Shown here piece by piece: positions 1 through 64,000 of a stretch of DNA of 64,000 bases. The notes beneath the pieces are model-generated. The model saw nothing but the letters and a program-made list of their open reading frames with translations. It had not been told where the DNA came from and ran no database searches. The DNA lies in the NCBI GenBank assembly GCA_965112735.1, contig OZ218953.1, positions 2,914,001 through 2,978,000 on the forward strand. The letters run 5' to 3'. A program made the translations under genes and the position numbers. This stretch comes from Phaeosaccion multiseriatum (lineage: Eukaryota > Protista > Ochrophyta, other classes). Position 1 is the stretch's first letter; each line of letters opens with the position of its first letter.

Positions 1-3000
1 TGATGATGATTATAATGACGACGATAGAGACCCAGGGCTCGGCCTGGACTACGACCAAGAGGACGAAGGCGAAGAGGGGAGAGGAATCGGCGGTGAGGAG
101 ATGAGCGGTGGAGGGACGGACGCAGACGACTCGCCCTTGGAAGTCATTGGGCGCCGAGCGGAGATGGACGTCCTGACCAGGCATGCAGTGCACCTGGCCA
201 CTGGCAAGGGCGGAGGGCTGATCGTGGTGCACTCTCTGCCCAGCTCCGGCAAGAGCACAATGATCCGGGCAGTGTCCCGCATCTGGGAGTCGCAGGTACC
301 ATGCATCTCACTCATTTCGTGTCGTCTGGCTCAATTCTCATCTCATCTCCTCCTCCTATTCCTCCTCCTTCTTCCTCCCCCCTAACCCTCCTGCTCCTCC
401 TCCTCCTCCCCCTCCCCCTCCCCCCCCTTGGTGTGGTTCGCAGCTTTCTGCATTAGTGCAACTCTACGGTGGTGACGACTTTGAGGAAGATGCCTCCGAG
501 GGCTGCTGTTGGGCACTTCACAGTTGGCGGTCTATCCTCATTGGTGCTCTGTCCGCCACCAGGGAGCAGGTGCTGGGCTTTGCTGATTGGTGTAAGAAGG
601 CCGTTGCGAACGGTGCCAATGGGGCGAACGGAGCGAACAGGTGGGTGCGGTGCGTGCGGGCAGGAGCTCTCAGCTCTCCACTGCAAGGCAGTAAGGCAGT
701 GGGAGTCCAAAGTGTGGCAGTGAAGGCATTGTCTGACTGCTTTGTTTGGTGGTGCTGCCCTTCTGTTATTCGGCATCGGTCTCTTTTCCCTCTCCTCTCC
801 CTCTCTTTCCCCGTTCCAGCTTTAACCCTCTCCCTCCCCTCCCCTTCTGCCCGTCTCTCGCCCATCTCGATAATGTCTCTCTCCTCTCTACCTCCACCTC
901 TCTCTCTCTTGTGTGTATAACCTTTTCTCTTTCCTGTCTCTCCTCTCTCCTCTATAGCCCCATGGCTTGCTCGAGCATTGGAAGCACCTCGGGCGTGTTT
1001 CTCTCTACCGACGGTCTCACGGGCTCTCCGGCCCTCGTGGGGTCTTGGCTCAATGCCGCCCCTCGCCAATACAACGCCCCTAGTAAGCTGTCCGCTGGCC
1101 TGAATTTCGCGAGTCTGGAAAGAGAAGTCAGCAGCGCCACTGGTGAGTGAGGGCTTCCCGCCCGTCGTGCCGAGGAAGATCGCTGCTGCTCAAAAAGATG
1201 GGACTTTTTTTTATTCATGTACTTTACTGTCGTCCCCAGTCCTACTTTTCGCCGCTCAGACTCCTGCTCTCGCCTTCCCTTCGTCCCACCACGACCTCTC
1301 TCTTGCCGCCTCACCCCGGTGTCGCCCCCCCCCCGTCGCTTCGCCTTCGGTTGTTCCTGTGTGGCTCTGAACAGTTCTCGGCGAGGACCGCATGTGTGCG
1401 ATCCCCACTCCTCCTCCGCTCATGCTGGACGACATGACAGCCCCAAGCCCCTCAAGAGGCATTGTGAGTCGAGACTCCAGAGTTTAATCGGTCAAGTGCA
1501 TGGGAAGGTGGTAGAGTTCAATCGGTCAAGTGCATGGGAAAGTGGTGGAATACCCCATACGCACATCACCGGTCTTTCATTTTTGCTCTGGCTGACGGTC
1601 GGTTTGGCTTTCTTTTGTCGTTTTGCTTTTTGTATCTTTTTGACCCCGCAACCCTCTGTCTTTTATTAGGGCTTCTCTGTTCTTCAATCGTTGGAGCCAG
1701 CGCAATGGAGCTTAGACTCGGACGCAGCACAGGAGGAGCAGCAGCAGCAGGAGCAGCAGCAGGAGCAGCAGCAGGAGCAGCAGCAGGAGCAGCAGCAACA
1801 GCAGCACAGCTCCGCGCAGAGGAACGAGAGCGGGATCGGAGCGGTGAACGAGACGGCAGCGTTGTCTGCCATGTCCTCGACTGCGCAGCCAGGCACAGTT
1901 AGCCTCCCCGTGACGGGAAGCGATGGCGTTGGCTCCGGATCTGGATCTGTATCTATTCCCGTCCGCATTCCTCCCCCCCGCCCGGGCTATCAAGACGGAG
2001 GGCAGCGATCCGAGCGCTTGAGTAGCGGTAGCAGTAGTAGCTGTGTGAGAGGAGGTGGAGGGGGGCGCGTCAGCAGGGAGACGAGTAGCAGCAGCGGCAG
2101 CAACAACACCAGTGGCCGCCCCCCGCGCCAGAATGTGCTCCATTTTAGCATGGACCCGCCCCTCGCGCCATGGGAGCGCGCCACTAGTGGTAGCAGCAGT
2201 TCTCGCAGCAGAGCAGCTTCAGCAGGTGGAGCGACAGCGGCAGAGGGGGGAGGGGAGACAGCAAGCTTGACGCAGCTTCGGGCACTCCGAGCGAGGAGCG
2301 AAAGTGACGGCGATCTGGGCCTGGGCAGTAGTCGAGCAGACGATGTCCCGAGGGGCAATGGGATGTCCCAGCGATGGCCGCCCAGCCTCGGTGAGACAGC
2401 GTTTGGCTCTGTCAAGCCGGGCGATGATGCGGAAGAAAGACAAAGAGGAGAGGAGGAGGAGGAGGAGGAGGAGGAGGACATGCCGCGGATGAGGCGCTAT
2501 GGCAGCCTACCCATCGACGTCCATGGTGGCCCTGATGCAGGCAATCATCGTCGCCTTACATCCCTCCCTCATGTGTCCAGCACGTGGCGCCAGAACAGGC
2601 GGTGTCTCTTCCGAGGGCACTCGATGAACGGCGGCGACGGCAACAACGGCAGCAACAACTACAACAACTGGTTGGGAACCCCTCCGTCGGGGCTCGCCAG
2701 TGCCCTCGGTGCCCCGCTTCGGCGGTCATCGTCGGGTCCAGCAGGGCCATTCGGAGATGGGGTCGTGGAGTCGAGTGGTCCATCATCGGCCGGGGGGGAG
2801 TGGGGGGGGCAGAAGGGGGCGTACTCGGATGTGCTCGAGAAGAGGAGGAGCCTGCTCGGGGCAATGGGTTCCCCACCCTTCGTCGGGCTCCGGCAAGAGC
2901 GAGGGGGGTTCGGTTCAACAAGGCGGGGGAGAGTGGAGGGGGGAGTAAGAGGAAGGGGAGGGGAGGGCGAAGGAATGGAACGTTTAGCGATGTCGCTTGA

Positions 3001-3407
3001 TGCCGGTCTTGGTCCACTCTTGCGCGCCCACAGTTTTGGTGGGGTCTCTCACGCGGACTGGATCGGGGGGGCAAGAGTGGAGGAGGTGGAGGCGGCACAA
3101 GCCCCGCCAAGTGACGCGAAGGCAGGGCGGCAAGTGGGGGGGGGGGGGGAGCTGAGAACAAGGACACGGGGAAGCAGAACGGGGGCAACGAACATGACGA
3201 TCTGAGCGGGTTGAGCAGCAGCAGCAGCAGCAGTAGTAGTACTATTAGTAGCAGCAGCAGTAGCAGTAGCCTGGGTAGCACGGGCAATGTGCGACCGTGG
3301 AGGGAGGATGACGAGGACGTCTTTGATACTGAGGGTGGTGTGCTCTTGCCTCGCCGCGACACGGGCGGGGTCGACCTCAGTCATCTCATGGAGGAGCAGC
3401 TGGAGAT

Positions 3408-3447
<40 letters not shown>

Positions 3448-6400
3448 CAAGCGCAGGAGCAAGAGCAGGAACTGGCGGATTGGGAGCGACAGGAGCGTGA
3501 AAGGGGGCGAAAGGCTGTCGGGTTCCCAGTGGGTTCTTCTTCTGGCTCTGGCCTCGATTCCTCGCTTCGGGGGTCTGATCTGGAATCATGCTTCGCTGTG
3601 GAGTCGACGAGCAGCGCCGAAGCACTCCGATCGCACTCCTTACAGTCTGACGGGGCTCGTGGTGCACATGGTGGTCCTCAACGTCTTGGGCGAGCAGGTG
3701 GTGTTGCCTCGTGGGAAGCCGCAGGAACTGTCGTGAGAAGCAATGGCGGCGGCGGTAGCGGTGGTAAGAAGAGCGGCAGCGACAGCGCAACATCATCTTC
3801 ATCGGGGAAGAGGGGCGAGTGGTGTCGGGAGGAGGACAATGGGAATCATGGTGGGGAGAAGGAGGAAGGGCTGTCGCTCTGCCAGGGTGGAGACGACGGT
3901 GAGGAAAAGAGGAGTGGCAAGGTGCGAGCAGACTCAGAGGCAGATTCCCTACACGAGCTCACCTTCCCCATGGAGAGCTTCCCTGTGGAGGGAGCAGCAA
4001 CAGGAGCAGTTGGTGATACAGCAACAGCAGCAGTTGGTGATACAGCAGCACCAACAGCAGCGGCGGCAAGATGTGAGCGTCTTTACCCAGAGGACGAAGC
4101 CATGATGAGGCCCCATCGGCGAATGAGCACAGACGAGAGCACGCCGGAGCTGGACCCTACAGTCATGATGAGCTACACCGCTGACGGGCTGATGATGGGC
4201 AGGGCAAGAGCGGGGGAGAAGGACACCATGGGCATCAAGTGGATGAATGCCTTCACGGGGCTACCGGGAGACACGCCCGAGGCGAGAGGCCACTATCTGT
4301 TCCACTTCTTTGAGTTCTTCCTCCCCATGGAGGGGGCGGCGTATCGAAAAGTGGCCAAGCTCGTGGATGCCGAGCTGCCTCCACGCTCCTTTTACTATAG
4401 CAAGCACTTGGAGCCACACTCACCAGACGGGGCGGATGGAGATGGAGATGGAGACGGAGACGGAACGAATCATGGCAGCAATGGCTTTAGCAATGGCTTC
4501 AGCAATGGGAGTGGTAGTGGTAGTGGCAAGGGCCATCCCGATCATGACGACGACAATAACCACGACGAGGATGCAGTGAAGCCGCTCCGCCTCGAGCGTG
4601 GTAGAGAAGGGGCCAAGGAAGAGGAGGAGGAGCAGGGGGAGCAGGAGCAGGAGGACGGAGAGGAAGAGAGGGGGGAGCAGGAGAAGCACAGCACAGGAGG
4701 GGGGGCGCACGCAGCACTGGCAGAAGCAGCAGTTGGTGATACATCTGCACCAGCGGCAGGAGCAGCGCGTCGTCACCCTGACCCTCAGTGGCGACATCCT
4801 GCAGCTCGTGACGAGGACCTAGAGGAGTACTCCACTGCCATCCAACTGGTGCTGGACATATTGGTGCGGCAGGGCAAGGACTGGCCCTGCGCCAAGGCCA
4901 TCATTCACCTTGACGACCCCATGGGCCTGCAGGGACCGGTGAGTGAGGGGAGTACAGGCATGTCGTACAGGATACGAGACACAGGGTATAGAGGACAGAG
5001 TGAAGTGGAGTGTACGGAGCGAGACGGGGGCGGACGATTTGGAGGGGTCATTCATGCACATGTCTTGCGGTAGACAGAGAGGGAGGGCTGCTGCAGCAGC
5101 ACGCTACGAGACTTTTGGTTCCTTCTCGTTCGATGAGGGCTGCTGCTTGGGTCTGTTGTGGTGTGGTGTGGTGTGGGCCATGGTGGCGGGGCTTGCGCAT
5201 CAAGGAGGGTATAGGCTGAGGAAGGCAATTGCAGGGGCAGGGCAGTCCTTTTGTGTGGCAAGCGTCTCACTCACTTGCCTGCCTGTGCTTCTCATGCCCC
5301 CCCCCCCCCTCCCCCTCTCATCACACCGCCGTCCCTTCCGACGTCCCTCTGAGCAGTCGTCGGTGGCTCTCCTGGAGGAGGTGCTGAAGCGCCACCCCGA
5401 CACGGTGCTCGCCATCGTCACCTCCCCACCCCTCCCTCCCGATACGATGGCAGCCTACGTGCCTGGAGGCATGGAGGTTGACGGGGGCGGGGGAGACGGG
5501 GCGGCGCTTCGACAGCACACCACAAGAGCCCTTGACGAGCGCTTCGAGGGGAGGGAGAGGGACCTGCTGCGGCTGGCGGTTGAGGCTTTCATTGAGAGCA
5601 TGGACCCTTGGCTGTGGGCCAGCAACTACATCTCCAGGTGGTTCTCGAGGTGCGTATGAGTGAGAGAGAGAGAGAGAGAGAGGGCGAGTCAGAGAGAAAG
5701 AGAAAGGGAGAGAGAAGAACGTCTGCTGCCTCTTGTCTCTTGTCTCACCCCGGACCTTCTCCCCCATCTTATCCGATGTCTTGTGTCCGTCCCTCCTGCG
5801 CTGCGAGATTGCACTCACCCCCCTCCTCCCCCCCCCCCCTACATCCATGCATTGCCTTTTTTCGTGCCTCAGACACGTGGTGCTGTGGCGGGAGCGCAAG
5901 AGGCTTGAGAAGCGACGCGTGCAGCAAATCCAACGAGATGAATGGGAGTACGAGCAACAGCAGTTGGCGATACAGCAGCAGCAGCAACTGCGGCAGCGGC
6001 TGGGCTGGCCACACGCTAGTCGTCAGTGGCGGCCCACACTTCCCCGAGGAGCAGTCAACGAGCAGGAGAGAAGTCATCCGGGCGAGACTATAGCAGCAGC
6101 GGCAGTGGCAGTAGCAGCAGCAGCCGCAGCAGCAACAGCAGCAGCAGGAGGAGGAGGAGGAGGAGGAGCAGGAGCAGGAGGAGGACGAGGAGGAAGAGGA
6201 GGAGAAGGGGGAGGAGGAGGGGGAGGAGGAGGAGGGGGAGGAGGAGGAGGGGGAGGAGGAGGAGGAGGAGGAGGAGGAGGAGGAGGAGGAGGAGGAGGAG
6301 GAGGAGGGCCAGGGTCACGGTCTCCAACGCACTCAGGCAGCTCCACCGTGGTTCCGCAGCACTTCTCCTCTCGAAGCTCCCTGGCCAGCCTAGACGGGGC

Positions 6401-7437
6401 GGCCACCAGTCAATGGTCCGTGGAAGGGGGAGGGGCGGGGGTGGGGGGAGCGGGAGGGGAGCCGCCCTTTGCTGGGGCTGAAGGGGGAGAGGGTAAGCAA
6501 CTTCAGCATGATCCGCTTTTGGAGAGCCCTGCGGATAGTTGCAGCAGCTGCAACAGCAGCTGTTCTTCCGTGGGGAGCTCGGTGCACGACGCGCCGCCTT
6601 CAGCAGACGACGTGCTGGAGGCTCCGTCCGTATTGGAGGACATGAGAATGACGGAGGCGGAAACCAAGCACGGCTTGGTCCCTACGCCTCGCTCCTCCTC
6701 ATCATCTCGGCCTCAATCGCCAACTGCTGGTGCTGCTGCTGCTGCTGCCATTAAGGCGGAAGAGTCCATGCTGCCTCGGACAAGCTCCTTGCCTGTTCTT
6801 GGCGGACGCTCCTCAGCGGGACATGTTGGTGGGGGACTCACCTCCTCCACGGCTGGAGAGAGAGAGCGCTTCTCTTCCTCGGCTGCAGACTGGGGCCTCG
6901 GAGGGGGAGGAGGAGGGGGATGGGCCGGAGGAGGGGGAGGAGGAGGAGCAGGAGGGAGGATCTTTGATGGCCGGATAGGCCTGAGAACCCTTCCTCCCTT
7001 CCTCGGTATCCCGTCCACGGAGCCCCTCGTGAGGGCCCTGGGTCGTCTCCGGCGGCGGTTTGGCGCGGCGTGCGTGTCTATTCCGCTGGGGGACTTGAGT
7101 CTGGAGGACACAAGCGTCCTTTGTGCGGCCACGCTGGGGGTGGAGAGCGTGACTCCGAGCTTTGCCCAGGCCATGTACGACCGGACCCAGGGACACGCGT
7201 ACTTCACAACAGCCTTCTGCAGGTGGGAAGGGAAGGGGAGGGAAGGGGAGGGAAGGGGAGGGAGGGGGGAGGGAGGGATAGAAGGGGGGGAGAGGGGAGA
7301 GGCAGGCACATGGACACGCTTGCCGAACGTGCGCGCTTCGCTCGCCCTCTTCTTTTTTTCTTTATCGCTTGCGTTGTCATTCTCATTCATCTCGGCCGTT
7401 CCTTTCTCGCACTTACGCTCCCTCTCTCTCCTCTCTC

Positions 7438-7490
<53 letters not shown>

Positions 7491-9207
7491 TCTCTCTCTC
7501 TTTCCTCTCCCCCCTCGGCAGATACCTCCAAAGCGGTGTGGTTGGCCATCAGTCGCAGCTGGTGTGGCAGGCCATGACGGGCGAGGTGGTGGAGCAGGTG
7601 CTCGGGGGAGAGCTTGAAGCCGTCACTGCCAAGGTGAGACTGTTAAGCGACTAGTGACTACGGACTTGCACTTAGTTGCACTTACTTGCACGTCCGCCTG
7701 GGCAGTCCATCAGGCAGTGCATCCTCATGGCAGTGCGTGGGACTGACCAGACAGGGGCGAGCCCCAGGCCTTTGTTCAAGGCCTTTAGAGCTGACCTGCC
7801 TGTGCATCTCTGTTCTTTCTCTCCCCTCTCCCCTCCCCTCTCTCTCTGTGTGTCTCTCTCACTCTCAGGTACAAATGTGTCTGAACATGCTCTCTCCACA
7901 GCAGTACCACATCCTTCGCGTCATGTGCTGCTGCTGCATGCACAACCGCAACCAGCCCGACCACGAGGCAGCGGCATCCCTGTTCGACTTTAGCGGCATC
8001 CGAGGCGGAGCGGCTCTGTGGGGGCGCGAGTCGCGAGTGACGAAGGCGTCCGTGAGTCTGCGAGTGCTGATTGGTGTCCTGAAGATGCCAGGTGCGTAGC
8101 AAGAGTCGTCCAGCAGAGCAGCAGAGCGTGCTTCCCTCTCTCCCCACCGGCGTGTCGTGTGCGTCGCTCTCTGCCCTTGCTTCCGTCTCTTCCTCCCTAC
8201 CTCCCTCTCTCCCTCCAATCTCCGTGATGTCTCTCCACCTTTCGCTCTGCTCCTTGGAATCGTTGAGAAGTAGCACCATACTGACATGTTCATTGTGTCC
8301 ACAGCCCGTGATGGTGATGGTGATCCACTTCCCTTTGTGTCTCCCTTTTTGTGTCAGCGTGTCTTACCTCTCTGCTTCTCTACCCCCCCCCCCCCTTCGT
8401 CCTCCCCCTCCTCCTCCTCCTCCTCCTCTCCCTACCCTGCCTTCTTTCCCCCTCGCCTATCGTTTGCTGCCATCGCATGCCCTGCCACGCCCTGTGCTGC
8501 TCTTCTCTCCTCTCCTTTCAGTGAGCCCCAATCGGACTGTTCTAGACGAGGTCAACACTCTGCAGCACTGCGGCTTCATCTGCATCCAGGACCACACCGG
8601 GGGGGCGGCCTCTCCTTCACGCGTTGGTGGTCCGGGCGGCAGCAACGGGGCTGGCGCGAGGTGTGTATATCTGTCTCTGTGTCTCTATCGAATTTTTTCT
8701 ATATCTATCTATGGCTGTTGGTGATAAACCTTTCTATCGGGGTACGTACGTGGGCGTGCGTGTGCGTGCGTGGTTGTGAGAACGAGGAATGAGTGGCCAT
8801 GTGTCTTCTCTGGACTCCCTCCGTACCACATCCGCCTCCTCCTCGTTCGTCGTCGTCATCCTCGTCCTCCGCCCCCTGTATACCCCCTGACCCCTTCCTC
8901 CACACTGCTGCATACTTGTGCGCCTGCATCAATCAGGGACGACGCGATGATTCTGTCGTTCCGCCACAGCGTAGTGCTTGAGGTTGTCTACTCTCTCGTG
9001 CCACGGTCGTTGAGGAAGAGCATCATCGTGGATCTGTTGGCAGGCCAGCAGGGAGATGCAGAGAGAAGGCGACGCCGAGGGGCCGCCGCGGCCGCCGCAG
9101 CAGCAACAGCGGCATCAAAAGGAACCCAAGCTTTGCAAAGATCACCTGCAACCGCGGTCGGGGAAGCAGGCGGGCCAGGAGGAGGAGGAGGAGGAAGCAA
9201 AGTCTGA
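1..9207 (+). CDS. Multi-exon STAND/AAA_16-type NTPase (ADCY10-like ATPase module) with large low-complexity insertions; 5' end lies upstream of the window
   Basis: The frame is open from base 2. It reads VIGRRAEMDVL...GGLIVVHSLPSSGKSTMI (Walker-A-like), later IPLGDLSLEDTSVLCAATLG...MYDRTQGHAYFTTAFC and LSFRHSVVLEVVYSLVP, the usual order of STAND-ATPase motifs. Approximate GT-AG exons: 1-295, 444-640, 958-1142, 1373-1463, 1670-4938, 5353-5650, 5873-7222, 7520-7632, 7869-8091, ~8550-8660, 8937-9207. One apparent frameshift at the G14 run 3136-3149. Confidence 0.65.
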
Positions 9208-9784
9208 GGGCGATTGACTCGGAGGTAGGCATCCCGGATAAGACAGCCAGTCAGCTGGGCTGAGTGTCTTCAGGGTGGGGTAGGATGGAACCTACCATGC
9301 AGGGTGGGGGGTCCTGCATCAGCAGCTACCGCATGTACATCATATACCAGAGTGGAGGAGTTCTGGATAGCGGGAAGGGCACTCCTGGCACGCGTGACTT
9401 GATGCGTGTGAGCGTGTGGAAGTGTGTTAGTCTATTTAGTTGCGTGTGAATGTGTAAGTGTGTGCGGCTGAGGAGAGACGCTGCGCAAAGGGGGAAGGGA
9501 CGATTTGGGAAACATTTATTTGCTTTGCTCATTTTTGTTGTTGTAAACTTTCTTTCTGTACTGCAGGGTGTCAATCATTGGACAGTATTATGGTTTGGAC
9601 AGTGTTTTGTACATATTCATTACAAGTGTAAAAGGAAAGGGAGGCCTCGCCGACGTGGCAGAGAGTAAATTCCAATACGAGGGAAGATTTTGTCCAGTAG
9701 TATAAACCATTCGACATCCAAAGGCGGAGGAGTTAATTGTATGGCGGGCGGGCAGAGCGCAGCAGGCAGCCAACTAGTCACGAG

Positions 9785-11848
9785 TCACGAGGCCCGCGCG
9801 CCCATTGCCAGCACGGGCAGCGGTGTGCCTACTGCCTCCGCCTCCGCTCCACCTCCCTCTCCCTGCACGGGGGCCTCACTACTAGCGCGGCCGCGCAATC
9901 TCTTTCCCATCCGTTTCACCCATTTGTCAAGCCCGGCGAAATACGCTGGTACGACAGCCAAGACGCCCAAGACCAAATAGGCCAAATCGGTGGACGACCC
10001 CCCACCGCCATCGCTCGAGTCCCCAGGCGGTGCGCTACGGTCTACTGGCAACGGCGATTCACTCGGTGGAGGTGATGCCGCTGGCGTTGGCGTCACCGAA
10101 GGTGCTGGCGTTGGCGTCACCGAAGGTGCTGGCGACCGAGTCGAGGTGTGTCGTCATTGCGTGTCATGCACCCACCCCCGGCCATCGATACGTAGTACGA
10201 GTCAGACACGCAGAAGCAGAGGGAGGAGCGAGAGGAGAAGAGGAGGGGTGGAGTGGTCAGGACATGCGTGCGATGCGCATGGCTGAGGGTGCGAGTTGGC
10301 TTCGCAGCCCGACAGGAAGGAATGGCGGGGGGTGCGAAGGTATTGAACATTGCGCACTGCCTGGCCTCCCTTCGTAGTAAGACCCTTTGGTTGGGTCAAC
10401 AGTGTCGTGTTCCTCACCCTCACGTGTCGAGCAAGAGGACACATCCAGGTCTGCAAAGCATAATGTCCCCGTGTCGCCGCAGGCACTGGAGTCTTCCGAG
10501 GTGCAGTCGGGGTAGCAGTTCGTGTTAGCGTCCGAGAAGCTCGAGCCACATCGCGTGTTGGTAGTACCTTCACTCGCCGCGAAGAAGCAAAGCAGCAGAG
10601 AACGTGCGATACAGGCAGACCGTCAATAGAAGCAACGACGAAGGAAAGTAGAGCAGCAGTTAGGCTGCTCATCGACCGTCCCTCCCTTTGTAGTAAGACC
10701 CTTTGGTTGGGTCAACAGTGTCGTGTTCCTCACCCGAGCAAGAGGACACATCCAGGTCTGCAAAGCATAATGTCCCTGTGTCGCCGCAGGCACTGGAGTC
10801 TTCCGAGGTGCAGTCGGGGTAGCAGTTCGTGTTGGCGTCCGAGAAGCTCGAGCCACATCGCGTGTTGGTAGTACCTTCACTCGCCGCGAAGAAGCAAAGC
10901 AGCAGAGAACGTACGATACAGGCAGACCGTGAATAGAAGCAACGACGAAGGGAAGCAGAGCAGCAGTTAGCCAGGCGCAGAGTAGGTGGTGGGCAGCAAG
11001 TGCGGTGTACAGAAATGCAAGCGCCAATAAGCAATGGGCCGGGGGGGGGGGCAAACCAAGGGCAGACAAGACTGGGCCTGAAAAATAGACGGGGGTGGCA
11101 GGACCGAGCGAGCCGTGGCGGGGAGGGGATACAGTGTTCCTACCGAGTGAAAGCGCGGAAGGGGCTGGGGTTGGCTCAGTGGTAGGAGGAGCAGACGTCG
11201 GAGTTACACTCGGAGGTGCTGTTGGTGCAGTGGTAGGAGCAGGCAGGTCCGAGGGAGCACCTGAAGCGGTCGGAGTCGGGGCCACACTCGGGGGCGCAGT
11301 TGGCACTGGGCTATCACCGCCGCTGTTGCTGTTGCCCGTTGGAGTGGGGGTTGTCCCAGAGGTTGCCTCCGGTGTTGGAGCCGATGTCGGAATTGCGCTC
11401 CCACCATCGGGGAAAGTTAGGAAACTGTTATCGCTCACAGCGACTACCTCTCCCTGTTATACGTAGAGGCAATGAGCAAGGGAGGCAGCAGGAAGCAGCT
11501 CAACACACAGCAGCGGCAGCCAGAAGCCCCGTCACCGAGGAGAGGCGGCGGGCCCCGGGGCCGTGGTGGGCAAAGTTTGGCCCCTTTGATTGAGCAAGGT
11601 CAGGTATAACGACCAAGGCTTGGCTGGCTGGGGTCATGGCACTTACATCATCAGACTGAGCAGACCGCACGCAGCCCAAGAGCGCAAGTAACCGACGAGA
11701 GGACAGCACACGCACGATGAGAAAGAGTCAACCGGCCGTGAGAATGGCAGGCCAGAATGAGGAGTCGCAGGCGGGAAGGACGACCAGCAGGGCAAGGGCC
11801 AGCAGCAGGCCAGATCGCACGGCAGCCAGCCAGGCAGGCAGGCAGGCA

Positions 11849-11905
<57 letters not shown>

Positions 11906-12014
11906 ACAGACAGGCAGGCAGGCAGGCAGCCAGGCAGGCAGGCAGGCAGCCAGGCAGCCAGGCAGCCAGGCAGCCAGGCAGGCAGGCAGGCAGGCAGGCA
12001 GCCAGGCAGGCAGC

Positions 12015-12065
<51 letters not shown>

Positions 12066-12958
12066 ACAGACAGAGGTCAAGGCCGCGCCGGGGTTAAGCG
12101 TCCCTTGCTTCGTGCTCAATGCAGTCAGTCACACCCAGAGCAGAGTGAGCAGCGCTTCCATAAAGAGCCAGCACCGAAAGAGCTCAGTCACAGCCATGAC
12201 CAAACCTTCCGATCCCCTCACCCCCCAGGCAGCAAAGGTCAAGAGCGATCTGAAGGCGGCGCAATAGCAACACACTCACCTCTGCAAAATTTTCCGAGAA
12301 GATGACGTCCCCACCAGAGAAGCTGGCGGTACTATCGGCCAAGAGACTGATGGCCCCGCCCTGTAACGTGCAAGCATTGCAGCAGCTCGATCAATAACGC
12401 TTCCCCAAGCAAAAGTCTCACCATTTCTCAAAATGACTAGCAAGTCCAGCTTCGTCGATACAAGCTCGCTCGTGGGGGTCCAGACAGGCCAGACGAGAAG
12501 GCGCTTGAAAGAAGCTCAGAATGGCGGAGGGGCAGGGGTGCAGTCGGCAGGCAGGCAGCACTTCTTCCACCCATTTCAAAGACACTTCCGCCCAAGCAGG
12601 GAAAGATAGAGTCAGCCAGGCAGTGGTGATGCTAGCACGCTTCCCTCCGTTGGCTACAAGGGCCAAGGATCGGAGAGCCGCGGCACCACAGGCCAAGCTC
12701 GCTCTGGGCAAGGCTTGGCACAGTCAAATGACGACCAACTCTGCCTTGGGGTCATGGGACTTACATCAGTCTGGGCAGGCCGCACGCAGCCAGTCCAGAA
12801 ACCCAGGCACCGTGGGAGAAGACACCAAAGTACGGAGACACAGCCAAAGGGGTCAGAAAGGCAGATCAGAGGGCGGCGGCGGGAAGGACGAGCAGCAGGG
12901 CACAGGGCAGGTCACACACGGCAGGCAGGCAGGCAGGCAGGCAGGCAGGTAGGCAGGT

Positions 12959-13042
<84 letters not shown>

Positions 13043-16000
13043 GTCAAGGCCGCCGGGGGGGGTCAGCATGCTTCCTGGTCAAGGAGGTTGACAGCAACGC
13101 AAATCATGCGCCAAGCACGATAAACAGGGCTTCGAGCAAAAAGGCGGCCAGCCCGGTCAAACGCTCATGCGACTTCTTGTATTATCGACTCACCTGAGCA
13201 GAGTTTCCGATGAACGAGACGCCGCTCGCACCGGAGAAAGTGGCGCGACTTCCCATGGCTGCGGCCAGGGCCCCTCCCTGGCACGTAGAAGAAAGCAAGG
13301 AACACAGCAACAGCACCAGCAGCAGCTCAATCAGAGCTACCTACGCCTCCCCCTAGTCTCACTGAACGATGAGGACAAGCTTGCTTGATCCCAAGGAAGC
13401 AAAGACGAGATCACGCTTCCCTCGCTTCGCTACGCGGATCGGAGCTGGAGCCGCGGCAGCAGGCCCACAGAGGGCTCTGGGGAAAGCTCGACACAGTTGA
13501 CTGACAAGCGTCCCGACCAGCCAACTCCTGCCTTGTTGAGTTGAGTTGAGTTGAGTTGATGGCACTTACATCTCTCTGGGCAGACCGCACGGAGCCCAGT
13601 CGCCGTCGAGAAGCAAAGCCGCACAAATAGTATGACGAGATGCCAAAGGGGGGAGAAGGGCAGCAGGTCAGAGTGTGGCGGCGGAAGGACGAGAAGCAGG
13701 GCGCACGGCAGGTCACACACGGCAGGCAGCAGGCAGGGGGGAGGCCGATGCAGGGGTGCGCATCCCTTCCTACTGCAAGGCAGGTCGACAGCACCGCAAT
13801 CAAGCCCCGGCGCGAGCGGCCAAACGGGCAGGTATGCCCGCTGCCAGGCGCTACTAAGACGAAGCGAACGTCCCCTTCGGCCAAGGCTCAATACCACCGC
13901 TACCGTTACGACTCAAGGGACGTGAGCGCACAGGAGAGGGGCCGAGCTTCCGCCCACAGCCCCGAAAGTGCGACACAGTCGTGACAGTAACGTCCGATTC
14001 TCGCCCAAGGTCAAGAGCCATCAGAAGCGGTGGGCACGAAAGCTCATGCGACTTCATAAAATCGACTCACCTCAGCAGAGTTTCCTGAGAAAGTGACGCT
14101 CCCACCGGAGAAGGAGGTGGTGGCGCTACTGAGTAACTGCATGGCCCCGCCGCCCTGTCATACGGCAGAAGGAAAAACAGCAGCAGCCAGCTCAATCAGT
14201 ACACCTTCCCCTGTGTTCGATAAGGCCAAGCTTGGTCCCAGGAAAGCGAGAGCACCCTCCCGAGATTGTTCAGGATGGCTTGGCACAGTTGAGTGAGCCA
14301 GGCAGGGCACTAAGTCTTGTCTGCCTAGGGGTTATGGCACATACAAGCTGGGCACAGATCACCGCAGCCCAGGAGGCACCGTGGGAGAAAACACCACAAG
14401 TACAACGAGGCACAGCCAAAGGGGCGAGAAATGCAGGCCAGGTCAGGGTGCGGCGGCGGGAAGGACGAGAAGCAGGGGGCACGCACGAAGATGAAGCGAA
14501 CGTCCCCTCCAGCTCAAGGCTCAGTACCAGCCACCGCTACCGTTACGACTCCAGGAGGGACGTGAGCACACACGGATAGAAGCCAAGCTTTCCACAGCAC
14601 CGAAAGTGCGTCGTGACAGTAACGTCCGATTCACAAACGTCAAACAAGAGCCATCTGAAGGCAGCCCAAAAGCTCCCTACTATGACTCACCCCGGCAGAG
14701 TTTTCCGAGAATTCGACTTCCCCCCCCGAGAAGGTGGCGTTACTTGATCCCAGATGAACGGCTCCTCCCTCTCCCTGTCACGTAGAAGAAAGACAGGAAC
14801 ATTGCAGAAGCTCGACCAATTACCTTCCTCGCAGAGTCTCATTTCTCAGAACGGTTCAGCGCCATCATATTGGGCACAGGACAGACGAGTGAATGGTGCT
14901 AGAATGGGGGGGGTGGGTGGAGTCAGCAGCATTTCAATCCAGGTACCTGCACCCAAACCGGGAAAGGGAGGGTCAGTGAGGTCAGCACGCTTCCTTCGCT
15001 CAGCTACACGGATCGGAGCCGCGGCACTATAAAGGGCTCTCTCTGGGCAGGGCTTGGCACAGTTGACTGAGAGAGGGAACTCTTCCTTCCTAAGGGGTTA
15101 TGGCACTTACAGAAGTCTGGGCAGACCGCACGCAGCCCAATCACAGCGGAGAAAGCAGCACAAGTACGTCGAGAAGCAGAAGGGGTGAGATGGCAAGGCG
15201 GAGTGCGCCGGCAAGGCCGAGAAGCAGGGCACACGGCAGGTCACACGGCAGGCAGGGGCAGGCATATGTAAAAGGCCGCTCGCTACGGACTTGCATCCCT
15301 TCCCTACTGCAAGTCTCGGCAACAACGCAATCAAGCCCCGAGCGGTACGAATACGCTCCGATTTCTGAACGTCAAAGAGCCACATCTGAAGCGCTGCGCA
15401 CGAAAGCTCACGGGACTTCTTGCTATCGACTCACCCCTGCAGAGTTTAAAGAGAAAGAGACGTTCCCATCGGAGAAGCTGGCGCTGCTCAGTGACAAAGC
15501 CACGGCCCCGCCCTGTTCATGTGACAGAGAGACACAGCAGCAGCCAGAGCAATGAGTACGCCTTCCTCTTACCGGCCGTAGCCTCATTTGTAAAATGGCA
15601 AGTTAAACATCATCTGGCAAGCGCCAAGCGGCAAGCCCTTCCCCCCAGGAACGAGAGCCGGCTCCAAGATTGGCCAGGATGGGAAAGAGAGGTCAAGCAA
15701 CTGTGAGGTCGCCCTTCTTGGTCCACGGATCAGAGCCGCGGCGCCACAAAGCGCTCTGGGCAAGGCTTGGCACAGTTGACTGAGCCAGGGCACTAAGTCT
15801 TGTCTGCCTAGAGGGGGGTTATGGCACTTACATCTTCCTGGGCAGAGATCACCGCAGCCCAGCAGCCCAGGCACGCACCGTGGGAGAAAACACCACAAGT
15901 ACGACGAGGCACAGCCAAAGGGGCGAGCAAGGCAGGCCAGATCAGGGTGCGGCGGCGGGAAGGACGAAAAGCAGGGGGCACACGGCAGGTCACACGGCAG

Positions 16001-19000
16001 GCAGCAGGCAGAGGTAAGGCCGCGGCAGGGTTCTTCGTACTACTGCAAGTCAAGGTCGGAACAGCGCAATCGCGCCCCGAGCGGCCAAAGGTGCAGGCGG
16101 CACGAAGAAAGGAACGTCCGATTCTCAACAAGATCAAGAGCCATCTGAAGCGCTGCGCACGAAAACTCATGATACTTGTTGGTATCGACTCACCGTAGCA
16201 ACGTTTCGTGAGAATGTGACGCTCTCACCGGAGAAGGTGGGACCACCACTAGTATGCCCTGCATAGATTGCCCCCCCCTGTCATACGGCAGATGGAAAAA
16301 CAGCAGCAGCCAGCTCAATCAATACACCCCCCCCTGTGTTGCATTTCATGGCGCGATCGTAACCGTCATCGATAAGTGGGGCAAGCTTGGCCCCAGGAAA
16401 GGCGAGGGCGCCCTCCCGAGATTGTTCAGGTTGGCAGGGGGGGGGCGGGGTAGAGGCAGTCAGGAGGCAGCATCGCAATCATGATCCTTGGCCTCAGTGA
16501 AGAGGGTGGTCAGTATTGAGGCAAGCACGCTTCTCTCCCTGAGCGAGCTAGTAGCCTGCACCTATGGAGCCGCGGCACCACAAAGGGCGGGCGCTTGCTG
16601 TGGAAAGCTTGTCCCCAATTGACAGAGCAAAAGCACCTGTAGCCATAGCTAAACTTCCGATTGGGGTGATGGCACTTACACGCTGCCGCAGACCGTGTTC
16701 AACAGACCGCACGCAGCCGGAGCGAACCGCGGAAGTACGGGGCGAGAAGCCAAAGGGGCAGGAATGGCAGGTCAGAGGCGAGTGCGGTGACGGAAAGAAC
16801 GAGCAGCAGGGCACATGGCTTGTCACACGCCAGACAGGCAGGCAGACAGAGCAAGGCCGCGGAGGGGGTCAGCATTCCTTCCTCCTCACCCGAGCACTAT
16901 GAACAGCTCTTCCGCGGATTGGTCATCCCCAGAGCTTTGAATGGTCACAGCCACAACGGCGGCCAAAAGAGGCAGGCATTCAAAGCCAGCCCAAGTCAAG
17001 TCATATGCAAAGCCAAGCAAGGAACACATGTGGAGACACGCCAATATTTGCACATCACCGAGCGAGAGTGCACAACAGTCGTTCTCTCTCTCCTTCAACT
17101 TCGTGGTATCGACTCACCGTTGCAGAGTTTCCAATAAAGATGCTGCTCTCACCAGAGAAGGTGGCGGTACTCTCGTCAGCTAGAAAAACGGCCCCGCCCT
17201 GTCACATGGAGAAGAGGAAACACGACAATTAGGAGGAGGAGAAGCTATAAACCATCGATAAGGGCAACCTTGCCATTGTGGCAGGCCCTTCCTTGGTCCC
17301 AGGGAAAAAGATGGCACACTTCCCTCGCTTCGCTGGCTACACGGATCGGATAGGAGTACAGAGGGCCCTGGGCAAGGTTTGGCCCAGTTGATTGAGCAAG
17401 GGAAACGATTGACTCCTGGGCACTTACATTGACTTGCTGGACAGTCCACACCGCACGCAGCCCAGCCAGGCACCGTGGAGAGAGCAGCAGAGTAAGATGA
17501 AAGACGGCCAGGGCGGTGTGAGTGAGAGGTCATAGTGCGGCGGTGGCAAGTGCAAGGACGAGCGAGAGGCACGGCACAGGGCACGCCACACTGTACAGAG
17601 TCAGACAGGTCAAGGCGGCGGGGGGCAGTCCAGCATCCCCTTCGTACCCAAGGGGGGAACGCAATCTATCGCCGAGCACGATGGACAGCGCTTCCATGCG
17701 CATTGGCCATCCCCACAGCTTCCAATGGTCTCCGAAAGGTGGCGAAGGAAGGACATGCAGAGGGTTGTTGCCGAACCAACACCAACACCGTATCGTACCC
17801 GCTACGAGCCAAGGAGAACGTGCCTGCACATGGGAGGCGGCGGCCAAGCGTGCGTCGCACAGACACCAACGAAGTGGTCGACAATCGCGACACAATACTC
17901 CGATTCTCAACAGTCAACAGCGATCGGAAGAGAGCTCATGCAACTTCTTACTCACAGCAGCGTTTCCTGAGAACCGGACGTCGCCTGAGAATGCGATGCT
18001 GCTGTCCGCGATTACAGAGATGGCCCCGCCCTGTCATGATATGGTGGGAGCAAACAGAGCAGAAGGTCTGTCAAGTTAACCATCAGCCATGAATGGACAA
18101 TCTGCAAGTTGCTTGGGCCAGGAAAGACGAGAGCAGCCATGCTTCCCTCGCTGAACCATAGGAGCATTCATTACTTACACTCTGGGCAGACCGCACGCAG
18201 CCCCGTAGACGCCCCAGTCGCCGTGGAGAACGTGGCAAAGGTACGACGAGAGCCAAGCAAAGGAGAGCCAAAGGGGCGAAAAGGGAGGCCAGGTCAGAGG
18301 GCGGCGGCGGAAGGACGAGAAGCAGGACACATTGGGAAGCTCACATGGCCGGCAGGCATGCAGCCAAGCAGGCAGGGACGCAGACAGGCAGGCAGGAGGC
18401 AGAGGTCAGCTACGTCAAGGCCGCGGCAGGGGTGAGCACCCGCCCGCCCCCCTTCCTGCCTTAAGGTCAGCGGCAAGGCAATGCTCAGCGTGAACTCACC
18501 CCTGCCCGATTTCCGGAGAAGAGCACATCGCCGGAGACAGTCACTGAACCACCTTGGGATATGCCTATCGCTCCTCCCATCTGCCACGTTGGAATCGACC
18601 AATTGGACAAATCAGCAGGACAGAAAAGAGAAAAAGAGGCAGAGCAGCACCCGGCCGCACGATTCACCGCCACCCCCCCCCCCCCCCCACTTACGTTGAA
18701 CTCGTTGGTTGCAAAGTGCAGCGTGTGCCCACCGTCATTTTCGATAATGAGTTCTGCACCGTCTCCCTCTACGTAAAACCTTAACCTCTCTAGGGTGACG
18801 TTGGCGGTGACGGAGAGGCGGAGGGTGGTTCTTGACAGCACAGTCACGGTCGACTGCTCGTTGCAGGTCATAGATCCGCTCAAAAAGAAGGCCACGTCCA
18901 CACCATCGTCCACCACAGAGTCGCAAGAGAGCTCCTCCTGCGCCATCGCCCCACCCACGAGGAGCGCAATTGCCAGAGCCATCCATGTCAGGAAGGAAAG

Positions 19001-19009
19001 ACCCATCAT
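9785..19009 (-). CDS. Type-I membrane adhesin-like protein: signal peptide, nine Pmp-type (GGAI...FxxN) repeats, Pro/Thr-rich stalk, two Cys-rich modules, TM helix, short tail
   Basis: Exons in minus-strand order: 19009-18695 (MMGLSFLTWMALAIALLVGGAMAQ...), 18580-18500, 18030-17956, 17198-17118, 16277-16194, 15512-15435, 14774-14691, 14154-14071, 13277-13194, 12360-12280, 11453-11144, 10874-10734, 10567-10418/10424, 10128-9785, plus nine micro-exons. All are AG/GT bounded with compatible phases and no stops. TM segment: LAYLVLGVLAVVPAYFAGL. Confidence 0.85.
10365..10971 (-). repeat. Near-identical tandem duplication (~307-316 bp unit) of a phase-1/phase-1 exon encoding a six-Cys module, with its flanking intron
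   Basis: Copies at 10365-10665 and 10681-10971; both encode GTTNTRCGSSFSDANTNCYPDCTSEDSSACGDTGTLCFADLDVSSC. Confidence 0.92.
11647..11655 (-). other. Predicted 9-nt micro-exon 9 (TCTGATGAT, Ser-Asp-Asp)
   Basis: Minus strand reads gcggtctgctcAG|tctgatgat|GTaagtgccatgacccc. Confidence 0.8.
11821..12072. repeat. Imperfect (CAGG)n microsatellite, intronic
   Basis: Directly visible; a second (CAGG)n tract lies at 12921-13041 at the homologous position of the next unit. Confidence 0.95.
12765..12770 (-). other. Predicted 6-nt micro-exon 8 (ACTGAT, Thr-Asp)
   Basis: Minus strand reads gcggcctgcccAG|actgat|GTaagtcccatgacccc. Confidence 0.8.
13570..13575 (-). other. Predicted 6-nt micro-exon 7 (AGAGAT, Arg-Asp)
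   Basis: Minus strand reads gcggtctgcccAG|agagat|GTaagtgccat. Confidence 0.8.
14345..14347 (-). other. Predicted 3-nt micro-exon 6 (CTT, Leu)
   Basis: Minus strand reads atctgtgcccAG|ctt|GTatgtgccataacccc. Confidence 0.75.
15111..15116 (-). other. Predicted 6-nt micro-exon 5 (ACTTCT, Thr-Ser)
   Basis: Minus strand reads gcggtctgcccAG|acttct|GTaagtgccataacccc. Confidence 0.8.
15832..15837 (-). other. Predicted 6-nt micro-exon 4 (GAAGAT, Glu-Asp)
   Basis: Minus strand reads atctctgcccAG|gaagat|GTaagtgccataacccc. Confidence 0.8.
16680..16682 (-). other. Predicted 3-nt micro-exon 3 (CGT, Arg)
   Basis: Minus strand reads ggtctgcggcAG|cgt|GTaagtgccat. Confidence 0.75.
17428..17436 (-). other. 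Predicted 9-nt micro-exon 2 (CAAGTCAAT, Gln-Val-Asn)
   Basis: Minus strand reads ggactgtccAG|caagtcaat|GTaagtgcc; it follows the shortest (75 nt) repeat exon. Confidence 0.75.
18179..18181 (-). other. Predicted 3-nt micro-exon 1 (AGT, Ser)
   Basis: Minus strand reads gcggtctgcccAG|agt|GTaagt. Confidence 0.75.
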
Positions 19010-19189
19010 GTCAAAAGAAAGGAAAGACCCAAAAATCTCGTCAGTCATTAATTCCCCTTGAAGGGGAACTAAGGTCAAAATAAAAAATAAAAAGGAGAAG
19101 TCCAGTGCCCAGCCAGTGCTCAGTGTTTGGGTACTGGCTGTTCCTCGCTCGTCAAGTGAACCCGTCTTCCACAGGAAGGAGAGGGGAGA

Positions 19190-19292
19190 GAACCCGTCGC
19201 TTCTCGCTTGGTTGACGCATGCACCAGCTGAGACGATAATGTCCATGGCATCTACTCGACCAAGCTCGGCCGCCACGGCCATCGCGGTCCAT
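19190..19292 (-). pseudogene. Inverted single ankyrin-repeat fragment
   Basis: Minus strand encodes WTAMAVAAELGRVDAMDIIVSAGACVNQARSDGFSPL; 37/42 nt match to 19486-19527 on the opposite strand. Confidence 0.7.
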
Positions 19293-20396
19293 CTTTCATA
19301 TATCGGCCACACTCGAGTGGTGCAGCAGCTCCTCTCGTTAGGGGCAAAGGTAGCTAGACATACATACGGGGATGGCTGCAGGCAGGAGAAATCAAAGCGA
19401 CGGTAGAGGAACTGGTCTGTCTGAAGGGCAAAGCAAGCCTAGACGAGCCGTTGCCCGATGTGGGATGGACGGCAATGACTACGTATGGTCGAGCAGACGC
19501 CATCGACATTCTCGTCTCAGCCGGTGCGAGCACTGAGGAAGAGGATGAGCAGGGGCTCACTCCACTCTTGGCTGGTCGCATCGATGGATGGCATGCATCG
19601 ACAGTGCACAAGCTTCTGACGCAGCGGTAGTGGACCTGCTTCTCTCCGCCGGTGCCCGAGTGGACGTGACGAATGGCGCTGGTTGGACTCCTCTCCACAC
19701 CGCCGCTGGAAGAGGAGGTCTCGATGAAGTGGTGGGGCTACTCCTCCGAGCTGGTGCGGAGTTAGACTGTGGCGAGGGCAGCGATGCGTACACCCCACTT
19801 CACATTGCTGCGCACAGCCAAAGGGCACGGGGCAGTGGTGGCCCGTCTCCTCGCCGCAGCCTCGCCATGTGATGCCCCGGCCACGAGTGGCACCACCCCT
19901 CTGCTTGCGGCCATCATTGGAGGCTGTCCTGGGATCGCCTTGCAGCTTCTCTCGGCTGGAGCATCGGTGGACACTGCCCTGATTTGTCCACAACAGCAAC
20001 TTTGCTTAGGCCGCGAGGTCGGAGGGCGCCTCCTCGCCGCGGCAGCGGAGTTCTTCGCATCGCAGACTGATGTGGCTGGACCTCATGCGCGCCGCAGATG
20101 ACCCCGCTTTTGACACGCAGAGAGGGTACTGCGGTAGAGCGGTGTACAGCCCGAGACTGTGCTGGCGATGGCCTCGGAAATGGGCGGAGCAACCACTCGT
20201 CGTCCTGTTCCTTGCCAAGTGGGGTCGCTCCACACGAAGGTTGCGGAGTTGGTGGGCGTACGACGAGGACGGGCGACCGCTCTCTCCCCGCGCCATGACA
20301 TTGTTCGCCTCGCACTTGCGGAGAAGCACCACCCAGCTCAACGCTCTGTTGGTCTGTTGGAGGACGATTGGTCTGTGGGGGGGAGGGAGCGAGTGA
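19285..20396 (+). pseudogene. Intronless, frameshifted ankyrin-repeat gene remnant
   Basis: Ankyrin motifs fall in different frames: HLSYIGHTRVVQQLLSLGAKV; GWTAMTTYGRADAIDILVSAGA..GLTPL; GWTPLHTAAGRGGLDEVVGLLLRAGA..YTPLHIAA; KGHGAVVARLLAAA..GTTPLLAAIIGG. No convincing splice sites bridge the shifts. Confidence 0.7.
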
Positions 20397-20798
20397 GCCA
20401 CGCTCAGTTGCAGTTTCAGTTTGCAGCTATCAGTGGCTTGCCCGGAAGGAGCCGACCCGCTGATCGAGTTATGCGCCTGTCATTGACTTCAAGGAATCAC
20501 CTAAGGAATCACCCCCTAACAGCTGTCTGTGTGTGGGGGGGGGACTTTATGTGTGGGGGGGTGTTTTCAGGCACACCAATTCATCGATTTATCATTCGGT
20601 CATACTTTCCGTGACTTACTGGACCGACCCGTTAAAAATCTTTGTTTGCTTTGTGCGTCGAGGAGGTGCCTCTGGAGAGGACCGCTTGCCTGTGTGCGGG
20701 ATGTTTCCGTGGATGTGGGGCGGGGGGTGGGGTGGGCTCTTCCTGATGAGGACTGTTTGCGTATGTGCTTGAGGATTGATTAATTTTTTGTAGAGGGC

Positions 20799-23700
20799 AT
20801 GGTCTTCACCAAGCCGAGAGCAGCATGGTGCGGCTGCTTCTCCTTTATCCTGCTCGGGGCCATGCTCGAAGGAGCAACACGAGCAATGGCTAGCGACTTG
20901 CAGTGGATTGGCGCTTCTTTTGGAAACTGGAGCGAGCCGAGCAACTGGGAGCCTGCTCAGGTAGGAGGCATGGTCCACCTCCAGCACCCTCCCCCATCCT
21001 CTTCCTCTCACACCCCTCTTCTGCCCCTTCACGCGAACTTCTCCTCTCCATAGCTGCCAGGAGCAGTCGACACGGCCAATGTCACCACCAATGCCAACAC
21101 CACTGTTGTCCTACCCGGCGAGGCGACTGCCATTGCCGGTCTGGTCTTGGACGCAGGCACCCTCTCCTTCCCCTCTTCGTCCTCCTCGTTGTCCGTCTCC
21201 ACTTCCCTATCATGGACGGGGGGAACTTTAGCTGGGCCTGAGGGATCGACACTGACCGTGTCTTCCGGCGCGGTGGGTGTCATCAAGGGAAGTACAGACA
21301 AGGCTTTGGAGGGGGGGGTAAAGCTGGAGGTGGAGGAAGCAGCAGAGGTCTACTGGCATGGGGGCAACATCATACAGAGCGGAGGAGCGACAGTCCTTCT
21401 TTCGGGAGGGACACTGAACTGCAGTACAGCAGGAGAAGAAGAAGAAGAAGAAGAAGACCAGGAGGAAGGGCAAGGCTCCTCCCTCACCCTCGGCCCCTCC
21501 GCGGCGCACTACTCCTTCACCTCCAGCGCCAACAGCGTGCTCAACGACGAAGTGGACCTCGAGTTCGCTCTTACCCCCTCCACTACCTGGGGTCAGGAAC
21601 AAGGCGCCGCCGTGCTCGACCTGCTCATTGCGGGGGGGCTTCGGGCCCAGCACCTGGACTCTGACGGTCCAGTGTTTGCGCTGACCGTGTCCAAGGACGA
21701 GCAGGCCAGCGCCTTCTACGGTCGTGTAGGATACTCGAACGCGGGGGATGCAGACATGTATTACGGCAACGCGACGCTGTCGGCGAGGTGAGGACAGGGA
21801 TAGCGGGGAAAGACAAAGGAGGACGAGGCGCCTCGTTGGTTCTCCCTTGATGGTTGGTTGATCCCATCTCTCGGCTGGAAAGGGTGTTCATGAGGGTTTT
21901 CTCCTGCCAACGTCTTCTGACTGTGAGTCCCTCTCACCTTCTCTCTCCCCTCCCCCACCAGAGGTAGCTCCGAAGACTGCGCACAACTCTGCCTCAGCAC
22001 TGCCTCCTGCCAGGGCTTCGATCACTCCCTCGCTCTGGGGCTGTGCCTCTTCAGCAGTCGAAGCAGCAGCAGCGTAGGGGGGCTCAGTGCCTCCACCCTC
22101 TTTGACCACTACGAAAGGAGGAACAGCGAAGGTGGAAGCTGGGACTCCTCCTCCGATAGGGCCGACTCCAATTCGCTCAACATCACCCGGGGGGGCGTCT
22201 TCGCCGTCGGAGCGCAGGCGAATGTAACGGTCGACTCCTTCCTCTGGATGGCACCACACGGTGCCGTGGCTGTGGAGGCAGGAAACCTGACGCTCCAAGG
22301 GGGTGCGTACGTGGCCGAGGCAGGGGCCATCACGCTGTCGCAGGGGGGCGCACTCACCGTCAGCACCGGGGTGAGCAGCAGCATCAGCGGCAGCAGCAGC
22401 AGCAGTAGCGACAGCAGCAACAGCAGCAGCAGCACGGGGAACGTGGACATGCATTGGAACGCGTCTCTGGCGGGGGACGGACAGCTCGTCTTCAAGGGGG
22501 AGGGCGCTGCCCGGGGCGAGCATCAGCTGCCATCTACGGTCTCGTCTACTGGGGCTGTCACAGATGGCAGCAGCCTGGCAGTGGAGCTGGAGGGCCTGGT
22601 GACCGTGTCTGTGGCCCTCTCTGAGAAGAGCAGTGTCCTTGGGGGCAGCGCGGCCCTCGAGCTGGGGAGTCTCACGCTCAGTGGGCAGAGTGTGCTCTCA
22701 TTCGCATCCCCCAACACTTCCTCCGACAGCGGCCTCACACTCGACCCGGGAGGAGGAGGAGGAGGAGGAGGAGGAGGAGGAGCAACAGCAGCAGCGCAGG
22801 GGGTTGCCTCCCTGACGCTAACGTCGTCGCTTGTCCTCGAGGGGTCAAGTCGGCTGAAGGCTTCACTTCTCTCCGTCCGGGCCCCGGCCGTCTCCATCGG
22901 CCCCTCTGCCGCCATTGACGTCAGCGGTCGGGGATTGGCCGCTCAGACAGGGCCGGGGAAGGGAAGCTATGGCGCCTCAGGGGGCTCGGGAGGGGGGCAC
23001 GGGGGGATGGGAGGCGATGCCGCGGGAGCTACCGGCGAGGAAGGGGGGGTAGGGGGCAGCTATGGGAGTATCACCAGGCCGCTGTCAGCCGGGAGTGGGG
23101 GGGGGCATTCCGAACTCGGCTCCGGGGGGGCTGGAGGGGGTGCTGTGTACATTGAAGTTAGCGGCTTTCCTGAGGAGGGAGAGGAGGAGGAGGAGGAGGA
23201 GGAGGGTGTGATTCGGCTCGATGGAGGGCTGTGGGCCAACGGAGGGGCGGGCGAGGGGGACGGAGGAGGGGGCGCAGGAGGCGCGGTGTTGCTTAACGTC
23301 AGTCGAGTCACTGGGGGGGGGAGCATCGCGGCCTTGGGGGGGGAGGGGGGCTACCCCGGGGGCTGGCTCTCCGGCGGCGGGGGGGGCGGGGGACGCGTGG
23401 CAGTGATACAGAGGAACAGCAGCAGCAGCAGCAGCAGTTGGTCATACAGCAGCAGCAGCAGCAGCAGTAGCGATGGAAGCATCGCCAGTTGTGACTGCGG
23501 CTTGTCGGATTTCAACGGGTCCGTTTCGCTGGTGGGAGGCGGGCAGACGAGCACGGCCCTACACTCGAGTCCCGTGTATGCCGCCTCGGGCACGCTCTTT
23601 GTGGAGGACGGAGGGCAGGACGGACAGCAGGGGCTCCTGATCGTCAGCAACGCCGGGGTGGAGGACGAGAGAAGCCCCTTCGCGGACACGGTGCTGCCAA

Positions 23701-24635
23701 CGGGCGACGACGCGGACAGCCAACACGCCTTTGGACGAGTCAGGGTCATCCGAGGAGGTGCGTGGCGTGTGTGCGTGCGTGTGCATCTTGCTGCCCGACA
23801 CTGCTTGCACCACGCTGTCTGTCCCGCCCGCCCCCCCAAGAGCGCTGCTCTACCGCACTTGGCCTCTCCTCCCTTCCCCTCCCCTCGTCTCATCTGACCT
23901 CTCCTCCCTCACTGCCCCACCCCACTCCTCCCCGCCCCTTTACTCTCCACGTAAAATCCCCCATACACTGCCATCCATCCCCACCCCCCTGGGTCCCCGG
24001 TCCCCGTCCACTGCCATCCATCCCCACCAGGCTCTCTCGCAGTGGAGGGCGCCTCTACGTGGCTCAACATCTCCTCCTCGCTGCTGTCCGGAGACGCTTC
24101 AACAGGCTGCTCTCTGCGAGTGTCCTCCGGTGCCCACCTCATCCTTCCGGAAAGCTTGTCCCTTGAGGGTCTCACACTACAGGTGGACTCGGGCGGGAGT
24201 TTGCGGGGGGGCAAGACGAGTCTTAACATCTCCGAGGGGGCTGTACTACAGCTTTACTCCAACGGGTCCAGCAACGGAGGGGAGGGGGGGGTGTACCTCT
24301 TTGATGAGCTGACTGTCTCCGATGGCGGAGTTCTGCAGCTGGCCAACGAGGAGGAGGAGGAAGAGGAGGAGGAAGATGGAGGGGCGGAAGGTAGTGGATG
24401 GGGGGGGGGTTGGAACGCCGTCCAGGTGGGGGGTGAGTCGCTGCTGGTGTCCCCGGGGGGCGAGGTGAGCGTGGGCGCGCGTGTGAATGCCTCGCTCGCT
24501 GTGACAGCGGTGCAGCTGAGCGGGGGCGGGGTGGTGCGGGGAAGCGGCCGGAGGGACAGCGTGCTCACTATGCCTGCCGACTACATGCTGCATCTCGCGT
24601 GTGGCAATGACGGTGCTAGCAGTAACACGAGCACC

Positions 24636-24691
<56 letters not shown>

Positions 24692-27600
24692 GAGTAGTAG
24701 TAGCAATGGGACGTGCTTTGTCAGTGGGCTTGATCTGCAGGCAGGGGGCGACACACTTTGGCACTCGGGGGATGTGGGGCTTGAAGACGGTGCCTTCCTG
24801 CGCGTCAAGGCGATGGCACTGGAAGGAGGAGGAGGAGGAGAAGGAGGAGCAGGGGGGGAGGGGGCCTTCTCAGTTTACACGTCGGAAGACGAGGAAGAGG
24901 GAGACGACGACGAGGAGGCAAGGCTGATTGTGGTCGAGGGAGGTACGTTCACCCTACAAGGGAACATCAGCGCCAACAGCAGCGATGTGAACATCAACAT
25001 GGGCGTGTACCTGACCGTAGAGGCCAATGCTTCTGTGGTGGTGGAGTCTTACACCACCACCACCACCTCTGAGTCGGCCTTATCCTCCTTCACCGCCTTG
25101 CCTTCCTTGACCTTGCGCATCGGGGGTGGTGGAGAGTGGCGAGAGGGGGCAATGCTCAACGTGAGCGGTGAGGCGAGTACCGTACAGTTCTTCTCCGAAG
25201 ACGGTGAGAGTGACAGTTACACATGGTTCCACTCCTCCAGTCGCCTGGTGGGCACGGAGGGGGGGTGGGTGGAGTGGGAGAGCGGAGCCTACACGAATCT
25301 GCCGGCAGAGGTGGGCACAGGTAAGAGCGACAGAGAGGTTGTCCCTTCGCTTCTTTGCCTTATTACTTTACTTCTTCGCCGTCTTCTTTCGGCTCTTCCC
25401 TTGCCCACTTTAGTGCAGTGTGTCCGGTGGCATAGATCGATCCATTGATCCCCAGAATCGCTCCTGTTCCCCTGTGTCCCCGTGTCTGCCCCCCCCCCCC
25501 GTTGGCTATCGCTGTCGCTGTCCACCCACTGCACCGCCCCTCCTTCCCCGTCGTGTCACGCACACACACACGCGCCCACACACACACTCGCTCTCTTACA
25601 CGCACTCACACTCACACACACGCACCCACACACACACTCGCTCTCTTACACGCACTCACACACACGCACCCACACACACACTCGCTCTCTTACACGCACT
25701 CACACACACGCACCCACACGCACCCACACACACTCACACACTCACCCATGAACGCACGCTCACTCACGCATTCACCCACCAACACACATACACACACGCA
25801 CAGACGGCTCCGGCCCATTGCTCTCCATCAACAGCGGCGGTCACGTGGTGCTCTCCGGCGGCGGCGTGTACAATATCTCTGCCGTAACGATCACCCCGGG
25901 GGGCGAGCTGACCGTTACTTCCACCGACCCAGGGGAGGAGGGCACGAGCGGGACCCTCTGCTCCATCGGCAGCCTCACACTGCAGAGGGGGGCTAGCCTC
26001 ATTGCGGCACACTCCTCTGCCGTCGTCCAAACCACGGAATCTTTCCTCTGGCAGGGCGGGGCGCTGGAGGGACCGGGGGAGGTGCACTGTCAGGGCGGGG
26101 TCACAATCTCGACGACGCCCACGACTACCAACTCCTCCTCATATTTCAATTCTTCTTCTTCTTCTTCCTCCGATGGCGGCCTGGCCCTTCGGGAACAAGT
26201 CCGGTGGCTCGTGATGGGCACTGCGCTGTGGCGTAACGGCACTGTAACTGCCAGTGAGGGCTCCGAGGCTGTCGTGAGCGGCACCTTCAACGTCACGGAG
26301 GGGGCGAGTGTGAGGTGCGGTGGGTTCGTCTCCCTGTCTCTCTTAGGGGTCTGTCGGGTTGGGTCTTGTGTGTGGGCTTTGTGCCTTACGCCCGACTTCT
26401 TGTCCACGCACGCACACGCCTTAATAACCAAATCCCGCCCACCCTACCCACATGTACGCACATACACACACACTCTCACACACACACACACTCACACACA
26501 CTCTCACACACTCACACACACACACTCACACACACACCCACATGCACATGCACACACACTCACACACATACACGCACACTCACACACGCACACACACGCA
26601 CACACACGCACACGAACGCACATGCACACACACACACTCACATACACACACGGACACGCACACGCACGCACACGATATGCACACACAACGCACACTCTCT
26701 CACACGCACACAACAGGTGGGAAGATGGCACTGCCTTGTCGAACTTCCTCCTAACCTCGGGCGCCACCCTCCAGGGCGAGGGAGCGTGGCCCTTCCTCTC
26801 CACCCTGTCCAACACCTCCGCGTCAGACTGCGCCGCTGCCTGTCTGTCCGGCGGCTTCCAGCGCACGCTCCCCGTGGGCCTCGCACGCACCTACACGGCT
26901 TCTGACGTCACGTGCATGTCCTTCATCTTCTCGCCGCTGTCCGAGACGTGCTCACTCCTCGCAGCATCGAGCGACGACGAAGGGGTAAGGCTAGTGCAGC
27001 TGGCGACGACTACAGCGGATGAGGAGGATGAGGAGGATGAGGAGGGGGATGGGCAGCACCTTGCGGACTATGATGTGTATGAGAGGAGCATTGGCAACTG
27101 GACCACTGGCTGGGCAACAGGAGGAGGAGGAGGAGTGGTGGTGGCTCCACTGTTTGAGGTGGTGGATGGGGGAAGCTTCTCCATTGGACAGGGGGCCAAC
27201 GCCACCTTCCTCAATGTTGCTGTCAACGTGTCGAGCGGGGGGCGTGTGGGCCTGGACAATCAGGCCAGTCTGGAGGCGGGCTCCGGGGGCGGAAGCTTCG
27301 CGGCCGGGGCAGATGTATGGCTCGGGAGCGGGGCACAACTCAAACTGGTAGGGTCAAGCACAACGGATGACGTCAGCGGGGACGCAGATGGCGACGATGG
27401 TGTCACCATGGCTGCCACTGGGGTGGGGCTCCACGCCAGCGCGGAGTCCCTCATAGCGGTGTCGAGTGGCAGCCACGTGTTGCCACGAGACCTGAGGGCG
27501 CCTCTGCTGGGGCTGGAGGTGACCGGCACGGGGCTGGTTAGCATTGGCGACGACGATGATAACGAAGGGGGTGATGCTGTGGATGTGGAGATTGGGTACC

Positions 27601-29632
27601 TGCTGGTGGAGGGCAGCGGGCAAGTTACGGTGGGGGGAAGCGCTGCCGATGTGGTCACCTCCGGAGTGCAGGGAGTGAGCTTGGGGAGCGAGGGGGGACT
27701 CTCCTTCACGGCCAGGTATGTATGTATGTATGTATGTATGTATGTAGGTATGTATGTATGTATGTATGTATGTATGCATGTATGTATGCATGCAGGCATG
27801 TATGTATGTATGTATGTATGTATGTATGTAGGTATGTATGTATGCATGTATGTATGTATGTATGTATGTATGTATGTATGTATGTATGTATGTATGCATG
27901 TATGTATGTATGTGTGCGTGTATGCATGTATGCATGTATGTATGTATGCATGCATGTTGTTATGTATATATGTATGCATGTATGTATGTTATGGATGTAT
28001 GTATGTATGCATGTCTGTATGTATGTCTGTCTGTCTGTCTGTCTGTCTGTCAGTCTGTTTGTCTTGTCAGTCTGTCTGTCTGTCTGTCTGCCTGCCTGCC
28101 TGTCTGTCTGTCTGTCTCCACTCCTCATCCCTCCCCTCCTCTCCTCTCCAGCCTCGCCCGATTGAGCGTATTGGATGCCAACCTATCCATCACAAATAGC
28201 GCAGTGCTCCACATGGGCGCTGCAGGGAGTAGAGCCAACGTCACTGCGCAGGCGGTGTCAGTAGCCGGTGCAGGAGCGTCCCTGTTGTTCGCTGACGGGG
28301 AGCTCACCGCACTGGACTCTCTGCAGGTGCGTGCGTGTGTGTGTGTGTGTGCGTGCGTATGTGTGTGTGTGTGCGTGTGTGTGTGTGTGTGTGTGTGCAT
28401 GTGTGTGTGTGAGTGTGTGTGTGTGTGTGCATGTGTGTGTGTGTGTGTGTGTGGTCAGTGTATGTGTGCGCGTGTGTGTGGGTGGGCATAACGGGCCCAG
28501 GAAGGCTACCGCTGTGTGGAGGACGCACGAACTGACGATGGGAAGCGCACAGACGTAAGGAAATGACGCACCTCTCCCTCCTCCTCCGCCTCCTCCTCCC
28601 CCCCTCCCCCAACAGGTTGGCGACGGTGGTGTGATGAGCTGCAGCGAGCTCGGCTCCCCTCTGTCTGCGGCCTATCTGTCCGAAGGGGGGGGCGAGTACG
28701 GAGACCTTGGGGGGGGAGGGGGAGGACACGCGGGGGAGGGAGGAGGGGGGCGCAAGAACATGAGCACCAGTACCAACACCAGGCAAGCACACAAGTTGGT
28801 GATACAGCCGCTGCTCTCTCTCTTGCACTTGCTCTCCTCTTGTGCGGTGCTGATTTGACTCTCTCTTGCGCGCTCCTTCATCGCTCGGGTGGGGTAGGAG
28901 TATATGTGTATTTTTGTTTTGTTTTTTTCGGTCGTTTGTTCGTTTGTGCCCACCCACCCACCCGCTCACTCCCCTCCCCTCTCCGACACCCGACTGCCTC
29001 CCCCAATCTCCACACACCTTCCCTTCACTTCCCTTCCCTTCCCTTCCCTTCCCTTCCGCCACCTTTAATAACCTCCATCCATGCAGCTACGTGGAGGGGA
29101 GCGGGGCACAGGGAGGGAGTGCCTACGGGGACCTCTCCCGACCTTTCACCACGATGGGAAGCCAGGGGGGCGGCGCGGGGGGGGGCAGCGCCGGGTACGG
29201 AGGGGCGGCAGGGGGCAGGCTCAGCATCGAAGCTACGCACTTTGTCATCTGGGGGGGCGGCGTGGTCAGCTGCGACGGGGGCCAGGGGGGGGCAGGCGGC
29301 GGGGGAGGGGGCTCGGGAGGCAGCCTCTTCATCACGGCAGTTACGGCAGTTACAAACGGAACGAGCTCTTCCCAAGGAGGAGGCGCAGCACTCATCTCGG
29401 CCAGGGGAGGTGCCGGCGGGGGTGGGAACTCGTCTTGTTCGGATAGTGGTGCTGCTGATGATGACTGTGACCGCTACGCCCTGGGAGGCGGGGGCAGCGG
29501 GGGCCTGGTGGCGCTCTTCGTCTCGGGAGACAGCAGCAGTAGTAGTAGCAGCAGCAGCAGTAGCAGTAGCAGTATAAGTCTGCTCGAGGTGGACACGGCC
29601 GTGGACGCATTTGACGTGTCCGGGGGAGAGGG

Positions 29633-29681
<49 letters not shown>

Positions 29682-31751
29682 GACAGTAGCGATGGAGGAG
29701 CGGCGGGTATGGTCCTCCTTCGCAACACCACGGCCTTCGAAGAGGGCGACTACGCTTCCTCTTCGGCAGTGGGGCAGACCCTCCTCGTGATAGGAGGGGC
29801 TCTGACCACCAGCAGTAGTCCTGACACTGTTGTGCGCGTGCCTGCAGATGAGGCCTCTCTTCGCCTCGACGAGCTCTTTGTGAGGGGCTCCGTTGCGGCG
29901 TTGTTGGCCGAGGGAGGCAACTTTTCTGTAACGGCACTCGAGGGGGACGGGCAGAGCGGCGGGGCGGTGGTGAGGGTAGACAATGCGTCTTCGCTCACCC
30001 TGCCCTCCAACTGCAGCTTGGGAGGGATGCAGCTCGAGGTGGGTGGGTGGGGTACAGCGGGTGGGGAGGAAGAGAGGGGGGGGGGTGAAAGACCCGTGGG
30101 GGGAGGAGGAGGAGGAGGAGGAGGAGGAGGAGGAGGAGGAGGAGGAGGAGGAGGAGGAGGAGGAGGAGGAGGAGGGGGAGGATTGGAGAAGGTTGGTTTG
30201 GTGAAAGGGAACACGAAGTAAACTTGCCATTTGATGTATGGAGACTGTTTCCACCCGCTTACCTCCTCTCCATCTCCTCCTCCCTCTCTCCCTCCCCTCT
30301 CTCCTGTAGATGCGGCTTGGCTGCTTGTGGGGTTGCGAGGAGTCCCTGCACCTGTCCACAGATGCAGCGCTATCCCTCAGCGAGAGAGGCCTTGCGGACA
30401 GTCTCGGATCTGTCCAGAACTGCTCCGATTTCGCGTCATCGTCCTTCTCCTCCTCCTCCTCCTCCTCCTCTTCCTCTTCTTCTTCCACCCTCGGGAACTA
30501 CTCCTTTGGGAACACCACGCTGGCAGAAGGGGCATCTGTGCGCATGTTCGCAATGTCACCTTCGACCCTCTCCGAGAGCAGCATTGATAGCAGCACCACC
30601 ACCACCACCAGCATCCCCCGGTTGCACGTGAGAGGGTCCTTAGTCTTAGACGCTGGGGCGAGGATCAGCTCCGACGGGGAGGGGCACTATGGCAGCAAGG
30701 CCAACGCCTCCGCCTTCATCACCTCGACTTCCATATCGACCTCCTCGACTTCTTCTTCGATGGTGCGGGACCCTCTGTGGGCTGTGGTGTATGGGGGCCC
30801 AGGGGCGGGATCCGACGGCGGCGGAGGAGGTGCAGGAGGCGGTTACGGTGGTTACGGAGGGGCCGCCTTCGGAGGGGCCAGCATGGGGGGGGAAGCGTAC
30901 GGCCCGGCCACTACACCTGAGGAGTGGGGCAGGTGAGTGAAATGGTGGGGATGGTGAGCTTTGTGTTGTGTGCTTTGCTGTCCTTTGCTTTGCCTTGCCT
31001 TGCCTTGTCATTCATGCCTTGCCTTGCCTTGCCGTGCTCAGCAGCTGCAAGTAGTGGTGCGGGAGGGGCTTGTTGGCTTATGTGTTCACAAACGGTTGGC
31101 ATCGCTTGATTTGGCCTGGGAGTGCGTGGTTAGGTAGCTTCTTACCCCGCTGCTGCTGTTTGCAGCTGTTGCCGCTGCAGCTGTTTGCAGCTGTTGCCGC
31201 TGCAGCTGTTGCCGCTGCTACTGCTGCCGCTGCTACTGCTGCCGCTGCTACTGCTGCTCCTCGTTGCTGCTGTATCACCATCTCCTACTCCATCCCTCCT
31301 CTCCTTCTATCCTTTCATCTCCTCCACGCATCCCTTCACTCATCGGCCTCCATGATGTGTCTGCGGCTTATGCATGTGTCTGCTGCTGCCATTGTTGTTG
31401 ATGTGTCCCTCTGTCCTTTTGTCCCTCCGTCCCTCCGTCCCTCCGTCCCTCCGTCCCTCCCCCCTCTCGTGCCTGCTTATTTGCCTACTCCATCCCACCC
31501 TACTGCAACGCACCTGGGACCACTCCCATACCGATCTGCGACCGATCCTCGACCGATGCTCAGTGGCGGCGGGGCCAGCCTGGCGGGCACGGGCGGGAGG
31601 GGCGGAGGAGTGGTGTACCTCCACGTGCAGGGAGACCTCAGCCTCAGTGGCCACATCAGCGCGGGTGCGTGCGCAGGGGGGGGGGGCTAAGAAAAAGGCT
31701 ATCTTGCCTACATGCCTTGTCTGCCTGTCTGCCTGTCTGTCTACCTGCCCG

Positions 31752-31787
<36 letters not shown>

Positions 31788-33859
31788 CTCGCTCGTCCGG
31801 GATGATTGTGCCCAGCTGGTTCTATTCGTTCTACTGTTCTCAGACCCTGAACCTCACCCTCACCCTCACCCTCGCCCTCAACACCCGCCCCCCCCCCCCC
31901 CCCCTCTCTCTCTCTCTCTCTCTGGCCGCTGGTATTCACTATCATGTAGACGGCTCGGCGGGCACGGGGGGCGGCGGCGGCGGCTCAGGAGGGGCTGTAA
32001 CCGTCATCGTGGAGGGCGTATTCACGGGACAGGGAAACGGAAATGTAACGGCCAACGGGGGCTCCGGGCTAGCGACGGTTTCAAGCTGGGCAGGGGCAGG
32101 GGCAGGGGGGCGAGTGTTGCTGCGATACGGGAGGAGGGAGGGTGATTGGAGCGTAGAGGCAAGGGCAGGGGGGATGGAGGTGGAGGAGGCGGTCCAAGGG
32201 CAGGTCTCACAGGGGGTAATGCAGGTCACGACAGCAGAGCGGGCCTACAGGGGGTCAGGGGGGCTGCTGCGCTGGTTGAGAGATGCCATCACTGCTACTA
32301 CCGCAGATGGCGACGGCTATAGCGATGACTTTGAAGATCGTCAGGTGGCTCTGGCGGGGGCTGGAACGGTGCTGCTGGAGTCCAATTACTCCGCATCACC
32401 AACTGCTACATCTGCTGATGGTGTTTCTTACGACCGCACCCTGGTGGTGGATAACACGCTCCCCTCCTCCCTCGCGCTCAGCGACTTTGCCCAAGTGGAC
32501 GAGGAGGGCGAGGCTTCCGCTGCGCTGGAGGGGCTGCCCTCCGGCTACAGTGTCCTCTTGCATCCTTCCGATCAGGGGCTGCGGCTGGGCAGCATCGAGC
32601 TCAGGGGAAGGGGTAACCTCGCCATCACAGCTGGCTTGGATGTGGTGGTGGCCAACTTTAGCGCCTCGGGCTGCGACGGCTCGGCCACTCTGGCGCTGAG
32701 TAACGGGTCCTCCCTCACCGCAGCGACCCCTCTGCTGCAGGTGTCTGGGGTCCGGCTCTCGCTGGCCAACGGAAGCTCCCTCGCCCTCCTTGGAGACGGA
32801 CAAGACGGACAAGAGGGACAAGGCTCGCTCGCTCTGCAGCACGGGGCGAGGTTAGAGCTGCAGGCTGGCTCGGCCCCCATCAGCGCCTTGAACATCACCG
32901 TCGCCGGAGGAAGCGCCATTGCCCTCGTGGGGGAAGGGTGGGCCGAAACCGCCGAGCGAAACGCCGCTGCTGCAGTCGAAGAGGCCGCCGCCGGAGAGGG
33001 TACTTCTTCGTTCCCGGTGATACACATCTCTGCGTCGGGGCAGCTGGACGTGCAGGCGGGGGCTTTGCTGGCTGCGGACGGGTGTGGGTATCAGGGGGGA
33101 GGAGCGGGTGGGCAGGATGACGGAGAGGGGCCCATGGGAGGGAGCACCGCGTATCTGCAAGCAGGGGGAGGGGGGCACGCAGGTGAGAGAGCAGGAGAGA
33201 GAGAGGGAGAGGGAGAGGGAGAGGGAGAGAGGGAGAGGGAGAAGAAGAACGTGCCTCAAGCAAGGAAGAAAGAAAGGCCTGAGGACTGTCCGTGCCGTCC
33301 TGTCCTGCCCTGCCCTGCCCTGACCTGCCCTGCCCTGCCGAGCCGTGCCGTGCCCTCCTCTGGCCTGTCCTGACCCCCCCACCCATGCCCTCACCCCCAT
33401 TGCCCCCTTCCTCCCTTCTACCCCCCTCCCTCCTCATCCCTTCGCACTCACCTCTCACTCTCAGGCGTGGGCGGTGGAGGCAGTTCCTCGGGCCTGTCCG
33501 GCGGTTCGTACGGCTCTGTGGATCTGCCCGGGCTAGCTGGGTCGGGGGGGGGAGGGTCCCTGTGTGGAGGGGGAGGGGCGGGGGGGGGGGTTATTGGTGT
33601 CAGGGCGAGTGTCGTCATCGTCGATGGGGACATCACTGCCAGCGGGGCAGGTGCGTGAGAGGCAGGCAGGAGGGGGGGAGAGGGAGAGGGGGGGCTGGAG
33701 GGAGAGAGAGAGGGAGAGAGAGGGAGAAAGGGAAAGAGGGAAAGAGAGAGAGGGGGAGAGAGGGAGAGGAAGATAGAGAGAGGGAGGGAGAGAGAGGGGG
33801 AGAGGGGGAGAGAGAGAGAGAGACAGAGAGAGAAAGAGAGGGAGAGAGAGACAGAGAGA

Positions 33860-33899
<40 letters not shown>

Positions 33900-34909
33900 C
33901 TAGCAGGATGAGCCGAGAGTGCAGGGGACACACGCGTACCGAGGGGGTATGTGAAGACACGCGTACCGAGGGGGTATGTGAAGACACGCGTACCGAGGGG
34001 GTATGTGAAGACACGCGTACCGAGGGGGTATGTGAAGACACGCGTACCGAGGGGGTATGTGAAGACACGCGTACCGAGGGGGTATGTGAAGACACGCGTA
34101 CCGAGGGGGTATGTGAAGACACGCGTACCGAGGGGGTATGTGAAGACACGCGTACCGAGGGGGTATGTGAAGACACGCGTACTGAGTGGCGTACTGAGTG
34201 GCCTACTGAGGGGGTTTGTGAAGGCAGCGTTGTGCAACTTTCTTTGCGTGCGTGTGTGTGGTTGTGTGTGGTATGTATTGGTATGTATTGGTATGTATTG
34301 GTATGTATTGGTATGTATTGGTATGAATTGGTATGTATTGGGTATGTATTAGTATGTATCATAGTCCTCGCGTTCCTTAAAGCGTCCTCCCTCCCTCTCT
34401 CCCTCCCTTCCTCCCTCCCTCCCTCCACAAACCCTTGACCTCTCCCCTCGACCCACAGCTCCAACGAACAGCAGCAGCAGCAGCAGCTCCTCCTCCTCGG
34501 CGTGCGCTGGCTCCAGCGGGGGCGGAGGAGGAGGGGGTGCAGGGGGAAGCATCTACATACACGCCACACACAGCCTGCAGGGGAACGGCTCCATCCTCGC
34601 GGACGGGGCGGATGGCAGTGTATGGGGCGGCGCGGGGGCGGGTGGGCGCGTCGGGGTGGTGGTGGGGGGGATGAGTCCTCCTACTCCTTTCAAGGAGCAC
34701 TCGCAGCACAGGCCGGGGAGGACGGGGCGGAGGCGAGTGGGGAGGGCGCCGCTGCAGGGACGGTGTGGCTCAACGCAACCATATCAGAAGCAGCAGCAGC
34801 AGCAGCAGGGTCGTCTGGCCTGGCGCTGAGTAGCCAAGAGGCGGCGCTGACCGTGAGTGGGGGGCATGGGGCGGTCACAGTGCTGCAGCAGTCGAGCTGG
34901 TGGGGTAGC

Positions 34910-34943
<34 letters not shown>

Positions 34944-37900
34944 TGGCTCCATTGAAACTGCTCGTGTCCGACGGCGGGCTGCTGACGCTGAGCAGCTACG
35001 CTACGCTCACGCTGTCCTCACTGCGGGCGGGGGATGGCAGTGGACGGCTCACGCTCACTAACTGCTCCTCGCTGCAGCTGGCGCAGGAAGTCAGTGAAAG
35101 CGCAGAGGGGCTCGTGCTTTCCGGGGTGACCCTGGCCGTAGCCACAGACGGGTACGTCACCGGGGTGGGCAACGTGACCGTGGCCAGCGAGGGGGTATGG
35201 GAGCTGTGGTCCACAGGGGCGGCCATCTCGAGCTCCTCGACTTTGGTGTCGACGTGTCAGGACCCCGACGGGATGGCAGCGGACGACCCCCGCCTGGGCA
35301 GCTTCGAGGTGGGGGGCACGCTGTCCGTGGAGACGGGAGGAGAGGTGGTGGTCGTAGTGGGAGACACGAGCTTTGCCGCAGTGGATAGTTCCGTGGTGCG
35401 TCTGGTGGTGCAGGGGCATGTGTTGGTGGAGGAGGGAGGAGTAGTGACGGGCAGCGGCAACGGTTACCCCGCCACTCCTTCTCCACCTGGAGGAGGGAGT
35501 GGCGGCGACGACGCGGAAGCTGCTGCTGCTGCCCCGTTTAGCGGTCGGCGAGGAGGAGCTGAGGGAGGGGCAGGCGGGGGCCATGCTGGAGAAGGTAGCG
35601 CCGCTCGAGGAGGGGGCGGGGTGGACTTGCGAGGTGCCGCGCATGGGCTTGCAATGGGACCCATTCAGGCCGGGGGAGGAGGCGGCAGCGGCAGCGGCAG
35701 CAGTGAGGGAGGAGGGGGGGGAGGAGGGGCCGGTGGAGCGGCGCTGAAGGTCGTAGCCACCAACGGAAGTGTGGTCATCAACGGCACGCTGACCATGGAC
35801 GGGCAGGATGCCTCCTCGGAAACCGGCGGTGGGGGGGCGGGGGGCAGCATCTGGATTAGCTGCCCCGGGGGGTTACCGAGGGGTACGGGGTCTATTTCGG
35901 CGTCGGGTGGGGATGGAGGCAACTCTGCGGCGGAGGAGGGGGAGGGGGGCTCTCCCTTCGGCGGGGGAGGCGCCGGGGGAAGGGTTCTCCTAGAGACGAG
36001 TGCCAACAGCAGCAGCAGCAGCAGCAGCAGTGGCGGTGGTGGTTTCGATGGTCTTGTTTCCGTGTCTGGAGATGCGGATGGCCAAGGGGTGGCTCTGACG
36101 TCATCGTCGTCGTCGCTGCATGTCCGTGCGAGTGGGGGCCGCAGTGCCGTGCTGGAGGCCGTGCAGGGGAAGCGGAGAGGGGCGTGGACATCGACCGATA
36201 CCCTCCTGCACATCAGCAGCGGAGAGGGGCGGCAGCAAGGCGTCGCCGCGACAGGCACCGTTGCCCTGCTGGAGGGAGTGTTGGAAGGAGGAGAGGGTAC
36301 GACAGCATCCTCGTCCTCGCTGCGGCTGTACACCACAACCACTGGCGATACGAGTCTGACGGCCTTTGAGAGCGGAGCGGTGACGTATCTGCTCGACGAA
36401 GGAGCCCTTTCCTTCGCACTCGTTGACGTCACGGGGGCCTCTCTGGAGGCGGTGTCCTTGAATGCCACCATCACTGCTCTACAGACGACGACAACTTGGA
36501 GTACCACCACCAGCTCCTCGCCCCCTGCCTCGGACGGGTCCCTGATGCTGGCCCAAGCGTCTCTGTGGTCGACATCATCCTCATCCTCCGGATTGAGCAT
36601 CAACGGCAGCGCCACGCTGCAAGTCCAGGGGGGCTTAACGACGGGAGAGCCGCTGGCCTCGCTCTCCATCTCCGGCAACGCCTCCCTTGAGCTGTACCCC
36701 GACACGGAAACACAAAGTCCGCCTCCACAGCTGCGTGTGAGTGGCGCTGTGGTTCTGTCAGATGGGGCGACGCTGTCGGGCAATGTCAACATGTCCGCCG
36801 ACTCGCTCACGCTGCAGGGCCTCAGTAAAGTGGATGCGAGCGGAATGGGCTGGAGCGGGGCCGCCGCCGGAGCCAACAACGCAACCGGCCTGGGCAAGGG
36901 AGGAAGCGGGAGCTTCGGCTCCGGGGCGGGGCACGGAGGAGAGGGGATGACAAGTGCCAAAGCGGAAACCGTGCTGAACTGGGCGAACCTTGCCTACAAT
37001 GCCGCCTCGGAGCCCGCGGTAGAGAGCGGGTCCACAGTGGTAAACTCCGCTGCCAACTTGAGCAGCACCCAGGGGTGGAGGGGCGGGGAGGCCTACGGAG
37101 ACGCGTACTGGCCCGTGAGTACGGGCAGCGGAGGGGGCAGTGGCAGCCGAGTCGAGGCCTACGGGGGCAGCGGTGGAGGGGTGGTGTTTGTGGACGTGAA
37201 GGGCAACGTCACAGTGGGGCCCACTGCCTCCATCCGAGCGGACGGGGAAAACGGAGGCAGGGACGGAGGAGGAGGGGGAAGCGGGGGCTCTGTCCTGCTG
37301 CGCTGCTCGGCCCTCGTGGGGGAGGGGGGTGTGATTAGCGCCAAGGGGGGAGCCGCGGGCGTCGAAGACGAAGCTACCGGAGCCGGGGTGGGGGCAGGCG
37401 GGCGAATCGCCGTGTACGGAGACCTCCTTCCCAGCCTCGCCTCTCTTTCCTCTATGTTCTCCACCGCGTCGGGCGCTTCTCTTTCGTCTTCGGCCGGCAC
37501 GTGGCACCGCAGACGCACGCCCGACTACCTCGGGTCTGTTTATCTCAACGCCTCGTCTCTCGTCACTTCCATCAATGCCTCGGCCTCCGGGGGGGGAGGC
37601 GTGAGTGCAAGCGTGAGTGTGAGTGACGGGGACTCCATCGATATTAAGGTCGGGGTGGCGAGGCGTGGCTTGGTGCAGACCATCACACTACGAGGAAGCG
37701 GAAACGGCACCTCCAACGCCGCGGCAGAGGTGGACGAGTCCGCTGCTGTGGTCCGGGGCTTGTGGCGCGTGGGGTACCGCTACAGTGCCTGGAGTCAGGA
37801 CCTGAGCAGCGTAGCTACCGCCTCGGAGGTGAAAGCTGCGCTGGAGGCACTGGACTACGCGGGAGAGGGGGCGTTGAGCAGCGGCGAGGTTGTTTCCGTG

Positions 37901-38398
37901 CACCGGGACGCCCTGGAAGAAGAAGAAGAAGAAGAAGAAGAAGGCACCTCTTCGGGGCTGGTTTGGAGCGTCACCTTTGCGGGAGAAAGCACCGACGGGT
38001 TCGGGTTCGATCCTCCGTCGCTCTTGCGCGTCGACGGCAGCACGTTGTACTCCACGGAGGGAAACGCGACGATCGCAGCCGCATGGCATGGCAGCGACGG
38101 TACTACTCGTGTTGGTAGCAGTGCAGGGGTGGACATTGACGCGCCTCTATACCTTCCCGATGTCGCCAGTGTGGACGATGTCTTCACCTTCACTGACTCT
38201 CCAGGGGCGGCCTACAGCGGCGAGTGGCTCCGAGCTGACGTGATGCGCATCACCGTGTCTGATGCGTCCGGGCACGGCGACGTGCGATGGGGGCAGACCT
38301 CCGTCCGTCAGAAGCGAGTGCTCATCAGCGAGGACGGCAAGTGGTACCCCAACCCTGACGTACTCTCTCCACCGCTTACCAACGGCACTGACTACTGA
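20799..38398 (+). CDS. Giant (~4000 aa) secreted Gly-rich repeat protein with PAN/Apple-like Cys modules and beta-strand-rich spacers
   Basis: Signal-peptide-like N-terminus then LQWIGASFGNWSEPSNWEP. Repeated GGGHGGxGG..YG...P...GSGGG..GGxGGGxV..L.L.G.ISA.G blocks. PAN-like segments SEDCAQLCLSTASCQGFDHSLALGLCLF (~21970) and SDCAAACL...CMSFIFSPLSETCSL (~26820). Exons: 20799-20960, 21054-21787, 21962-23757, 24031-25320, 25804-26314, 26717-27715, 28152-28326, 28616-28782, 29087-30038, 30310-30932, 31564-31664, 31950-33182, 33465-33650, 34459-38398 (needs +1 G in the run 34664-34670). Confidence 0.8.
27716..28115. repeat. Compound (TATG)n/(TCTG)n microsatellite filling an intron
   Basis: Directly visible; it starts at the GT donor. 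Confidence 0.95.
33928..34182. repeat. 27-bp minisatellite (ACACGCGTACCGAGGGGGTATGTGAAG) in about 9 perfect copies, intronic
   Basis: Directly visible and without spacers; degenerate tail to ~34222, followed by (GTATTGGTAT)n at ~34270-34355. Confidence 0.95.
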
Positions 38399-39459
38399 GC
38401 CACTGAGTTGAGCAACTGCATGGGTTGAGCCTGAGCACTTAGGGGTTGGCTTGAGGAGTGCTTTTTTTGGCGGTAGAGCGGACGAAGCGGCAGCTCTTTT
38501 CGTACTCGGGTCAGTCACTGTTGTGGACTAAGCGAGAGAAGAGGCGCCTCTGGTGCTAACACGGAGGGACTCAGCCTATGACCAAGGTCACCTCGCTCCC
38601 AGGCATCCAAGCAGGGAGGGTAAGTCAATGGGATGTTGGCATGTTCGCATGAACGTCCCCTCCCCTCCCCTGGCTACAACATGTAGACCGAGGGGAAGAT
38701 GGTCCAATCCCACCGCTCCAGCTCTATCATAGTAGCATAGTGCTTCAGAGCGAGCGAGTGAGGGGGCGGCGAAATGGAGAGAGTTGCAGCGCCCTCCCAT
38801 CTCGTGGATACGGTACTCTCTCACCCTACTACCGCTGCCAGCCACCCTGCCACACACAAGAGCACGCAGCAGGCAGCAGGCAGCAGAGGCAGCAGAGGCA
38901 GCAGAGGCAGCGAGTGCATTGGTAGAGCAAGGAGGATCGAACAGTGCAAAGTCCAAGGGTCTCTGCACGAGGGCCGATGGAAGCACCCAGCCACCACCCC
39001 TCCTTTCCAAAAAATGCACAACTTGAACTTTCTTTCCTACTGCAGAGCTCGAACGCCCTGATCCTAACGCTCTGTCTGTTGCATATCTACAGTTGTCGCA
39101 GTTCTTAACGTCCTGATCTTAACGCTGCTCTGTCTTTTGCATATGTACAGCGCTCTGTCTTTTGCGTATGTACAGCTGTCGCCTCTTCTCATGTCTCCCG
39201 TGCGCGGCGCTGGCGGCACTTACAGTTACAGTTAGTTCCTGCTCAGACGTGTTGTTGTGCGAATGGTGAGACCACGACCACTTGCGTCCCCAGCCGTCTC
39301 CGAGATGGTATGTGGCATGGACAGCACACGCACACACACACATACACACAAAGACACATGCACACACATATACACACATACACACACAGACACATACAGC
39401 CACACACACATAGACACACACACACGCACACACACACACACACACTCACACATACACAC

Positions 39460-41630
39460 GATGTAGGGCATGAACAATATCATCAAACGCTCTGGCGGGC
39501 TGACGGGCTTGGGGCTGTTCTGTACAGTAAGGGCCTTGACGACTGACCACCCCTTAACGACCGACACTGTCACTGGTGTATCAAGCACAGTCGCACAGTC
39601 GCACAGTGCCTCCAGGTGCATGATGTCCCGCGCGCAGGAGGCGCGAGAAAGAAGCGGGAAGCTGCATGCAGACTAAAGGCAGGGCGGTAAGTTTGGTAAG
39701 TTCGAGTTGTGCATTAGGAAAGAAAGTTCGAGTTGTGCGCATTAGGAGAGGATTGGTGTTGGCTGGATGCTTCCCTCGGCCCTCGCGCCATCAGCGGCGG
39801 GTGGAGGCCGTTCCACTTGGCAGCTGCGACGAGGACGCGCTGCATTTTAAAGCCTCTTCGCTCCCTCGCTGCCGTACGCTGCAGGAGCGAGCATCCCTTT
39901 CGGCCGGTGCGTTGGCTGTCGGTTCCCTCGCTGGGTTGGAGCAAGGCCGTAATTTCTGTATGCGCAATCATCTCGACCGCTCCGCGTTGTAGCTGCGAAG
40001 GGGGATACTCAAGCTCAAGATATCTTCTCAACTCGGTGCGCCTTGCCTCCTTGTCTCTAGAGTCGACGGAATCCCTCTCCCTTCTAACGAAAAGCCTGAG
40101 GGCTGAAGAAGCTGCGCACCAATCATTTCCTCCTCCCCCAGCAGAGAGTAGAGCAGAGAGTAGAGCAGACTCACGTCGCGGAGATCGACATGACATCCAA
40201 GCACGATCTTCCGCAGCAAGGAGGGAAGGCGCAAGGGCTGAAGAATCAAAGCCATCCCGAGACACCTGTCCGTTGTTGTGGAACCTGCCCTCTCTGCTTA
40301 GGCTGCCCAGCCTACTGTGGGATCACACAAGCATGGTTGGATGAAACTCCCTCATATGGGTGTACTCCCTCCGCATCAATGGCATTGGCGTCCCCGACAG
40401 GAGCCCCTGCACCCTCTGTCTCGATGTTGTCTTCAGAAGGGGTTGGGTGTGGCCACGATGCCCTTACGAAACTGTGTCAACTGCTACCATCGAGGGTGGC
40501 TCTTCGCAGCTTTGTATAGTGCGACGGGGTCGCCGGAGGTCCCCTGCTTGCTCTTTTGCGAAGCCAACTTGAGATTTTGCCTGGGAAGCCATGCAGCACA
40601 CAGAGAGAGCAAGGAGGCGAAGAGTGAGTAAAGGCGCGGGGTGGCTTGTTAGTGCTGCAAGTGCTGTGGTGGTAAGCTTACCTGATTGATCGGCGCAGAT
40701 CGTCTACCGATAACTCTGTCATGGGCACGCTCCGGCTTCTTCTGCTGCTGATGTTGGGGGTGGCGGTGGTGGTGGTGGTGGTGGTGCTGCTGCTGCTGCT
40801 TCTTTTAGTGCAGTCCGTTGCACGGCTGCCGGGAAGTGCACACCTGTCAGGACTTTCCTTTCGATTGCTCGTGCTCGTGCTCCTGCTCCTGCTGCTACTT
40901 AGTGAGCCATGAAGACCGGGCCTGCTCTCACTTCTCTGTCTGGACGGCAGGGAGTCTCTTCCATCCCCGACGCGCTCGGCAGCAGCACAGTTGTTAGGGG
41001 GTAATGCGTCGCTCCTCGGTTCTATCGGTAGAGGCAGGGGTAACGGTGTCTTGTGCCTCGAGCAGGGTACACGTTGTGCCCCGCCTTTCAGTGGTGAGGC
41101 CATTGGAACGGCAGCACCAAGAGAGTGTCTCCGAGCTGCACTCGCTGATGCGTGCTGCCCCTGCTGCTCCTGTTGCTGTTGCTGCTGCTGATTCTGCTGC
41201 TGCCGCTGCTGCAAGGAAACCCTTGGCGTAAGGACGTGGCGGCGGATCTGTGGAGGACTATTTCTCTGCTGCTGCTTCTGCGGCTGCCGCTGCTGCTGCT
41301 CCTGCTGCTGCTCCTGCTCCTGCTGATCCTCGTCGTAGCCACTCGAGGATGGCCCGAACAGAATGCTCGCAGCCTCACACCCATCATCACAGTCCATCTC
41401 TGCAAGAGAGGAAGAGGTTCAAGATGGCAGTTGGTGAGGCTACTTATCTGGCTAATAAGCCGTGTTCGGGAAATCAAGAGATCGTCCGGAGCACCAACAT
41501 CCTTCCCCCCTCTGAGATACACAATTCAAAAGAAGTATGGACAATGGGTGTTGGACACTCTGGGCAAAAACAAAACAAATGTAATGCCCCAACAGCTCAC
41601 GCGGCGGCGAAAGAACGTCTGGTGCCATCC
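39460..41630 (-). CDS. Multi-exon gene of unknown function with a Gln/Ser-rich N-terminal region; boundaries uncertain
   Basis: Long ORFs 40678-41397 (acceptor near 41399, donor GTAAG near 40680) and 39714-40265; possible further exon ~39462-39661. Confidence 0.45.
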
Positions 41631-41670
41631 ACTCGTGCCTAAAAGTAATTGCGGAGCATGATCAAAGCAC

Positions 41671-41746
41671 CCGGCGCGCGCTATCCGCTATCGGCCGGAT
41701 CGCCGGCGCGCTATCGAGAAAGTGGGCGATAGCGTGTCAGGGGTCG
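41671..41746. repeat. Partial copy of the GCTATCC dispersed repeat
   Basis: ccggcgcgcgctatccgctatcggccgg...gcgcgctatcgagaaagtgggcgatagcgtgtcaggggtcga matches 51709-51815. Confidence 0.75.
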
Positions 41747-42302
41747 ATTGAAGAGAGAGAGCAGAGCAGCGCAATATACAAATCCATTCCCTTACCACAC
41801 AGTAGCGGCTATAACTATTCTCAAGGCGGCCCGCGAAAAAGTCGTCGCATGCCAGACTGGGCACGCCTTTTAACCCCCTGCTCTTCCTCCTCCTCCTCCT
41901 CCTACACACGTCTATACGGCCTGGCGCCGCGCCACACCGTCCCCCTCATCCGTCCCGCCCGAGGCCACGGTGGGACCCTATTAATCGCGAGCACCGCCTG
42001 GTCGGTCTTCGTCGGCAACCCTCATTTTCTCAAGAAGAATCACCCGCGCCCCTCCCCGACCGCGAACAAAACACTCTCCGGTACAAACTCCCCTTTGCCT
42101 CCCTGTGTTGGTCCAAAAAGCCATTTTGTAAAAGCCCCCATCTTCCCACGAGCTCCATGTGCGTCATGCTTGCAAGAGGCTTGCAATCAGAGGTCTCAAC
42201 GCAAGCCTGCGCCAGAAGCCTCGTGAGCTGTGAGTCAGTCAAGAAGCGGTGCACCCCCTCCCTTCGTTCCCTTCTTCCTTGCTTCCTCTCCTTAGCGGCG
42301 AC

Positions 42303-43918
<1,616 letters not shown>

Positions 43919-44301
43919 CTTCCCCTCTTCTCTCCCTCTCTGCTGCCTCGCCTGTCCCTCAGAGAAAGCGAAAAGGAAGCACTTCTCTTTGCAAGTTTTC
44001 GCGCCGCTCAGCACGGTCCCTCGCACGGAGTCCCTTCCTCTACAACAAGGAAAGGGGGGCAGTTATTTGCCACTCGCCCGTCCTCTACCAGCTCAACGGA
44101 GAGTCGCCTCACGAGGAAATCACGAGTGCGTGAAAACCCCAGGGGCTCAATGTCGATCTGCGACAACATTTATCGATTACTTCGACATTCGCGCAATTCT
44201 CTTGCTTTTCTCTTGCACCCTCTCCAATAGAGCGCCTTGCTCTGCCTGTGGGCGGTGTCGTAAGGTTCGCGTCTCTGCAGTGTGCCGTGGTGAAGGTAGC
44301 C

Positions 44302-46187
44302 ATGGCCGCGTTCGGAGATCAGAGTGCGAAAGCGCTTGCATTCATCGCGGAGGGAGACAAAATACTTGGCAAGTGGTTAGGCTCGAGACAAAGCAAGCAG
44401 GAGGACGCGGCAGAGCTCTACGGCAAGGCCGCCAACTGCTACAAGGTGGGAGTTCAGAAGCACGGGAGGAACGGTGGTGGAGGCTGTTGCCTGAGAAGAA
44501 GCATGAGGGGAGAGCAGGACGGTGGGTCCTAGGTACAAAAATCTCTTTCCCCCCCCCCCGTTCTCTAACCGACTGACAGCTATCACAGGCGCTGGCGTGG
44601 GGTAGTCTGAAGAGAGTGGCGCTCTGTCGGTGGAATCGTATCTTCTCCACTGAGGGTGGCCCTGTGGTGCCTCCCTTCATGACGTGTCCTCCAATCGATC
44701 GACCTCCGCTCACCACCCCGCGACGACCCGCATCTCTGCACCCTACAATGTCATCGTACAACACCCACACCCACGCAGGTATCGCAAAAGTGGAAGGATG
44801 CAGGAGACACGTACTCCAAGGCTGCCGACATGCACCAGAAGAGCGGCTCCCAGTTCGAGGCGGCCTCGTCCTACTCCGAGGCGGGCAAGGCCCACAAGCG
44901 CGTAGACCCGGTGGCCGCCATCACCGCCTTTAGACACGCCATCTCGCTGTACTCAGACGCAGGCCGCTTTATGTCGGCGGCCAAACTGCAAGTAGAGGTG
45001 AGGGGTGGTACTCTCTCTTGATCTGACTGATGTAAAGTCTCCCTCCTGAAGCACTGAAGCACCATACCATGAGACTGAGAGCAGTACGTGCATGGATCTC
45101 CTCTTGGTTTTGAGTCGGACCGGTAGGTTAAAGGCCTTGCTTGGGAATGTAATGTGGCCTGTCCCTCCGTGTTTTGCCTTTGCAGGTGGCGGACATTTTC
45201 AAGGAGGACGGAAACACCGCGGGGGCCATCGAGTCGTACCAAGCGGCAGCAGACTTCTACGCAGGAGAGAACAACAAACAGGTGCGCTCCCGAGGCCGCC
45301 TGGAGGTGTCGTCCAGAGAGAGGATCACTCCATACATCCATGCCTCCTTTTGCCACTGGCGGAATACGGGGTATTTGTGCAGTCAGAAAGAGGTTTGACT
45401 AGCGGTACCAGCCGTGCTCTCCTCTCTCTCTCTTTCTGTCTGTCTGTCTGTCTCTCTCCCTCTCTAACTTGTCCCCTCCCTTCCCCTCCCCTCCCCTTGC
45501 GCAGCACTCGAACAAGTGCCTGCGCGAGATAGCCATGCTTCGCTCCACAGGCGAGCCTCCCGACTACCTGGGAGCCGCCGACATCTTCGAGCAGCTCGGC
45601 CGCAGCGACGTGCAGGAGCCGCTGCTCAGGATGAACGCAAAGGGCAACTTTTTACAGGTACGGCACGGGATAGGGCGCTCGTCCTCTCTGCCTCTCTCTA
45701 TGGAGGGGGTGGGGAGAAGAGGGGTTAAATTCAGCGCTGTGACCTCCCTCTCCACTCTCCCTCTATTGTGCTCACTCCTTCGCGGTTGCTTGGCTCCTCC
45801 TCACTCGCCTGCCTTAGCCCACCTACCGCTGCGTGCCCCGCCGCTTCCTCACCTCTCGTCCCTCTGTTGCGTCCCTCCTACGTACTGCTTCCTTAGGCTG
45901 CCTTCTGCCTGTTGGCGGCGGGCGACTCTGTTGCAGTGCGACAGAAGCTTGACGCATTCAAGGGCATGGACTACACCTTTGACGGCTCAAGAGAGGGGAA
46001 TTTAGTGGAGGCATTGGTGACCGCCTACGAAAGTGGGGATGGGGAGGCTTTCAGCCAAGCGGCCTTTGAGTTTGACCAAATCACAAAACTGGACCCTTGG
46101 AAAACGAGCCTACTGCTGGTGTGCAAGCGGGCCATTGAGGGAGGAGGGGGCGGGGACGTGGGTGGGGATGACGTTGATTTAACGTAA
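44302..46187 (+). CDS. NAPA: Alpha-soluble NSF attachment protein (alpha-SNAP/Sec17)
   Basis: Exons 44302-44445, 44779-44997, 45186-45281, 45505-45657, 45897-46187; motifs EDAAELYGKAANCYK, GRFMSAAK, YQAAADFYAGE, FDGSREG, FDQITKLDPWKTSLLL, C-terminal DDVDLT. Confidence 0.95.
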
Positions 46188-47241
46188 GACAGAGAGAGAG
46201 CAGCTCTCTTTTTTTAAAATTTATAAATGTATGTACATAGAACTGCACACACGCTTACCTTAGCTAAGTATCACCGCGTCATCTATCTGTTTTTGGTGCT
46301 GCAGCTGAAGCCATGAAAGCCATCGTACGGTACGCCCAAAGAAAGGGTTCTTCTGGGCTGGGCTCCCCCCTAAACGTGGGGAGCTATGGGTGGGTGGGGA
46401 TGTATGCACCGACACAGAGTCGCACCCAAGTGATGTGTGGGGTCAGGCTCCAGCCCCCAACCTTTGATGAGAAGACGGCCTTGTGAATGTATTGTTGGCT
46501 CGCGGTTGTGGGCCCGTTCTTGACGTAACGCAGGGCTGGACCGTTCCAAACGGTTGGAATGGGGTACTTTAATTAAGGTTTAGGCTGCCACTCTTGCTGC
46601 CTCCCTCCACGGGATTGCGCGCTGCGCGAGAATACAAGAGCAGAGCGCCTGCTGCTGATGTCAGTCCAGGAAGAGCACATCGCCTTCTCCTGACTCCTGA
46701 CCCTGGGGGGCAATACCACATGTGTGTGTGTGTGTGTATGTCCCCTTCGGCCTGCCCACACAGCAGTAGTAGTAGTAGCACACGCTTCGCTGGTGAGGAC
46801 AGGGCAGAAGTGTTCGTAATAGACAGATGATGGATACCCAAAGATGCCCTGCTACAAACAGCGTTGGGGTTGAAAAGTGATAAGTGTATGTGGTGAATGG
46901 TGAGGAAGCTCCTCCACATTCGCTCGCTCGCCCCTCTGCTCTCGCCAAAGGCTGCATCCACGAGTGTATTCTAGGGCCAGCTCCGAGAAACCGGGTTGCC
47001 TTTCCTGTCCTGTCCAAGGCTGCGCGTCAATAGCAGCAGCAGCAGAAGCATCGCATAGGGGTTCAAAAGCGCTGCGAATGTCCTCTCCTCCATGGACTTG
47101 GGAGCCGCTCTCTCTCATCCTCCAGCCTGCCCTCCCCCCTTGCTCTTCTTCGCTTCACACGCGATGCTTGTTTACTGTCCTTCTCGTCTGCGCATGTGTT
47201 GCGTCCGTCCAGTTCAAATCTCCCATTTGCTTCCTGCTTCC

Positions 47242-48901
47242 TTAACCCAGAGTGAAGGTCGATGCGCCACCGGGGGGGTTGTGGATCCTCGTAGAGGAAC
47301 GGTCTGTGTGTGTGTGTGGAGCGCGCAGGGAAAATGACCAGCGAAAGAGGGGACATAATCACGTGAGTCAACAGTGCCCAATGCCCCTGCCACCGACCGC
47401 ACTTTCATTCGCAAGCAACGCACAGCGTGGCCGCATCCTCTCTACCCTCTCGCTCTGTTACCTGTGATGAAGTTTCCTGAGTTCTGATTAGCTCCGTTGG
47501 CAAACACGTTACTGGACACGCTCCCCCCGCCATAGCTCTGCCCCTGCCCCTGCTCCTGCTTCTGCTGCTGCTGCTGCAGCATCTGGGTCCCCACGGCCGC
47601 CACCGGAGCAGCCACCTCGTCGGGGAAGGTGCCCTGTGCAGAGTCCGCTCGGGGTGGAGGCATGACGCGCGCTTTTGGGGTGTCGTCCTGAGGATACCCT
47701 CCGATGCTGAAGCTGGACTTGCCTCCCGGGGGGGCGTGCACCCTTGTGCTAGACCTGCCGGGGGGAGGGAGATAGGAGGGAGCCCAAAGGGGTTTGGTTG
47801 GTGCCTGTCTACGTTCGAGAGGGTGAAGAACGCTGCGTAGAGGCAGAGCCCAACCCACCCGTTGCACACCCTTGTATCACTAATGCTCGGTTCGTCCAAT
47901 GTCCCCCTCTGTTCTTGCTCACCTTTCCGTGAGCACGTTTCCGGCGTTCTGGTTGGTACCAGACGCGAACGAGTTGGACGAGACGCTGCCGCTCTGCTCG
48001 CTCACGGCGACGGCAGCCGCAGCAGCCTGCGCAGCCGCCTCCTCCTCCGTGACTACGACCTCCATCCATTGCTGGGTCCGGCGGTTCCACACTGAGCAAG
48101 GCGAGAGAGGGAGAGAGAGGGGCGGAGGGGGGGGGGAGGGGGGGAGGTGAGTTCAGGGCATCCTTATTGTGAAGGGCGGGTGGGAGAGCGTGGGCATATT
48201 CATGTTTACGGAAAGCAAAGCAGAGGAGCACAGTCCAGCGCTGAGAGTGTTAAGATGACGGGGGGTAGGGAGGGGGGAGGTGGCCCACAGAGGGGCCTGA
48301 GGGGGTTGAGGCAGGCAAGATAAGAACAGCCAGGACGGGGGGCTTTGTAATAGCGACTGCGACAGAGATCGAGGGAGGGAGGATGCACGGAGGAGGAGCA
48401 AGGCTGGCAGACTTGGAATATTGGGGAGGTCCACAGAGAGGCACGGAAAAGCCAACGGACCCCCGGCGTCCACCATCAAGGCCAGTACTGATCAGCGTAC
48501 GCTCCAACGCGCACAGCTATAGGTGGGCTAGGCGCTGTGCAGGGAAGCTGAACCAGCACTCCCCTCCCGTCGCTGCCGCCCACCAGTCACATGTTCCCCA
48601 CGTGGGCGCTTATCGTGGCATCTACTGAAGAATACAAACAGGCAGAGCTTCCTACCGATACTTCGCCGAGTCCACCCAGCTCCACTGTGCCCCCCTTAGA
48701 GCGTTTCATCACCGAGCGCTTTGTCCTCTCCCTCTCCGGTCCCCCCGTGGCCGCTGTTCCTTGGGCCCTTCCGGCTCTCTCTCTCTCTCTCTCTCTGTCC
48801 CTCTCCTCCGCCTTTCCCTCACCTCGCTTCACGCCAGCACCGCCGTTCTGTTGAGGCTCCTCATTGCCGAAGATGGAGGACTGCGAGGTACGAGTTGACA
48901 T
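47242..48901 (-). CDS. SPIRAL1/HN1-like microtubule-associated repeat protein
   Basis: Two copies of SSN(S/V)FA(S/N)G(T/A)NQN(A/S)GN(V/F)(L/I)T(E/D)RSSTR(V/I)H(A/N)PPGG(K/A)S(S/T)F(S/T)(I/L)G across exons ~48090-47923, 47754-47461, 47303-47242; likely start MSTRTSQSSIFG at 48901; internal 5' exons uncertain. Confidence 0.7.
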
Positions 48902-49388
48902 GGTAGCTGCTCCTTCTTTTGTGTGTTTATGTTTATGGTGTCTCCCCTTTTATAATTTGTGGGGAGCTCTGAGGGTTAACGCCTACCCACGGGAGAGGGA
49001 GACGCGAAAGTCAGTGCTAAATTCCAACGGATTTGAAGGCGAAAAGAGAGAGAGTGATAAAGCTAACTCTCGTCATGGTGTGCTTGTTGATACCACAGCA
49101 GGCGAAGCTGTCAGCGAGATACTCTATTCGTTTTAAGTATGGAAAAGAGGAAGTTTGGCAAGGAAAGGAAGAAGGAGGAAGAGAGAAAATTTGGGGGTAG
49201 CAGGCTAGCTCACGTCTGCGGTGTAGCTAGCACGCACGCCGGGCGTAGCAGGTAGCAGATAGCACGGCAGGGGTCGAAGAAAAGTCAACAAGAGGAACTG
49301 CGATTGCCTGCAGTGTAAAAATGAGTGAGTAGGATATATGGTTGAGATTTGACGAGCTCTCTGTGATTGGAGCTTCCTCAGCAGGCTC

Positions 49389-49740
49389 TCACGGCTTCCG
49401 CACTGAGAGGTGTATCCGAGGCAGGTGGTACCACATGTCCGTGGGCCGCAGAGTGTCGCTCAGCGTGCTGGCGTGCATGCGCTCGTTGGCCTCTTCGATC
49501 TCCCCGTGGCAGTCATGCCACAAGCCTGTCGTAAAGCGAGATGGATGCACACACACACACACACACACGCACGTGCACACATAGACGGCGGGAGAAGGTG
49601 AGAGAGTGTGTGGGAGAGCGGGACCAGAAGAGAGGGTGAGAGAGAGAGAGGAAACAGAGAGAGAGCGAGACAGAGAGAGACAGAGAGAGAGAGAGAGAGA
49701 AGAGAGAGAGCGAGACAGAGAGAGAGAGAGAGAGAGAGAG

Positions 49741-49779
<39 letters not shown>

Positions 49780-49976
49780 GTGAAGAGAGAGAGAGAGGAG
49801 GGGGGGGGGGGCGACAGAGAGAATAATATGGTGGTCTTCCTTCCTTCCTTACCCAAGTAGAAGTTGGCCAAAGCCTGGTAGCTCAAGTAGTCCCTCTTCT
49901 CTTCCCGCTTGCTCATGGTAAGAATGCCCTCCACCTCCTCGTAGCTCCCCTCGCCGTGGAAAAGCTGCACTCCAAG

Positions 49977-50038
<62 letters not shown>

Positions 50039-50176
50039 TGGGGGTGAGAGGGAAAGAGGGAAAGAGAGCAAGGGGAGGTGTTGAGTGCTGAGGAGCGAGT
50101 CAAGAGGGCGGCCTTTGTCTCTCTCGGGTCGGGGCATGGGAGAGAGCACGAACGTGATAACGGCCGCCCGGGTCCC

Positions 50177-50213
<37 letters not shown>

Positions 50214-51547
50214 TCCCCCAGCAAACACACGCAAGTACAAGACCCACATACACCCTATACCCACCCACAAAGCACAAAAAAGGGAAGGACCCAAAGACCC
50301 TCTCACCTGGCACGCCCTCCGAATGACGGGGTGGCCTATCTTCTTGTCCATGAGTGCGAGTGCGTCCTGCCCCCCCTCCCCATTCACGTCCTTGCCCAGC
50401 TGCATCCGGCACGCCGCCCTCCAGATGCGCTCCTCAGAGGCCGCCTCGCCCAAGTTAGACTCGAAGAAGTTAACGTCTCTGGTGAATTGCTCCTCCGCCT
50501 CCTCCATGCGCCCCATGTAGTAGAGGATGAGTCCGCGTTGCCACACGTAGGACTCGTCCCCCCTTAGTGAGGAAGGAGAGGCGAGGGAGGCGAGGGGAGG
50601 GGAGGGAGGACGAGCGATGGCGAAGGGAGAGAGAGGGGTGCCGAGGAAGCAACGGGTTACACAGCAGAAGGGGGGGAGGGGGGGGGGGGTCTCTTACACA
50701 AGGTTGCAACCCATCGAGGTTGTGTGAGAGTTGAATGCACGACAGTGAGCGAGACTATTGATGGCGGAGAGAAGGGAAGGACGAAACAAAATCAGGCGCA
50801 AAAGTACCCAACCAATCCAAATACAATCACTGCACTACTACTCACTGCAGTTCGAGTACTTTGTCGAAGGCGATGAGGGCGTCGTCCAGCTGCTTCATGC
50901 GGAACAGCTCCATCCCGATGGCCCGCTGGCGCTCAGCCTCCCTCTCCTCGGGCGTGAGCGAGTTCATGTACTGCTCCTGCAGCTCCGCCATGTACGCATC
51001 TTCCTCCCGCTTTATCGTCTCCTTGTTCTCGGGAGTCACGCATAGCCTTGTGGCGGCCCGGGACCTGCCAACCATCACCCCTCTCCCACCCACGCCGCTC
51101 ATCCTGCTGCTGCTGCTGCTGCTGCTGCTTGTCATTGCTCTGCTTCTCGTGCGCCTTCTCCTATGGCTACTACTCCTGCTGCTACTGTTGTGTATGTTGC
51201 CCGAGCTGCAGTCGCAGCTGCGGCTGCTGCTAGAGGCAGGGGACGGACGAACCAAGTTAAAGACACGACAGTAACAGCGTGGCGGTAAGAGAAAGAGTAC
51301 GAGTACTATCGCTACTGGTCCCCCCTATTGCACGCCAAAATATCACACCCTTCCTCTCCGAAGCAATTGCAGTAGCTGCCACGCTGGGGGGGTAAACCAT
51401 CACTCACCGCGTAGCTGCCGCACCATATCCACGGCTGGAAGCAGCAGCCGCCGGGGCCACGTAGAAACCGCATGCTTGTTGGAGGATATAGCAGCAAGTC
51501 AACCCCAGCAGCGCAACAGCGGCAGAGCCGTAATTCCACGCGAGCAT
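49389..51547 (-). CDS. TPR-domain protein, probably plastid-targeted
   Basis: Start MLAWNYGSAAVALLGLTCCYILQQACG-FYV (signal peptide followed by Phe). Exons encode GMELFRMKQLDDALIAFDKVLEL, YVWQRGLILYYMGRMEEAEEQFTRDV..EERIWRAAC, YLSYQALANFYLGLWHD, DMWYHLPRIHLSVRKP*. Confidence 0.75.
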
Positions 51548-51654
51548 GGTACTATGCAAGGGTTAGAGAAGGGAAGAGATGAAAGGAGGAATCCATCTAT
51601 CCCTTGAGTGCCATCTTTTCCATACGCCTGCTTTTCTTCGGCGGCACGCCCCCA

Positions 51655-51915
51655 CTCCGGCGCCAGCCGGCTTTGGGGGGGGGGGAAGGGGGGCGTGCTA
51701 TCCGCCAGCCGGCGCGCTATCCGCTATCGGCCGGCGCCAGCCGGCACGCTATCCGCTATCGCCGGGGCCCGATAGCGCGCTATCGAGAATGTGGCGATAG
51801 TGTATCAGGGGTCGACCCCACAACCCCCCCGACACCCCCCCTAAAGCCGGCTCACGCTGGCGATTGCAGATAGCGCGCCGGCTGGCGCCGGCGATAGCGG
51901 ATAGCGGATAGCGCC
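51655..51915. mobile_element. Palindromic intergenic repeat (MITE-like) built from GCTATCC/GCCGGC motifs
   Basis: The 51709-51750 arm is the near reverse complement of 51870-51914; a homologous partial copy lies at 41671-41746. Confidence 0.5.
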
Positions 51916-52272
51916 TCAGGGGTCCACTACATGTACCTCCCCTCCGTTCAATAACTCTAAATCTATATATTATTTGTTCGCTCGTTTGAAGGAGGGGAAT
52001 GGCCCCTCTCGCTCTCCGTCTCTTTGAAGAACGCATGCCTGGTGCTCTGGTGTGATGACTACCATCCTGCTGCTGCTGCTGCTACTGCTGCTGCTGCTCC
52101 TTCTCCTGCTGCCGCTTCTGCTTCTGCTGCTGCTGCTGCCCATGTGCACCTCCGTCCTCCTCTCCCCCCCATCGCAGCGCTCCCCCCCCCAAACACCCCC
52201 CTCCTAATACAACACCTCCCCCATCCATCCACCCACCCACCCACCCACCCATCCGCCTCCAGTACAACTCTT

Positions 52273-55250
52273 TTAACTCTTCTCCGTCGCCCACGACGAA
52301 GGCAACGCCACCTCCGCATTCAACGCCTCCATGGCTCCTGCAGGAATGACCTTGGTCTCCGCATTGCCCCCCCTTCTGCTGTACCCTCCCCCAAGCCCCT
52401 CTTCATACGTGTCATCATCGTCGTCCTCCGGAGGCACCCACCCCTTCGGCCGGGGCAAGTCAAAGCCCCCCTCTGCCGCAATCTTAGCCTCCTGCTCCTC
52501 AATGTAGGCCCAGATGTTGGCGGAGTTGAGGGCCACTTCTGCATCCTCGTCGTCCTTGGTGAGATCGCTGTAGTTGTTCTCGGGCTTCTCCAGCCAGGAA
52601 ACTGCCGTCTTTGCTTCCTCACGGAATATTGCCGTGTTTTGCTGTTTGTGTGCCATGGGAGAGGACGGCAAAGGGGAGATGGGGGTCAGTGGCGGGGCCG
52701 GACACAAAAGGTAAGGAAAGATGCTGGCAGGGTACACAGGTGAGACGGAGGGAGGGAGGGAGGGAAGGAGGGAGATGGGGGCACAAAACAGAGAGTACAG
52801 AGGATGGATATCAATGCCCCTCTCCCTTGTTTGCCCCTCCCACACGGCCATAACGCTACGCTGCACGTACGTCAGCAAAGATGGGCATGGCGGTGGGGTC
52901 CGGAGGCGGCCTGAGGTCGTCTAGTCTGTTGAGCCACGGGCCCACGACAGAGGCCCGAGGCCGATTCGCCAGCTCGGGATCCTCCTTCGTTCCTCCAACT
53001 GTGGCACAGCACAAGAGAGAGCAAAGAGAGGTCAGGGGCAGGGTGGGAGGGAGAAGGAGAGTACGGGCAGAGAGGGAGGGAGGAGGACAAGGCCAAGTGA
53101 TGGGTTTGTTGTCAGCGACGAAAGGAGAGGAGCAGACCAGACGAGAGCGGCGTAGGGTGGATGGATGGATGCGCGATGACGTGTGATGCCAAACGGATGC
53201 CCATGACGATGCGACAACGATGACTATGAGACGATCAAGAGAGAAGAGAAGGCGCTCACCTCTGAACAAGAAGTCGTAGTTGTAGAGCTCCATTTCCATT
53301 TTGGAGCGCAGCGCCACATCGAGGTTGTCTCTCCACTCGCGCGTCTCCTCATCCTCCTCGTCGAATATGTACGTCTTGTACGACAGCTGAAAGGAGGGGA
53401 CGGAGGGGAGGGGAGAGCAGGGCAGGGGAGGGGAGATGAGGGGAGATGAGGGGAGATGAGGTGATGTGAGGTGAGCAGCAAGCCACGAGGATGTGGCTGT
53501 TGCATGCGTGTGAGCTTTTCTACAAAACAAAACGCATCAAGAGGCCTCTCCTCCCCTCCCTCCCTCCCTCCCTCCCTCCCTTGCGTGTCATTAACACTCA
53601 CCTCTGGGGCGTCTTCGTTGTCATTGAAGATCATGTACTCCTCGTCCGTGTTGGGCACGAGGCACACGAAGATGTCCTGAATGGCGAGCTTGATCTGCAT
53701 GTAGGAGTTGCGCGACAAGCGGTCCATGTTGGACAGGAGAGACGCGATGCGCAGGCGGAGCTCCTTGGGCTCCATCTGATGTCATGATGACGTCACGTCA
53801 TGATGATGTCACGCCATGATGTATACGAAGGTGTAGTGAGTAACAAGTCATGCGGAGAAGCGGAGGAAGGTGAGGGTGGAGGCAAGGGGGGAGGGGTGGG
53901 GGGCAACATGAGAAGACGGAGAGGGCTACTGGAAGGGGTGGAGGAAGGGGGGGGGGGGCAGCGGGTCGAAGTGCAGGAGAGAATGGACGGAAGCGCGAGG
54001 GGAGCCAACACACAAGGCGCTGAAGTCTGTTGAAGTGTCCCTGGGCACTCGGACTGAGAGCACAAGGGGCCGCCGCACAATCTGCCACAGGCTGCGTGTC
54101 CATCCTCAGGGCGGCGGCGGGGCACATGTGCAGTGGAGCCTTTGACACGACGATACAGGCTAGGCTCTCCAAGTTGAAACTCACATTCTCCTTCGGGCAG
54201 AACTCCTTGTAGGCAAGTTTGCGCACTTCTGTGGTGGTGCGAAGGCCGAACGCTGCCTCCAAAAAGCGGAACTCAGGCTGTGGACATGCGAAGGGCGGAG
54301 GGAACAGGATGAGAGACAGAGAGAGAGAGCGGGAGAGATTGGTGGTCAGTAGAGAGAGGGAGAGGGTGGTAGGTAAGGGGGCGACAAGACACCCCCAGCA
54401 GCAGGCAGGTATCCCATCTCAACACAAAGAACAGCACAAGCCAGTGTATGTATGTATGTATGTATGTATGTATGTATGTATGTATGTATGTATGCCTTGC
54501 CCTAGAAAAACAGCTCCAACACCACCCACACCCCTCCCTCCCCATGACTCCCTCACTCACCACCAGCTTTTCGTTGAGCTCTGGCAGCTGTCCGAAGTTG
54601 TAGCTCATCTGCTGCATCGCATAAGTGATGCGCTTGATACGGTCCAAGCTGAGATCACTCCACGTGTTGCCCTCTCGGAAGGCGTTGCCCAGGTAGTTGC
54701 GGATGGTTAGCCTTCGTCGGTCAGGCTCCGTGATCAGACCTGTCAGTTACGGGGGCAGGGAAAGAGGAAGGGGAAGGGGAAGGGGAAGGGGAAGGGGAGG
54801 AGAGGGGAGGGGCGGGTCAGTGGGAGAGCTTGTCCTTAAAACGCAGCGGCAACCGCTTCTATGTGAGAGAAAGCACTCGTGGTGTTCGTCTCTTACATCT
54901 TCCTCCTCCTCCTCCTCCTCGCCCTCCCCTCCCCCCCCCCATTCTTTTCATCCCCCACCTGCTTCCTGCAGCACCGCTTTCGCCTCCGCCACAATGCCGT
55001 CCGTCTGCTGCAGCGTCTCCATCGCATCCTTCACAGAGTCGGGCACGTCAACCCCCTCGGGCAGCACCGATTTAGGAACGCTCTCCGTCATGTTGGCGCT
55101 GGCGACGATGCTGGATTCGGGGAAGTCCTGCTTTGCGTCCTCCCAGCGTTTCTGTCCAAAGGAGGGGGCGTGGGGCGTGGGGTGGGTGAGTGATTGACGG
55201 ACTGACTTACTCACTCATTAGCAGCAGGGGGGGGGGTCCTTGCATCACTT

Positions 55251-55295
<45 letters not shown>

Positions 55296-58250
55296 AACGT
55301 ACCTCCCACTCCGCCACGACAGCCTTGAGCACGAGCCAGGTGGCAGACACGTCCACCGTTGTCTCCCCCGCATACTTGTCCACCTCCATAGAGCCCATGT
55401 TGGGGGCTACGCGGGCCTCGGCATCCAGGATCACCTGCACACAGAGGAGCGAGAGGGAGAGTGCACACAGATAAGATCGGATCGGGAGCGTGGAGCAGCC
55501 AGGTGTCAGGGCAGTGACTCGGTTTGGTCCATCACATGTCTCCCTCCTCGTCCCTTGCGTCCCTCCCTCTCCATTGCTCACCCTCCGTATACGCAAGAAG
55601 GTGATTTACCTACATACATATAGACAAGAGAGAACACACAGGCAGACATACAGACGGACATACAGATATACAACATACAGATGGACATACAGATATACAA
55701 CCTACAGATGGACATACAGATATACAACATACAGACGGACATACAGATATACAACCCTGAGGAGGCGGCTCTTCCTTACCTGCATGAAGGGGCCCGTGAC
55801 GGAGTTCTCCGCCTTGAGGTAGGCATTCACCATGTTGTGTGCCGACAGCAGCGGCTCTCTGTCACCGCTCTCCTGTACCTGAGGACACCAGCACAGTTAA
55901 CACATCAAACACATCACCATGCGACGGACGTAAGAGGCAATAGGAGAAAAGGGGTGGGGTGGGGTGGGGTGTGGGGGGGGGGGGACGGTCAGCCAGAGAA
56001 GCAGAGTGTCTGTAACGCTCCTATCCACCAGGCACACCCACCCTCAGCTGCCCCACGCATACGCGCATTCAAGCGCTCAGCCTACAGACAAAGCTTTGTA
56101 CCCGTCGCATTGCCTTACCGACAGCTTGTAGTTCTGCAGCAAGTTCCTCCCCTGCGTGCCCGCGTACTCTCGATTTCCCTTGAGGAAGTTAATGAGCTCT
56201 GTGAAGTCGCGGTCCGGGGAGCCGCGTGAGTGCGTCTTGGAGGGATCGCTCGGCATGAGTTCCCGGACCTTTTCGTTTGTTTGTTGAAAGTGGGTAGGGC
56301 GCAAGAGGACAGAGAGCAAGGTAGGGTAGGGCAGGGCAGAGCAGCAGCAATGATGAATCCGGCGATGACATACTCGGCGATTGTAGCATTCTTTCTCCTC
56401 TCTATTTCCAAAACGCACTCAACCACTCCGCTCCCACTCCCACCTGCCCCAACTGCTCCACTCCTTCCCCTTCTCCTCAACTCTCTACTCCTCCTCCTCC
56501 TCCTCTTCCTCCTCCTCCTCCTCCTCCGCCCCCTCCTCCCTCCCTCCCTCCCCTCCCTCACCTTCTCAACAAAGGCCATAAACGGCGCCTTGGGCCCCAG
56601 ATTGTAACCGTCCCTCAGCCTCGGCGCGGGCGGCAAGAATATGTCAATTACCCTCTCCTGCTCTGCCCCTCTCGGCATCTCCACCGCCTTCATGGTGGCC
56701 ATGTCCACCGCCAAGTTCTCAGACTTGAGGAAGCGCATCAATCCCGTGCCGTCCATGGAGGGAGCAAGCTCGGAACTGTCCACCTGCCGTGTAGCCTTGG
56801 CCTGTGCCTCCTCCTTGGACACTCGGGCGACGTTTGCTCCCAACCCTCCCGACCCGGCGCCTTTGTTTCCGCCTCCAGTCCCTCCCAAGGGCTGGGGTTC
56901 TGCTGCGAACCCTTGCTGCTGCTGCTGCATCATTTGCTGCTGGGCCCTTGCGAGCTGCTCCTGTTGGCCCATTTGCTGTTGTTGTTGCTGCTGCTGTTGC
57001 TGTAGTTGCTGTTGTTGTTGTTGTTGTTGTTGTTGTTGCCGCTGTTGCTCCAGCTGCTGCTCCTGCTGCTGCTTCTGCTGCTCCATCCTAATCTCCTTCT
57101 CCCGCTGCTTTAGCAGCTCTAGCTGCTGCTTCTGGAATTTTGACTCTGCGCTCTCCCCCGCCCCCTTCCCACCATCCAATACTGCCTCCTCGTCCCCGGC
57201 ACTTCGCAGCCTCGTCGCTGGCTGCGGCTCTGCTGTAGCTTCGATCATAGGAGGAGATAGAGAGACATACACCAGTGGGGGGGGGGGGGGCAAGGAAGCC
57301 AGTGGCGCAGCGGTTGCGGAGGAGGCCGGGAGGGGGGGCAGCAGAGCCGTGTGGGGTATGTGAGCTTCCTTCCTCCCATGGAGTGAAGGACAACAAGACA
57401 AGACAGACAGCCTGTGTCTCTGCTTGGCACTCATGAGCTATAGCTGGTCTTGGACAACCGGTCTAACAAACTGACACTGATGCTGATGCTGTACATGTAC
57501 CTGTTTCGGACCCTTCTCCTCCCAGAGCGGCTTGGGATGCCTCCATCACTGACGAGGACCTCGGCGCTGGCACTGATCCAGCCGCTCGCTCAGAGGGCGC
57601 CAGCTTCTCTGGCTTCCGGCCCAATCGACCCCCCTCCTTCTCCAGCTTCTCCCGCTTCCTTTGCTTCTTTGATTTTTTCTTTTTGTTGCCTGTTTTGTTT
57701 TTCAGAGGAAAAGGGGTGTTTTAGTGTTTGGCAGTCGGTCGGGGGCAGTCAGTGAGCCAGCGAGCAGGAGCAGCAGTGGTGTGAGTGAGTGAGTGTGTGT
57801 GTGGGGGGGGGTGGATAAGGCAGAGACCCAGACACCGAGAGATCAAATTGGGCTCTCGCGGTCGATCGAAGGAAAGCTCGAGACTGTGGTGCCTCCACTT
57901 GAGAAGCACCGCATCCAGGTCACATTCCCTTGCCTCCCTTTGCCGTCTCCCCTTGACCCCCTGCCGCCCTGCCCACTTACTCAATTCGTCCCCCAGACCG
58001 CCCTTCTTGCGCCCCATCATGAGGGCCGACCCCGTGGGCCGCACTCTGCTGGGGCAGCTCCTGGTGAGACTGCTCCCCGAGACGGCCTGCCCGTGTGCGT
58101 TCACATGGGAGGACACGTCACAACATAGAAACCAGCAGGAGCAAGCGAGAAGGCCTTGTGAGCACCAACGTTTGGCATGCAAAGAGCAAATGCGCAGCCC
58201 CCCTCCGCCCTACGGCGCACACTCTACCGCAGCTCTGCACAAGAGAAGGA
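52273..58250 (-). CDS. Large multi-exon protein of unknown function with a poly-Q tract; start uncertain
   Basis: GT-AG bounded coding blocks at ~57255-56561, 56272-56118, 55876-55780, 55434-55301, 55152-54958, 54739-54560, 54262-54055, 53775-53602, 53386-53259, 52998-52871, 52641-52273; no family recognised. Confidence 0.6.
55625..55756. repeat. 27-bp minisatellite (ACATACAGA(C/T)GGACATACAGATATACA), 4-5 copies, intronic
   Basis: Directly visible. Confidence 0.85.
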
Positions 58251-58589
58251 GCATAGCGACGGAGGCACCCCACGCTGCTCGCCTGGCCTCCTCTTCTCTC
58301 CCAAGGCCTCCCAAGGAGCTGAAGGAGGCCGTGTCCATCTGCACATGCTGCTCTCCCCCCTCTGCCTTCTCTGTGTACTGCAGACTCTCACCTGAGAAGG
58401 TCCCCCCACGAAGGCAGACGTCGCCGGCTGCCTCCCCTGCCTACCCTGCTCCCGCTGGTGCCCGGCTCCTCGTGCTGTCGCCGCTCTTCCTCCGGTTGGT
58501 GGGCATACTTGGAAACCTATAGAGAGAGAATATTCACATGTACAGACGAGGTGAGGGACGGAGAGAATCCCAGAAAAGGGGAGAGCAGC

Positions 58590-59638
58590 AGCGAGTTTGG
58601 GCAACGAGTTTGGAGGGAAAACAACAAAGATGGAGACCACTTTGCCCTGTATCTGGCCCTTGATACTGTCCTTGAGGCACTGCAGAAGACAGAGGAAAAG
58701 ACCAGCCACCACTCCGTCCTCCCACCGCGCTATTCAACATCGCTCCCCTAATTCAGTCCCGGACACCTTGGGAGTCGCACAAAGGCGGCAGCAGCCTTCC
58801 CTTGCTACCTCGCGCTCACCGTCGGAGTTGGGCGGCCGCAGTAGCGTCGCCGTGACCGTAGCCACCGCAGCAAGGGCGTAGCCCCTCATCTTAGAGCACA
58901 AAGCGCTGTTTCAGCTCTATGAGGGCCCGGCAAGCCTGGCAATGGGCTGCCCGTCCGCACAGCTGCTGGTGTCCTCAAAGGAGGAATGCACGTCCTAAGA
59001 AGCTTTCCGCTCCTTCCTCCTACCGCATGGTCCTTCTCAACGTGATTCGGGCGGACAAGCGCCACACCAAGCAGCTGTGAAGTAGTGTGAGCACGATGCT
59101 GTGCATGAAAACACCCCTGGGAATTCCCCGTGTGCCTCCATCCACCGCCATCCACTGCCATTCTCAAATTCATTCTTTCGTTTTCCCGCTCTCCTCAAAC
59201 GAAAGAGCCGCTGCGACGACTCCACAGACAGGCGTACCTCACACAAAGTTGTGCTTAACGAGGGAAAAGTTGTGCGATGGGCCCACACGAGGGGGGGATA
59301 CGTGTTGAACGAGGCGACATTGAGGGAAGCCGAAAGTGTGGAACGCCCACGACCTCTGCAATTGGGATGCCAACGTGTGCATGAATGCGGTAGGGGGCAG
59401 CCACAGCCTGGACTTGTTGATGTGGCTCCGATCGGAGGCAGTCATGTGCGAGTGGGACGAAAGATCGTGCCCAGAGGTGCTCAAGGACGGTTGGCAGGAC
59501 GAGTGGGACATGGACGAGGCCGTTTTCCAGGACATCCAAGACGTGGGCCCACGAGAAGGGCTGTCCCTGTGGGTGTGCGGTGATCTGAAGACGAGCGCCA
59601 AAACGTTGCGTTACGTACAGGACTGGCTACAACTGTAG
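58590..59638 (+). pseudogene. Decayed CxWD-type ankyrin-like repeat gene
   Basis: Fragments in different frames: GDHFALYLAL..EKTSHHSVL, KVVRWAHTRGG, CNWDANVCMNAVGGSHSLDLLMWLRSEAVMCEWDE. These resemble the AA..G.L.VL.WLR..GCPWD repeat family. Confidence 0.45.
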
Positions 59639-60162
59639 TGACCACGGAACCTTTGGTTGTTATTGTGATGAGCATGATTGGTGAGCGAGATCATACGCGT
59701 GTTACGGGGGGGGAGTCCGAAACCTGGAGGGGAACGGAGGTATCGGGGTGAGCGAAGGAGAGGAGGAGCGTGTATATGTGTGAGAGAGATACATGGAGAT
59801 TTGAGTTCTCCCTTCACATACAGCTTTGCTCCCCCTCTCAATACATTTGCTCTTGCCCGTTCTGTGGCGCAAAAGTAGTACACGAGTACAACTGGGGTGG
59901 CCTGGTTTTGATGCCCTGAGGAGGGGGGGGGGGGGTAGCACTTACCTCCTCCGTCTGCTGCTCAGCTCATGGAATTGCATGGGGACACGTCATGTGCCCA
60001 CTCGGCGCTCCCCGTCCTGTGCCTCTTTTCCTCTCCTTGTACGCACGCATGTATATTCAGTTATATACCCATAGCCTGCTCTCTCTCTCACACATGCACA
60101 CAATCACTCTCTGCGTGTATGGTTCTTGTCTCTCTCCCATACACACACACACTCTCTCTCTC

Positions 60163-63100
60163 TCATCGTGGCGCCCTCCTGCTTCGTCCCTTCTTCCCCT
60201 TCCCTCCACTGGAGGAGGAAGAGGATCCAGGGGGCGTGGTGAGCTTGTTGAAGGCGAAAAAGCCGAGCCCCAGGAAGAAGATGCCATTGAAAATGGGCAC
60301 CACCACCCCAATCGCAACCACCTTGGCGAACTGGCTGTACAAGGCAGACGCTACAATGGCCACCGCCAGCACCCCCCAGGGAAAAGGGGAGTTGTCGGTG
60401 AACGCGTCTCCATCCGCCGTAGCACCAATGCCTCTACTAGAGCTGTCGCCACCCCCCCCCTTCTTGGCTCGCTCCTCGCGCCGCTGCTCCCTCGCCTTTC
60501 TCTGACGGTGGCGGGACACTTGCGCCGCACAAGTGGTGATCTTCTGTAACCGCTGAAGAAGCTGCTGTGCCAAGTCAGGATGATCGCTCACAAAGGCGCC
60601 GTAGTCGGGCCGCAGCGCCACACGGCCCAGGTTGAGGCCGATGAAGGCCAGCGCATTGAGCTTGAGGCGAGGGGCCCTTACCATGTCGGCCACGGAAAGC
60701 ACCTCTAGACAGTTGTCCGTGTCCACATGCACCATGCTCTCGCACAGCCGTTTCATGTCCTCCAGCCGGTAGCGGTCGGCCGCAAGCAGGTCCTCGAGCA
60801 CGGCGGTCGTGGAGCCGCTTGATTGAGGGGTCAACGTGCCGCTGTACAGGTACAGCAGCAGCCGCAGCATCCCTACATGTGAGTCTGGAACCACCACCTC
60901 CACCACCCCTCCTCCTCCTCCTCGTCCCTCCTGCATCCCGCTGCGGAACATGGCTTGGAAGAACTCGCTCCTGGCGGAGAGGATGGCCTTGTGTGCGTAG
61001 ATGGGCCTGCCCCCGGCCACAAACTTGACGTCCGCATGCTGTCTGCTGCCCAACGCACCCCCCAGGTCCGCCGCCAGCGAAGGAGGGGGCACTCTCACGG
61101 CCTCGGCCAGGGCGACGGAGGCCGACGGGGGGGGAGGAGGAGGACGATGAGGGAAGACCCTCCTCCCCACCCCCCACCCCACCGCTATCGCTGTTGTGGG
61201 CCGTCGCAGAAGAAGAGAAGAAGGCAAAGTTGGGGTGCAGCACCGCGATGGAGGCGCGACAAATGGCGGCCAAGCGGGGCAGTTGGTAGTTCAGTGCTGC
61301 CTGCAACAGATCATAGGGTAGAGGGGTTTCCGCGTCGAGTGGAGCGGTCACATTGTCCGTGTAGATGTACTCCAGCAGCACCCGAGCCACCTCGTAGCGC
61401 ACCTCGGGCAGCAGCAGCTCCAGCAATTGCACACCGTCACCACCACCACCACCATCGGAGAGGGAAGACATGTCTCCTCCTCCGAAAGGCATGGGTCGCA
61501 CCTCCTCGTCGATGAGGTCCCGTAGCACCGGACTCCGGCAGGCCAGCACGATGCGATGCGCATAGAGGAAGCTCCCCGCCACGATTAGCACGCAGTCGAC
61601 ACTTTCTTCGAGCTCGACTTCCGGGCTGAGTAAAGCCACTCCGTCGTCGTCCGCCCGTCCATAGGGCGGGTCTTCGATACTCAGGGCTTTGCTGAGCAGT
61701 GGGCGGCCTAGTGCTTCTCCAATGTTGTCACCAGAGAGCACGAGGAAAGTGTGGTGGCCCCCGCAGCTCACGGCAGCGACGCGTTTGCCGGCGAGGTCGG
61801 GTAGCCAAGACGGACAGGGTTCGCGAGGCACGGGCTCCGGAGGGGCAACGAGAGCGAGTAGCTGTTACGGGGAAGGGGAGGGAGGAGGAGGAGGAGGAGG
61901 AGGAGGAGGAGGAGGAGGAGGAGGAGGAGGAGGAGGAGGAGGAGGAGGAGGAGGAGGAGGAGGAGGAGGAGGAGGAGGAGGAGGAGGAGGAGGAGGAGGA
62001 GGAGGAGGAGGAGGAGGAGGAGGAGGAGGAGGAGGAGGAGGAGGAGGAGGAGGAGGAGGAGGAGGAGGAGGAGGAGGAGGAGGAGGAGGAGGAGGAGGAG
62101 GAGGAGGAGGAGGAGGAGGAGGAGGAGGAGGAGGAGGAGGAGGAGGAGGAGGAGGAGGAGGAGGAGGAGGAGGAGGAGGAGGAGGAGGAGGGAGGGAGGA
62201 AGAGGTTGCGGAGCGGGGCGTGAAGGGTGGAAGCCTGGCTTGCTTAAGGCGACAGGGGCTGCGGCGCTTATTGCTGACTGTCATTGCGATGGTGCAGGCT
62301 ATCGCATTTCTCTCTCTACTTTACCTTGAGGGCGTTTTCCTGGGGGGCGCCAATGACGTCACCCTCCATGATCATCGACTTGATCGCCTTGCTCTGAGCA
62401 GAGCCTCTCCCCCTGTTGTTGCTGTTGCTGCCCGACTGGCCTCCCCCTCCTCCTCCTCCTCCTCCTCCTCCTCCTCCCTTCAATAGGTCGGGGTTGCCCC
62501 CCCATGTAACGGCTCCATCTCCAGTCACATACACCGTGCCGGCGGCGGAGAGGAAGACGGTGTGCTCCTCCCCGCAAGCCGCCCCCACCAGCGGCACAGA
62601 GGAGAGCGCGCTCACCTACAGGAAGGGATGGCAGTGGGTGGCACAGAACACACAAGATTTGTGGTGAGGTGGGTGGGTGCGTGCGTGAGCGGAGGTGTGC
62701 GTACTTTGCTTTTGACTTTTTTGCCTTGCCTTGCGCGGCGTTGCCCACCCCAGCGCCTGGGCTCGAATGGCCCTGACCTTCTCCAACTCGCGAGTCTGTC
62801 GTGCGTATCAAACAGGTGTCGGGACGGGGAGGGGGGGGGGGAGAGCAGAGGAGCGGGATTTAGGGATGGGAGGGGGGGGGGGGTTGGGTGGGGGAGGGAG
62901 CAGGAGAGAGAAAGGGCGGGGGAGAGATGGAGTGTGTGTGTGAGAGAGACAAGAGAGAGAGAAAAGGGGACAGACACACAGAGACAGAGAGAGAGAAAGG
63001 ACTTCAACCCTCCCCCCCCCCCCCAACTCCAACCCCAATTCCAACTCAAGTCTCTCCTGTGCTACTACACCCTCTCACCACCACCTGCCATGACCCGCCA

Positions 63101-64000
63101 CCCACCTTGGCCAGAGGCACGATGTTGAGGTCTATTTCGTGACCATCTTTCCCTCGACTCTTGCCCGCCAGTAGGCCCATAACACTGGCCTGTCTCTCCG
63201 CATCGCTACCAAACTTCTGCCCCGTCCGAATGCCCAGCTCCCCTTGACCGAGGCACGCGCTTCCCTCTCCGCCCCACGACCACGCCACTCCTTCCCCGTC
63301 CACCACCACTGAATGCCCTCCTCCGCACGCCACGTGTCGAGCCGCTGCCACACCATCATCACCGACATCACCTCCTCCTCCTCCTCCTCCTCCTCCTCCT
63401 CCTCCTCCTCCTCCTTCTCCGCCTCCCCCACCCGACGTCCCAGCCGTGGGGGCACGGGTGCCAGCCTTGCCCCCCCCACGGAAGGAGCTACTTCTCCTCC
63501 CCAGGAAGGGCTGTACAAGATTGGGCTCCCATGCGTCGCTAAGCAGCGTCGAACCCACAGCCGAGGGGTTGGCAGCAGCCGCCCCGTGAAACGTCCGGAT
63601 GGTACCCGATGCCGACGTGGCAGGGGCCACATAGCCCAGTTGACCCGAGCCGTTGTGGCCCCACGACCACACACGGCCAGAGCGCGTACGCACGAGGGAG
63701 TGGTACGTACCGCACGCGACCTGCACCACCCACTCATCGTCCGCCAGTACGTCAGCACTACCCGCCCCTCCTCCTTCGACGGCACCATTACTGCTGCTCC
63801 TCGTGGCTTTTCGTCCCCCTCCCCGCCCCCCTCCGGCTAGTGCGGCCGCGGCTCCTTGAATGTCGACCTGCCTGGGCACGAGCTGAAAGCGTGGCACCCG
63901 TTTCTTGCCCCCCGTGACCCTCTCTGCAGGCTTCCCAAGGCCCAATCGCCCACGCGCCCACGTACCCCAGCTGTACACCCTTCCGTCGTGGGTCACCGCC
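60163..64000 (-). CDS. RCC1-repeat plus tandem BTB/POZ protein with a C-terminal hydrophobic anchor; 5' part lies outside the window
   Basis: RCC1 motifs GRVYSWGTWARGRLGLG, VVQVACGTYHSLV..VWSWGHNGSGQLG, VACGGGHSVVV, VSCGGHHTF. BTB motifs DCVLIVAG..YAHRIVLACRSPVL and HADVKFVAGGRPIYAHKAILSARSEFFQAMF. Exons >64000-63106, 62614-62325, 61861-60163 (one extra C in the run 61127-61134). Confidence 0.85.
61877..62192. repeat. (GGA)n trinucleotide tract of about 100 units, intronic
   Basis: Directly visible, immediately upstream of the acceptor at 61862-61863 on the minus strand. Confidence 0.97.

Follow-up and report, generated by a model that had tools for sequence, protein, structure and literature searches.

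Plant and animal genes are known to contain exons of no more than 15 nt, the smallest of which, in plants, measure 1 nt; they lie between a canonical AG and GTRAGT, need conserved signals in the flanking introns, probably involve stepwise removal of these introns, and regularly escape annotation (PMC8831610). The known examples occur singly or in pairs, in conserved housekeeping or neuronal genes, whereas in the gene described here nine candidates, likewise of a few nucleotides and with the same canonical borders, alternate with repeat exons. The array also differs in that its sequence is hypervariable and that inclusion is predicted from genomic sequence. The micro-exon genes (MEGs) of schistosomes produce secreted or surface proteins from tiny symmetrical exons, and their splicing variants differ by a few residues (PMC4350168, citing DeMarco 2010). 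The coding region of MEGs consists mostly of micro-exons, whereas here they contribute 51 of 2037 coding nucleotides. The MEG family is apparently restricted to flatworms, and the product of our gene is predicted to be a folded repeat protein.

Chlamydial Pmps are surface proteins, namely bacterial autotransporters encoded by intron-free genes. The predicted protein shares with them the alternation of GGA(I/L/V) and FxxN motifs at a period of about 28 residues, but the gene has 23 exons separated by spliceosomal introns, and its product has a single membrane span, a Pro/Thr stalk, and Cys-rich domains. The hallmarks of Pmp autotransporters, i.e., a C-terminal beta-barrel and outer-membrane export, were not observed; in particular, a family search found no autotransporter beta-barrel family at the C-terminus. 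In the LRR-ROCO and NB-ARC-TPR arrays of brown algae, each structural repeat is encoded by a separate symmetric exon, and duplication links the introns to one another, as is the case here; we know of no intervening micro-exon described in those arrays. Pmp-like proteins of trichomonads, which have the two alternating motifs as well, are reported to be eukaryotic membrane proteins located at the surface (PMC6701047).

The window, i.e., the whole 64-kb stretch of DNA analyzed, comes from a GC-rich eukaryote. The gene is located on the minus strand, as are all features listed below. Exon 1 (18695..19009) carries the start codon, a signal-peptide-like N-terminus, and an N-terminal domain in an open frame ending at a GTAAGT donor. 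Nine phase-0 repeat exons of 75–84 nt follow, every length being a multiple of 3; all nine have a GTGAGT donor and an (A/C)CAG acceptor, and each of them contains both the GGA(I/L/V) and the FxxN motif. The inter-repeat introns, spanning 469–840 nt when undivided, contain one CAG-n-GTA(A/T)GT site each and no more, with n = 3, 9, 3, 6, 6, 3, 6, 6, and 9 nt. At all nine sites, which lie within introns of this coding gene, a canonical acceptor is thus separated from a canonical donor by a few nucleotides, within the limit of 15 nt that defines micro-exons. A first-pass annotation of this DNA had already proposed the coordinates, lengths, and phases of the repeat exons, a single short AG-n-GT site with n a multiple of 3 after each of them, and a spliced peptide with no stop codon in the micro-exons, and we could reproduce all of these.

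In transcript order, repeat exon 1 (18500..18580; 81 nt) is followed by candidate micro-exon 1, AGT, encoding Ser (18179..18181). Repeat exon 2 (17956..18030; 75 nt), the only one that is short by a codon, at its 3' end, is paired with the three-codon candidate micro-exon 2, CAAGTCAAT, encoding Gln-Val-Asn (17428..17436), which compensates for this shortness. Next come repeat exon 3 (17118..17198; 81 nt) with candidate micro-exon 3, CGT, for Arg (16680..16682); repeat exon 4 (16194..16277; 84 nt) with candidate micro-exon 4, GAAGAT, for Glu-Asp (15832..15837); and repeat exon 5 (15435..15512; 78 nt) with candidate micro-exon 5, ACTTCT, for Thr-Ser (15111..15116). Repeat exon 6 (14691..14774; 84 nt), which starts with Gly-Glu ahead of GGA, precedes candidate micro-exon 6, CTT, for Leu (14345..14347), the donor of which is GTATGT. 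The series continues with repeat exon 7 (14071..14154; 84 nt) and candidate micro-exon 7, AGAGAT, for Arg-Asp (13570..13575), repeat exon 8 (13194..13277; 84 nt) and candidate micro-exon 8, ACTGAT, for Thr-Asp (12765..12770), and repeat exon 9 (12280..12360; 81 nt) and candidate micro-exon 9, TCTGATGAT, for Ser-Asp-Asp (11647..11655). A 310-nt exon ending in phase 1 (11144..11453) encodes a degenerate tenth repeat and the Pro/Thr-rich stalk. Two phase 1-1 exons for Cys-rich domains, copy 1 (10734..10874; 141 nt) and its near-identical tandem duplicate copy 2 (10424..10567; 144 nt), precede the last exon (9785..10128), which encodes a Pro/Thr-rich segment, one hydrophobic membrane-span-like stretch, and a basic tail, and ends with the stop codon.

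This 23-exon model is open from ATG to the stop codon with consistent intron phases, and its 2037-nt frame encodes a predicted 678-aa type I membrane protein, presumably located at the cell surface. Run searches with an 8-kb region and with exon 1 alone matched six sequencing runs, all of one sample and study; four of them proved to be DNA, their contigs being collinear with the window and showing no intron-skipping joints. Family and homologue searches with the N-terminal domain of exon 1 gave no match, and an exhaustive phmmer search that compared exon 1 with 1.8 billion representatives returned only chance matches to unrelated repeat proteins. A family search with the Cys-rich domains, a homologue search with the neighboring BTB reading frame, and an exact look-up of a reading frame of the window were likewise without match; no protein, transcript-derived or other, and no locus from this organism or a relative was matched in the database searches. 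This lack of homologues and of transcript matches would fit an unexpressed or decaying copy that has inherited the pattern from a functional ancestor or paralogue, and so would the matches on other contigs described below, which suggest paralogues. We regard such a history as extremely improbable, as no interruption occurs in the 2037-nt frame across the 23 exons, every splice site is canonical, and the product has a predicted signal peptide and membrane span.

Direct joining of the repeat exons is also in frame and yields 662 aa; hence, the open frame does not discriminate between inclusion and omission of the candidate micro-exons. The frame is equally kept if the sites belong to the intron, conserved but never entering mRNA, whether as a pseudo-exon that serves as a decoy, as a splicing enhancer, or as the relic of an ancestral exon end, and the undivided introns that would then separate the repeat exons are unremarkable in size. 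The last base of the micro-exon is T in all nine cases; T is unusual in the position preceding a donor, and its invariance suggests a constraint on an element rather than on a codon. Against this stand the protein profiles and the lengths of the inserts, considered below, and on balance we find it unlikely that the sites are mere intron elements.

The first-pass annotation had identified the repeats as Pmp-type and the 3–9 nt segments as their variable turn, and the family profiles bear out both assignments. Chlam_PMP (PF02415) and TIGR01376 (POMP_repeat) match across as well as within the exons, and matches of single exons to TIGR01376, while below threshold, are in the expected register, with repeat exon 1 aligned to positions 2–13 and the start of repeat exon 4 to positions 16–22. 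An exon ends at TIGR01376 position 13 and the next GGA stands at position 16, leaving two positions unfilled. Both profiles, which are independent of each other, have 2–3 empty positions wherever two exons meet, and these are supplied by the micro-exons, whose place is that of the linker between NxA and GGA in the family consensus. In five of the nine micro-exons, the last codon, right before GGA, specifies Asp or Asn. Elsewhere in the 64-kb window, no further Pmp-type exons were found.

For scoring, junction peptides of 22–23 aa were taken from the window translation. With the micro-exon, the Chlam_PMP score rises from 17.4 to 23.3 and from 13.6 to 20.5 bits at two junctions, and from no match to 20.8 and from 20.2 to 24.0 bits at two others; the alignments at these junctions are gap-free or have fewer gaps. 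Hence, four of the six tested peptides reach 20.5–24.0 bits when the micro-exon is included, the cut-off of Chlam_PMP being 20.6. At the other two, inclusion does not help (16.0 bits with and 16.3 without; 17.1 with and 19.8 without), and for micro-exon 5 the Pfam score falls. These two junctions, scoring equally well or better without an insert, speak for elements confined to the introns, but the same reading leaves 2–3 positions of both profiles empty and produces a zero-residue linker at junction 2.

The lengths of the inserts provide a further indirect line of evidence. All nine are multiples of 3, and neighbor-joining trees of the flanks require at least five independent changes of micro-exon length. 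Since 15–19% of the gaps in the flanking-intron alignments are multiples of 3, the chance of five such changes in succession is about 0.18^5 = 2e-4. The nine units derive from a common ancestor and hence are not nine independent observations. Conserved elements that stay in the intron leave these at least five multiple-of-3 changes unexplained, the indels of the flanks being mostly of 1–2 nt. The motif CAG-N(1-12)-GTAAGT occurs eight times in the gene and five times in the remainder of the 64-kb window (both strands, ~120 kb), and its frequency in the gene is far above chance. To our knowledge, exons of three nucleotides are rare in all organisms studied. A longer exon produced by reading through the micro-exon donor was rejected, as a stop codon follows within about 8–10 codons. 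A metagenome scan for the motif with a spacer of any length from 1 to 12 nt gave seven matches, all of them due to chance and with dissimilar flanks.

Conservation of the surrounding intron sequence is real but less uniform than the common context proposed in the first-pass annotation: the flanks are similar, but four units deviate upstream and two downstream. With up to three mismatches, the 20-nt upstream half of the motif is found in five of the nine units (0.05 expected from shuffles) and the 17-nt downstream half in seven (0.29 expected). The similarity reaches beyond the splice sites, for about 180 nt on the upstream side and some 100 nt on the downstream side. Identity among units is 67–76% in these intron flanks, 49% at synonymous-type third positions of the repeat exons, and ~30% among the micro-exons; thus, a hypervariable center lies between conserved flanks, and an intron element the central part of which is the most variable is difficult to explain. 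In the 64-kb window the flank blocks match the nine units only, which rules out a dispersed repeat as their source. The intron blocks also have matches in short pieces of other contigs from this genome, suggesting that these pieces belong to paralogues. The introns had no Rfam matches to structured RNAs or snoRNAs, and a small hairpin just before the acceptor (-3.6 kcal/mol) was discarded as an RNA element for want of convincing covariation.

In human exons, long AG-exclusion zones are marks of distant branch points; the AG-free region covers 100–400 nt, and the first AG downstream is used (PMC1431707). The same type of zone is present here, an AG-free, A-poor tract of 134–446 nt preceding the micro-exon acceptor in all nine units and thus exceeding in each of them the 100 nt that indicate a distant branch point. 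The tracts before micro-exons 1–7 are 156 nt (18184..18339), 152 nt (17439..17590), 134 nt (16685..16818), 193 nt (15840..16032), 160 nt (15119..15278), 157 nt (14350..14506), and 188 nt (13578..13765) long, respectively. The two longest, before micro-exon 8 (12773..13070; 298 nt) and micro-exon 9 (11658..12103; 446 nt), contain a (CCTG)n microsatellite, which is long in the latter. Inside these runs none of 85 A's is followed by G, compared with 257 of 768 (33%) in the rest of the introns; the median AG-free run in these introns is 7.5 nt. On the gene's strand of the window, 38 of 4491 AG-free runs are of at least 120 nt; C/T-rich AG-free runs of this length are fairly common, with 58 in the window on both strands. 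A CTGAC/CTGAT-like motif is conserved in seven units 73–113 nt upstream of the micro-exon acceptor, and between the pyrimidine tract and the AG lies a G-rich stretch. The human exons that have distant branch points are of ordinary size and scattered over many genes, whereas here the arrangement occurs nine-fold before exons of 1–3 codons, with a predicted branch point.

An AG closely followed by GTAAGT also resembles a ratchet point, and the sites might serve recursive splicing, in which the intron is removed in two steps and leaves no residue in mRNA. A ratchet point, however, requires GT immediately after AG, whereas here the two are 3–9 nt apart and no insert among the nine starts with GT; hence, after use of the acceptor the sole donor would lie past the insert, and the insert would be kept. 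Recursion would, moreover, bring no evident benefit in introns this short (469–840 nt) and leaves the multiple-of-3 rule unexplained. It is thus very unlikely, even though exons this small are in any case expected to require stepwise intron removal (PMC6224609, PMC8831610).

The expected signs of use at the sequence level, i.e., 3' and 5' splice sites and a constraint on frame, are all present, and we consider it likely that the candidate micro-exons are included in mRNA. The gene would have arisen by tandem duplication of a two-exon unit, in which the 75–84 nt exon specifies a beta-helix repeat of Pmp type, running from GGA to NxA(x), and the 3–9 nt exon the last 1–3 turn residues ahead of the next GGA. 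The CTGAC/CTGAT motif, about 75–115 nt upstream, would act as a distant branch point followed by the long A-poor, AG-free tract, so that the first AG downstream is the micro-exon acceptor, with a consensus GTAAGT donor 1–3 codons beyond it. An exon so small cannot be bound at both ends simultaneously, and its two flanking introns are probably removed sequentially, with the conserved intron sequence to either side as a guide. After splicing, the mature mRNA would comprise 23 exons and encode, in this order, a signal peptide, the N-terminal domain, nine Pmp-type rungs, the Pro/Thr stalk, two Cys-rich domains, the membrane span, and a short basic tail. The micro-exon residues may vary freely because they are located in the loop between rungs.

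One may speculate that the micro-exons, and perhaps the repeat exons too, are regulated cassettes that yield many surface isoforms from one gene. All 18 are in phase 0 with lengths that are multiples of 3, so that any combination stays in frame, and alternatively spliced human exons are enriched in long AG-exclusion zones and distant branch points (PMC1431707). Elements placed like the G-rich stretch have been linked to alternative exons (PMC6339879), and schistosome micro-exon genes follow the same principle (PMC4350168). On the other hand, such symmetry is automatic in a repeat protein built by duplication, constitutive use would explain the strong consensus donors and acceptors at least equally well, a beta-helix deprived of whole rungs may not fold, and in plants micro-exons are for the most part constitutive or subject to intron retention instead of skipping (PMC8831610). 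We therefore hold regulated cassettes to be improbable, and inclusion of the micro-exons is most likely the default. Similarly doubtful is the fuller version, in which independently regulated micro-exons, possibly with the repeat exons, create combinatorial beta-helix surfaces that differ at one corner loop per rung, and the family is possibly expanded at other places in the genome, its members sharing this design.

If transcripts confirm the predicted structure, the micro-exons arrayed regularly in this gene would rank among the shortest known, three being single codons, and each of the nine would have its own long AG-free tract and presumed distant branch point. It would offer a natural nine-fold replicate for studying how the spliceosome recognizes an exon that cannot be bound at both ends. 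Standard gene prediction would silently shorten every rung, since skipping a micro-exon leaves the frame open, which matters for the annotation of this genome. Finally, if the micro-exons were independently regulated and the family expanded, a free-living protist or alga would possess a system that diversifies its surface by splicing.

The whole window is eukaryotic nuclear DNA of about 57–67% G+C, and the gene model is complete, with 23 exons on the minus strand (19009 to 9785), canonical GT-AG introns, consistent phases and open reading over 678 codons. The predicted protein starts with a signal-peptide-like N-terminus, followed by an N-terminal domain without detectable relatives, nine Pmp-type repeats and a Pro/Thr-rich stalk; next come two Cys-rich domains, nearly identical and encoded by phase 1-1 exons, then another Pro/Thr segment, a single hydrophobic span and a short basic tail at the C-terminal end. 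In this predicted order, the parts are arranged as in a type I surface protein; an adhesin role is a guess. At 10424–10874 (minus strand), a phase 1-1 exon of 141/144 nt and its intron are tandemly duplicated in near-identical form; the six-Cys domain encoded by the exon (RCGSSFSDANTNCYPDC...CFADLDVSSC) matched no family in Pfam and had no useful match in the Atlas search. On the opposite strand, an ankyrin-repeat coding sequence (19300–20300, plus strand) adjoins the gene on its upstream side.

The observed anatomy of the array, as described in the first-pass annotation, is confirmed, and the interpretation placed on it there is partly supported. A script reproduced the nine phase-0 repeat exons (75–84 nt; minus strand, 18580 down to 12280), all with GTGAGT donors, and located exactly one CAG-n-GTA(A/T)GT site in each following intron, n being 3, 9, 3, 6, 6, 3, 6, 6, and 9 nt; the spliced peptide reported previously is correct. 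The flanking motif, described as conserved, is present but less uniform than claimed: with at most three mismatches, its upstream half is found in 5/9 units (a unit being one repeat exon and its candidate micro-exon) and its downstream half in 7/9. Sites of the form CAG-N(1-12)-GTAAGT number eight in this gene versus five in the rest of the window, both strands counted. The candidate micro-exons divide their introns into sub-introns of 318–624 nt upstream and 148–404 nt downstream; the first intron of the gene is only 114 nt long, so a small size is nothing unusual for introns here. That intron opens, immediately behind the exon 1 donor, with a homopolymer stretch of about 19 G's (18672–18690, minus strand), with a one-base length difference in contigs from three DNA runs. 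The last base, at donor position -1, is T in all nine candidate micro-exons (11647–18181) and G in 8/9 repeat exons. A final T departs both from the usual donor context and from the gene's preferred third codon base (C exceeds T two to one), and no explanation for it was found.

The assignment of the repeats to the Pmp type holds, as junction peptides match Pfam Chlam_PMP and TIGR01376 places the repeat-exon ends and GGA in register. The Chlam_PMP profile, 19 positions long, covers the FxxNxA-to-GGA junction. Peptides from the window translation were scored with and without the insert at six junctions, numbered by micro-exon. The insert improved the score at four of them, namely, junctions 1 (24.0 bits versus 20.2), 2 (20.8 versus no match), 4 (20.5 versus 13.6), and 8 (23.3 versus 17.4), was neutral at junction 6 (16.0 versus 16.3), and lowered the score at junction 5 (17.1 versus 19.8), where the next exon already has two extra residues. 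Alignments including the insert are gapless or have fewer gaps. In TIGR01376, a repeat exon ends at position 13, and the GGA of the next exon has its first Gly at position 16; the two positions left empty between the exons equal the most common micro-exon length. Repeat exon 2 is short of its final codon, and the micro-exon after it has three codons. The linkers from NxA to GGA comprise 2, 3, 2, 3, 5, 3, 3, and 3 residues with the inserts versus 1, 0, 1, 1, 3, 2, 1, and 1 without them. As had been proposed, inserts often supply the Asp or Asn in front of GGA: five of the nine end in such a codon directly before it.

Every candidate acceptor is preceded by an AG-free run of 134–446 nt, against a median of 7.5 nt and a 90th percentile of 44 nt for AG-free runs in these introns overall. 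These tracts contain about 6% A and 68% pyrimidine, and A is followed by G in 0/85 cases versus 257/768 in the rest of the introns. Seven units have a CTGAC/CTGAT-like motif 73–113 nt upstream of the acceptor, which holds one of the few conserved A's and is a plausible distant branch point. In human exons with distant branch points, the acceptor is the first AG past a long exclusion zone (PMC1431707), an anatomy that matches the candidate micro-exon acceptors here. Long microsatellites, (CCTG)n / (CCTGCCTG)n, lie within the AG-free tracts of micro-exons 8 and 9 (minus strand, 12920–13070 and 11830–12070), stretching them to 298 and 446 nt and adding no AG. In the window, 58 AG-free runs of at least 120 nt were counted on both strands, most of them C/T-rich and A-poor; several end at other plausible acceptors (minus strand, e.g., 10882, 10131, 49528, 53001), among them those of two later exons of the same gene. 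This fits long AG-free runs marking real acceptors in this genome, while their frequency also lowers their uniqueness; introns of the genome may in general contain long AG-exclusion zones. Skipping or shuffling of the cassettes, which would generate combinatorial variants, is permitted by their symmetry, and the association of long exclusion zones with alternative splicing in humans (PMC1431707) is a weak hint in the same direction; we consider such variants quite improbable.

Each of the nine spacers has a length divisible by three, the nine units being duplicates and not nine independent trials. At least five length changes are needed in each neighbor-joining tree (upstream flank, downstream flank, or both). 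In pairwise alignments of the flanking introns, multiples of three make up 19% of internal gaps upstream and 15% downstream, with one-base gaps dominating; at these frequencies, the probability that five changes would all be multiples of three by chance is roughly 2e-4, and with the absolute minimum of two length changes it is about 0.03. The closest pair, units 4 and 6, have flanks that are 82–86% identical and wholly different inserts (GAAGAT vs. CTT).

Averaged over all pairs of the nine units, identity is 67% at -180 to -61 before the micro-exon, 69% in the final 25 nt upstream (median 76%), 69% in the initial 20 nt downstream (median 75%), 49% at third positions of identical four-fold-type codons, and 30% in the micro-exon itself; the median for repeat exons is 63%. 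Intron flanks better kept than synonymous sites around a hypervariable center would be expected of splicing signals surrounding a freely varying loop codon. That the sites are a purely intronic element, never included in mRNA, is unlikely, as it leaves unaccounted for the multiple-of-three rule, the variable center and the gap in both family profiles. No insert begins with GT, an anatomy that excludes recursive splicing without retention. Within the window, the flank blocks were ruled out as a dispersed repeat; they matched no family in Rfam, and no convincing covarying RNA structure was seen in them.

Both searches for reads returned sequencing runs of one sample from one study. The four runs covering 13150–19100 are genomic DNA, and their contigs are collinear with the window, one of them across the whole stretch, with no joint at an exon border; the support for micro-exon splicing is thus drawn from sequence. 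Other contigs of the same runs (0.6–2.4 kb) share only 20–29 nt pieces of the intron blocks (13680–13700, 15242–15262, 15854–15878, 16831–16850, 16904–16932, 18111–18132, and 18368–18395) and then diverge. These partial matches to conserved blocks suggest paralogous arrays elsewhere in the genome. A metagenome scan for the motif with free spacer length yielded only seven matches, all by chance, and the protein libraries searched contained no protein of P. multiseriatum or a close relative. A gene with RCC1-repeat and BTB domains lies at 60575–63996 (minus strand); a word-based protein search with the BTB reading frame found no relative, and hence the lineage is poorly represented in databases.

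In the open-access literature text, no description was found of repeat exons alternating regularly with exons of one to three codons. Plant micro-exons, established down to 1 nt, have conserved GTRAGT donors, rely on flanking intron signals and are often misannotated (PMC8831610). Schistosomes have established examples of genes built from small symmetrical exons in which splicing diversifies secreted proteins (PMC4350168), and Pmp-type repeats are found in chlamydiae and trichomonads (PMC6701047). The simplest reading of the array, and in our view a probable one, is tandem duplication of a two-exon unit in which the second exon would comprise only one to three codons, the micro-exons being spliced in by default.
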